A stretch of DNA of 64,000 bases from Callorhinchus milii. Its lineage: Eukaryota. The notes under the pieces are model-generated. The model ran no database searches, was not told the DNA's origin, and saw only the letters and a program-made list of their open reading frames with translations. Each line of letters opens with the position of its first letter. The first letter of the stretch is position 1. Of the stretch, positions 1 to 64,000 are shown in pieces. The position numbers and the translations under genes are program-made. The stretch is taken from the NCBI RefSeq assembly GCF_018977255.1, contig NW_024704757.1, positions 7,874,001 through 7,938,000 on the forward strand, given 5' to 3'.

Positions 1-2204
1 TAATGCATTTTTCCCAATGCCATAGTTTGCATTAGATTTGTTAATGCTCAGAGCTTAATCGACATTTTCTGAGACCATATGTACAAAACATTTTGAAAGA
101 TTTACAAAACAATTAATTGGTACAGCTGTTAGCAATCTGAGCTTCTAACATCTCATGAATGTGATTTTTTTCAAACAAAATCATTAAAATTCTGCTCGTT
201 GCTCAATTTGTGAGAATCGGTGACAGCCGAAAAATATTTTGTGATAATGTCTGGACATGCTGGTGCACTTGATAATACCCATTAATGTTGATTTGAGCAT
301 GGAACAGGAAAGCAGGAGCAGTAGATAAGACATTTATAAATGTGACCCATGCACATGCTATCTTACGAGATCAGTCTCTCTCACATATACACACTTTCAT
401 AAACATTCTTGCGAAACTAATCTAAAAATGAACTGCTTCCATCCTGCAAGTTTCCAACATTAAAATGAAAATCAAACTGTCACTTCTCAAAAGTAGTCAT
501 CCAGAAACAGTGGAGGGCGGTTGTGGAAAGGAAGAGAAAAATAAGTATCACATCTGCTATTATCAAAAATGCCTTAAATACAGTCAGTGTTAAACACACA
601 AACAGTTGTGCAGCTCAAGGCAACATACAACTAATCCACTGAAAGAGATTGTGCTTGAACAATGAATATTTCAAAATATATTTTTGTAATCGCCCCTCAA
701 AGTATTCCTTCACTATAAATCTATGGTCCATAAAATGCCTGATTGTTTCAGATACATTTATATGCACTGTTTTCTTGTTTTCGTAAGTTATTTCCAAGAT
801 TTTATTTTAATTGATTATAAAAACATTAACCTCATTTTCATATGAATAATCTAAGGGAGGTCAAATGCCGAGACAATTAAAAGGCAGGCTAACAGGCTGA
901 ACACACGGGTACAACGTCAACACGCAGTAAAGAAACAAAACATGCACAACAAGACTGAAGCCAAACATTAATGAAGACAAAATAAATTACACCAATTGTT
1001 CATGCATGTAGGAAAAGTGTGAAATTAGCTATATATGTCTACTGTATCAAACAGCATGCCTTAGTTTAGGCCATTGACTCTTTAAAAAACAATATTTCAC
1101 ATTACATCTGCCATGCATTCAGACGTACTGGAAATATTTAAGCATCAAGCAATATATAGTAAGTCAGCCTGCAACAGAAGACTTGCCCATGCAACCTTCA
1201 GTGATTCTGCTTGTATAACCTTCTGATGCAAATTCGCAAGACAGCAAACCCAAATGTTCTACGTTCACTGCTCTGATTTACATCTCTAGATGCAGGGGAG
1301 TCTTCCCATAGTGCAAATCCTTGTATTCACTGTTGGTTAATGCTAATTGAAAGCAAACTTTCACAACTTGCCGATGAACATTTCTGAGTCAACACCACAG
1401 CATTCCAAAATGGCTTCCCGGTTTCCACAAAGCATGAAGGATTACAAATAAGATCCACCTCCTGCAAACTACTACTGTCAGTCAGAAGGAACCTTTAAAT
1501 CTATTGGCCATTGCAGCTGCTCACAGCCAACTGACAAGAAGACATTTAACTCTTCAGGATGTCAACCCACTGCAGTAGTGCCTTGACAGTACAGTGGGAG
1601 AGAGAAAGGGAGGAGAAAACAGAGGAGAGAAGGAACAGGACTGTACTCAAATACTTTAACTCCTTAACTGCCGTATTGTACTAATCAGTAGTAAAATTCT
1701 TTGATATTAAGAGAACCAATTCCTATATTGCTTTTATTTTAGTTTGGTACCATTGGTACCATTATTAGGAAACAAAATTGATTTTTATAGCACCTTTTCA
1801 CGTTGAAATGCCTCAAAATACTTTTGTGCTGCAAGCAGCAGGCACTTAATTATATTTTGTTAATCTTTCACCTACTAAAAATCTGAATATCATTTGAATA
1901 TCCAGTTGGCTAAGAACATAAACATTGTGCATTTCACAATAGTTATATTCAAAACCTTCACAGCCTAATGGATTTATTTTAAAAGAAGAGATATTTATAG
2001 CATTCTCCCAGAATTTTGAAATGTCATAATTCAGGAGTTTTCCTTAATATTTTAATATTCAGAATTCAGAAACCAGAAGCTTGTTAGGATGTCAAACCTG
2101 CTTCTTCTAACAAGTCATGAAGCAATATATATTTGTACTTCAATAAATACTCTATATTCTCATGGTATTGATCACAGGCTACATAAATTGGAAAAGTGAA
2201 ATTC

Positions 2205-2690
2205 ATAAAATCATAGAATTATACAGCACAGAAGGAGGCTATTCAGCCCATCGTGTCTGTGCTGGCTCTTTGAAAAGAGTTAACAATTCAATCCCACTCT
2301 GCTCTCTCCCCGCAGCCCTGCAAACTTATCCTCCCCAAATAATTATCTACTTCTCTCTTAAAAGCTGTTATCGAATCGGCTTTCACCGCCCTTTCAGGCA
2401 ATGCATTCCAGATCCGAACAACTCAGTGTGTAAACAAATTTCTCCTCACTATGCTCTTTTAACAACTATTTTAAAGTCTGTGCCCTCAGGTTACCGACCC
2501 ACCTGCCAGTGGAAATAGTTTCTCCTTGTTGAATCCCCTCACAATTTTGAAACCTTCTATTAAGTCCCCTCTTAACCTTCTCTGCTCCAAGGAGAACAAT
2601 CCTGGCTTCTCTCGCCTCTCCTGATAACTGAAGTCCCTCATTCCTGGTACCATCCTGGTAAATCTCCTTGGCACCCTCTCCAATTGATTC
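2205..2690 (-). mobile_element. CR1-clade LINE 3' fragment
   Basis: LERVPRRFTRMVPGMRDFSYQER...GLFSLEQRRLRGDLIE is the typical CR1 ORF2 C-terminus; (ATTCTATG)-type tail. Related 3' pieces at ~3320-3535, 11935-12090, 15995-16330(+), 22240-22460(+), 38140-38245, 63445-63590. Confidence 0.9.
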
Positions 2691-3537
2691 AGCTTTATTG
2701 ATTCACGGTTTTGATGAATGTCTTGTTTCAAACGATTGACCAAGTCAGGACAAAATATAAAATAACAAGTGATCCCTCTTACCTTTAAAACTATCACAAT
2801 ATTGCTTTTACATTTGCAGTCCCTAAAGTTATAAAATTGCAATAAATTCTCTAATAACTCAAAACCTTCAAACCTCTTGTTCATTTCATAATTGCTAGCA
2901 TATTTTTTGGCACGGTCATTCCACCGGAAATCTGGTCCGTGTTACGCCCTTATAGAATTATACTTGTGAAAAACTTTGCAATTCTCATTTGTCATCATTT
3001 TGAAACATCTCCAAAGTCTACCACTGTCCACTTATCCAGTGGTTTGACCACTGTCAAACCAATTTGTCTCATGTTTCACACATCTAGTTTTAATCACAAG
3101 CTGCTTTGTCTGAACTGCAATCTGTTGATAGACAAAAAAAAGTAAACTCTGAGATTCCCCAGCAGCTCTGCTCTCCCACTTTGCCTCCTCTCCACATAAT
3201 TGAGCTATTCTATATCGAATCACATGCAAATGATTCATCAACTTCCTTCCTTCAGATCACATCCTCTAAATCCAAAATAACCTTCACTGTTCAGTGAATT
3301 CATCACTGATCTTTAATCGTAGAATTATATAGCACAGAGGGAGGCTATTCAGCCCATCGTGTCTGTGCTGGCTCTTTGAAAAGAGCTACCCAAATCAATC
3401 CCACTCCCCCGCTGTCTCCCCATAGCTCTGCAAACGTGTCCTCCCCAAATAATTATCTACTTCTCTCTTAAAAGTTGTTATTGAATCAACTTCCACCACC
3501 CTTTCAGGCAATGCATTCCAGATCCGAACAACTTGCG

Positions 3538-4527
3538 GCATTCCTCAGGGCTCTGTCCTCGGTCCCCTCCTCTTCACCCTCTACCTGCTCCCCCTTGGTG
3601 ACATCATCCGCAGACATGGGGTAAATTTCCACATGTCATGCGGATGACACCCAACTCTATCTCTCTGCCTCCACCCTCAACTGCAGGACTACTGGCGTCC
3701 TGACCGACTGCCTGTCCGACATCAAGTCCTGGACAAGGGACAACTTTCTCCAGCTGAACGTCAGCAAGACCGAGGGCCTCCTGATTGGCTCGGGCCGGAG
3801 CCTCCGCACCTCGGGCGCTGGCAGCAACAGCATCCACGGCTGCGCACTCAACCTCACTAAGCCAGTCAGGAACCTGGGTGTCTTGTTTGACCCTGAACTG
3901 TCCTTTCTTCCCCACATCCGCGCCATGACCGGCACTGCCCACCACCACCTCCGCGCCATGACTCTGCCACTGCCTCACCCCTCAGGCTGCGAAACCCTTA
4001 CCCATGCACTTGTCACATCAAGGATCGATTATAGAAATTCTCTCCTCATCGGCCTTCCCAACTCTTCCCTTCGCAAGCTGCAGATCATTCAAAACTCTGC
4101 CGTTCATGTACTCTCGCGCACCAGGCTCCGTGACCCCATCACTCCCATTCTCGAATTCAAGATCCTCTATGGCCTTGCCCCCGCCTACCTCATTAACCTG
4201 CCCACTTCCTCTGTTCAGCGGGCTCCGGCCTGCTCCCGCCCGACCTGCCCTACCATCAGTGGCCGAGCTTTCAACCTCTCTGCCCCCACACTCTGGAACT
4301 CCATCTCACAGTCCCTTCGGCTCGCTTCCTCCCATGCCTCCTTCAAAACCGGTCTCAGGACCCTCCTCTTCGATCGTGCCTTCGGTCACCCTTCCACCTT
4401 TCTGCCTTCCCAAACTCCTACCCCACTCCTCCCCCATGCTCAGGTCCTGACCTCTGAATCTCCATCAAGTGCCTTGGAACATCCTCCCGATGTGAAAGAC
4501 ACTCTATAAATGTAATTTTGTTGTTGA
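3538..4527 (+). mobile_element. L2-clade LINE, 5'-truncated and degraded
   Basis: IPQGSVLGP...ADDTQLY RT motifs, FDPELSF, SRIDY.NSLL, DPITPIL; (TTG)n tail. Confidence 0.9.
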
Positions 4528-7500
4528 TTCAGGAAGTTTGATTTTTTTGAGTACAGTATTCATTCTAAAACACAGATGAATTACATTGTCCTTTACCACC
4601 AAGAATTTTTACAATGTGCTGCATGAGCAAACTAATGACATGTAATTACATTTGTAAGTAAAACGTGTCTCTTTGGGAACATAGGCTACCAAATGCTTAC
4701 TGATATATCCAAACGTACCTTACAGTAGTTTAATCTTATCTATGCACAAGAAAGCTTGCAGCAGTTTCAATAGCCTACAATAGCACGTCTACTAATAACC
4801 AACAGTGCATAGGTCAAGATTATTCTGGTCCCAGGTTGAAAAAAAGTGCTCAGGTATGTCACCTTCACACGACATTTCAAACCACATCTCCAGCTTACTT
4901 TACACAAGCCTCATACTTTAATAGCCCGACTTCCCTGAAGCAATTGTTTTCATTTCCCTGTTTGTTTTGACCTGTACAGCATTTTTTTTCATACCAAGTA
5001 CGCAGCTGAAAGCATGCGCACGCAATTTGCATTTTGCCTCCCATCCTACACAAGCAATCTGCACTTAAACCTTTTTCACTCCTTCTTCAGAAAACAAGGG
5101 GCTGCATGAATGCAGCTCAGAGCAAGTGAATCAATATCCAAGAAAAGCCAGCCTCCACGGGATACAATCATGAATAATAGCTTGTGTGAGTGGAACCAAG
5201 GACACAAAGCTGTGCCTTGCCATTCTTTAGTATGTTATTGACTTGGTCTTTTGTTATTACATTTGATGGCTTAATGGTGTCAAATCCTCAGAAGTCATTA
5301 TTTTGAAAAAAAATTATCCTCTGATGTCAAGGTGGCAGTCAACAATTACTGGCCTCTTGTTTTGTTGCACGAGAACTAAAGCACAAATAGTGGTTTAATC
5401 CATGTTTCTGAGTTGTTTATCATTGTCATAATCTGGTCTCTGCAGCCTTAACTACAGAACTGACACCTGCCCTATTCACCTGTCCACTTCACAAATGTTT
5501 TTGGGTGTAGCTCTATTCATTCCAGGATAATGTTCTTAAATAGCCAAAAATCCAAAATAGCCATCCATTAACATTATTAGTTACAGAAAATATTCTTCCC
5601 CTTTTTCTTTGTAATGGTACAAAGAAACTTCTTGTATTGGATGGTTCTGAATTTGGTTATTCTCTATGTTAATAGTCATACACTAAAATCATCGAAGGGT
5701 TTGTTTCATTATCAATAGGAAGTTTCAGTTTGATTGTACTTTGCTTGCTTATTTTAGCAGATAATTTAAAACCATAAAAATACAACATGCCAGGAAATAC
5801 GAGTCAGTTATATTGGCATAGTTAGTAATTAAGTACTAAAACAAACAAAAATTCACTAATAGTCAGGCTTAGCCCTGATGATACAAATACGTAGTACAAT
5901 TACAGTAGTGTAAAACTACATCCAAACAGGAGCAGTAGCCAAGATTCAACGTCAAGTTGGGCACAAATTCAAACTTTCAGTTGTTACAACAGATGTCAGC
6001 CTTGAATACAAAAGAAAGAGGTCATAGATTTTCTTTTCCTTTCAAACAACCAACCGTCTGCTCAACAGAATGACTCTCAATCTCCACAAAAACGTTGAAG
6101 CATTTGATTGAAATCTTTCATGTCAAAACAATATTCCAGCTCCTAACCACTCCCTTCCTCTTGGAAAAACACTATAAGGGGAATCCCAGAGAAAAATGGA
6201 CGGAAACTGAAGAATTCGTACCAAAGACTGCTATCATCAAAAATAAGCGAGGGGAATTCTTCTGCTTAAACTGGAGATCTTAGTCTCAAAGACATGTCCT
6301 GAAACGAACTGTAGTTGCTTTAGATACAGTCCGAGAAAACAGCAAGAACGGCTACGTCACGATTATGAAAAAGTACAGTTCTTAATCCATATTAAATTGT
6401 TTTAATTCATGGAAATCACTGGTAATTTTTAAAAATGTTGATTTCAACTCCCTAAATTGTTTTCTAAATCAATTGAGTGACTAATTGTTTTCTTGTCCAC
6501 TTTATCCTTATAGAGGATAGGGTGCAGCTGCTTTACATGAATTGTGCAATAACTGGCAAATGATTGAGTCATTTTGATGATGAGCTGTCTGCCTGGGCTT
6601 GACCTAGAAGAAACATTTTTAACAAATTTTTGATTACAACAAAAAATGATTTGTACATCATTTAGTACCAATACAAAGATTTTTATGAATATAACTTTTC
6701 CATTGTTCATGAACCCAGAGAAATGGCAACACCAAAAATACTAAACTATGGCTTGATTTTCTGTCAGATTTCACTTCAGTTATTATTCTAGAATTTTTTT
6801 TCAGTTACCGTTGTAAGTAGAACTGCTGCATGGTATGTAGGTGAAGGAAGAAACTGTGAGAATAGGTTAATTATACTCTTTAAAAAAAAACTATGCACAG
6901 AATTAATTTCTGATTCCCATAATTTAATCCTTCACCTCATCCAGGCCCCTTCAAAACTACATTGTTAGTTACACATAACCGAAGAATATTGGGTTAACAG
7001 TGGGTTAACTGGTGTTAACTAATCCGGACTGTTCAATTGACAGTCACAACATCTAAAACCCAGTTAAAAATCAAACTAAAGAATATTTTGTGTGAGCCCG
7101 GCTTAGTTGGTAGCCCACTCACCTCTGAATCAGATTATGGGTTCAAGCCCCATGTCAGGACTTCAACCTCACAGTCTAGGCCAGGAGCCTCTAACTGGTC
7201 GATCGCAATGCAGTGTTGCGGGTTTGCTGCATTGTCTAAAATGCCTTCTTCAGGATGAGGCGTTAAACTGAGGACTCGTCTGCCTGGGAATCGAACCCAG
7301 GTCCTCTCGCTTACGAATGCTCCAACCACTAAGCTACAGGACCATAATATTTGACTAACTGTGAACAGATTGGTCAATTGAACCATGGATCAATTGAACC
7401 ATTTCAATTGATTCATGGTTCTAGAATCAACTGAACCACTACGCACCAAAACTCTGGAACACTCTTCCTCTATCCCTCCACCATACCACTTCCTCCGCCT

Positions 7501-9099
7501 TGCCACTTCCTTCCGCAGCTTCAGGTCGCACTTGAAGACTTTCCTCTTCGACCATGCCTACAGTCACCTCCCCCTCTCCCTGACTCAGGGTAGTGCTCTG
7601 CCACTGATAAGGCTCTGGGACGCTTCCGTGTGTGAGGGGCACTATATAAATGCAAGTTCTTAGTGTAGGAAATCCACCAAACTCCCTCTGAACTAAGACA
7701 TTTAATCACTTCCTTGACCTTTAAAGGATTCAAAACCAGATCCTTCTAGTTAACCTGCTGTACTACTTAGGATGTTGTTTCAAATATAACCCTCGAGACA
7801 AATAATGAGGAGATTCGATACCTTTTTTCCCCAAAAACCCTAGGAGGTATTCCTCGTCTCCAGTAAACGTATTACATTATCTAATAATCACATATAAAAT
7901 TGAATACCACAATACAACATACATTCATTGTAGAGTACCATCCTCCCAAAAATACAATGCAATTCACTATGGTTAACTTCCTCCCACAAAAGTACAGTAT
8001 ATCGTATAATGAGGTATATTAGCCACACACTACCAAGCACACCACACAATAGTAGGGTAGTGTCATGAGTAAACATTAATTTAATCTTCAAGGACAAGTT
8101 GTGCAGAACCATATATGAAATGTATAATTAACAGAACAAATCAATTACATTTAAAAATGTTAATACCAGAGATTGAGATCCTTGAACCTGGTACAAATCT
8201 TGAATTTCACCCTAGTCAATCTATATGTCGAGTACTATATAAGACACTGTATATAATGCCCCAGCCTCGCACAAACCACGATTAAGAGATTCAGGGAAGC
8301 GATGGCACTGCCACCAACAGACGGTATTGCATTGCTCAAGTTTTTTTAAAAAAAACTTGAGCAATGCAAGTTTTGCATTGTCCTAAAAAAAAAACTTAGG
8401 ACAACTCCTGCAAATTCTAACTGTTTTAGTTGACACGTCCATGAAATTAAATTTAAAAAAAGCAAGAGGTAAGAATCCGAGCCTCCAAAATACCAGTCTT
8501 GGAAAGTTGGGTTCGTAAATCGGAAAAATGTCAAAGAGCGAATCTACAGGTACAACAACAACAACAACAAGATGGCATTTACAGAGCGCCTTTCACGTCG
8601 GGAGGACGTCCCAAGGCGTTGGACAGATGGGTTGGGACCTGAGCGGGGTGGGGGGGGGATATAGTCAGGGTGAGGGGAGGGAAGGAACGAGGAGGAGGGG
8701 GTAGAGAGTCGAGCTGGGGTGAAGGCGCGGTTGAAGAGAAATGGTATGACCCGAGCACCGATCAATTGGTGATATCAGTCAATAATCAGTCAATATTATT
8801 TAGCCAAAACTATTTAGCCCTGGACCACACTTCACATGACCAGTACCCAACGGGGGTGACTCTACGACCCCAGACTTTACCCTAAAGTTACTGAACATGG
8901 TTCTGGATCCGTTAACAAATAGAGAAGGGAGGAGGAGAGAGGAGAGAGGGGGGGGGGGGGGGAATAAAAAAATAAAAGTTAGCTCCTCACTAACACAAAC
9001 CCGACGCTTTGAAAACCGTTCCAAAACGGGACCGGGGAAAAAAAATATCCACAGCCAAAGCCCCACAGTCACATCAGGCGAGAAGCGCCTCTCGACGCC

Positions 9100-9536
9100 G
9101 CGGGTGAGGGGGGCGAAGGGTGAGGGGGGGAGGGGTGAGGGGGGGAAGGGGTGAGGGGGGGGGAAAGGGGTGAGGGGGGAAGGGAAGAGGGGGAAGGGGT
9201 GGGGGGGGAAGGGGTGAGGGGGGAGGGGGGGGGTGAGGGGGGAAGGGGTGAGGGGGGAAGGGGGGTGAGGGGGGAAGGGGTGAGGGGGGGAGGGGGGAGG
9301 GGGGGGGAGGGGGGAGGGGTGAGGGGGGGGGGGAAGGGGTGAGGGGGGAGGGGGGAAGGGGGTGAGGGGGTGAGGGGGGGAGGGGGGGGGGGAGGGGTGA
9401 GGGGGGAAGGGGGGGGGGGGGGGTGAAGGGGTGAGGGGGGGGGGAGGGGTGAGGGGGGGAAGGGGTGAGGGGGAGAGGGGGGGAAGGGAAGGGAAGAGGG
9501 GTGAGGGGGTGAGGGGGAGGGGGGGGGGGGAGGGAA
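9100..9536 (+). repeat. G-rich low-complexity repeat (GGGGTGAGGGGGG(A/G) units)
   Basis: About 430 bp of reiterated G4-G12 runs; causes the spurious poly-Pro/Gly ORFs. Confidence 0.95.
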
Positions 9537-10002
9537 AGGAGGCGCGACATCAAACCTCGTCGCTGGAGAGGATCGAGAAGGTGCGGCACATTTCTCCGCA
9601 ACCGGTTGCGGGGCGGCGAGGAACCGCACTCCGATCCCCGCTTGTTGCGGGCCGAGCCGAGCCGAGCCGACCCAGGGCAACGGCAACCGGGCTGTAGCCG
9701 GCCTCAGTGTCCCCGGGCCGGGCCGGGCCGGGCCTGGGGGGCGGGAGGGCAAGCGGCCCCGCGCCGGGTACCGGAGAGGAGGGAAAAGAGCGGGAGGAGG
9801 AGGCGACGCCGCCGCCGCTAAAAAGCCCGGCAGACACCCGCCCGGTGAAGGGAAGACACCGGCCTCCCCTCCCCCCCCCCAGTCCGCACCCGCTCCCGCA
9901 CAGCGCGGCGGGAAAGCCCCGTCAAGTGAGGTCGACCTCAGGAGCAGACAATTACCTCCAAAGCCACCGCTCCCGTGTACCCGGTGTTGGCCAGTCGGTC
10001 TG

Positions 10003-10100
10003 TGAGGGGGGTCCCGGTGGGGGGAGGGGTCCCGGTGGGGGGAGGGGTCCCGGTGAGGGGGTCCCGGTGAGGGGGAGGGGTCCCGGTGGGGGGGTCCCGG
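10003..10100 (+). repeat. Minisatellite GGGGTCCCGGTG(G/A)GGGG
   Basis: About six imperfect ggggtcccggtg units in tandem. Confidence 0.9.
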
Positions 10101-10204
10101 ACGGCAGTTGCTCCGAGTCTCAGGTTTGAAAAGTTCCCGCTCGAGGCTGCGCGCGCTGCTCCTCACACGTCATCACGTGGCCATGTGCCATGTGCCAGTT
10201 GAGC

Positions 10205-10356
10205 GCCACTGTACCCACTGTACCCACTGCCATCCACTGTACCCACTGTACTCACTGCCATCCACTGTACCCACTGCCCCACTGTACCCACTGTACTCAC
10301 TGCCATCCACTGTACCCACTGCCATCCACTGTACCGACTAATCCACTGTAATCCAC
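10205..10356 (+). repeat. Minisatellite (CCACTGTAC/CCACTGCCAT)n
   Basis: Reiterated 9-10-bp ccactgtac-type units; resumes at 10620 after a SINE. Confidence 0.9.
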
Positions 10357-13239
10357 AGTAATAATAATAATAATCCTTGCATTCGATATAGCACTTTTCA
10401 CGTCGGGAGGACGTCCCAAAGCGCTTCACAGAACACACTGTAAAGGGAATTGACTGTATATTTGTGGGCGAACGCGGCAGCCAATTGCGCACAGCAATGT
10501 CCCACAAACAGTCGTAGATTGAAAATGACCAATTTATTATTGTTTTGGTTTTGGAGGGATTATTATTCGGCTCTGTGTGGAGTAAGGAAACTTGCCCAAG
10601 GTTTCACCCTCTGCCTGGAACTGTACCGACTGTAATCCACTGTAATCCACTGTACAGCCACTGAGAGACAAGTGCTCTGGGACGCTACCCTGCTTGAGGG
10701 GCACTATATGAAATGCAAGTTGTTGTTGTACACACTGCAGCCCATTGTACGTGCTGTAATCACTGTAAAAGACTGCACACTGTATACTCCCTGCAATTTT
10801 GCACATTGCAATTCACTGTACACACTGCAGCCTTCTGTAGTGTCAGCCTGGGGCAGCGGCAGCACTCTCGCCTCCACGCTCTGACATCGTGGGTTCACAA
10901 CTGGGACATGGAATCACATTGTCTTAGATGACATTTCAATGCGGCACTGGGGGTGTTACAATGTGGGAAGTGTCATCCTTCAAATGAGATGTTAAACTGA
11001 GGTCCTATGGCACTGAAAATAGAAGTGAGTTTCTCCTGGTGCCCTGGCCAACAACCCCCCAAATAAAATTGGCCACTCACTCGATGGCTGTTTGTGGGAC
11101 ATTGCTGTGTACAATTGGCTGCTGCATTTGGCCCACAATTTACACAATCAATACACTCTACAGTATATCCTGTATATATGCTTTGAGATGTCTCAATGAC
11201 GTGACAAGGCACTACATCAAATCAAAGATTATTATTACTACTATTATTATACACATTGCAACCCAAACCCACTGCTCCTTATTATACTTGCTGCAATCCA
11301 GAGTCACTTCATTCACCACAATAAATAAATGATACTTGACAAGAACATTGTGTTTGTATATTGTTAATACTGGGTAGCACAATTCTAATTATACAGTAGC
11401 AACATATCATCTGCCAATGCATACTACCCAGTACATATCCAAGTTACATCATCCATTTATGGGGTCATCTGTACTTAGGGAACATGTTGAATCCTTGAAG
11501 ATGCCTCCAACCATCTTTTGACTGTTGTTACCTACACAGGAGATTTGCTATCAGATTTCATATATTCTGTTCCCACAGTACAATTTCTGTACTATGTCTA
11601 ACCATAAACAATGACATTGTCAGTGCTGCTTATTCCCATAGAACCCAAACACATTCAGCACAAAGGGAGGAAGGTTGGCCTGAACTGTGCCATGTCCCTA
11701 CCGGATTAAGGTGCAATCTTAAAACAGACATTGGGAAGTGTTTCTTCATACAGAAGGTAATCTTCAGCTCGAACAAGTTATCAGGAGGAAGGGCGGTTGA
11801 GTCCAGATTGCTGGGCTAATTTAAGAAACAGTTTGTTGCTGTGGACGTCCAGGGTCTTGGGACGTCCTCCTGACATGAAAGGTGCCATACAAATGTAATT
11901 TATTGTAACAGAAAGATGGTTGGCTTGGTATTCATAGAATCATAAAATCATACAACACAGAAGGAGGCTATTCGGTTCATCGTGAAAAGCACTATATCAA
12001 ATGCAAGGATTATTATTATATTATTATTAACGTCCCTGCCTGCTCTTTGAAAGAGCTGTTCAAATTAGTCCCACGCCCCCCTTCTCTCCCCAATTCTGGA
12101 AGGATGAGACAAACCGCCTTCTCCATCTGCACTGATCCTGTGATCTTGTCCCTGCTGAACTGAATGTAAATCAACTCCAACCGTTAAGTGATGATTGAAG
12201 AAGCAATGCTTCCCTTTGAATGTTTACAATCGGACGGGCTGACAGACCGTCTGCTGAGCAAACTCCCACACAGCTGTAGCATGACGCTGTTCCCAAGGCA
12301 ACTGTTTTGCAAAGGAACAGATATGTTGGGCTCAGCTTTGAGTTTCTCTGAAGTTTTTTTTTGAACAGCGGGCAGGACTTGGAGGGCATGGGGTGTTCTG
12401 TTTCCCCACATCTGCTATAAAGGTATTAGGATAAGCACATTATTTAATTGAAAAAGATAATCATCACATTGTGAATTTTTTGGGGCATAGGATATCTGAA
12501 AAAAAGTTATTTAATGATTTTAAACATCCTCACATTTAATCTCAGCTGTATTTTCTGCTAAGTTCTAAATAATCACATAGCATTAAAAGTTGAATAACAT
12601 AAGATTGATAATACTTATTGCGGAAGTTCTGATCATCTGGCAGAGCAAGCCAGAAGTTATTTATGACAACAACGTTCAGGTAAAGGAGAGACACACTGCA
12701 AAAAAGGTAAACAGAGAGATCATCTAAACCGATTAATTAAGGCAAAAAGGTGACCGGAGATATTTGGACAGATCAGTACATTGTATGATTTGACAAATTG
12801 CATCTTCCTGCATTGGGGATATTCTTTTTTTTTTCAAAGCAATTTAGGATGTTATGACTGTATCCTCTGTGTGATGGGAAGCCAGTGGAGTTGGGCGAGA
12901 ATGGGGGTGATAGGGTCACGGAGCCTAGTGCAGGAGAGGACATGGGCTGCAGAGTTCTGGATGATCTGCAGCCTGTGGAGGGAGGAGTTGGCGAGGCCGA
13001 CACGCAGTGAGTTTGCATAGTGGAGCCTCGATGTAATGAAAGCGTGTATAGTGCATATAACGCTTCACATGTTCAAACTCGTGCTACGTAATTTCAATCA
13101 TAAAGACCTTTTGCCAGTGTGTGGGTTTGTCACATTTTCTGCACAATTGTGTGTCCCTTAAACATCTCCTTACACAGTCAAACAATCATATAAATGCTTC
13201 CAAATCGGTGGGGCTGGGTTATGAATATGTATCACAGAC

Positions 13240-14866
13240 ATATCACAGACATCGTCAACCTGTCCCATATCACAGACATCGTCAACCTGTCCCTCTCCTC
13301 TGGCTCTATTCCCATTCCCTTAAAAACTGCCACCATCACTCCCACCTTAAAAAAACCCTCCCTTGATGCGTCGCAGCTATCAAGCTACCGGCCCATCTCC
13401 AACCTCCCCTTCCTATCCAAGGTCCTGGAACGAGTTGTCGCCTCCCAGCTGCGCTCTTTCCTCTCCAACCATTCACAATTCGAACCCCTTCAATCGGGTT
13501 TCCGTGCTGCCCATAGCACAGAAACTGCCCTGGTCAAGGTCACCAATGACATCCTGACCATCTGTGACCAGGGCTCCCTCTGCCTCCTCGTCCTCCTCGA
13601 CCTATCGGCAGCATTCGATACGGTCGACCACACTATCCTCCTCCACCGCTTGTCCTCCCACCTAAACCTTCAAGGCCCTGTCCTTGAGTGGTTTAGGTCG
13701 TACCTCTCCCACCGTCTTCACTTTGTCTCCACAAATGGTTTTTCCTCCGGCCCCCACACTGTCTCGGTGTCCCTCAAGGCTCTGTCCTCAGTCCCCTCCT
13801 CATCACCCTCTATATGCTCCCCCTTGGTGACATCATCCGCAGACATGGGGTTAACTTCCACATGTATGCGGATGACACCCAACTCTACCTTTCCTCCTCT
13901 ACCCTCAACTCCACGACCACCGATGTCCTGACAGCTGCCTGTCCGACATCGAGTCCTGGACGAGAGATAACTTTCTCCAGCTCAACGTGTGCAAAACTGA
14001 GGCCCTCCTGATTGGCTCACGTCAGCGCCTCCGCACCTCAGGCGCCGACACCATCAGCATCCAAGGCTGCACTCTCCACCTCTCAAAGCCAATCAGGAAC
14101 CTCGGGGTTCTGTTCGACCCTGAGCTGTCCTTTCTCCCTCACATCCGCACCACAACTGGCACCGCCTTCCATCACCTCCGGAACATCGCCAGATTACGGC
14201 ATTACCTCACCCCTCACGCTGCTGAAACCCTGGTTCACGCCTTTGTCACCTCAAGGCTGGACTATGGGAACTCTCTCCTCACCGGCCTTCCCGCCACCTC
14301 CCTCCACAAGCTGCAGGTCATTCAGAACTCTGCAGCTCGTGTACTGTCCCGCACCAGGCTTCGGGACCACATCACTCCCACCCTCGCTCGCCTCCACTGG
14401 CTCCCCATCCCCCAGAGGATCGAATTCAAGATCCTCACCCTCACCTACAAGGCCATTCACGGCCTTGCTCTCTCCTACCTCTCCGACCTACTATCCCCCT
14501 ACCTACCTGCCCGTACCCTCCGTTCCTCTGGCTCCGGTCTGTACCACATCCCCCGCCCCAACCGCCCTACTATCGGTGGCCGGGCCTTCAGCCACTCAGC
14601 CCAGAGGCTCTGGAACTCTATCCCCCAGTGCCTTCGCCGCCTCCTCCCTTTCCTCCTTCAAGGCCGGTCTCAAGACCTTTCTCTTTGACCGTGCCTTCAG
14701 CTCCCCTCTCGACTCTCTACCCCCTCCTCGCTCCCTCCCTCCCTTCCCTCCCCTCACCCTGACCATTTCCCCCCTGCTCGGGTCCTGACCCAACTGTACA
14801 GCACCTTGGGATGTCCTCCCGATGTGAAAGGCGCTCAGTAAATGGAATCTTGTTGTTCTGTTGTTG
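13240..14866 (+). mobile_element. L2-clade LINE, 5'-truncated (longest copy), frameshifted RT
   Basis: [61 protein letters not shown] across three frames; 3' UTR and (TTG)n tail. Confidence 0.95.
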
Positions 14867-15278
14867 TAAAACTAGAATGTGCACTTTGCACATTAAAAAA
14901 TAAATTCCAAAACAAGCTGCCTGGAAACATTTGGATGATAATATCAACCAGCCCCAATATTTTCCCTAAGTCCCTTTGCATTAATTTCTTATTGATTAGA
15001 ATCGGAATTTTTTCCACCCTTGATAAATGCCCGATCACTTGAGCAGAATATTGTGTGAGTACATCGATAGTTGCTCTCGAGCATTTCCCAACGAGGCTGA
15101 GGCTGAATACAATAATGTACAAGGGGGGTATCCTGTTCTGTACTGTAATCCGATCGTTGCTATCACAACAGTACCACGTGATTAATGCGGAAGATTGCTT
15201 TTGCTTGAATCCGTTGCTGTTTTCCAGCAGTTTCAGAGAAAGTAACCCCATTGTCAGAGCTGCATTTGCTCATGAAAG

Positions 15279-15354
15279 ATGAAGATGTGGACTGCTACCC
15301 TTATCATTTCCGTCCTCTCCTGTACTGGGTGTCTGGTGGAGCCTGCAAACCCAG
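15279..15354 (+). CDS. Candidate first coding exon (signal peptide) of an unrecognised gene
   Basis: ATG AAG ATG TGG... = MKMWTATLIISVLSCTGCLVEPANP(G): basic N-terminus, hydrophobic core, small residues. Ends at CAG|gtacag donor, phase 1; sits in a CpG-retaining patch. Confidence 0.5.
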
Positions 15355-15436
15355 GTACAGCCGTGTGTTGCGAACCTGGCAGCCGTGCGCTTAACACAAG
15401 CAGCAACTTTGTTCAGTGTTGCCAATTACTCCACAG

Positions 15437-15459
15437 AGTGAGTGAGTGAGTGAGTGAGT
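15437..15459 (+). repeat. (GAGT)n microsatellite
   Basis: agtgagtgagtgagtgagtgagtg. Confidence 0.9.
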
Positions 15460-16714
15460 GGCTTCCTGCTGTCAGCTTGTTAACGTTTTCCTGATGTGCC
15501 CTTGCCGTTCCTGTTATCAAAGATCAGCGATAATAAATGCATCGTGTTAACGTCGCTCAGTCATTAATAATCATTCCCCCGATTGATTGTGATTCCCCAC
15601 ATATACTTACTGCAACAGTTGCCTGGCAACGGTGCAAGGCACGAGTTTGTTTATTTGTTTGATCGGTTGGTAATTTGGGTTCGCATGTTGTGCTATGTTC
15701 AAATCGCACTGTCTGGGTTCTCTTTACAATGTGTGATATTTACACCATTTAAAGCCTTAGAGCTGAAAAAAGCTTTGCGGGGATTCAGCTGAAGAGGATG
15801 GGGACAGGATCAAAGAGAAGGTGACAGCGGTGAACCATACTACGAGGCTCCAAGGATACAACCTGCCTTTTGCAGTCATAAAGAAAAGCTGGCAGCACCT
15901 GGTTGATAAGTAATTGCAGAAAATACTGTAGTGTTTTTCTGTAGGAGAGGGAAAAAAGGTCCCCCAAACCAACAATGAGTAAAGAATTCCTTAGAGCAGA
16001 GAAGGTTAAGGGGAGATTCAATAGCGGTGTTCAAAATGAGATGTGTTGATAAAAAATAAGGAGAAACTGTTTCCACTGGTGAGTGGGTAACCAAAGGCCA
16101 CAATTTTAAGATAATTGGCAAAAGAACCAAAGGGTGGAAAAGGAGAATTTTGTTTTACGCAGTGATTACCTGAAAGGGTGATGGAAACAGATTCAATAAT
16201 AACTTTCAAACGGGAATTGGATATATATTGATACTAAAAATATGCAAAGCTCTGGGGAAACTGGGACTAATTTCTAAGAGCCGGCATAGACAAGATGAGC
16301 TAAATAGCCTCCTTCCTAGCTATAGGATGGAAAAAGATTGTATTGCAGATCTCCTTATAGAGAAAATAGTTTTTTTCCCCCAATACAATTATTTTCAACA
16401 TACTGTACTTGAAAGGCCATCAGATTCCAGCATCTGGCCAGCACTGAGGTTGTTTTTAAGCAACTTCAACAAGAAAGCCTCATCATTGTGAGGAGGCTTC
16501 TGAAGTTGCCCCAGGGATCAGTGCAACTCAAAGCTCACTGAGTGTGGGTCACTGAATGTTGTGTTTCTCCCCTCCTCCTCCACACATGGGTCAGAGGACA
16601 ATCACAATGTCACCTGGAAGGTCAATTATACCACTTCAAGTTGTCAGTCCATTTACGGACCTCAGGGATGGGATCTTTATCTGGGAACATCTGGTCCCTT
16701 CCACCTCTGCCACT

Positions 16715-17092
16715 GTACCTTACCCCAAGTGCAGCCGAAACCCTTGTGCATGCGTTTGTCACCTCCCACTTGGATTACTCCAATACACTCCTCACCGGTC
16801 TCCCCAGCTCCACCATTCACAAGGTCCAGCTCTTTCAAAACTCTGCCGCCCGCATACTGACTCGGACCAAACTCCATACCCACATCTCACCAGTTCTGGC
16901 CCAGGCTCCACTGACTCCCCATCACTGAACGGATCGACTTTAAGATCCTCGCACTCGTGTACAAATACATTCACTCCCTGGCACCTCCCTAGCTCTCCAA
17001 CCTCCTCACTCCCCCTGGCTCGGAATCAGGCTCTGCCACTGTTAAGCACTCTGAGGGTGGAGGGCACTATGTAAGTGCAAGTTGTTATTGTT
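16715..17092 (+). mobile_element. L2-clade LINE fragment
   Basis: [21 protein letters not shown]...[16 protein letters not shown]; gttgtt tail. Confidence 0.85.
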
Positions 17093-19358
17093 GAGTTCGC
17101 GTTATAAGCTCACATCACATCATCAAAGTGTCTACATTTATGGACCAGGAGAATACAACTTTCTCAACAACAGAAACAATATGCACTAATATAATAATAA
17201 TCCTTGCATTCGATACAGTGCTCATGTTCATCTCGTGTTATCGAGAGGACTCAAAGTGCTTCATAGGATTTTACTGTTCAGTGCATTTATTTATAGGCAA
17301 ACTCAGCAGCCAAATTGTACACAATGTCTCACAAATTTCGATAGGAGGACTGTTGGCCATGACAACAGAAGAACCTCCCTTCTCTTTTCGAATGGTGCTT
17401 TGCAATCTTTAATGTCCACCCGAACAGGTAAACAGGACCTGCTGCACTGCCTGATATCAATGAGCTGTGACCTTTTTGCTCTGTGTGGCTTAAGCTGCAA
17501 CATTTCCACGTTGAAACCGATTCATTACTCTTCTGACAGCTACATAAAATCTGTCAAGGTTGCTTTCATACCGAGGTATTCCTCCTCGGGATTTGTGGAT
17601 TGTTCAGAATCTGGAAATTGTCTGAGTGAATGTCTCATGACTTCAAGTCATTCCAAGGTCATTTCAGTCAGAACAGTCACACCATTTTGTTCTCATATTT
17701 ACCAGATGGTCATGTGGAATAAACCAAATTTTCAAGGGGGCTGGGGAATGGTGTTGATTATTCAGATCTCTTGATATCAGGACTGCATTTCACCCCCCCC
17801 CCCACCCTTTTGATTTGGAGTTCTGCCACAATGCAAGATTTTAGATCTATTCAGTATATTTCTATTCCACCGCTGTCACTGGTGAAAAATGTAAAGAAAA
17901 AAAATCCCATTTTATCTTGGAATTGTTAATCAGGGTACCTTCTCTTTTCAAATAGTACTGCAGTATCTTTAATGTCCACCTGAACAGGTAAATGGGACCT
18001 GCTGCACTGCCTGATACCAATGAGCTGTGAGGTGATCCAATTTTAACAGCTCACGCACCTGACGTCAAACCAAAAAAGTAGAAGTTCAAGCCGCAGATTT
18101 GCCTTCTGCCACTAGGCAAGAGATACACTCAAAGGTAAAGATCCAGGAACAGGTTATGGACAGATTCACTGTCTCAGAATCTAGGAGAGAAAATAAATAA
18201 TACAACACCTTTCATGTTCTGGAGGACGTCTCAAAGCACTTCACAGGATATACTGTAAAGCCAATTTGTGAACAGAGATGTCCCACACGCAGCCCTGAAG
18301 TCAACGAAGATTCTTATCTGTAGATTGTTGGCCAGGGCACCGGGAGAAACTCAAATCGTTCCGTGAGATCTTTAACATCCATCTAAAAAGGCAGGCCCGA
18401 CCTCAGTTTGATGTCTTATCTGCAGAACAGCAATTCCAACAATGCCACACACGCCCAGCACTGGAATGTCAGCCTCGCCTTGTCAATTTAAAGTCCGGAT
18501 TCAGGCAAAGTACCACCCATTGAGCCCGGCTGACACCTAAAGCTGGTAATAAACAGAGAAAAAAACGTAATAATTAGTGCCTGGCTACTATCAATGTCTG
18601 CCGTGCTTGTGTGTGAAAAGAGCAAATGTGACTTAAAACTAAAAAAATTGGTACTTACGGTGAGTTTAATTCTCTGGGGACACCAATTGACAGAAAGCTG
18701 ATACTGCAAGTTGTTCAGCTTTTCCTCCTCATGTGGTGACCCTTCACATCAGCCATAAAAATGCGCCATGCGATCATAGACTGGTTGTGAGACAGACTGA
18801 GGCTAATTAGCCCATCCTGACTTTGCTGCCGACTGCTCTTTCCACCAGATTTCTGCACTCTGAACCCATTTGATTGCTCTTTCCCTTTAATATTTTACCC
18901 TTTAATATTTTTCCTTAACCATTTGATCGCTTCCCGTTTAAAAGGCTACTTATTCAAGTTTGAGAACCGCTTGCAGCAAGGCATTTGATAATCTAACATC
19001 ACTCCGGTCACAGTGCATTAAAGACTATACCAGACAGGAGGGAAGGGAGTGGGAAAAGTAGTAAAGATGGGGATAGAAGAGAAATTTAGGAATTCAATGT
19101 ATAAATGTCAGTAAATAAAATTTTTAAAAATGGTTACAGTTTATATGGCCTTCATGTTGAGGGCATGTTTCAAAGTGCTTCACAGGATATACCTTAAAAT
19201 GTTATCACTGTATTTTGTGGCAAATGAAAATTTTAAATAGAATTTATAAAGCTAAGGTACCGTATATTAACGGATTCAGGTTCTCATCCCCTAAATCAAC
19301 GTGTTTCACAACAATTTTAAAGGTCTGTTGAATGGCTCATTTCTTTTTTTCATTTTAG

Positions 19359-19400
19359 CTTCTCAGGGAAATACAATTGCTGAAACATTCTTGAGAGAGG
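19359..19400 (+). CDS. Candidate internal exon of the same gene
   Basis: Long pyrimidine tract tttctttttttcattttag acceptor; (A)SQGNTIAETFLRE; G|gtaaaa donor, phase 1-1. Alternative donor CAG|gtagga at 19474. Confidence 0.35.
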
Positions 19401-20161
19401 GTAAAAAGCAGCTGCACAGTTTGTGTTGTGCACATTCGCTGCCTTGCATTGGGCCAAGAAAGACGCAAAGCCAGGTAGGAAAGATTCTGCTGCTCTGATA
19501 GAACGGCATCCAGTGGCCACTGTTAACGCTGTCAGTCAAGAGCATTTGCGGCTCCATTGCAGGCACAGCAAAAATAACTGCTCTGTGCACTTCACACTTG
19601 TCGTGTTGTACACGTTTGCATGTCGACACGTAATCGTTCAAACTGCACTGCAGCTGAAATGCAGAATTTGCCACCAGAATCTCAAATAATAATAATAATC
19701 CTTGCATTCTCAACGTCTCAAAACGCTTCACAGAATAGACTGTAGAGTGAATTGACCGTATATTTGTGGGCGAAACGCGGCAGCCAATTGCGCACAGCGG
19801 CGTCCCACAAACAGTCGTGGATTGAAAATGACCAATTTATTATATATTATCAAATACAATTTATTATATATTACAATTTATTATATACTATCAAAATTTA
19901 CTATCAAATACAGAACCCTGCTGGTAACTAGATGTGGAGAGCATTTGGTGTGAGATACATCCTCTTCCTGGCAGGATTCACAAATCCTGTTGAGAATGAC
20001 CCTTGTTACTCCTGCACCTGTTGGCTGCATCGCTTATAGAATGGCAGTACAAAAAAAATCAAGGATTTATTTTGCCCAACACGTAACAGTAATGCCCGAT
20101 AACCTGTATATTAAAATATTGATTTTATTTACAGTTTGCAATAAAAAATGAACTGTTTCAG

Positions 20162-20224
20162 AAATACTCCACAGGGCACCAGTAATTCAAAGCAACGTTG
20201 GAGAAGATCTTGTCGCGTTCTGTA
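20162..20224 (+). CDS. Candidate internal exon of the same gene
   Basis: tgtttcag acceptor; (E)ILHRAPVIQSNVGEDLVAFC; A|gtaaat donor; 63 bp, phase 1-1. Confidence 0.3.
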
Positions 20225-20516
20225 GTAAATTTAGATTTGTAACAAATGGGAGTTTCTCCTAATGTTCTGACCATATCCCCCAGATGAAATTGGTCATTCA
20301 CTTCATGGCAGTTTGTGGGACGTTGTTGAGTGCAAGCTGGCTGCCATGTTTGCCTACAAAACACCCTATAAGCGTTTTGAGATGTCTCGGCAATTGTGAT
20401 AAGATGCTACATCACATTGCGTGGACTATTATCTCACTTTTTCCATTACATAGATTTTTTTTCTCTTTTTTACATGTTCTCCATGTGCTTGAAGAATGAA
20501 TCCCCCACTTTTACAG

Positions 20517-20635
20517 GATTAGATATTGAAGAACTACTGCAAAGGAACGCCAATAAAATCCGCCGGGTGAACCCGGTTCACTCCAGCACTGACGTCACCA
20601 GCAGCAAAACTCAACACTCTAAAACTGAACTGTGA
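20517..20635 (+). CDS. Candidate terminal coding exon ending in the ER-retrieval-type motif KTEL
   Basis: cccccacttttacag acceptor; LDIEELLQRNANKIRRVNPVHSSTDVTSSKTQHSKTEL*; ATTAAA (20664) and AATAAA (20687) follow. Confidence 0.5.
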
Positions 20636-20686
20636 CGACTAACAAGTCCTTTGATGGTTTGCTATTAAAATTTATCTTTTGGGAAA

Positions 20687-20692
20687 AATAAA
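20687..20692 (+). terminator. Candidate polyadenylation signal of the plus-strand gene
   Basis: AATAAA 52 nt after the KTEL stop codon, followed by T-rich sequence. Confidence 0.4.
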
Positions 20693-22962
20693 AGGAAATA
20701 TTATCTTTACTTTGACAGCCTAATTTTTTTTACCTTTGTAGTTTGTAATTTGCAGCAGAGGCCAGATTAAGAAGCGACGCATCACCAGAGGGTGAGTTGT
20801 TAAATCGAGGAGACCAGGAGTTCAAAAAGGGAAGGGAGTTTCTCCAAGTCCTGATAGTCAATCCCCCAGATACAATTCGCTCCTCGGCCGTTTGTGGGAT
20901 AATGCTGTGTGCAAATTAGTTGCTGGGTTCTCCTACAAACAGACAGTGGACTTTATAGTAAAATCGTGAAGTTTTTTGAGACTGATGATATAAGAAGCTA
21001 TATCAAACGCAAGGACTGTTATAAAAGCATTGTGTAATATAATCTTTGCATTTGATTTAGCACTCAAAGCGCTTCACTGAATATACTTTAAAGTGAATTG
21101 ACTGTATATTTTGTGGCGAAATGCAGCAGAGAATTGCGCTCAGCAGTGTCCCTCCCACAAACAGCCATGGATTGAGTGACCAAATTATTCTTTTTTTAAG
21201 GGATTATTAATAACCCCTTGATCGTAAAGCGATCCGCCAATTGACTAACAACTGGGTTCCTACTTACTGCAAGGTAAACAGAAGCACGTGTGTGGAGTAA
21301 GGTAACTTGCCTAAGGTTTTGCCCCACCCGGGAATCAAACCCGGGTACTGTTATTAGCATTTTTCTTTCGGTTTATGGTCAAGCGTGATCAGTGAGTAGA
21401 TCTGGGTTTGAGATTCACCACGGTGCTGAACATTTTCCCTCTATTGGGGAAAGTATGTGTTGAAATTGAAGTTATAAAATGGAAAATGATCCTTAATGAA
21501 GATGAATATATTAATCACAAGAAAAACAAGTGGATAAGTTGCTTTGTTTATACAGGGCAATGTAAAAAATGGGCATTCGGTACTGAGGCGTACTTTGGAG
21601 TGGTAACCCTGGATAATTGTTCTCTCTATCTCGAGAAAGCTTTTGATAACAAAACTGCTACCTTGTTGAGATGAACTAACACAGAACACAGTGGGAATTT
21701 AAATTTAGACGGCAACTCTCGGGGTGGGGGTGGGGGGGTGGAGGGAGAGAAATTCCACCTGGATCCAAAAATAAAAATAACCTTTTTTNGACAAAGTTGC
21801 AGGGTTTGACTTATTCTTAACATCCGTCTTAATTTTAAAATCAGGGCAGAAAACTACTTTCAGAATTGAGATGAAATTTTTAATTCTGTATGCACCTGCT
21901 AACCAAGTAACACAAGGCTACATCCAGTGGAATTTCTCTCCAGCTGGTCTATGTATATGGCTTTGTGCCTTTTCCCTACCGATCAGGCAAAGCGATACAT
22001 TTTACATTTAATACAAATTTGTGTCCAAAGAAAAGATTTACCCTAAGTTAAAATCTTGTATGAGTATTATGATTTCAAGAATGAATGTTACAGCAAATAA
22101 TTTATTAAATTTCGTACACACAAAATGAACAATACTGTATCAGCAAAAACATAACAAATAAAAAAATGTTCAAGATAGTGACTTGAACCATGGAATTATC
22201 AGGAAAGTTAACATGAAAATAGTTATGAAAATTTAAAATGGTTGTTAAAACAGGGGAGGTGAGAATTTTTTTAACAAAGTGAGTTGTTCGGATCTGGAAT
22301 GCATTGCCTGAAATGGTGATGGAAGCTGATTCGATAACAGCTTTTAAGAGAGGTAGATAACTATTTGGGGAGGACAAGTTTGCAGGGCTATGGGGAGTGG
22401 GATTGAATTGGTAGCTCTTTCAAAGGGCCGGCACAGACACGATGGACTGTATAATTCTATGTACAGAACGGTGATTGTTGCCTGTGTAAAATATTTTTAA
22501 AAAATTTGTTGTAAAAATGCAAGACATTGAGAGCAAGTAAAAATGTAGTCAAAGAGTATTTTAAGTTATCTTACGCACGGTTGCAGAAGTACCTTTCGAA
22601 AAACTGGGAGACACAGCAGTTAAATAAACTTTGGATTTTTTTGTCTCATCAAAAAGTTATCTCATCAAACCTAATCCCACAACTCTCAGGCCTAATGTCA
22701 ATCATAAGAGCTGTAATTAAGAAGCAAAGCTACATTTTAAAACTGATTCAACCTGCTGAGACAAAGATGATCTGGACAGAATTACCAAAAGCATTTAACA
22801 AATGAAAACAAACATGCCACACAAAGACATCTTAATGTCTGCTCTTAACAGCTCAGAGAACTTCAGTAACGTCCGGTTGATCAACAATGGATTTTCAACA
22901 TGAATGACCGTCCAACTCCAAACAATTATACTATCCCTATATTTCATTTAGCATTTAAGGCA

Positions 22963-22968
22963 TTTATT
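22963..22968 (-). terminator. Probable polyadenylation signal of DNAAF5
   Basis: tttatt on + (AATAAA on -) about 150 nt downstream of the DNAAF5 stop. Confidence 0.55.
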
Positions 22969-23116
22969 GGGGGAAAAGTACTGGGTGTGCTGCCTAGTCA
23001 ATGGATATTTTGGTGTTTGTAGATTAAAATATATTCTGTTGTTACATTCAAGTGTGAGTTATCCATCATTAGAACACTACACAGTCTCAATGGGGTTTGT
23101 TGAATCTTCAGCTGTT

Positions 23117-23261
23117 TCAGGCTTTGCTCGTGTTGTTGTTCAGTGACCAAATGTGCTGGAGGAGCTGCTCGCAATAATGAGGAGTGCGGTGCTTGTGTTT
23201 CACAGCCTCAATTTCTTGGATGAGCACCTGTGGGAAAATAAAGCTTCCTGCTTTGAGACAT
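23117..23261 (-). CDS. DNAAF5: DNAAF5 terminal coding exon (approx. exon 13), with apparent 1-nt frame defect at its 5' end
   Basis: Conserved frame reads [46 protein letters not shown] (cf. human [16 protein letters not shown]). Pyrimidine tract plus acaacag acceptor; 145 bp to TGA, one short of the 146 needed. Confidence 0.9.
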
Positions 23262-23904
23262 CTGTTGTAAAAAAGGACAAAAAAAATAATTCAACATCAG
23301 ACATTTCTCAATATATTTTCAAAAGTAACATATTTATGTTTATATATACACTAGCTGTGCCCATTGCAGCTTCACTTGCAACTAACGGATCCAATATGGA
23401 ATGTAGATATTTCATCTTTATCTATGCTCAGCTGGGAGGACTCCTGGGGGAGGACTCTTTTTGGGAGGATTCCTTTAATATATTTTCTCTCTCAGTCTCT
23501 CTGTCTCAAGTCTTTCATTGTTTCTCACACAAAACACAGTCACTACACTTTATAATACGTTCTTCCTCAGTCTCTCTCTCTGTCCCACATGGGAGGACTC
23601 TAGCTCCCATGACAATCAAAAAAAAGTACCGAACATTTGTTGTAGAATATAGATGCATTTCTCTGAACGGTGTGTGCTGTCGCCTGTTGCCATATAGTTG
23701 CAGATTACGATGCATACTTCATATTTGAAGGCTTAATTAAAGCAATTTAAATACAGCTCATCAACGATAGGAGATTCCCCCAAATAAATATGGCCATGAC
23801 ACTGCCAGATGCAAGACCTTTTTGATGAGGTATAAATCATGACTCTACATCGATCGGTTATTGCGTGAGTGTCACTGACACACAGACAGACACTTTGTTT
23901 TAAT

Positions 23905-24120
23905 TAAAAAAAGCAGAAGTTGCTGGGAACACCCAGCGGGTCAGGCAACATCTATGGAGTATGGAAAGTGAGTCAACATTTCAGATCCACAACCCTTCAT
24001 CAGAACTGGGGCATGTTGGGAGGGAGAGGCTTTTAAGGGCTAACAGAGAGGGAGGTGGCAGGGCAAGGAAGACAGCAGGGCAAGGAAGACAAAGGAGAAA
24101 AAGGGGTAGAGGACAGGGGA
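23905..24120 (-). mobile_element. Penelope-type terminal repeat fragment with hammerhead-like core
   Basis: Similar to 37650-37800; minus strand reads gttCTGATGAagggttgtggatctGAAAtgttgac. Confidence 0.65.
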
Positions 24121-27100
24121 TGATAATAATAATAACCCTTGCATTTGATATAGTGCTTTTCACGTCTTCTAGATGTCTCAAAGCGCTTCACAGAATAGAC
24201 TGTGATGGGTTAAAGAGGTGTCAATGATGCAGAACAAAGGAGCGGATTGCAACACAGCAGGAGAACAGAGGTGCAGAACAAAAGGGGGGAAAGAACTTGC
24301 AACAAAACAGGCAGATCTGGGACCAAGATGTTGTGATATGTCTTTATTAGTATATTAGATATATGTATCTTTTTCCATCACCTCCAAAGGTTTCTCCTTT
24401 GCTCCTAAAGGCGGTGATTCCTGCTCTCGTGCTGGTGTTCACCCAAGTGCCCGCACAGTGAGTGTTGACAAGTTAACTCAACCATAGAGGGGCATGGCCA
24501 AGCCCAATCCTGTTCTCAACAGTTGCCAAGAGACATGTGACCTTTCCAGCAGGGATCACTTGTTAACAGCGAGCAGTGGTTGTCATGGCTGAATTAGCCC
24601 TCCTGGGTAGAGCTATTAGCAAAAAGACTCTGAATCTGCCGGATCTGCAAGGCTCAGTTTCACACCGAGTAGGGAGCAAATGTTCCTTTTCCATTTATTG
24701 CACAACAGTGAGGAGTGTTTACCAGTCAATGTTCTCCTGGTGTAAACAGGCACATTTAGCAGGAAGATTACATTTTCAACCATCTCCAACCATACCTGAC
24801 ATACAAAATGTGGTTACTAGCTCAAAAAACAGGCCATTTCCCAGCACTACTTCAATTACAAGCATGTGCTGGAAAATGGACTGTTTCCTGATATGTACAT
24901 ACAAAGTTATTTATGTGCCATTACTATGACATTGAAATCAGCCAACTAATTTGCACTTACAATATTGTGAACATCTGGATTAAAATGAGCCTTAATAAAA
25001 GTGTTATGCTGCAGTAATGTCATCACACTGACATCAGTTGACAAATGTTTTCGGGTTACAAAGATACTCACGGAAGTCAATTTTTTCCATTTAAAACTAC
25101 ATACTAGCCAGGCCCAATTTTGTTCATAACCGTCTTAGTTTAAAAATGCAAGCATATTTTTTGGAGTTAAACTTAACGTGAAAGCAATAATTCAGCTGCT
25201 TTTGAGTATCTTAATATTGAAAGTATCGAAGAAATGTTGAAAGAGATGACCGTGGAAGCGGAAAGGTAACATTTATTCTATGTACAAATTATTCAGTGGT
25301 TCTCTTTGTTAAGATGAAACACCAGTAAACAGTCCACCTTATGAAAAGTCCAAAAAGGCTAAAAATAAACACTATTATACATTTTTCCACTAGATGGCAT
25401 CTGCATCCACACTAAAATACAGCATGCCGACTCCTTGAACAGCAAAATAATAGTCCTTTCCTGATCGTTTCAAATTAATTTTGTCCATAAATAAAAATAA
25501 GACTGTAGCAATTACAAATATAATAACAAATTGAAATAAATACAATCTCAAAACATATTTTTTCCTATGGCCACAACATCTAAATAGAGGTTAATAATGT
25601 CTCAAATTTCTGTGAACATGCAGTACAAATGCTTGCAAGCAAGAGTTTACACATCTCATTCAATTGTAAGGGCTCGTTCTGTATGTGACTAAGCTTCCCA
25701 TTGGCAGACAATTGTTGGAACGAGGGAAGATAGCTTAAAAAAGTAATGTGAATAGGCGCTGGGATGCATTGCATTACCTTTTCAGTCAAAAAAGTGCCAG
25801 TTCAGAAATACGTAACAGTAACTAAACTCAGAACTCAATCCAAACCCGTGGCTTGGAAACTAATTTATTGCTTTGACAACTAATTCAAAGATTAATGCAA
25901 TGACAACAGATTCTCTCTCGATGTAATTCATCAAAATTTGGGAAATGACAGCTTTTGCAAACCAGATGCTGAGATTTATCAAAGGAAACGGTTTACTTGT
26001 GTTTTGCAGTGTCAAATTAGAGACAAATTGTTCAACTAACCGTTGGCTGGTATCAGTGGTGGATGTTTACCTTCACCACAGAACTAGCCATCAGCAAACT
26101 GCACTATATAGTGCCCCCATGTGGATGATCAAAGTATTTCTCATCAAGGAAGCACAGTTTATTGTCCTCGGAATGAACAACGTTTTAAAATAAAGTTCAA
26201 CAGTGAGAACATTTTGATACCTTATTCTTTTATCGATGTCAATAAACTGCACAAATTTGTCAATAAAATCCCCCGAATAAAAGTGATATTTTATATCACT
26301 CGTGTACATTTAATGCTGCAGTAATCAAAACTAAAAGAAACAGAACTTTCAGGTTGCCAACTTGCTGGTGTGTGGAGAGGATAAATAATACTAACAATAA
26401 TAAGATGTCTCAAAGCACTTCACAGAATATACTGTAAAGTGAATTGACTGTACATTTTGTAGGAATACAGCAGCCCATCTAACCAGTACCAAAGTAAAAA
26501 AAAGACTTTCTTTTTCGCTCTCTTACACATTCGATTGATTTCTTCCCAAATAGCTATCTAATTTCCTCCTGAATTTACTGACAAAATCTACCTCGACAGC
26601 CATACTGGTAATTCAGACAGAGAATGAGCGATGTCAAGGAAATGGGTGGATTAACAAACCACTGTTAAAAAAATGAAGTTATGAAGGTGGTGCATATATT
26701 TTGTTAGAAGGTTCTGCCCTAAATGGGAGTTTCTTTTTCCAAAAGCACTGGGTACCTTAAAATACATCCAAATATCCATAAATCTTTCAATGTGGTTAAT
26801 TTCCTTTCATGTTGGGTCACTTGGCAGCACTATAAAAGTTTTGACTGGCTCCTTGTCGCTAACCATAATAAAGACTGGTGTTAACCTGCATCTGCTTCCA
26901 CAAGCATAATGTAGGATAATGCTTTGACTACAGATCTCATGAAACACTGATCCAGTGGTACTCAAATTCAATGGAAACCTTGCTCGAGCATGCCCATGGC
27001 TATCAGCCACAAACAGGAGAGAAGAAAGAAACTATCCATTTCCTTGACATCGCCAATGCTCACTGCTGGCAACAAGTCAAACACTGCAACTCTGGGGCTG

Positions 27101-28952
27101 GCTAACATTCAGGGAATGGAAGGAAAAATAAATCAATGGCTTCTGTCGTTGCAAATGGAATTAGAACTAAGCTGGTTGATTGAAACCTTTTTAAATGTTA
27201 CCTGGCAATGTCAGAAAGGTAAAACAAAACAGCTATGTTAAACAAAACATTAGGTAAAACTTCAAGGTTTAAATGACGTGTTTACAAACGAATGGAGTGC
27301 AACAATTCAGAGGAAGTGATAATGATAGATTTGTGTGTCAGATCTCTGCAGCTTACTTGTTGAGCTGCTTGTGAGGATACGATGCAATGTGTGTGAGAAA
27401 CGACACGAAGCACATCAGAGAGAGAGAGAGAGAGGATGATTTGGTAAAGCATGCAGTAATGTCAAAGTTTAAGCACTTGACATATTTACTTTATGAAAGC
27501 TGTGAAAAACTCAAAATAATTTATTTTTAAAAAAATAAGTGGAACAACCAGTTACTAGCAGAGGTTACAGTCAATGCCACTGTTGTTCACTTACTGGCAT
27601 TTTGGCTTAGACACTGTGGTACAGTTTGCTTAAGTGAGACTTGGCAAAGTCAAGCAACAACGTTAAAAAAATTAAAAAGTTCACACAAATCTTTCATATT
27701 TTTATTGGAGTCACTGCTGTATTCACCTGGAGTTTTAGTTGAATGAGCTGCAACTATTAACTGCGAAAGCAAGGACTTTATGCTGGAAAAGTTTCTTGAA
27801 AGTAGCAGTGTTCATTATTATTAATGATAAAAATAATAATCCTTGCATTTCATATAGCACTTTACCACATCATCAAAACATCTCAAAGTACTTCAAAGCA
27901 TTTTACTGTAAAGTGTATTTGTAGGCGGACAGAAGTGGAAGACTTTGGATAAAGACTGTGAAATTTCATGAAATATAAACCACTGAACAATTATGAGTTT
28001 AAAGCAACCAAGTTAGGCATTATATTTATAAACACCCACTTAATTACATTTAAAAAGGAATACGCTTTGCATGGATATTTCAACCAGAGGTGAGTCGAGG
28101 TGCACATGCATAAAACTGATACAAGACACTGCAGGTGGTGAGAGCATTTGGGCCATAGTAATAATAGCACTAATAGCCGTGAATATTCAATACCAAGCAC
28201 CAGAGGAGAGTAAGCATTTTGTATAAAACAGACACATGCAAGTGCTGCCTCAGCCTGAATTGCTGGAGGTTCATGGAGTGAACTTGCTGGAGTGCTTTAA
28301 AGAGATGAAAAGTCCAATTTATACACTGCATACACCCTTATAATAAAAAGCACTGCCCGTTATCAATGGTAGGAGTATAGAAATAGGATATACAGCTGAC
28401 TGGGACTCAGAGGGCACAACTGAATGCCACAAACGAGTGAGTCACAAATTCTACTCTGAACACACACAATAATTCCACTGTAAAAGTTGGTTGGGACCAA
28501 CTGAAAAAGTCCAAATGCAAGAATAAATATAAAAGGAGGCCAGGAAAAAAGCAACCAGACACTGAACAGAGTGGATGCGTAGAACAGGACAGCTAAACAA
28601 TGTGTCATCTGACCCAAATGTGCTTAGCGAGTAGTACGTTCAAGAGGGAGACTCAATGGATCTGTGTAAATGTATCTGCTAAACATGGCACTGAGGCACA
28701 GACTCAGGAGGTCCCAGCATCACCCTATGCAGTCTGTGCTGTTTGCAGATCTGTCAAGCTGGAGGCAACGGCACTACAATTGACTAGGTCTCTCCTGAGC
28801 CACGAAGGAAAAATAGTTAGCCAGCATTCCCACTTTGGACTGATATGTATTCACCACTGATTGAAAGGGATTGTGTTGACATCTTGCAAGCCTGATCAAG
28901 CTTCCAATATTCACAAACCAGCAATGATCATGGGTTAGGTGCTTAGAAGGCT

Positions 28953-29303
28953 GCCAGGACTGTACACCAGCATGAGACAGTACCAAGGGGTGAGAGCGCG
29001 AGCAGAAGATAGAAAGAATCTATCACCAGCTTTTTAAAACATCTAATTGTTTCAAAGAATGATGCCTTTGGTCAAAATGACCTCAGGGAGTTGAACTTTT
29101 AAATCTTCATTTGCTTGAATAAGGGTTTTCAATGCCTGAAGTTTTGGATTCCAGCTACGCTTCAGTCGATAAGACCCAGTCTTACTCATGCACACTCAAC
29201 CTCTGATGCTCCAGTGGCAGCTCCTTGGTGGTCTCAGGGGTATTTATCTACTTCCCCCACAACGACATTCACAAGCAACTCAGGCGTAATGAGATGGATA
29301 AAG
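28953..29303 (+). repeat. Local direct duplication, copy 1 (~350 bp)
   Basis: gccaggactgtacaccagcatgag...caggcgtaatgagatggataaag, closely matching 30188-30530. Confidence 0.95.
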
Positions 29304-29798
29304 ACAACTGGTGTCAGAGTGAAGGAAACACACAGGTTGTGAGAAAGTGCTCCAATGTACAGTGCCAAAGGCTTATTGCTGCCTCACCAACCCTTTACAT
29401 TGGAGCTGAAAAAAATCACTCGGCTTCAACAGCTGGTCACCTCTCCTATTTGCTTACAATTTAGATACAAGTACTTAATGATGGAGAGATCAAAAAGGAG
29501 GTGTTTCATATACAAAGGAAGAGATAAACTAATAGGTTAGCCTGAGCTGATGCTTCGATTGCACTTTAACTCCTTCCATAAAGGAATCACTAGAAAGAAG
29601 ACAGAAACTTGTGGCATTCTTTCTCCTCTCAGATTTGGAGTCCTCTGTGTGGTAGTTAATAATAATAGGGTGATCTGTAATACATGTTTTGCTAGTGGTA
29701 AAATCTGCTACACTTTTATAATACTGTGGTTTAAATGCATTATGCACAGCACACTTAATAATTATTTGGTTAGAATGAGAAGGAAAAACATCAGTTAC

Positions 29799-29990
29799 CT
29801 AAGACAGTTGTTTGAATGTCCCTCTCTGGATCATCCATATGAACCAAAAGCCCACGATACAGGAATTCAATGTGGCTCCTGAACAATATCCTGTCATAAT
29901 CATTTCCAGTGCAGTGAAACCAAATGGCAAGAGCTTTGGCAGCTTCCACCCGCACTTCATCCAAACCATCGTCCATACGCTTCAGAAGTT
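29799..29990 (-). CDS. DNAAF5: DNAAF5 coding exon (approx. exon 12)
   Basis: (E)LLKRMDDGLDEVRVEAAKALAIWF...HIEFLYRGLLVHMDDPERDIQTTVL; attag/gtaact; 192 bp, phase 1-1. Confidence 0.96.
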
Positions 29991-30187
29991 CTAATTTGAA
30001 ACAAAGAGACACAAATCTCATCAGTGATGGTTACAACCTGCATTAGTGAGAAAATGTTCTTTCAACAGAACAAGAAATTCAACATTGATCCATTTAAACT
30101 AGAAGGAATAAACAACGTAGCCAAAGAGACAGATATAAAATCGAAATAGAACAAAAGTGAAGACTCTTTGTAACCTGCATGTACTAG

Positions 30188-30530
30188 CCAGGACTGTACA
30201 CCAGCATGAGGTAGTACCAACGGGTGAAGGAGGGAACAGAAAATAGAGAGAATCTATCACCAGTTTTTTTAAAACATCTGATTGTTTCAAAGAATGGCAC
30301 CTTTGGTCAAAATGACCTCAGGGAGTTGAACTTTTAAATCTTCATTTGCTTGAATAAGGGTTTTCAATCCCTGAAGTTTTGAGATTCCAGCTACGCTTCA
30401 ATCGACACGATCCAGTCTTACTCACGCACACTCAACCTCTGATGCTCCAGTGGCAGCTCTCAGGGGTATTTATCTACTTTCCTGCCCAACGACTTTCACA
30501 AGTAACTCAGGCGTAATGAGATGGATAAAG
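30188..30530 (+). repeat. Local direct duplication, copy 2
   Basis: Same start and end strings as 28953-29303, with scattered substitutions and a short deletion. Confidence 0.95.
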
Positions 30531-30675
30531 TATTACATTTATTTGCTTACATTTCAGTAAAAATCTATGGAAAAATCAATCTTGATAAAATCCCAATTGA
30601 GGAAAAAAGCCAGATATAGAAAATCTTATGTGGATGACAAGCTGTTTCTCACTCAGCATCTTAATTTGTAGTTAC

Positions 30676-30832
30676 CTGGGTAAATTTTATTGAGCTGGTC
30701 AGGGTTCAGCTGATTCCCACAAAGTTTCATAACGGTACTGAGAATACGACAAGCCAATGTTCGAGCAATTTTAGAGTCTTCATCCAAAGCTGAAATCACT
30801 TTTGGCACCAGATCCTCATATACTGTAAAAGT
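30676..30832 (-). CDS. DNAAF5: DNAAF5 coding exon (approx. exon 11)
   Basis: TFTVYEDLVPKVISALDEDSKIARTLACRILSTVMKLCGNQLNPDQLNKIYP; ttcag/gtaact; 157 bp, phase 0-1. Confidence 0.94.
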
Positions 30833-32045
30833 CTGAAGTAAAAGTTCAAGCATTAGAAACCATCATTACCATTATCACTGTGCCTGTTCCCTATCCGTAC
30901 ATAAAATAGTTATTTATACAGTTAATGGAATTAGATGGATTTTGTTACATTAAGAGTGAGCCCACAATGTCTGCTAGGAATTGAACCAAATTTTGCTAAT
31001 GTGAGTTGGGAATATGAACCAGACTGTTCATTATACAGTGCCAAGTGTTTGGTCAGGAACATCACAAATCATTTAATATCAAGTTGGCTCAGTTAGCAGC
31101 TCGTATGCCTCTGGGTTAGAATGTTACAAGTTCACATCCCACACCAGGACATTAACTAATCATGTCAGTAGGCGTTCTCGTGCAATACTGATTGAGCGTC
31201 ACAATAGGGGAGGTGGTATTCTTTAGATGCATCTGGTGATTCAAATGATGTTCACAGAGAATGATTTCAAATACAAACAGGGAAGTATCCAGTCTTTTGG
31301 CCAATATACCTTCCTGGCAATTCTATACCTATCATGCTGCAAAAATGTGGAGAGCAGCCAATTCATTTAAATCAGGATGGAAGGGGGGTGGGGGGTAAAA
31401 TTTGAATCAAGAGGTAATATAAATAAGGAAAAAAGACTCTTGAAATAGCAACAACAAGGCATTACGTCCACTTGAATCAAAATTATATCTGCGTTGCTCA
31501 TTTTTATTAGGTACTTGAATGGATACTCCAATGATTCCCTGGCAAATACAGAGGCTGTAGTTAATATTTGGGTCCGGAAACTTCCAGTTCAATGGCTGGT
31601 CTGCACTGAGTTATCAGATCTCAGCTGGGGTGTGTGTATGTGTGCTGGAATAGAACAGGATCAGGCTTTGCTGTGTTAAATACCATGTTGGCATTCCCTA
31701 ACTAGACTATGCTCACGAAAACCAAATGGTTCCGAGTAAGGTACTGATGCATCTGGTTTCATAGCCCAACACGAGTCAGCGCTTTCAATAGAGGAAGAAA
31801 AAGTAAAACTATCGGAATGATTGAAGGAATGAGAGGGGTCATGTCATATGAAAACCATCCATTCTTTCCTGATAGGATTTCATGTCAGTACTGGACCTGA
31901 GAATCTGAGCAAGTTCTTCGAGACCTTCAGCAATACAAAGGTAACTTTACTGCAAGGGCAATTTTTTTTTCTTTTTTTAGTTCTGATACAATCTTGGTTT
32001 TGAGCTGCTCATTTATTTCTGAACCATCTTCCATCTGGGATTTAC

Positions 32046-32196
32046 CTGTTGCTGTGTGAGAATCTGGCTGTGAAGCAGAGCCCACAGGCAAGATACAGCA
32101 ATCGTGCGGACAGCAGCTGCCGTCCTCCCAGCGTGCCACAGCAGATTAGGCACCAAAATATCTTTCACCAGCGTCTCCAGGTAGTTACTGAACTGC
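32046..32196 (-). CDS. DNAAF5: DNAAF5 coding exon (approx. exon 10)
   Basis: [50 protein letters not shown] (WHAGRTAAA motif); tttag/gtaaat; 151 bp, phase 2-0. Confidence 0.96.
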
Positions 32197-32909
32197 CTAA
32201 AGCAAAGGAAACATGGCAGTTAGCAGGGGAACAGCAAAGCAAGCTGTGGTGGAGTGAAGAACTGTAGAGGTGGAATTTTTTAATTTAAAATTTGTGTGGG
32301 TGGAAGGTCAGTGTGTTTCCAGCCAAATGATATTACAAAGTAAGTCACAGGCAAGTAGGGAACATTTGATGACTGGCTTTGCTCACTAGGGGAGAAATTA
32401 ATCTTACTGGTGTATCCAAATTGGAATGATAGTCTATTTATCTAATTATGGCTTGCATTTTGTGGGGTAAACTAACTTTTTATTCGCAATTGAACCTTTG
32501 TTACAAAACACCACCGCAGTACAACTGCCATATGAAAAACAGCAGGTACAACCACGGAGTTGTGTCCTGCTGTGCGCTACATCCATTTTGACAAATGCTG
32601 CAAGGTCAAGAGCTGGTCCAATAGAAAAGTGCAGAAATATTTGTTAAAGATTGTGGTGAGGTTTGTAAATTTTTCGGAAAATTGCAGGGGAATTTTTACA
32701 GCAAAATGGAAGGGAGTTGGTGCTATTGAGATACATTTTACTGCCAACCTACATTTTTTCACTTTATTGATAAAAACTAAATATAAGGAAATAACACATA
32801 TTAGATTGTTGCAAAAAAAACATTAATTGCTTCTTTAACAAAGACTGGGTGGCTTTTTTTGGGGGCGGGGGGAAACACCAGTGAAGCTACAGAAGCTCTC
32901 AGGGTCTAG

Positions 32910-33305
32910 GACAACACACAGAGCGAGAGACACACACTCACAGACACAGAGAGAGACGTACACACTCACACAGAGAGACGCACACATACACTCAGAGAGA
33001 GAGACACATTCACACAGAGAGACACACACACTCACAGACACAGAGAGAGAGACACATGCTCAGATACAGAGAGAGACACACACACTCAAGACACAGAGAG
33101 AGACACATTCTCAGAGAGAGATACTCACAAACACATAGAGAGAGACACGCACAGGCACACCCACACAGAGGAGAGGGAGACACAGACATACTCACAGACA
33201 CTCACAAACACAGAGAGAGACACACACACATACACAGACACTCACAAATGCATATAGAGAGACACACACACACTCACACAAACATACAGAGACACACAGA
33301 CAATC
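32910..33305 (+). repeat. Compound (CA/GA)n microsatellite
   Basis: cacacacagagagagac reiterations. Confidence 0.95.
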
Positions 33306-36149
33306 ACAACAGCAGTGACTCTGCTTGAAGCCCATTTGCCACTTGTGACGGACAGAGCATGCGTGCCTGGAGCTGCTCCGCCCACAGTGACATCAGGTAA
33401 ACAGCTGGGAGGCCCGCGGGCCAGAAACTACATGTTTAGCCCCGTCCTTCTCCTTTCTCGGACATTTATAGCGGGTTTGTAGCAGAGGGAAGTTTGTGGT
33501 GGATTCCGCGGAAAAAGTGCGGGCGCACTTTTCTATTGGCCCAGGTCAAGAGTAATCTACAAAAAGTCATATGATTAAAATGCACGTAGAAGTTGTTCAT
33601 TTAATTATTAACATATTACAAATCCCCCCAAAAGACTCATTGAAACTAATTTCATATCGTCTATAGTCTTGCAAAAACTATTGGTTTATAGATCGTTCAC
33701 TTTGTGGACTTTTGCAAAATAGATTCATTTACTAGTCATAAAAATCAGAAATTTCAACAATAGGAAGCTATTTTACACAATACTTGCTGGACAGTGAGTC
33801 ACAAAGGATCCAAGCCATATAATGTGCAGTTATACAGAAATACAGCGGCAGTCACCTCACAATCATGTCTCTCCCCCCAGGTGCCCTGCCCCCAATACGT
33901 CTTATCAATTGGTCAACATGAGATCGTTTGCAACAGTTCATTGCAAACAGTCATTAAATACAATTAGATCTAATCCTTATGGCAATTAAACCTAATTTTT
34001 ACAATTCCCAGCAATGGAAAAAATGGCAATACAATGCATATACAATTTACATATACAGTACCTTTTGCTTTGGGAGGACACCCAAGCTAGAGGCAGAGAC
34101 AATGCAAATGTTAAGATAATGATGCACCAAGGATTGTCTCAAGAACATTGCAAACAATGCATTTTTTAAATAACTTCCTGAATCAATTGAAGACTTGTGC
34201 AGATGTAAGGAAAGCTTCAAAATGAAGACGATATTTAAGAATTTGCCAATTCTGAACGCTCTGATTTGCTAAGTAAGCCAGATAAATTCAGATCTAGGTG
34301 GAATTTCTACCCAAGCTGCAATTCTGTTGAAATAAAAATCCCATCAGTTAACTCTTCATTTTAAAATAATACTGTTATTGTTGCAGGGCATTAGCATATG
34401 AAGCTGCTGAATGTAATAGTCAACATTTATTGATGTCACCATCAGCCGTCTCCACCTCTCTCTCATGTGAAAATACAGTGCGAGAATTAGCAGTCAGCAC
34501 TAGCTAATGTTGTTCCACAATTAGTTTGAAATAGAAGCTCAACTTCTACCCAGGGGAGGAGAGGGAGAACAGAGGAAAATTATAGCTCAGTCTGATCCTA
34601 CAGTCAGACGCACACAAACAGTTTAGTTGTTCACGAAATGCAACAAGCATTGCTAATTTTGCTCTCTCTAACCCAGTACTTTTATTGCTGCCTTATCTAA
34701 GATATCATATTTTTGGGGATAAGCAAAGGTCAGACTGCAGACTGTCCTACTTCCGGATTACAATGCTGTTCATGTAAGAGCTCATCACAATCTATGATCT
34801 TCTCACACTTGGGAAATAACTAATATGAAAAAGAGAGAGGGTGCTCTACTGGGAATCAGGTAGTGTTTTATATTTAACTTTACAACTTAAGAGGCAAACA
34901 AACCTGCTCTGGTTTCAATGCCCTGATCTGGATTTTTTTGTAAGAAAGTAGATGAGATGAACATCTGGTTAGGAACCTAATTGAGGGTTATAGGGCTAAG
35001 CCCAAAGAGATGATTGAAGGCTGTGTGGGACATAATGATTCCTCAGTTGTTAAGACCATGGAAATGTCAAGCCGAGGAAGGCAAAAGGTCATGGATGAAT
35101 AATGCAGGACGAAAGGTTAGAGGGGGTTTTCAGCAGTCACTTGATTTACCCTTGCGGGTGGGGAGAAATTTGAGGTATCTTTTCAGAAGATGAAACGGGT
35201 TGGATTGAGAAGATGACAGAGCTGGTTGTACATGGTCAGGGCAAGGAACAGACTTGATGAATTAATGGACTCTAACTTACCAAATTTGCAAGCCAGATCA
35301 TTGTGTTAATTGCAAAGTTCAGTTTGCTGAATTGACAGTGAAAATCGCTAACTGAATCCCAAATTCGGCAAAGTCTGAAAAAAGGCCAATGAGCAAGACA
35401 CCCGGCAGAATCGGCTAGTGTTTTACTTGCCTACCTATTTTGGGATATTGCCTACTTGGGGGAATGGTCTGATGCAAATTTTGCCAACCCAAAGATTTCA
35501 GATTTCTCCCTGTCCTCAAAAGGCATATCAAGCAACTCCTTGGATTGAACGGCCTTTCTCATTCTGTGCTATTTTTTGCTCTCAATGAAAAGTCACAGTA
35601 GGTTCCTCATGAAGCAGGATTGAGGGATCACTAACAGTAACATTTAAACTTTTTTTTCTCATTCTCAGAGTTCCGTTTTTTAAAAAAAAACTTTTAAATT
35701 TAATTTTTTTTAAAATTCCTTCCCTCTCCTGAAGGTGTTCAGTCTGCTGTGCTGAGATGTGACTCCACATACACCAGCTGTCACATGCTCCTTTGTGTGT
35801 GAGCTGAGACAGGGAGCACTCAATGGACTACTTAATGGACAGAAGTATCCTGCAGCTGGGCTTGACATGTCCTCACCGAAAGTGCATGCTATGCACTTTA
35901 TAGCTTGGGAGAATTGCAATCAGAAGTGGGAACCTTGGCTTGTCGCTCCCCTCACTGAATCCCCCCCCAACCTCCTTTTCTTCTGTCCAGATTCTAAGTA
36001 TAACTGACTTGACCGAGCTGACCGCACAAATGTAATGTGGATCAATAAAAAGCTCACCAACAATGGGGCTGGCATTTAGGTACTATAGAAATATGTTGGA
36101 TGATGATATATCTAGAAGTTTCTGTCAATCCTCGATTATTGACCACTAT

Positions 36150-36446
36150 ATAATAATAATCCTTGCATTTGATATAGCACCATCATGTCTTCTAGACATC
36201 TCAAAGTGCTTCACACAATATACTGTAAAGTATATTTGTGAACGAAACGCGGCAGCCAATTGCGCACAGCAGTGTCCCACAAACAGTCGTGAATTGAAGT
36301 GACCAATTTATTATTATTTTTTTTTGAGCCATTATTATCAGGCATGTGGAGTAAGGAAACTTGCCCAAGTTTTTGCCCTGCCAGGAATCAAACCCAGGTC
36401 TCTCGCTTGCGAGGCGAGTGCTCTAACCACTGAGCTACAGGACTCT
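36150..36446 (-). mobile_element. Full-length copy of the same SINE
   Basis: Reverse complement of the 48191-48510 element. Further copies or fragments at ~10358-10619(-), 19685-19845(-), 21035-21345(-), 51149-51442(+), 52205-52340(-), 56355-56470(+). Confidence 0.9.
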
Positions 36447-37649
36447 ACAAGGACTGGATATAGGATCCAGTCTATGTATTTTTCTGCGAAATTGAAAAGG
36501 TAGGGTTTGAAAGCAATTTAAAACGGGTTCTGGTTTAATCTAAGATACACCTCACACAGTCCAGTAGATGGAGCTCACTTAACACTGTTTTTGAAATGTT
36601 CTCAGCAAATAATTGTTGAGGCCATGGATGATTAAAGCGCTATACAAATCAGAACAGAATTAAAGGTAATTTCTTGAAACACTTTTAAAGGCATTTGTAG
36701 ACATTTGCTGAGATTGATGGATTACTTCGAGAAGGAAATATTGCTTTCAATCTACATAATAACTGAACCTGAACTGCTGAACACAATAATTCTACAAGGT
36801 GGTCTACACAATCAATGATCCCTCTCTAGTTTTGTCTCCATTTGTATTGGTAAGTGAGATGACTGATATGTAAAAATGTCACATCAAAGCACGGTGTTCA
36901 TTTTGCTTTGTACAGTTTTGCAGTTGGGATAAAAGCAAAAATGTTTTATGCGCAACCAATGGAGCAAAACAGGAAGGAGAAAATGAATCAATGGAGGGAA
37001 AAAAACTGAACAAGCGGCCACACACAAACAGTATAATGAACACTCAGTGTCTGGTAGTCTAAATGGTCTGGACAGTTCTCCCACACAACGGTTCGTGGCA
37101 ATGGATTCTAATGTGTGGGCTTTTGCCATGACAAAGAAACCTTGCACCTGCTGAACTTTGAATCCTAAACCTGTAAAATTCCATGAAAAATGGGTCTGGA
37201 AAACATTCCAACATGATAAACCACAATCTGCAGTGTGTGGGTAAGTCTTCCTTCATGTCTTTGGCCAAATTCATTTAAAATGAATCATCAAATGTAAGAG
37301 TAAGCACATGGAAACTTGCTGTACCTCACATCACAACTGGTTCCTTTGAAAAACTTTTTTTATGTACATACAGAGAAGAGAAAAAAATGGAGCAGCAACG
37401 CTTTACCAAAAATTAAACCGCTGAGTGAAGCTGCAGCTCATAATCTAACATTTATGTGTTGCAGTAATGATCCAGGGCCACCACACACAAAATAATTAAA
37501 AGGCTTGAATATTCCTACTTGAGAGCTATTCCCAGTACAGAAAGTGTTTTACAGCTGGGCCTACTTGTTCAACACTACATCAAGAAGCTGACACAATGGG
37601 AAGGTCACCAACTCAAAATCTCAGGTCAGGTGCACGCAATCCCTGTTAG

Positions 37650-38138
37650 TATCACAGAAGTCACTGGGAACACTCAGTTGGTCAAGCAGCATCCATGGAG
37701 AGAGGAAAATTAGTTAACGTTTCAAGTCTATGACTTTCCGACAGAACTGGGGGCTGTTGGAAAGGAGCAGATTATAAGGACAAGCAGAGAAGGGGGCGGG
37801 GAAAGAAAGATTAAGGAAACTTTTAGGTGGAGGTCAGAAGATGATGAAATCAGAGGTGTTGATAGTACAAAAAAAAGGCTCCCCTACATTGGGGAGACCA
37901 AACGCAGATTGGGTGATTGCTTTGACGAACACCTCTGTTCTGTCCACAAGTGCAACCCTGAGCTTCTGGTTGCTTGCCATTTTAATTCTCCTTCCCATTC
38001 CCACTGTGACCTCTCTGTCCATGGCCTCCTTTGCTGCTTGAATGACGCTCAACACAAGCTTGAAGAACAGTACTTCATCCACCACCCACTTCTTAAAGAG
38101 ATTATGGCCCTCTGGCCTCAACTTGATTTCAACCATTT
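37650..38138 (+). mobile_element. Penelope-like element remnant (GIY-YIG endonuclease fragment plus inverted terminal-repeat segment)
   Basis: 37883 onward reads YIGETKRRLGDCFDEHLCSVHK...VACHFNSPSHSH.DLSVHGL...KLEEQYFI, a GIY-YIG motif typical of Penelope-like elements. 37650-37860 is a terminal-repeat-like segment similar to 23905-24120. Confidence 0.85.
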
Positions 38139-38367
38139 CGTAGAATCATAGAATTATGCAGCACAGAAGGAGGCCATTCGGCCCACCGTGCCTGTGTCAG
38201 CTCTTTGAAAAGAGCTATCCAATTCAATCCCATTCCCCCGCTCTCTAAGTTAATCACAGTAAGCATACTCTACCAAGGTAGGTAATTTTGCCAACCACTT
38301 CAAATGCACCGCTTTAATTCCTTCCTCTATTTACAGATCTTAAAGCTAATAATGACTTTCCACCTAC

Positions 38368-38515
38368 CCTTGTGAGTTCAGAGTTTCATTGGATTTGAGC
38401 AACAATTTGGATAAGACAGTGAAGAGTTTCAAGCGCATTTCAGGATCTCGGTTGGGCTGCAGGCAAGCCGTCAAGACAGGAAAAACTTCATGAATGGATT
38501 CACCTAGGACAGGAC
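38368..38515 (-). CDS. DNAAF5: DNAAF5 coding exon (approx. exon 9)
   Basis: Manual translation (G)[48 protein letters not shown](G); aatag/gtaggt; 148 bp, phase 1-2. Confidence 0.95.
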
Positions 38516-40033
38516 CTATTAAAGACAGGAGATTACAGCTTCACTTTCCAATCTTTATTTCATAGCTTGTAACTTGAATGACCACAGGGTATATCTGGCA
38601 CATAGCGATGAACGTTTGAAAAAAGTAACTTTGCTTTACATTATTAATCGATAAGTAATTAATAAAATACTTTAATTTGATACCATCTCTCATATGTTGA
38701 AGGGTCTCAACGCACTTCATATACTTGATTACTTGGATTGATGTAATTTAAGCATACACCACAGCTAATCTGCACCAGCAATGTCTCACATCAGGCAAAC
38801 TTTTTTTTTAAATGAATTAATTTTATTAATGATGGAAGGATATCGGCCAGGATACTCGGGAGGACTCCCTGTTCTTTGAAACAGTGCCATGACATTTTTA
38901 TCATCTACCTGGTTCAAGCAGATGGAATCTCTGTTTAATGACTCGGCTGATCGATGACATCTCTGACAATTCAGTACTCTGAGTATCAAACTTTGGTATC
39001 AAGTAAGATTATAAGATAAACTCTAATGCACAACTTTCTGACCCAGAAGGGAGAATACTGCTAACTGAGCCAAACTGACACTAATCGTTTATCCACACCT
39101 GAAAGCACATTTGTTGAATTAGTGTGATTATTTTAGCATTTAGCATCATTTAATAAAAGATATGCTTACATTCAAAAATGTTGTGTAACAAATCTGGTGG
39201 AAGTCAAGCACTTCCAGTCCAACCAATTTCAATGAGCAACATCTGCTATTCCACATGTTCGTAATAAAATGTTTATATTTTTAATTTGAGGGTAATGCAG
39301 TAGTTATTTCCGAACAGTTCATATCACAGCACATCTAAGGGGTTCCACTTGTAGAAAATTATCTACAACTAAGATACGTTTATACACTCTTTTGCTACAT
39401 AGGGGTCCACCAATTCATCATGCCATATGGATGTGCAATCTATATAAATAGAAGCAAAACCCACCACACAATTTCCCTTCAGTCAGCAGTTCAACAAAGC
39501 GGCCATTTTATTAGAAAAAACGATTCCAAATTTACGTCATGATTTAAGCTAACACTTGGCTTTCTGATAGTTTGTGGCTTATAAAAGGATCCAGATTGTG
39601 CCACTTTGATCTCTAACCAGGTAAAATGGGCACCATGCAAGGTTTTCAGGCAGGATAGATGATTTTCCTCATGATGGAATAGCCCTTAAGGGGGAAGGTC
39701 AAAAGCCTTGGGATCTGTTCAAATGCATCCTTCGAAAACTGAAAAAACCCTCATATCTGCAGGAAATGTAAAAGCATTTTAAGGTTCAGAGACTGCACAG
39801 TAAAGAGGATAAAGATAAGGGAGAAAAATGTTTGGTCACCCAAAGAATTGTGAGAATTCTCTGCCCAGAAAGCAGATGGAAAATCCATTGGGCTGTTTAA
39901 ATAGGATAGACACATACATGAGAGGTATTGAAGGATGTGGAGAAAAGGGATCTTATAAAATATGGGCAGAGGTATGGCTGGCAGAGTGACCAATTTCTGT
40001 TCCTAAAGAGATAATGTCAAAATCAACCTGTTA

Positions 40034-40034
<1 letters not shown>

Positions 40035-40087
<53 letters not shown>

Positions 40088-40250
40088 AACCAAGAGAAAG
40101 TGATAGAGAATGTGCATGTGAAAGAGAAAAATCATGCACATGTGTGTGTGTGTGTGTGTATTTGTGTGAGCTAATGAGAGTGTAAGTGACAGAGAATGTG
40201 CATTGTATGAGAGTGTGAACATGTGTGTGCGTGAGTATGTGTGTGTAGGT
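40035..40250 (+). repeat. (TG)n microsatellite and degenerate TG/GA tract
   Basis: Pure (tg)n at 40035-40078, then degenerate copies. Confidence 0.95.
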
Positions 40251-41436
40251 GCGTTCATGAAGTGGAAAATATTAGAGGGAGCTATTTAGAAAAACTATAC
40301 AAAAAAGCATAGTTTTTTTTGAGGTTATGTTGCAGACAAGACGGAAAGCACCATAGACACCACAGAAGCAAGCATGATAGAAGCCAAATATTTGCTCAAA
40401 CATTTGCAGTTTGATGAAAAATAAGGAAGTCTGACAACAATGAGTAATGTTACCATCTTAACTACAACGGAAAGTATGAGTTTGATATTGAGCTTGATGT
40501 CTCGAGACACATCACAATTTGGTCTTTAAAACTATCTCCTAAAAAAATGTTGCCACTCCAAGAGGCTAAGATGATACTCATGCAGATTGGAAAATATTTT
40601 ATGAGGTTAAACTCCTGAATCAGTGGCGAGACACGAATTGTGGAAATTATAACATTGCTTTGAATCAACTTGACTGCAGTTCAAAGTTAAAATTTTCACC
40701 AAACAAAACTTAAAAAAGTAAATGAACCTCCATAAGTATAATGTACTAAGGAATGTAGTAGATTTATTTAAGATTTGCTTTCCCAAGTATTACAGATATT
40801 AAAAGTGCAAATATCTTTTAGTTGTACATAAGGGACTTAGTGGAGCTGGTTTTGTCCAGTGCAGATTATTGGGATTAAAGTCTCCTCTTTCAACTGTGTG
40901 AAAGGAGTTTGATTAGATTTAGATTTAGCTCGTCTCTGCTAAGCTTTAGCTGGTCACTGCAGTAAGTTAAACAACAAAAACTTCCATTTATATACCGCCT
41001 TCACAGGGGTACTGTCTTGGAACATTTGAATTCCACTAAATTTGGCAAAAGTTAGTAATCTCTTACAGAAACTACTGAAGTAACAGCCATGGAAAGAGTC
41101 AATTGTAGTGGAGCTTTATTCTGTATCTGTACCCCAATAAGTAAGACATTGGGGCCGAAATTGGCTGCAAAAGTGTCCCATCTTCTTAGAACTACACCAT
41201 CTTAATGGCAACAAAATGTTCCCAAATACACAAAAGAACAATTACCTGCTCTTCAAAACAAACACTTGTATTGATTGTTATTATCATTTTGTGCACTATT
41301 TCTGTTGTTCTCTCCTACAGTGGAATTTATCCCTTTTTGCTTAAAGTGAAGAAAAATTAAACATTTGCCTGTTCCATTGGGAAAAAAAATGAAGATGCAA
41401 CGATACAAACAATCATCCTGCATTAAACTCCATCCC

Positions 41437-41682
41437 TCAGTGCCTTCGCCTTGCTTCCTCCCTTTCCTCCTTCAAGGCCGGTCTCAAGACCTTTCTCTTT
41501 GACCGTACCTTCAGCTCCCCTCTCGACTCTCTACCCCCTCCTCGCTCCCTCCCTTCCCTCCCATCACCCTGACCATTTCCCCCCCCACCCCCCCCTGCTT
41601 GGGTCCTGACCCAACTGTCCAGCGCCTTGGGATGTCCTCCCGACATGAAAGGCGCTCTATAAATGAAATCTTGTTGTTGTAA
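41437..41682 (+). mobile_element. L2 3' end, near-identical to 14626-14860
   Basis: Same cagtgccttcgcc...ctcccctctcgactctctacccc...gggtcctgacccaactgt...aaaggcgctc sequence. Other 3' ends at ~7450-7660(+), 8545-8760(-), 47455-47850(-). Confidence 0.9.
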
Positions 41683-42174
41683 ATCAATTGAAAGCATACT
41701 TCAGTTAAAGGAAGTTTATCCTTCAGCCGCATTTGATAACAATTCTTTTGAAAATACAGTGGTATACCGCAACATATCTGGAGGTTGTGTGTCGTCTGTT
41801 TAATGAAAAGTTAAATCTAAGTCCTGTCTGCCTCTTTAGGCAGATGTTAAAGATCCCAAGGCACTATTCAAAAGGTGAAGGAGTTTTCTCCTGGTGACAC
41901 AATCCTCCAGATAAGATTGGTGACTCACTTCATGGCTGTTTGTGGGACATTGCTGTGTGCAAGTTGTCTGCTGAGTTTGCCTATACGGGGTCACTATACT
42001 TCACAGTAATTCCTGTGAACCCCTTAATACGTTTCCATGACTTAATAAAGTGCAATAAAGATTGCAAGGGTTATTATTGCATTCAGAAGTGCAACCCTAG
42101 TCTTCCAACAAATAGGACCAAAAGGCATCATGTCATTTACTATCTAAAATTTGACTGCCAGCTAATTTCCTTAC

Positions 42175-42343
42175 CTGATTGAGTGATTAGAGTTTCAAAT
42201 TGTCGGTGTTCCACTGAGTAGGTGGTCCACTGGTGCTCTGTGGCTGCAACCCATCCTATTAGCTGACTCATATGTTGTCTGTACAAATCCAGAAAGCTGT
42301 CCAAATTCTGGACCGTAGCGAGGCAAGCTAAGGTCTTCTCGAC
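42175..42343 (-). CDS. DNAAF5: DNAAF5 coding exon (approx. exon 8)
   Basis: VEKTLACLATVQNLDSFLDLYRQHMSQLIGWVAATEHQWTTYSVEHRQFETLITQS(G); tgcag/gtaagg; 169 bp, phase 0-1. Confidence 0.93.
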
Positions 42344-43547
42344 CTGCAATCAGCACACAATTTCATTGCAACACACCCTAAAAGAGCTCCAACATAATGG
42401 TAACATTCACAAATTACCCAATACATGGCTGAAGTTTGATTTGTACTGAAATTTGTACTGAACTATTTTTTAAAACAACATTTCAATTTGAACGCCAACA
42501 TAGCCAAATTTAAAAAAAACGTTTGTGCTCATTAAATTAAAAGAAATCAGTGCTAGAAATGGGAAACGAGATGACTGAGTGCAAACCTAACCTACGCAAA
42601 GTAAGTAATTCTTGTGAACATTGCAAGAAAGAAAAATTGGCAGAATTCTGAAAACGGTAAAGGCGATCCAGCACCTGATCGTTTAAGCTCAACCAGAACT
42701 CAGCTCATATTGAATCACATTCAATCATTTTGAGATTTCTGCATCAAAGGACACTTTGATGCCAAAGAGCCTGGAGGTTCTGATTGATTTTACTAGCATT
42801 ATACGCTATAGGTTTGGTCAATCATTATACTGTTATGTAACAATGTCCATTATTCAGCAACTGTACATTTTCAAAGTTTTCATGCCATGAAGTTGAAGAA
42901 GGCTCACAGTGACCAGCGGGTAGCAGACAGATGCAGTACATCGGCACTCAAATGCATCACAAAGTGTCTGACTGAAGTCCAATCAAGCATCTTGCCCACA
43001 ACCATCATTTACTATTGTTCGACAAGATAACATTTACTATTGTTTGGCAAATCCTGCAAGTTTCACTGCTGCAGGAATTTAAAATCAATATGAAACATCA
43101 ATTGTTTTGATGTTGCAATACCAGGAGCAGCATTATGCCTATTTTCTACAGAGGTGATCAAGGGTCACACTGCAGGGATTTGAGCCATGATAACAGGCAG
43201 ATCAAGTAAATTCATGATATGCCCGAGAAACATATTGAAATTATCCCATCTGAGAGCACAAAGTTCCTCACGTTGACTTCATTAGGTTTAAAGACACTGA
43301 ATCTTGGGATCCATTCAATCTAGTCAACATTTTTTCCACTCAAAACCACTTGAAGTTCAAGAAAAGCCAAACCCCACTGCTGGATAGAACGCAAGCTACA
43401 AATTAGAATGTGGACAAAATGTAAATTGGAGAGGAACAAACCCTTTCATTTTGGCTTTGAAATGGTTAGATTTCTAAAAAAAATCAATAGCCAAATTACA
43501 GATAAACTTTAACAAACCGATATACATAGAGCTGTGGCTTGTCATAC

Positions 43548-43691
43548 CTTGTTTTTCAGCTCCTGGTCAGATGTTACCGATGTTATGGTTACCATCACTT
43601 TCAGCAGTTGTAGACTGATTTCACTACATGACTTCCCACATACTGTAATTAATGTCTGCACACAGAGAAGTTCTTGTTCCAAATATTCCAG
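43548..43691 (-). CDS. DNAAF5: DNAAF5 coding exon (approx. exon 7)
   Basis: Manual translation LEYLEQELLCVQTLITVCGKSCSEISLQLLKVMVTITSVTSDQELKNK; gaag/gtatga sites; 144 bp, phase 0-0. Confidence 0.92.
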
Positions 43692-46559
43692 CTTCAGTCA
43701 ACCCAGAAGAGAAAGAGAAAATAAATGGATCAATCATTTTCTTTCCTCATTAGAAACTCCATCTCAATTCCTCATTAATGTACATGAAAAGGGAACTTTA
43801 GAACCCACAGGGATTTATAAGGTGCTGATGGAAATCACAAATCTGTGCTAAATTTGATCCCAAAGGTACATTAAAAGCCTTTGACATTTTTCTTTGCAAC
43901 ATCAGAAATGTTTTCCATTTGCCATGCATATGAATGGAAATGTATGCAGTTTCTTTACTTTAGCTCTACTGGGGGAAATGGGAAGGAATCTGCATCTCTG
44001 ATCGAACACTGAAACCTATCCATTTCCAGAGGTCTTCATCTACTTCGTATACATGAACTTCCTGCTGTAATTCTTTCAGCAATAGCCAATGCTGACAGAT
44101 ATAATTTTCTACATTCTTATGATCTTCAGATCGTGATTTTGTTTTTCACCCTTGCATGATTGCGTTGCATAACCAGAACTTTCAGTTTCCGTACATTTCT
44201 TTGTCAGCTTTCTAAAGCTGATTGTTAATCAAACAGCAAGATCAAGATCCATTATATGTCACTTCAATATGTACTAAAGCACTGTAGGCTTTGTGTAATG
44301 ACAGTATTCTTTCTTTAACTATGGTCAATTGGTTTAGACAAAAGCCACAAATCTATTTCCTCACAACATTTATTGGAGTGTTGCCATTAATGCAACAGAT
44401 TTCAAGAAGGATCTGATTTCATTCAGTTAAGCTTGCCATGTGCAAAATATAGCGAAAGACACCTTCTTATAGAGACGAAGCACTTTTTGAAAGGACTGAA
44501 ATTGCTTTGCTGAGAAAGAGACACTTAATATGTTGATTTACCAATCGTATATTCTCCCTGAGAACATGTAATTAACACTTGGCCCTGCTCAGTGGACGTA
44601 ACTGATTGACAGATCAATTCTCTACAAAATATTCGATAGAAAGAAAACTGTGCACATTCATTAGTGAACAATAATAAAGAAGGCTATTATGGAAAAGGAT
44701 GGTGGAAAGAGGTAGATGGTAAATAAGGACATAGAATGAAAGAGGAATTAGAGCAACAGAACATCTTTGAGAAATAAAGTTCAGGGCATTATTAACGTAT
44801 TAATGCAAACTTACAACCATTTCATCCAATCTTTACATGAAAAGAAAACGACTGCATTGAATCACGGGTAACGTAGTCTTGACTCATCACCGTCTGCGCA
44901 CTTACCGGCTGCATTGAATTACGCATGCACAGTATAGATTATTGATTAAATCGGATTTTGTACAAGTTATACACGTTTGCCTGCAACTTGGTCTTCATGC
45001 AAATCATATTAAATTGATACGACTTATGTGAGTTTTATTGTTGTACTTTTCATGTCGGGAGGACATCTTAAAGGATTTCACAGGATTTACTGTGAGGTGA
45101 AATTTCTACGTGTAGACGGAGTGCATGTGTGGAACTTTCAGTTCTGTTTGGATACTCTTAAGCTTGGTGATGTGTTTCTGCACATGTCAGAAACACAGCA
45201 GACCAAGACAAATTGCCATCAAGGATTCTTTTTTACGTGCAGCACTGGCCAATACAGAGCTAAAGTTCCCGCTGTCCTGCTCCAACAGTTCACCATCATC
45301 ACAACCTACAGCTCTCTGCACGCCAGTGTACCCACCTAGGGCATATTTCTATATATCTTCTCTGCGTGGTATTTCCAATTTGTACTGAACTGCAGATAAT
45401 TTTGTTCAGTGGCCACAAACTAGCAGGAAACAAGTTATGACTGTGCCGAATAAATGTTCCATTCAACCCTTGCAACTGGCAGAGAGGTCTTTCAGCCTAT
45501 CAATCAGGATGGATCAGAATGGACAGAAAGGAGGAACAACGTAACCACATTCCACAAAGTATCCTTTGTTAATAAAACATTATCTGGGTTTCACTGCTGT
45601 ACCATTCTATCGCAGCGACAGTGTGTTCAACAACTTCTTAAGTTACCATTCCATGTTAGTGCCTAGTTAGTAATAAGTGATGACAACTTCTTCCAAACAT
45701 AGCCTCCAGCAGCCACTAATAGTTTTGCAGCGCTTCCTGTTCTCGGCTCTTGGTTTAAAGACTATGGTTTACCAAGTAAACATGTTGATGTCACACCAAC
45801 ATTTCACAGGTGATAAGTTTTAAAGTTCCATTTTAAGAGAGGAAAAGTTTTTTTTAAAAAATCAAAATGCGCATTTAATATAATGTCAAGTCCAATGCTG
45901 TGCTAACCTAATTGCTGTTGGTCACTCCAGAGCTTCAGTCTAAGTGATGCAGCAATTAACATGAATTACAGGACAGCCCATTCTAATGGGAGTCATGCAT
46001 CAGTTCAAGTGTGAGCAGATTGGTCCCAGGCGTATGAAGGGAGGCAAATTCCGAAAAGTCTGAAGGTTCACATTTCAGTTGGTAGCTCAAAGGAGTAGTT
46101 TATTTAAGTCGCTAAAATATACAGATAACAAATCATACCAGCATTACTCCTGTTAGCTCCGATACTCAAATTACAGTCTCAATTGTTAACCTCCACATTG
46201 TACTCCACACAAAGTAGGACATAAAGGTTCTGGTGACTGCAATGCGGTACAGTGCCTGGTTTATATGTCTGGAAGCAATGTGCTGTTGCACCAAGTGATT
46301 TGAAGAAGGATTTAATTTTCCATATCCAAAATCTTGCAGGAGAGTTCGGTGCATGTGCAATGAACTTTCATTTACACTATATATTTGGTGATAGTTGGGA
46401 TCAAACATGCAGTGCAAACTCGTGACAGCATGAAATTGCCAGTGGACAATGCTCCTTTTTGCCTCTTACCAAAAATAGTTTCAGAAGTGATGCCATTCAC
46501 CACTGTGTAGGTTAAATATGGTAAGCCCAGTTGGACAAAGCAACTCATAAAGAGGGGAA

Positions 46560-46735
46560 AAAAAGGCATTTAAGGACATGAAGGAAAATGGCGCAGAGGA
46601 AAGACAAACGCATTACCAAAAGATGCCAGGATTGGAAGAAAGGTATCAGAATGTCGAAGAACATTTTTGAACTGAACATTGCAAGAGATGGGAAAGATAA
46701 CCATAAAAAGTTTTTCAGTTACATTAACATTCAAC
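46560..46735 (+). mobile_element. Old CR1 ORF2 linker fragment
   Basis: KKGIRMSKNIFELNIARDGKDNHKKFFSYIN resembles the CR1 IR.AK..E..LA.D.K.N.K.F..YI motif. Confidence 0.65.
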
Positions 46736-48190
46736 GTTCTGCACTTGCACCAGAATGCTCCCAGTGTCACTAATTTCAGTTATTTAACTAATTGCTGATT
46801 TTAAAACAAGGACTGACTTGGAGATTTGATCCTTTTATCACCAATTTAGATATGAGCAAGAACTTTGTGATGGCTGGAAGAGAGAGAGAAATAGTAGCTT
46901 TGAGTACATCCGCACTACACTGTGACCTTAAAAATGTGGTCAGGTTGAACCAAAATTGTCTCTCGTGGGAAAGTGTATGCCTCAAATATCAGAAACAAAT
47001 GCTTTGAGGTCAGCGCTATGATTTAACAATGAGAACTTGCAATAAAATATGCAATCCCTCCTACCTTCCATTTTTTTTGACACAACTACATTTTGTTTTG
47101 ACACAACTGCATTCCATCCCGCAAGTTGTCTCATCCATTTAACATCTAAAGCAAAAATGCACCAATATTTCACCACTTTCTCCCCAAATATAAATATGGG
47201 TCATAAATATATCAAGGAAACACAGGAGTAGACATCTTTCACTGAACTTTTCAAACTCTGCAATTTCTTCCATTTGAGAGCAAATCAACCATAAGACCAA
47301 AAGTTTTAAACTGGGCGTTGACTGTCCAGCCATATGACTGCTAAAATCAGCAGAAGTAAATTTTTATGAGATTCCTTTGATCAAATATCATAAAATTAAA
47401 TTATTTTTGAGAAATTGCTTCAAATTTCCTCCTTTTAAAAGATTACTATCATTATAATAATTTACATATATATAGTGCCCTTATAATATTGGGAGGACAT
47501 CCCAAAGCTCTGGACAGTCTAGGATTTGCACCTGAGTTGGAGGTGGTGGGGGTTTTGAAGAACTGGAGGTGGCAAGGGGGGAGGGGGAAAAGGTGGCCAA
47601 AAGCACGGTCAAAGAGGAAGGTCTTCATGTGGAGACAAGGGAAGGGGCAAGTCAAACGAACTTCAGGATGAAGTTCCAGAGGGTGGGGCCAGACACGCTG
47701 GAAGTCCTACTGCCCCTGGTGGAGCGGGGGAAACGAGAAGCAAGCTGGTGCCTGCTAACCAGAGGGCATGACTGGGTTTGTAGGGTTTAAGGAAGTCACG
47801 GAGGGTGGAGCAAGATCATGGAGGGAATTAAAGGTGAGGATCTTGAACTTAATAATAATACTTGCATTTGATATTGCTCCAAAACACTGTTAAGCAGTTC
47901 AGAGTTTTTTTGCAAAGCGTATTGAATAAATGGTTTGCTGAAATTATTCAATGAAAATAGGTTGATACAGACCTCCAAAGCACTGCTACATTTTTAAAAA
48001 ATAGTGGCGTCAAAGATCTCATAACCTTATTTAAAAAGGAGGCTCTCCTATGTCTTGCATAATTTGGTCATAAACCTCATGACTATTTGTGGGACATTGT
48101 TGCGTAGAAATCGGCTACTGTTTTTACCTATAAACACTATCATTAAATAAAATAACAATGATCTTTGCATTTGATATAGCTCCTCCTTGT

Positions 48191-48510
48191 GGAGTCCTGA
48201 AGCTCAGTGGTTAGAGCACTCGCTTTGCAAGTGAGAGACCTGAGTTCAATTCCAGGCAGGGCGTAACCTTGGGCAAGTTTCCTTACTCCACACAGAGCCT
48301 AATAATAATCCGTCCAAAAAACAAAAACAATAATAAATTGGTCATTTTCAATCTACGACTGTTTGTGGGACATTGCTGTGTGCAATTGGCTGCCGCGTTC
48401 GCCCACAAATATACAGTCAATTCACTTAACAGTCTATTCTGTGAAGTGCTTTGGGACATCTAGAAGACGTGAAAAGCGCTATATCAAATGCAAGGATTAT
48501 TATTATTCTT
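48191..48510 (+). mobile_element. Full-length tRNA-derived SINE with Deu-like core and L2-derived tail
   Basis: Head with A box (agctcagtgg), anticodon arm ctcgc-tttgcaa-gtgag and B box (gagttcaattc); core ctgtttgtgggacattgctgtgtgcaattggctgccgcg; tail gtgaaaagcgctatatcaaatgcaagg(att)n. Confidence 0.9.
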
Positions 48511-48752
48511 ATGTTGTTGAAACATCTCAAAGTGCTTCATAGGATTTATTGTAAAGTGTAGTCACTACATTTGTAAATGCAGATATTTCATGTTTTTGGT
48601 AACTTTGTTGCTCAAATAGCTCAAAAAGAATAGTTCAATCAGTTCTGTGAACCAACCCCTAACACCTGTTTATCAACCATCAAATGAGACTGAAGAGAGA
48701 ATGCTAGGACCTTGTATGTTTAGTTTGAGTCATTTGAACGTTGAAAATCGGC

Positions 48753-50627
48753 CAACAACAACAAAATTACATTTGTATAGCACCTGTCACGGAGGGAGCG
48801 GTCAGGTTTAGGAGGTCGCAGAGGTACGGAGGAACAAGACTATGGATGGCTTTGAAAGTGAGAACCAGGATCTTGAACTGTATCCTCTGCGTGATGGGAA
48901 ACCAGTGGAGTCGGGTGAGGATGGGTGTGATAGGGTGACGGAGCCTGGTGCGGGAGAGGTCATGGGCTGCAGAGTTCTGGATGATCTGCAGTCTATAGAG
49001 GGACGAGTTCTGGGGGATGACAAGCAGGGAGTTTGCGCAGTCGAGCCTGGATGTTATGAATGTGTGTATGAGGGTCTCGGTGGCCTGTTGTATGAGACGG
49101 TGGTGGAGCCGGGCAATGTTGCAGAGGTGGGAGAAGGCAGAGCGGGTCATAGCACGGATGTGGGGTAGAAAGGATAGTTGAGGGTCAAACAAGACGACAA
49201 AGTTCTGGAGTGGTTTTGGTAAGGTGGAGTGTACATCTTTGGCTTGGTGATGTTGTCAGTGTCTGAGGTGTGGAGGGACTGATGGGATCCGATCAGGACA
49301 GCCTTGGTCTTGTTGATGTTCAACTGTAGAAAGTTAGCTCCCCTCCAGGACTTGATGTGACAGACATTCTGTCAGGACAGCAGTGGTCTTGGAGTTGAGG
49401 GTGGAAGCAGAAAGATAAGAGTTGGGTGTCATCCACATACATATGGAAATTGACCCCATGTCTATGGATGATGTCACCAAGAGGGAGCATATAGATATTG
49501 AAAAGGAGGGGACCATGGACAGAGCCCTGAGGAACTCCGCACGAAACAGTGCAGGGGCTAGAGGAGAAGCCATTTGTGGAGATGAAGTGGAGTCAGTGTG
49601 AGAGGTAGGATCTGAACCATTCAACAACAACAAAATTACATTTGTATAGTGCTTTTCACATCGGGAGGATGTCCCAAGGCACTGGACAATCAATGTTTTG
49701 GACCTGAGCTGGGAATCAGGATTGGGGAGGGTGACAGGCAGGAGGAGAAGGAGGGTGACTGAAGGCATGGTCGAAGACTGAACAGGAGTGTCTCGAGATG
49801 GATGTTGAAGGAGGCAAAGGAGGCGGCGACATTGAGGGACTGCGGGTGGGGGCAGAGAGGCAGAAGGCTCGCCCACTACTGGTGGGGCAGGTGAGGCGGG
49901 GGCTGGAGTCCGCTGAGTGGAGGGAGCGGGCAGGTTGCTAAGGGGTTAGCAGGTCCCAGAGGTGGAGAAGAGCAAGGCCATGGACGGCTTTGAAAGTGAG
50001 GACCAGGATCTTGAACTGTATCCTCTGTGTGATGGGAAGCCAGTGGAATCGGGCGAGGATTGGGGTGACAGGATCGCGGAGCCTGGTACGGGATAGGACA
50101 TGGGCTCCAGAGTTCTTGATAATCTGGAGCTTATGGAGGGAGGAGTTGGGGAGGCCGACAAGCAGGGAGTTTGCGTAGTTGAGCCTGGATGTTATGAATG
50201 CATGTATGAGGGCTCGACGCCTGCGGTGTGAGACAGTGGTGGAGCCAGGCAATCTTGCGGAGGTGGGGGAAGGCAGAGCGGGACAAGAGGTGGTGGAGGA
50301 GGATAGAGTGGTCAATGGTATTGAAGGCAGCAGAGAGGTCAAGGAGGACGAGGAGGCATTTTGTCGCTAACGGACAAAATGTCATTTGTCACTATGATCA
50401 GAGCTGTTTCTGTGCTGTGGGCGACATGGAAGCCTGATTGGAGGGGTGGCGGGATAGGAAGGAGCGAAGCAATGACTTGTTCCAGGACCTTGGAAAGGAA
50501 AGGAGGTTGGAGATGGGGCGGTAGTTTGAGAGCAGGCAGGGATGGGCTTTTTAAGGATAGGAGTGATGATGGCGTTTTTAAAGGGGTGGGAATGGTGCCA
50601 GAGGACATGGAGAGGTTTATGATGTCA
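48753..50627 (-). mobile_element. Two head-to-tail, internally deleted L2 copies (48753-49618 and 49621-50627)
   Basis: Both begin on + with caacaacaacaaaattacatttgtatag tails; RT/C-terminal motifs LLDLSAAF, SRLDCANSLL, TPILTRLHWFP. Confidence 0.9.
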
Positions 50628-50792
50628 AGCTAAGTAAACAACTATCATTATTATCCAAATGCAGAAGAGAAGTGAGCTGGGGGATGATCCTTTCATACCT
50701 AGATGCTTTACTACACATGTTGAAGCCTCCTATGACATTGTAAATTTGTGAAACAAATAATACAAGGGTATGAAGCACAAGCTAACATATAC

Positions 50793-51005
50793 CTTCTCAG
50801 ATGCCTGACACACATCAGGAAGTGCCAAGGTGGTACCAATTCTCATTAGATGTGGGTGTAGAATTGGTCCTGAGCTGCCTTTCAGGACTGCAGACAGAAC
50901 CATCAGGTGAGCTGAGCAGGCTGATTTATCAAGCGTCGTAAGAATCAGTTTCAGAAATACCTCGGGGTTTACAAAGATTCCAATCAGCTCTGCCGACTTG
51001 ACTGA
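50793..51005 (-). CDS. DNAAF5: DNAAF5 coding exon (approx. exon 6)
   Basis: SVKSAELIGIFVNPEVFLKLIL...LALPDVCQASEK; ttcag/gtatat splice sites; 213 bp, phase 0-0. Confidence 0.95.
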
Positions 51006-52470
51006 CTGAAAGGCAAAAATTACAGAGGCAAAGTTAGGAAGCAAAACTGAACCATGAACTGGAACCACAACTGGTCAGAAGATGTCTAACACTGCACTGC
51101 AAATTTCATAAAGTAATTGCTGAGCACGTAAGATCTCTATTATCATTGTGAGTCCTGTAGTTCAGTTGTTAGAGCAACCTAGGTTCGATTCCCGGCAGGT
51201 CGAGACCTTCGACAAGTTTCCTTACTCCACGCGCCTGATAATAAACCCTCAAGAAAACCCCCCCAATAATAAATTGGTCACTTCAATCCACGACTGTTTG
51301 TGGGACGCTGCGGTGCGCAATTGGCTGCCGCATTTTGCCCACAACTATACAGTCAATTCACTTTACAGTATATTCTGTGAAGCGCTTTGAGACGTCTAGA
51401 ATACCTGAAAAGCGCAATATCAAATGCAAGGATTATTATTATATATTAATCTTAATTGGGACATTATCTTTACATCAATCTTTTTAAAGCAAGAAGACAT
51501 TTGACAAAACCAGAAAGCCCAGAAAGTAAAAGTATGATTGATAAGGAGGAAAAGTAGAGATCCATTACTGTGAAGCGCTCTGAGACACTGTCCGGCATGT
51601 AGGGTGCTATATAAATCCAAGTTGTTGTTGTTGTTAATGGGCTGAATGGCCGACACCTGTTCCTATGCTAGCAATTTTAAACATGTACCATTACTCCCCT
51701 TCCCTCCCACTCCCCCCAAAATCTTTTCCTTTCTCCACTTTCTCTTTCACTGAGCTGAAGAACTATTTATAAGAAAGGAAACTAGACACTATAGAAATTC
51801 TAATACCAGGTTAGCTCAGTGCTGATTGGAATGAAAACACAGTGATGTAATGCTCTGTAAAAGTAAAACATGGCAATAGGATGCAAGCCCACCATGACCT
51901 TTACAAGAATTCTATCTTTTAAACATTTCAAAAGATAAGGTTGTCATTTAGGAGCCAATCGTGGTCAGATTTTCCTGGCAAGAATCTACATTTCCAAGCA
52001 GCACTCCATCTTCAGCAGCATCTTAGCTCAGGACTGACTGAACTCACCTAAACTATAATTTTTTTCTGCATCAGTTTGGTATGTTGGTTTAAAACAGGAC
52101 AGTCCCATTATAACACACAAAAAAATCTCAGATGCTGCATAATAACGGAGCATGAAAATGAGGCAGGCTTCAGGGCTATCAACTGCTGATGTCATTTCCT
52201 GCGCTATAATAATCATAATAATCTTTGCATTTGATATCAGGTCGTTCAGACATCTGAAAGTGTTGCACAGGATACACTGTAAAGTGGATTGACTGTGTAT
52301 TTTGTTAGCGAATCCCGGCAGCCAATTGCGCACAGCAGTGTTCACTTTTAAGTTACTACATATAAGTCGCTGTTCTGAACGCTGCATTTCCAACATCAAT
52401 ATGAACATTTTCAGAGCATTGTAACTATAGATGCATTACAGTTCAGACAGGATACAAGGCAGATACGTAC

Positions 52471-52703
52471 GTTCTGAACGATGAGTGGCTCTTCATCCAT
52501 ACAAGACCGATATAAGGTGCTGAGCAACAACTCCATGTGCTGGGTGATATGATCCTCAGCATGCAGCAACAGAATAATCAGGAGCTGGGATGCTTTAACT
52601 CTTGTCCCCACAACCCAGTCAGTTATGTCTCGGCTAATTGCTGGCAAAAGTCTGTACAAGTTCCGAAATACAAGCTCTCGACACCCAAGCTCAGGACGTT
52701 TTT
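52471..52703 (-). CDS. DNAAF5: DNAAF5/HEATR2 coding exon (approx. exon 5; numbering inferred from the 13-exon human gene)
   Basis: Translates (E)[77 protein letters not shown], matching remembered human DNAAF5 ([14 protein letters not shown]...[12 protein letters not shown]). ctcag acceptor, gtacgt donor, 233 bp. Confidence 0.95.
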
Positions 52704-55700
52704 CTGAGGGACAAAACACAGGAAGAGAGTCTATGAGATAAATAAGCAACATTTCTAGAATTCTAGAGTTTCCAAGTGTGGACAGCACAAAAGGAAAAAT
52801 GGTGACGACCACCTACTTTCACTTTTCTAAGAAGAAACATGGGATATAAAAATCAGTGTGCTATGTTTCACAGGGACGACTATAAACACATAGTAGAAAG
52901 CAGTGTTAAGCCCTACATTCACATCTCAGTAAAATTTTATGAAGTGAATGTACAGATGCTACACTGATGTAACTATTCAGGTCCTATACAGTTAGTATGA
53001 ACAAGGACATATATAATTCTTGCATTTGATACAGTGCCTTGTTGCTTAAAACATCACAAAGTGCTTCTCAGCAGTTTCTGTGAAGTTGTAGGATAGTGAT
53101 TGTGTATTTGTAGGTGAACTTGGTTGCCAATTTGCTCACTGCAATGTCCCACAAACAGCCAGGTGGTGAATGACCAATTTAAGTGGAGCATTGCTGGCGA
53201 CACCAAGAGAAACCCCCTTCTCATTTTGAATCGTGTCATGGGATCTTTACGTCCACCTGAATAGGCAGGCAGGACCTCGGTTTAAAGTCTCATCCAAAAG
53301 ATGTGCCTCCAACACTGGATCACAAATTCAAAGTCTCCGACACTGGACTTAAGCCCACAACCTTCTGATCCAGAGACACAAGTGGTAAAACATACAGGTA
53401 GTAAGAATGACTAATAAAGCTCATATTATTAAAGGCAATGTCAACTCTCATTAGAAATGGAATTTAAAATGGCTTTCTGTGATTGGTGTACAAAGACACC
53501 TAAATCCCGCTGAATACTAACAATATCTAGTCTCTTCCCCTCTAGAAAATAATCTACTTTTCTATTTTTTCTACCTAGGTGAATAACTTCCCACTTCCCA
53601 CATTATGCTCCACCCGCCACCTTCTTGCCCACTCACTTAACCTGTCTTTGCATCCTCCTTGTGTCCTCCTCACAGGTTACTTTCCCACCTAGCTTTGTAT
53701 CATCTGTGAATTTAGATACATTAAGCTCTATTTCCTCATCTAAGTCATTGATGTAAAGGTAATAAATAAACTGTTGTACTGTATAATTATGCATCAATAG
53801 CAAAGGGATAGGTACTGATCAGTGCTTGAAAGACAGATATGAAAAAAACACTCCCCTTTTGTTCCAAGGCAGATTTTCAGATTCTGACCATTCTTTTAAA
53901 TATTCCCTTTCAGTCCACCAGTTCAGCCATTTGCCTTCTGGCTACCTGTTATCAAAGACTGTAGCTATTAATGGTTTGCACCTGTATCTTACTGCAATTG
54001 CTGTTCTGCTGGATGAGAAATCATTCCATTTCATGGCTAGAACTAAGCACTGAGGCGGACTTCAGCTTTCCTCTAACCTTCCTCAGCTGTCACCCTGATC
54101 AAAGAATGGGGAGGTTAGAATGCCAGGTTCATTAACTTGAAAGCAGGGCACAATGGTCAACTAAGAATTATTAAAAGCCAAGAGCTGCCCTGAGGTTCAA
54201 AATAATCTTTTACTTTGAGCTATACTAGGTCAAACACCTATATTCCCTGTTATTTATCCAACAGACACACATATTACCGCAGTAAACTAATATGCCACAT
54301 CAAAACACATTATTCAACTGTAAAAAGCACTTACAACATTCTTAGCAACAAAACCTTCAATTTAATTGTGCCTCAAAGGAAAATAAATGCCAAAAAGTCA
54401 TAAATATCTAGATCAAGAAGATTTAATCAACCCTAAGTGGTGAAATATTGGAAAGACCTCAATCACAGTTAATTTAAAAGCAACCCTAAAGATGTGAAAA
54501 ATGATCTAAAAACGGCTTCCCTTCTGTCTTCAGAGGGCATGTCAAATGTGTCCTTAAAGATCTTAGATAAGTTGGAGTCACACTTTAAAAATGGATTTCT
54601 ACTTAATAACTGTGCTCTGAAGAAATGCCCTTTGCATCGGCTAAACAGTGCACCTTCAGCAAACATAATCTAATGAGTTGATAGTTTAAATAAATTATAA
54701 TTTATGAGTGTCATTATATCCATTTTTGTGCTTAATTCATTTTAAAACTGTTTGGATGATTGAGTATTTCTTTCACAGATGCTAACTTTATTTGGAAAAT
54801 ATTCTCTAAATGTAACTAACAAGTTAACTTACAAGTTGTATTTGCTTTTGCCCAACCCCTTAACTGTATATTTGCTCCAGAGATCTGGGCTTTCACAATG
54901 TCTTCAATGACTGGCTGTGAGTTGTAGAACGCATAATGGACACATATTGTCATGAACACTACGAGAAGCAGCTGCAGAAATTTTATCCCCTGGATCTTAA
55001 AATATCAGAATACGTAGAGCATTCCTACTCAATGTTAAGTAAATCTTTACCTGAAGTAAATATACCAGATGGTAGTGCCATCACAAAGGAAACGTTCCTG
55101 TCACAGGATAATACTGCATCTTCATAAGTGAGGTTCAGGGAACACCATTGAAGCATTGATTTAGCCATTCCTGTTAGTATTGTACTTGTGCAGCGCCTTG
55201 GGACGTCCTCCTGACGTGAAAGGCGCTCTATAAGTGGAATCTTGTTGTTGTTGTTGTTGTGTGCACTGGGAGCAATCTTTGTAATTGGGTCAGGAAATTG
55301 AGAGTTCGAACCCCACAGCAGGTCTAAGCCTCATATACTGGCAGTGATGCTCCAGTGCAGTATTAAGCAAGTACTACATTGTTACAGATGACATCTCTTG
55401 GAATGAAAAGTTAAACCAAGGCTCTGTTTGCCATTTCAGTTGGGTGTTAAAGATTCCATGCCACTAAAATTGAAAAATTGTCTGAGCCAATATTCTTCCC
55501 TTATCCAAATTCATAAAAGAAACTTTTATAAAAGTGGTCAATCATTCATTGGTGTTAATAGGATGTTGGTGGCACAGATGAACTGCTGCCTTCGTCTGCA
55601 TAATACTTCAAGAGTCACTCAATGTATGAAGCATTTTGATATTTTGAGACATTTTGGTACGATATTAGATATTAAAAGTATTTTTAGCATTAAAAGGTCA

Positions 55701-55894
55701 GTATTCATTAGCTTTTGTGAAATATTGTTTCATAAACCCCTGGTTCTCTAATGAGTCAGGATGTGGTGTCAGGGAATAGTGGGGTTAACAAAAAAGGTGC
55801 GTCCCACTTTTCTTGCATTGATGCTAGGCAGACGTGATACAATGGTACAATTTGTCAAACACTACTTCATGAAAATAGTACTCATTGCTTCCTA

Positions 55895-56305
55895 ATGATG
55901 ATCTTTGCATTTGATATAGCACCTTATGTTCAGAGGATGTCTCAAAGCGCTTCACAGGATGTAAAGTGGTGTGACTGTATAGGTTTTGGGTGAATGCGCC
56001 AAATAATTTATACACAGCAATGTCCCACAAACAGCCATGAAGCCAATTTTTTCTGGGGGACAGAGGGAGAAATTCCCTTCTTTTTTTGAATGGTGCCATG
56101 GTATCTTTTAACATACCATCAGGAGACATGGGACCTCAGTTAAAACGTCTCATTTAAAGGAGGCACCTCTGACGGTGCAGCACACCACCAGCACTACATT
56201 GCAGTGCTAGCATAGACTACATGGGTTCCAAGTCCCCACTTGGGGCTTGAACCTACAACCTTCTGATTCAGAGGCGAGAGCGTTACAATTGAACCAGGCT
56301 GACAC
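55895..56305 (-). mobile_element. Second, older Deu-SINE family (SacSINE1/AmnSINE1-like)
   Basis: gtgtcagcc..gctcag..ctctcgcctctgaatcagaaggttgt.ggttcaagccccac head and atgagacgttaaactgaggtc body plus Deu core. Relatives at ~7096-7290, 10840-11250, 18200-18535, 31080-31340, 38690-39080, 53020-53390, 55300-55650, 59030-59330. Confidence 0.7.
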
Positions 56306-59300
56306 TCAAATGCAATGTTTATACATTTCAAATTGATGTTATTATTATAGTATCTTTCACCCACAAATATACAGTCAATTCACTTTACAATGTCTTCTGT
56401 GAAGCGCTTTGGGACGTCCTCCCGACGTGAAAAGCGCTATATCAAATGCAAGGATTATTATTATTATTATCTTTCACAGCTGCATACGATTCAGTAAAAC
56501 ACATTTGAGTGGAGTTGCACATTAACATATGTAAGCAGTGAGTTACTTTTGGGCAGGAGCATACATATCAGTTCCTGCCCAGATACACATCTGCAAGAAT
56601 CTGCTTGCACAAACCTAATGACTAAACAGAATCAAGAGGTGGCTCACACCAAGCGGAGGTTGCAGTGGAAGTGTAGTGTAGTGTTATAAGTGAACACTGC
56701 GACCATTAGTGCCATTAAGGTTCCTCCCACACAGCCAAGAGGTAAACTAATCTGGAGGATCATGCTATTTATCTAGTTATCCAAATTAGCGTAAAACACT
56801 GCCTTTGGATGAGGCAATGTTGGACCACATCAGCACTCAACTCAAAATGCATTGCTCAGATGGAGAATTTTGTAGCTGAAAGAGGCAGTTTCTTTTTGCC
56901 CACGTTCACCATCCTATGGGGACTCTCATCTGCACAAAGGAGATGACACAAAGGTGTGAAAGCTCAGGTTCTGGCACCTAAAGAAACATTTACAGTAACA
57001 GGAGTGTTGTGTACTTAGTCTGGAATATTTTCCCATAATAGTGTCAAGAGTCTTAAGTTAGAATAAACGTTTGACAACCACTGAAGCTTCAGTAGGAAAT
57101 GGATTATTTACCCAATCCTAGAAGAACGCCAACATAAAGGAGAAAAGAGGAATTCTTGGAGCAAGCCACTCTTCAGTCTGCAGTTTTCCTTAGCTTAATC
57201 CAAAAACAATCCAATGGAAAAACTGCCTTTGAAATTATTACTGTCCTCCATTGAGCCAGTGTCGAGAATCAGCAGAGGATAGAGAAGAGCAGGTTTCTTG
57301 TCAAACAAAACCACCTCTAAAGCTCACTCAAACCTCAATTTAGCCACAAGTTTTCATTGCCAATGCTCCAAATTTTTGACTTGGTGTCTAAAATTTCGCA
57401 CCCAGCTGCTACTCGCTCATTATTTTAATTCACAGTAGCATGTAATGCTCCATAAAAATGTTTAAAAGCAATGGGCGGAGGGGAGGGGGGGGGCAATTTT
57501 TTTTCTCCCAAATCTTATTTGTTAAAAATCAAAGTACTCTGAAGGAAAATTAACTCCAAGCAAAATTAACTACAAACTGGCTGACACTTTGCCTGAAAGT
57601 GCTTTTCAGGCAGTGCATAGTCTAAAATGTATTACATTTATATTTGAATTACACCTGGGAAGAGAGATTCATATCTGCTGCTCATATGTTGCATTGAATG
57701 GTGTCTGAGCATGCTCAATGGCTAACTTGTTTTGTGATATTACAAGTAGTGGATCCAGCAAATCACCCAAGAACTTACAGGTGACTATTTTTGAGTGGGG
57801 GCATTTGTACCACAGCGAAGGATGCAAAGGATGTTTTTGTGAAACCCTTCCTCAAGGTGCTCACTGACTCTGTTCCGTGGTTGTGCCACAGCTCAAGCCA
57901 GATTTATACTGCGTTTCTCATGGCAATATCATTGCTGCAATTCGCCATAAACAAACCCTGTAAAAACTAGCTATTACCTGGTTGACAAGAAAAATAGCAA
58001 ATATTGTTAACAGTCAGTTGAAATCTTTTAAAAATTGGGCATTTTGTAAAATTAAGTTTGAGCAAAGCAAAGCTGCACTCCCGCTACCAGGAGGCTGGGA
58101 AGCAGACAGCTGTAAGCGTCTATCCACCTGCAGTCTGACCACATGCTGCATTCCATAGGCAGCATGTGGGACAGTGACAGACATAACAAGACTCATCATA
58201 ACATAGGTCATTTCAGCACACTTCTTTGACTTTTTAAAAACTTAAAAATAACTAGTTAAAGCTCTTCCAAGGTCAGCTCTGTTTTCAAAATGAATAATAA
58301 ATCTTCCTAAATTATTTGACCTTGGTGTAAGTCCGTGATATATATACACTTTTTTAAGCTTATCGGAGAGGATAGTGTGGTGAGGAAAGGCATCTTGAAT
58401 TTCAAGGCAGCTAAATTCAGAAGAAAAAATAAATAGATAACACATTTTGCCTTCCACCCTCCCTGCTCCCAACCCGCAACCCCGCTTGGGTCCTAATCCC
58501 CGACTGTTCAGTGCCTCGGGACGTCCTCCTGATGTAAAAGGCCCTTTACAAATGTAATTTTGTATTGCATTGTATTCACGTAAATCTATATTTAGTACTA
58601 CGTCATTAGTATTCTCTAATGGTATTCTCATTGTTGGACTCCTGCCGGTTACTCAGTAATCAGCCACCAAGAGGTGCTACAGAGCAGCCTGAAGCAACAT
58701 CTAAATTTCCTTGCTTTGTTTTTGAGGCTGGAATGGAAAAGCACCTGAGTGATAATTCTTACCTAACACAGTGCTTTGAAAGCTCTCCATATTGGGATTC
58801 ACAGGCATTAAATGTGAAAAACTCCATTCCATTTCTTATTTTTACCGTAACCACAAATAGTTGAGATGGATTTCACTGGAGCATTTCCATTTTCATAAGA
58901 ATGTGATCTAGGGTTAAACACATTCACTGATGTTTTTCTTTTTTGCACAAAAGTTTCTGAGATGCCAAATATCTTGTGACAGAATGCTGGTCAGTTAAAA
59001 ACAGAATGAACGACTTGTATTTTTACAGTTTAAATATCTTACAGCGTTTCACAAATAATTACTGCGAAGTGTAGCGATTGAGCGACTGTTTTAAAGATAT
59101 TTGCACCATCAAATGACCCACATGAAATAAATGACAATTAATCTGGAGGATACAGGGAGTAACTCTTTCCTGTTTTGAATAGTGTAGCATGATCTTTAAA
59201 TTTCGCCTGAATAAATTGCTAAAACCTTGATTTAATTTCTCATCTGAAACATGACACCTCCAACAGTGCTCCACTGGAGTTTCAGGCTGGAGTTCACCCC

Positions 59301-61797
59301 AACTTGGGGCTTGAATTTACAACCTTTGGCACATTAACAATATCATGACTTTGTCACTGGGCATTACTACTAAACACTTCACAGTTAAGTACAATCAAGA
59401 AGATGTCTACACTGTCAGAAAAACTCACAACTTGCTCTTGGATCAAGATACAGGAATCTTAAAACTTGTACTAATTGACAGACATCTTTCACTGGAACAA
59501 TTTCCCCCAAACAAACAAGGATTTTTGAGGCAGATGTGTCTGAGGGATTATCTTTGCTACTGGAGAATCTGTATTTAATGGTCACTCATGCAGAAATCGT
59601 GAATGAACACGTTAGTATGAACTTTAGCAGGGTGTAGGGTGTAGGCCTGGGGAACTCAAACTGGTTTTAGTCTAATCTCCTTTCTGTGCAGAAACATGTT
59701 TAGGCTGTTCAAAAGAATAGCTTTTAAAAGGATTGTTTTGACATAACATGTGCACATATTAATTTCTTCTTTATAAAACCACATGGGAAATAGTCAAATC
59801 TTTCTCTATTCAGCAAAGGCTCAATGAGACATGCAGATGTTTTAGGAAATTATTTCTGTTTTAAACAGCATACCTCTAGATGGGACTTCTTTTTAAAAGT
59901 GTAAAGCTACAATACAAGTATATGGGTATAAATAGTATATAGCCCAAACCTTGTCTGAATGCACGCAGCTTTACTGGATTGGAGAATAAATTCAAACTTT
60001 TTCACAAAAAGAAAAGTGGGACATCAATTCTTTCAAGTAGTGTACTTAATAGACAAAGGATGATGACTGGAATTTCCCCACACCACAAATTGGACTTTTC
60101 CTTTACATTTATTTAAGATGGAAAGTCATGCCCAGAATCAACAATCTGAGTCTCTGCATCTAAGCTGGCATGTTGGAGAGAGGAGCAAAACTGGATAGGG
60201 GTGAGGAATAGGAGGGAAAAAAAATCTAAAACAAAATCAATTCATGCTGCTTTCACACACACAGCCATCTCAGAAGCTTTAGAGAAAGCCTGGGAACAGA
60301 TTCACTCCTACCCACTCAGCCTTGGCAGCAGACAGCATCATGCATTTCACTGCAACAATTTCAAAAGAATGTGGCCTTGGGGTTGCGAAGCTCTCTGAAG
60401 TCTGCTGCATACCCAAAATACTTTGAAGAGATTGAGGTGACAAGCAACTGTCCACTGGTAAGTTTTGAAGTATAACATAAATCTGGGCAGGTGGGGCTTT
60501 AAAACGGAACCTATCGTACCTTAAGACCCACCTTTAGGACGACTCCACATTCAATAAAAAAACTTCAGCGCCTTGGGACATTCTCCCAACGTGAAAGACG
60601 TTTTATAAATATAATTTGTTGTTGTTGACAATTGAGGGGACATGGGCTAACCCTGGAATGGAAAAGTTTAAAGAGAGGAAATAAACTAAACTTCTATTTT
60701 AAGAATCTGGATTATGTGATGAATAAAATGTAGAATATTGACAAGATCAGGCACAACAGGAACATATACAGTTAGGGCTTAAGAGTATATACCCTAAACT
60801 GTTTCATGCGTGTACTTTGTCATATTTACTGGACTCAGTAGACAACAGGAATTTCACCATCTTAGTATGCTGAAGCAGAACTTTTATGTTGTGGAAGCAC
60901 AAAGCATGTACTCACATAATATTTGCCTGCCTTTGATATGCAGAAGCAATTAGTCAGTAATGATCCCTTCATATGTACACAGATCTCAATAAAACTTTGT
61001 ATTAATTTACTTTAGAGGAGCAGACTGATAGTGATGTGGAGCACAGGCAATTTCCACTCTTAAAATCAGTGTTGATGAGACCTATATGCTTAAAGCTTAA
61101 ATAATTGATGGCACGGCTTTTTTTCTTTACAGGATGGTTATTGATTGGAAAAACTTGCAACTAAAGCTGAATTTTACAAGAAAAAAATTAATTGGTGTAT
61201 AAACAGGTTATGTATACCTATCCCACTGACAGCAATAATTCAGTGGTAGATCTATGCTATAGTGAAGCTAAGAAAACCTGGAATGGAGGGGGAAAAGAAA
61301 ACCTACAGGCTGCTCCTGTGCACCTTTGGGGGCTAATCGCAAACATCTCATGTAATTGGCAAAGTCTGGAAACAGGTCACGTGATCACTCTCTTAGCTGC
61401 AAAGTACATTACCTGAGGAGAAAGTTTTAAATGTAATGCGGGGGGGGGGGGGGGGGGGTGGGAGTGTGGAGGGAGAAAGACAAACAATGAGATTTGTAGC
61501 TAAATAACTATCTGATACATACAGAAAAGAAAATTTTAGACATGTGATTTTAATTTACCTAAATCAAATCTTTATTCTGTTGCAAAATTCTATCAGATAG
61601 ACAGAAATAAAAAAATATAATCAGACAGACAGAAAATGAAAATTATAATCCCAAACACAGAGCAACCCTAAGAAATCAAAATTAAGCAAAACGGTGCTGT
61701 TAAGGATCAAAGTCAAAGAAAACACTACAATGCTTGCAATTTCAAACAGGGAAAGTGTTGTCCAATATGTGTGGGTTCAACAACACACAATTTTCCT

Positions 61798-62975
61798 TTA
61801 CAACAACATCAAAATTGCATTTGTATTTCATGTCGGGAGGACGTCCCAAGGCACTGGACAGACAGAGTTACGAACCCGAGCTGGGGGTCGGGGTGGGGCA
61901 GGGTGAAGTGTGGGGGGGGAAGCGGGGAGATCAAAAGCACTGTCGAAGAAGAGGGGCTTGAGGTAGGTCTTGAAGGTTGCGAGGAAGGGGGCGAGTTGGA
62001 GGGACTGCAGGATGGAGTTCCAGAGGGTGGGTGCAGAGTGGCGGAAAGCCCACCCGTCAATAGTGGTGTGAGCAAGGCAAGGGGTCGTGAAGCACACGGA
62101 GCCCACTGAGCGGAGGGAGCGAACAGGGTGGTAGGGGGTTAGGAGGTCGGAGAGGTAGGGGGAGCAAAACCGTGGAGGGCTTTGAAGGCGAGGAACAGGA
62201 TCTTGAACTGTCTCCTCTGTGTGATGGGAAGCCAGTGGAGTTGGGCAAAGATGGGGGTGATAGGATCATGGAGCCTAGTGCGGGAGAGGACACGGGCTGC
62301 AGAGTTCTGGATGATCTGCAGCCTGTGGAGGGAGGAGTTGGGGAGGCCGACAAGCAGTGAGTTGCATAGTCGAGCCTCGATGTGGGCTAGAAAGTATAGT
62401 TGAGGGTCAAACAAGACCCTAAGGTTCCGCACTGGCTTAGCAAGGTGGAGTGTGCAACCATGGATGGTGATGCTGTCAGCGCCTGAGGTGAGGAGGCGCT
62501 GACGGGAGGCAATCAGGAGAGCCTCGGTCTTGTTGACGTTCAACTGAAGAAAGTTAGCTCTCATCCAGGACTCGATGGCTGACAGACATTCTGTCAGGAT
62601 AGCATTGGTCCTGGAGTCAATCGTGGAGGCAGAGATGTAGAGTTGGGTATCATCTGTATACATATGGAAGTTGAACCCATGTCTGCGGATGATGTCACCA
62701 AGAGGGAGCATATAGATATTGATGAGGAGGGGACCAAGGACAGAGCCCTGAGGAACGTCGCAAAACATGGTCTGGGGGCTAGAGGAGAAGCCGTTTGAGG
62801 AGATGAAGTGCAGGAGGTTTGATCTGAACCAATCAAGGACAGCGACGTGGAGTTTGAGGTGAGAGGAGAGGCGGTGGATGAGGATAGAGTGGTCGATGGT
62901 GTCGAAAGCAGCAGAGAGGTCAAGGAGGACGAGGAGGCAGAGGGAACTCTGGTCGCAGATGGACAGAATGTCTTT
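61798..62975 (-). mobile_element. L2-clade LINE, 5'-truncated
   Basis: ORF 62139-63053 contains [43 protein letters not shown]; 3' UTR and tail. Confidence 0.95.
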
Positions 62976-64000
62976 ACTGTTGTGAAAATCAGTGCAACAA
63001 TACAAGTTCATATGAATGATATAGTAACTGGCAGCAAGTAAAAGCAGATACAAAACTCATCCATTATTGAGTATATTACTTTTAAATCCAATCTCAACCA
63101 TCCACTTTGTGATCATATTGAAGAGTCCATTTCTGGACTAATTTTTTGCACATCATGCAAGATCTAATGGTCAAAGTGGAGGTCAGCACTTCCAGTTTCA
63201 GTGCTCTACGCTGCAATATCCTATGCTCCAAGCAGGCCATGCATTGATAATTTGCTGCTGAAGTAATATCAATGCTGTGAAATCTACCAGTGACCTTGTC
63301 ACCACTCCTTTGACTTAAGTGCCTGCACATGTTCTCTCTTCAAATTTCTTTCTCATGACATAAAGAAAACACAGGCCACATTAAACACTCATGAATTTGT
63401 AGATGTGGATCACAAACTTATATTTCCGTCCTCTCCTTCATACACATAGAATCATAGAATTATACAGCACAGAAGGAGGCCATTCGACCCATTGTGTCTG
63501 TGCCGGCTCTTTGAAAAGAGCTATCCAAATCAATCCCACTCCCCCGCGTTCTTCCCGTAGCCCTGCAAACCCAAATAATTATCTAGACACATACACCTAA
63601 ATGCTGGAGTTTGTGAGTTCTTTCAAGATTAGGAATGTAATCTTCCATGACAAAAGCTCAAATCTACAGAGATCATTAGCTGAAAGAGAGGTTTTAGCAG
63701 TCTGGGTAGAAAAACATTTAAATCCTGGACTAGGATCAGACATTTAATGGGGACTGACAGACACTTTCATGGATTGAGAAATGAAGCGAATGCTAATGCA
63801 AGTTCCAGCTTATGGGAGGAGAAATGATTACTAGGTACACCCTGAACAAGCAATTACACATGTTGTCCTCCCAATATTAACCTAAAAATCAAACTGGCAC
63901 ATCACATTGTCTTTAAGCAGGATCAATCCAAACAAGATGAATCCAAACATAATTTCTAAAAACAATGAAAAATATTGCCACCTCAAGTCCACAAAAAGTG

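Follow-up and report, generated by a model that had tools for sequence, protein, structure and literature searches.

Between DNAAF5 and a CpG island of the elephant shark (Callorhinchus milii) genome lies a stretch that raises the question of whether a small spliced gene has been passed over there and, if so, what it makes. We analyzed a window of 64,000 nucleotides (contig NW_024704757.1, positions 7,874,001 to 7,938,000; coordinates below count from its first letter), in which a sequence-only reading had proposed a four-exon, plus-strand gene for a 99-residue protein with a signal-like N-terminus and a C-terminal KTEL. One of the neighbours that it named was borne out: DNAAF5 lies on the minus strand in 13 exons, with its last coding exon at 23120..23257 and a probable poly(A) signal at 22101-22106 on the same strand, convergent with the new plus-strand gene. 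As for the other, a SUN-domain gene is indeed present on the minus strand, with the SUN domain situated 23-25 kb to the left of the window; its identity as SUN1 is presumed from the human gene order. We know of no human protein-coding gene in the DNAAF5-SUN1 interval. Our literature search returned no publication on DNAAF5 (HEATR2)/SUN1 synteny, nor on HEATR2 together with SUN1 and PRKAR1B, and nothing linking Callorhinchus milii with KTEL; the papers pairing DNAAF5/HEATR2 with SUN1 were, judged by title, mammalian genetics.

The structure of the gene was read from transcript contigs of four sequencing runs (X1-X4) out of 13. Ten of the 13 contain the stretch; none of these is recorded as RNA, and six are guessed to be so. 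The comparison covered X1-X4, probable RNA runs, and no DNA run; X5, X6 and the large X7-X10 were left out. Contigs of two studies showed two plus-strand junctions with GT..AG ends: 15354 is joined to 19359, and 19474 to 20495. X3 record 17 links 15289-15352 to 19357-19474, with 64 letters on the exon-1 side, and X4 record 25 links 19357-19472 to 20493-20684, with 116 and 192 letters flanking the junction; the 2-nt overlaps read AG on both sides, so the introns are 15355-19358 and 19475-20494. X1 record 1 has 42+116+30 = 188 letters, its exon-1 part placed at 15311-15352 by depth arithmetic, and its first 42 letters exactly explain the depths of 0.84 and 1.24 in the exon-1 bins. Spliced transcripts tying exon 1 to the last exon, the check suggested with the earlier reading, were found. 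Each coding exon (exon 1, exon 2 and the last) matches the genome once, and an exon-by-exon search of this genome detected no paralog, processed copy or retrocopy, so that no processed copy could mimic splicing. The overlooked gene beside DNAAF5 is real: spliced, single-copy, on the plus strand and unannotated.

Its first coding segment (15279..15354, 76 nt, plus strand; X3 record 17 and X1 record 1) holds codons 1-25 plus one base and ends at a phase-1 donor (CAG/GTACAG, after 15354) used in X3 record 17, the contig that also defines intron 1 (15355..19358, 4004 nt, GT..AG, phase 1). Exon 2 (19359..19474, 116 nt, residues 26-64) is present whole in contigs of X1, X3 and X4; its phase-0 donor (CAG/GTAGGA, after 19474) and intron 2 (19475..20494, 1020 nt, GT..AG, phase 0) come from X4 record 25. 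The coding part of the last exon (20495..20635; X1, X3 and X4 contigs) carries residues 65-110 and the stop codon and is followed by a short 3' UTR (20636..20701), in which the AATAAA reported earlier is present at 20687-20692. Contigs stop near it, at 20684 (X4), 20696 (X3) and 20701 (X1), a weak hint that these stops mark the 3' end of the transcript, while a lower-depth X1 contig extends past the signal to 21013. At the other end, the longest spliced contig begins at 15289, 10 nt short of the ATG, whose region is covered solely by the unspliced X2 record 9 (15176-15428); that X1, X3 and X4 give no cover upstream of 15289 was not taken as evidence on the start site. An exon further upstream may start from a TATA-like site at 12417. 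X2 continues past the exon-1 donor without splicing, and intronic DNA is covered in both X1 and X2, a pattern expected of a transcript that is poorly processed. Three letter differences were seen in exon 2: one at 19388 in X3, and two, at 19390 and 19398, in a single X2 contig (depth 3.2). Each of them is non-synonymous, but they are too few to interpret and possibly errors. The CpG observed/expected ratio around exon 1, 0.58-0.68, stands at roughly the 90th-95th percentile for the window, too weak a signal for a promoter island to be called.

These junctions revise the exon chain proposed earlier. Its four segments with AG/GT ends, 300 nt in all, and their 99-residue frame to KTEL-stop are true of the DNA letters, and its donor at 15354, acceptor at 19359 and last exon are used in the contigs; the remainder did not hold. 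Among the contigs listed, those of X1, X3 and X4 continue across the supposed donor at 19400 to 19472/19474 and cross the supposed acceptor at 20517 from 20493/20500, and the supposed exon 20162-20224, which falls within intron 2 along with a repeat at about 20248-20365, is skipped by X4 record 25 and crossed unspliced by X1 record 2. The introns are in phase 1 and phase 0 rather than all in phase 1, the RNA-corrected frame has 110 rather than 99 residues, and the middle of the protein contains a Cys-Cys-x5-Cys motif that had been missed. That the four-exon isoform is nonetheless the main product appears highly improbable. It has canonical splice dinucleotides, an open frame and a fair pyrimidine tract at 20517, and the splice joints are known only among those listed, but the unbroken contigs of three runs and the skipping in X4 record 25 count against it, as do the 7/17 pyrimidines at acceptor 20162 and the donor at 20224 (GTA/GTAAAT). 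Minor isoforms may use 19400, 20162-20224 or 20517.

When the three coding segments are joined through the RNA-defined junctions, the result is a frame of 110 codons that stays in phase from exon 1 to KTEL-stop. KTEL, encoded by the last four codons ahead of the stop, is its true C-terminus, and the frame from signal-like N-terminus to KTEL survives the correction. The first segment carries Met1, Met3, a hydrophobic stretch, Cys15 and Cys18. Hydropathy peaks at 2.3 over nine residues within the first 25, with Lys2 present, and from hydropathy the N-terminus is predicted to be a signal peptide. Both Met1 and Met3 have A at -3; an upstream, out-of-frame ATG (15272..15274, plus strand) with C at -3, a weak context, opens a 35-codon frame that closes in exon 2. 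The mature chain, about 92 residues, has no transmembrane segment (the highest 15-residue hydropathy beyond residue 25 is <1.6), and single-sequence models, with pTM values of 0.34 and 0.44 between them, predict one helix each in exon 2 (residues 32-50) and exon 3 (75-89) and no strands. Exon 2 also contains G40-K41-K42, Cys48-Cys49-x5-Cys55 and R59-K60, and the last exon R87-R88 and a Ser/Thr-rich tail (9 of the 18 final residues). The only cysteines are 15, 18, 48, 49 and 55, two of them in the signal region.

A frame of this kind might arise by chance in a spliced lncRNA that would run antisense to read-through from DNAAF5 and diverge from the CpG island of the SUN gene, and this we consider a real, if minority, possibility. 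The transcript is spliced, longer than 200 nt and without a known protein relative, its introns are retained (contig depths 13-21), the ATG is absent from the spliced contigs and no homologs emerged in the searches made. Frames in lncRNAs are customarily under 100 codons. The frame found here is longer than chance would give: ATG frames of at least 110 codons occurred in 95 and 56 members of two sets of 20,000 dinucleotide shuffles, 6 and 3 of which also had a signal-like start, and none of the 40,000 combined a long frame and a signal-like start with an xxEL end, [KRH]xEL ends being found in 5 of 6,424 background frames. The junctions, moreover, were unforeseen, and the 96 nt that they bring to the earlier model keep the phase and stay open to KTEL, as random local DNA inserts did in 5,488 of 100,000 trials (5.5%). 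The frame takes up 333 nt of a transcript of about 460-510 nt, about two thirds, and Rfam gave 0 matches over 10000-23400, both of which argue against a lncRNA. Codon usage scored -0.008, against -0.10 to 0.20 for 12 DNAAF5 exons, and 10 of 110 non-coding frames scored as high, which sets the frame apart from neither group. PMC3466250 reports 6,229 non-redundant full-length elephant shark cDNAs without protein similarity, so that a few long, signal-like chance frames are to be expected genome-wide, but the 'noncoding' class described there is set by the absence of a BLASTX match, a definition under which an orphan protein would be counted as noncoding. The deposits of that study may include a cDNA or EST of the new gene. 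We hold the locus to be probably protein-coding and infer that its product is that of the 110-codon frame.

Homologs were sought with single exons rather than the full 110-residue product, which lowers sensitivity for distant relatives. The exon-3 query (46 aa) against proteins of 82-2000 aa gave three candidates and the exon-2 query (40 aa) against proteins of 71-2000 aa gave two, none at E<=10; exon 2 had no match at E<=0.001 among 1.84 billion representatives, and the ESM Atlas returned nothing usable for exon 2 and a best value of 0.77, not usable, for exon 3. Neither exon matched PDB sequences at E<=10, and no Pfam family exceeded the cut-off exon by exon; KNOX2 (E 0.13) fell below it and was rejected. 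No annotated copy of the gene was present in the protein sets searched, although the same database holds this species' DNAAF5. A DNAAF5 exon used as control matched 17 of 57 candidates. They included the elephant shark itself at 100% and, at 72-80%, three further cartilaginous fishes, but neither mammals nor teleosts, which means that the word search misses diverged relatives. Shark and ray proteins were included in the searched collection.

Several known families bear a superficial likeness to the frame. Insulin/relaxin A chains, orexin and CC chemokines have a Cys-Cys pair a few residues past a basic site, and some CC chemokine genes have a 76-nt, phase-1 first exon, as in the new gene. The insulin/relaxin A chain reads CC-x3-C-x8-C and its B chain has two cysteines; this family was rejected on the CC-x5-C spacing, the lack of a later cysteine or a B-chain-like segment and no Pfam match. 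In CC chemokines the pair sits close to the mature N-terminus and is accompanied by two more, spaced cysteines; they were set aside because here roughly 30 residues of mature chain precede the pair, a single cysteine follows it and Pfam gave no match. For orexin, cysteine spacing and number do not fit, and no amidated C-terminal core or Pfam match was found.

More generally, the frame could encode the precursor of a secreted peptide hormone or neuropeptide, with cleavage at K41-K42, R59-K60 and R87-R88. An N-terminal peptide amidated through Gly40 would be released, together with a peptide that begins with Gln and contains a Cys-Cys-x5-Cys ring, and KTEL would be incidental; we think this unlikely. 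KK and RK are poor convertase sites, KR is absent, and dibasic pairs such as these are common by chance. The exon-2 helix is predicted to run unbroken across GKK, no hormone family was matched in Pfam or PDB exon by exon, and the terminal [KRH]xEL, so rare in background frames, is left unexplained. In favour are the size, the signal-like first exon, the three dibasic pairs and the Gly before KK, and homology has missed fish hormone genes before, zebrafish secretin (PMC12714231) being an example. Such precursors overlooked by annotation resemble the frame in having about 100 residues and dibasic pairs and in escaping ordinary homology search; their signal peptide lies in the first coding exon, where the frame has its signal-like start. 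Unlike peptide-hormone precursors, the new frame has weak cleavage sites and an ER-retrieval-like end.

The KTEL end itself invites comparison with KDEL-receptor clients. MANF and CDNF are built of saposin-like plus SAP domains with eight cysteines, a layout absent from the five-cysteine frame, and exon-wise Pfam and PDB searches gave no sign of the thioredoxin fold with CXXS/CXXC of AGR2; the earlier remark that the protein resembles neither AGR2 nor CDNF agrees with these searches. With KTEL-ending clients in general it shares small size, a predicted signal peptide, no later transmembrane segment, free or paired cysteines and a terminal KTEL on a flexible tail; it differs in that no sequence similarity was found, in its 110 residues and in an ER location that is predicted. 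PMC2140024 lists KTEL among ER motifs and gives AGR2, PCYOX1 and KTELC1 as ER-located proteins that end in it, although many such proteins remained there after motif loss. According to PMC4940162, AGR2 is also secreted, independently of KTEL, and CDNF is a KTEL-ending KDEL-receptor client (PMC4731063). The motif alone therefore does not fix location.

Tentatively, with chances close to even, we favour a single-copy, three-segment gene that encodes a 110-residue secretory-pathway protein with predicted leaky ER retrieval by KTEL. Ribosomes would scan leakily past the weak upstream ATG and begin translation at Met1 or Met3, and hydrophobic residues 7-15 would serve as a signal peptide that is removed by cleavage near Gly17/Cys18. 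What remains, a mature chain of about 10 kDa, would form two short amphipathic helices (32-50 and 75-89) around a Cys48/Cys49/Cys55 loop, and its Ser/Thr-rich tail would offer KTEL to KDEL receptors, most molecules being returned from the Golgi and some secreted, as reported for AGR2 (PMC4940162). Most speculatively, with three or four mature cysteines the protein might hold secretory cargo through a thiol or its helix faces and so help, as a small protein, in folding or trafficking in RFX-driven cells (ciliated, sperm-forming or neuroendocrine).

The suggestion of RFX-driven cells was made because of an X-box in intron 1 (15618..15630), a perfect palindrome of the RFX consensus (as given in PMC5752003) 264 nt into the intron and a possible regulatory site. 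It lies in single-copy DNA and is the one match in the window, against 0 in 100 shuffles; strict X-boxes number two in 134 kb, the second at the DNAAF5 start codon. Both the KTEL and the X-box are post hoc observations.

The elephant shark serves as a point of reference for which genes the ancestral jawed vertebrate possessed, and the gene described here is missing from the protein sets searched. If non-coding, it would be an ordinary lncRNA. A broader proposal, speculative and rather unlikely as a whole, is that the DNAAF5-SUN1 interval of early jawed vertebrates already contained this gene, that cartilaginous fishes, and perhaps other fishes and amphibians too, have retained it while mammals have lost it, and that it represents a new family of RFX-switched (ciliated/neuroendocrine), ER-cycling or hormone-like microproteins. 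If coding, the gene would specify an orphan secretory-pathway microprotein outside known families and be a candidate for loss along the line leading to mammals, and it would show that annotation of the elephant shark genome still misses small secreted or ER proteins.

Between DNAAF5 and a SUN-domain gene, spliced contigs from two studies bear out an unannotated spliced gene on the plus strand, with a structure that differs from the one proposed in the sequence-only reading (15279-15354, 19359-19400, 20162-20224 and 20517-20635). Those four segments have AG/GT ends in the window DNA and join into a 99-codon frame that closes with KTEL and a stop; since such a chain could be chosen by eye, it was compared with transcripts. 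A query with 20490-20740 listed 13 runs, 10 of which contain the stretch (six of the ten, from two studies, are RNA by guess, not by record). The comparison covered 14750-23400 in the four best runs, X1 and X2 of one study and X3 and X4 of another, with junctions taken from aligned contig pieces among the matches listed. Contigs of three runs passed the proposed donor at 19400 unbroken, as did contigs of three runs at the acceptor 20517, and exon 20162-20224 was not seen in transcript contigs; as the main product, that chain is highly improbable.

Record 17 of X3, an assembled contig of 182 letters, aligned to 15289-15352 and 19357-19474, and record 25 of X4 (310 letters) to 19357-19472 and 20493-20684. 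The two-letter piece overlaps at both junctions reflect an AG on either side and therefore place the introns at 15355-19358 (X3 record 17) and 19475-20494 (X4 record 25). Both are GT..AG on the plus strand, so that the joined molecules derive from this strand and not from DNAAF5. Each exon has one copy in the genome, and a retrocopy thus does not explain the joined forms. In X1 record 1, the stretch 19357-19472 is preceded by 42 letters and followed by 30; the depths of the X1 exon-1 bins (0.84 and 1.24) are exactly what 17 letters and 25 letters of depth 14.3 would give, which identifies the first 42 letters as exon 1. The last 30 fit X1 record 4 where it begins, at 20493, which we infer to be their place; they are one letter below the bridging rule. 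Neither junction was among the matches listed for X2, whose record 9 is unspliced across the exon-1 donor, and intronic DNA is represented among the contigs of both X1 and X2. Contigs ended at 20684, 20696 and 20701, adjoining AATAAA at 20687, and none of the spliced contigs listed reached the start ATG.

The DNAAF5 protein is encoded by 13 minus-strand exons running from just past the right end of the window down to 23120 (one window exon is 100% identical over 63 residues to UniRef Callorhinchus milii DNAAF5). On the other side, 23-25 kb beyond the left end of the window, the minus strand encodes a SUN domain, in a gene that we take to be SUN1 from human gene order. The gene between them is therefore on the opposite strand and convergent with DNAAF5. 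The GC-rich island at ~9.5-10.2 kb (CpG-rich 9550-10200) is likely the promoter of the SUN-domain gene; 9550-10200 has a minus-strand donor-like site near 9955 and is likely its non-coding first exon, and a G-rich low-complexity tract (9102-9536) flanks it. Low-depth X1 and X2 contigs run near-continuously over 20076-22077, across the last intron and exon of the convergent gene, and extend beyond the probable DNAAF5 poly(A) signal (22101); they may represent DNAAF5 antisense read-through, nascent RNA or DNA. The introns hold many short interspersed repeats, and broken reverse-transcriptase-like (LINE-type) fragments lie at 13194-14790, 3540-4510 and 16600-17090.

Single-copy, promoter-like DNA at 12280-12710 (+) carries a CRE-like half site, a relaxed X-box at 12289, a TATA-like box at ~12417 and two strong donor-like sequences (12679 and 12707). 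Lying beyond the transcript-compared 14750-23400, it could be a non-coding first exon of the new gene, with the good acceptor at 15229 as its splice partner, or else form a separate unit. A perfect palindromic X-box occurs in single-copy DNA at 15618-15630 (one in the window versus none in 100 shuffles); under a looser consensus, roughly one would be expected per 134 kb. The only other strict X-box in 134 kb lies directly at the DNAAF5 start codon (window-equivalent 77055-77069), which fits RFX control of DNAAF5, a ciliary gene. The X-box consensus, with its association with ciliary promoters, is taken from an excerpt of PMC5752003. Noticed after the fact, the 15618 X-box hints at RFX control of the new gene.

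The corrected coding segments, 15279-15354 (76 nt), 19359-19474 (116 nt) and 20495-20635 (141 nt), total 333 nt and form the longest ATG frame in the spliced sequence; the frame to KTEL and stop was retained, with a length of 110 residues rather than 99. An in-frame stop lies two codons upstream of Met1, both Met1 and Met3 have A at -3, and an out-of-frame ATG at 15272 has weak context. Residues 7-15 are hydrophobic, cysteines stand at 15, 18, 48, 49 and 55, the single sequon (residue 65) is followed by Pro, and nine of the last 18 residues are Ser or Thr. Single-sequence models predict one helix in exon 2 (residues 32-50; mean pLDDT 79, pTM 0.44) and one in exon 3 (residues 75-89; mean pLDDT 74, pTM 0.34). 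The entire X3 exon-2 contig (depth 13) carries T>C at 19388 (Phe36 to Leu), probably an allele.

We consider it likely that the gene codes for protein. Random inserts kept the phase and left the frame open to KTEL in 5,488 of 100,000 cases; the RNA-defined structure adds 96 nt unused in the sequence-only chain, and the test is independent of that choice. Under two assumed 5' ends, shuffled spliced sequence gave a frame of at least 110 codons in 95 and 56 of 20,000; a signal-like start was also present in 6 and 3, an xxEL end in none. Such frames occurred in 5 of 542 genomic tiles, none with a signal-like start. A long non-coding RNA with a frame open by chance is, in our estimate, rather unlikely. 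Against coding stand the spliced contigs that stop short of the ATG, codon usage that favours neither reading, and the 6,229 non-redundant C. milii cDNAs without protein similarity counted in excerpted text of PMC3466250. Exon-wise searches, of low sensitivity for 38-46-residue queries by a DNAAF5-exon control, also found no homologs; an annotated copy of at least 82 residues would very likely have surfaced, which argues that the product is absent from the searched protein sets.

By exon-wise Pfam and PDB searches and by cysteine pattern, judged against the generally known patterns of these families, the product is not a member of AGR2/PDI, MANF/CDNF, insulin/relaxin or the CC chemokines; in layout it resembles KDEL-receptor clients of the KTEL type. 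Dibasic pairs (KK 41, RK 59, RR 87) would suit a peptide-hormone precursor cleaved at these sites, for which overlooked fish hormones offer a precedent (PMC12714231, in part), and we hold this reading to be unlikely. The best reading, held tentatively and at close to an even chance, is entry into the ER by a signal peptide combined with leaky KTEL-based retrieval. The signal peptide would bring the product into the ER and be cut near Gly17/Cys18, two amphipathic helices would be arranged around a cysteine loop, and KTEL on a flexible tail would be presented to KDEL receptors. Excerpts report KTEL as the end of three ER-located human proteins, with many proteins of that study remaining in the ER without their motif (PMC2140024), and AGR2 secretion regardless of KTEL (PMC4940162). 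Among literature titles on the locus, or on the species and KTEL, nothing concerned this gene. The product is probably an orphan secretory-pathway microprotein and, speculatively, a small cargo-binding helper.
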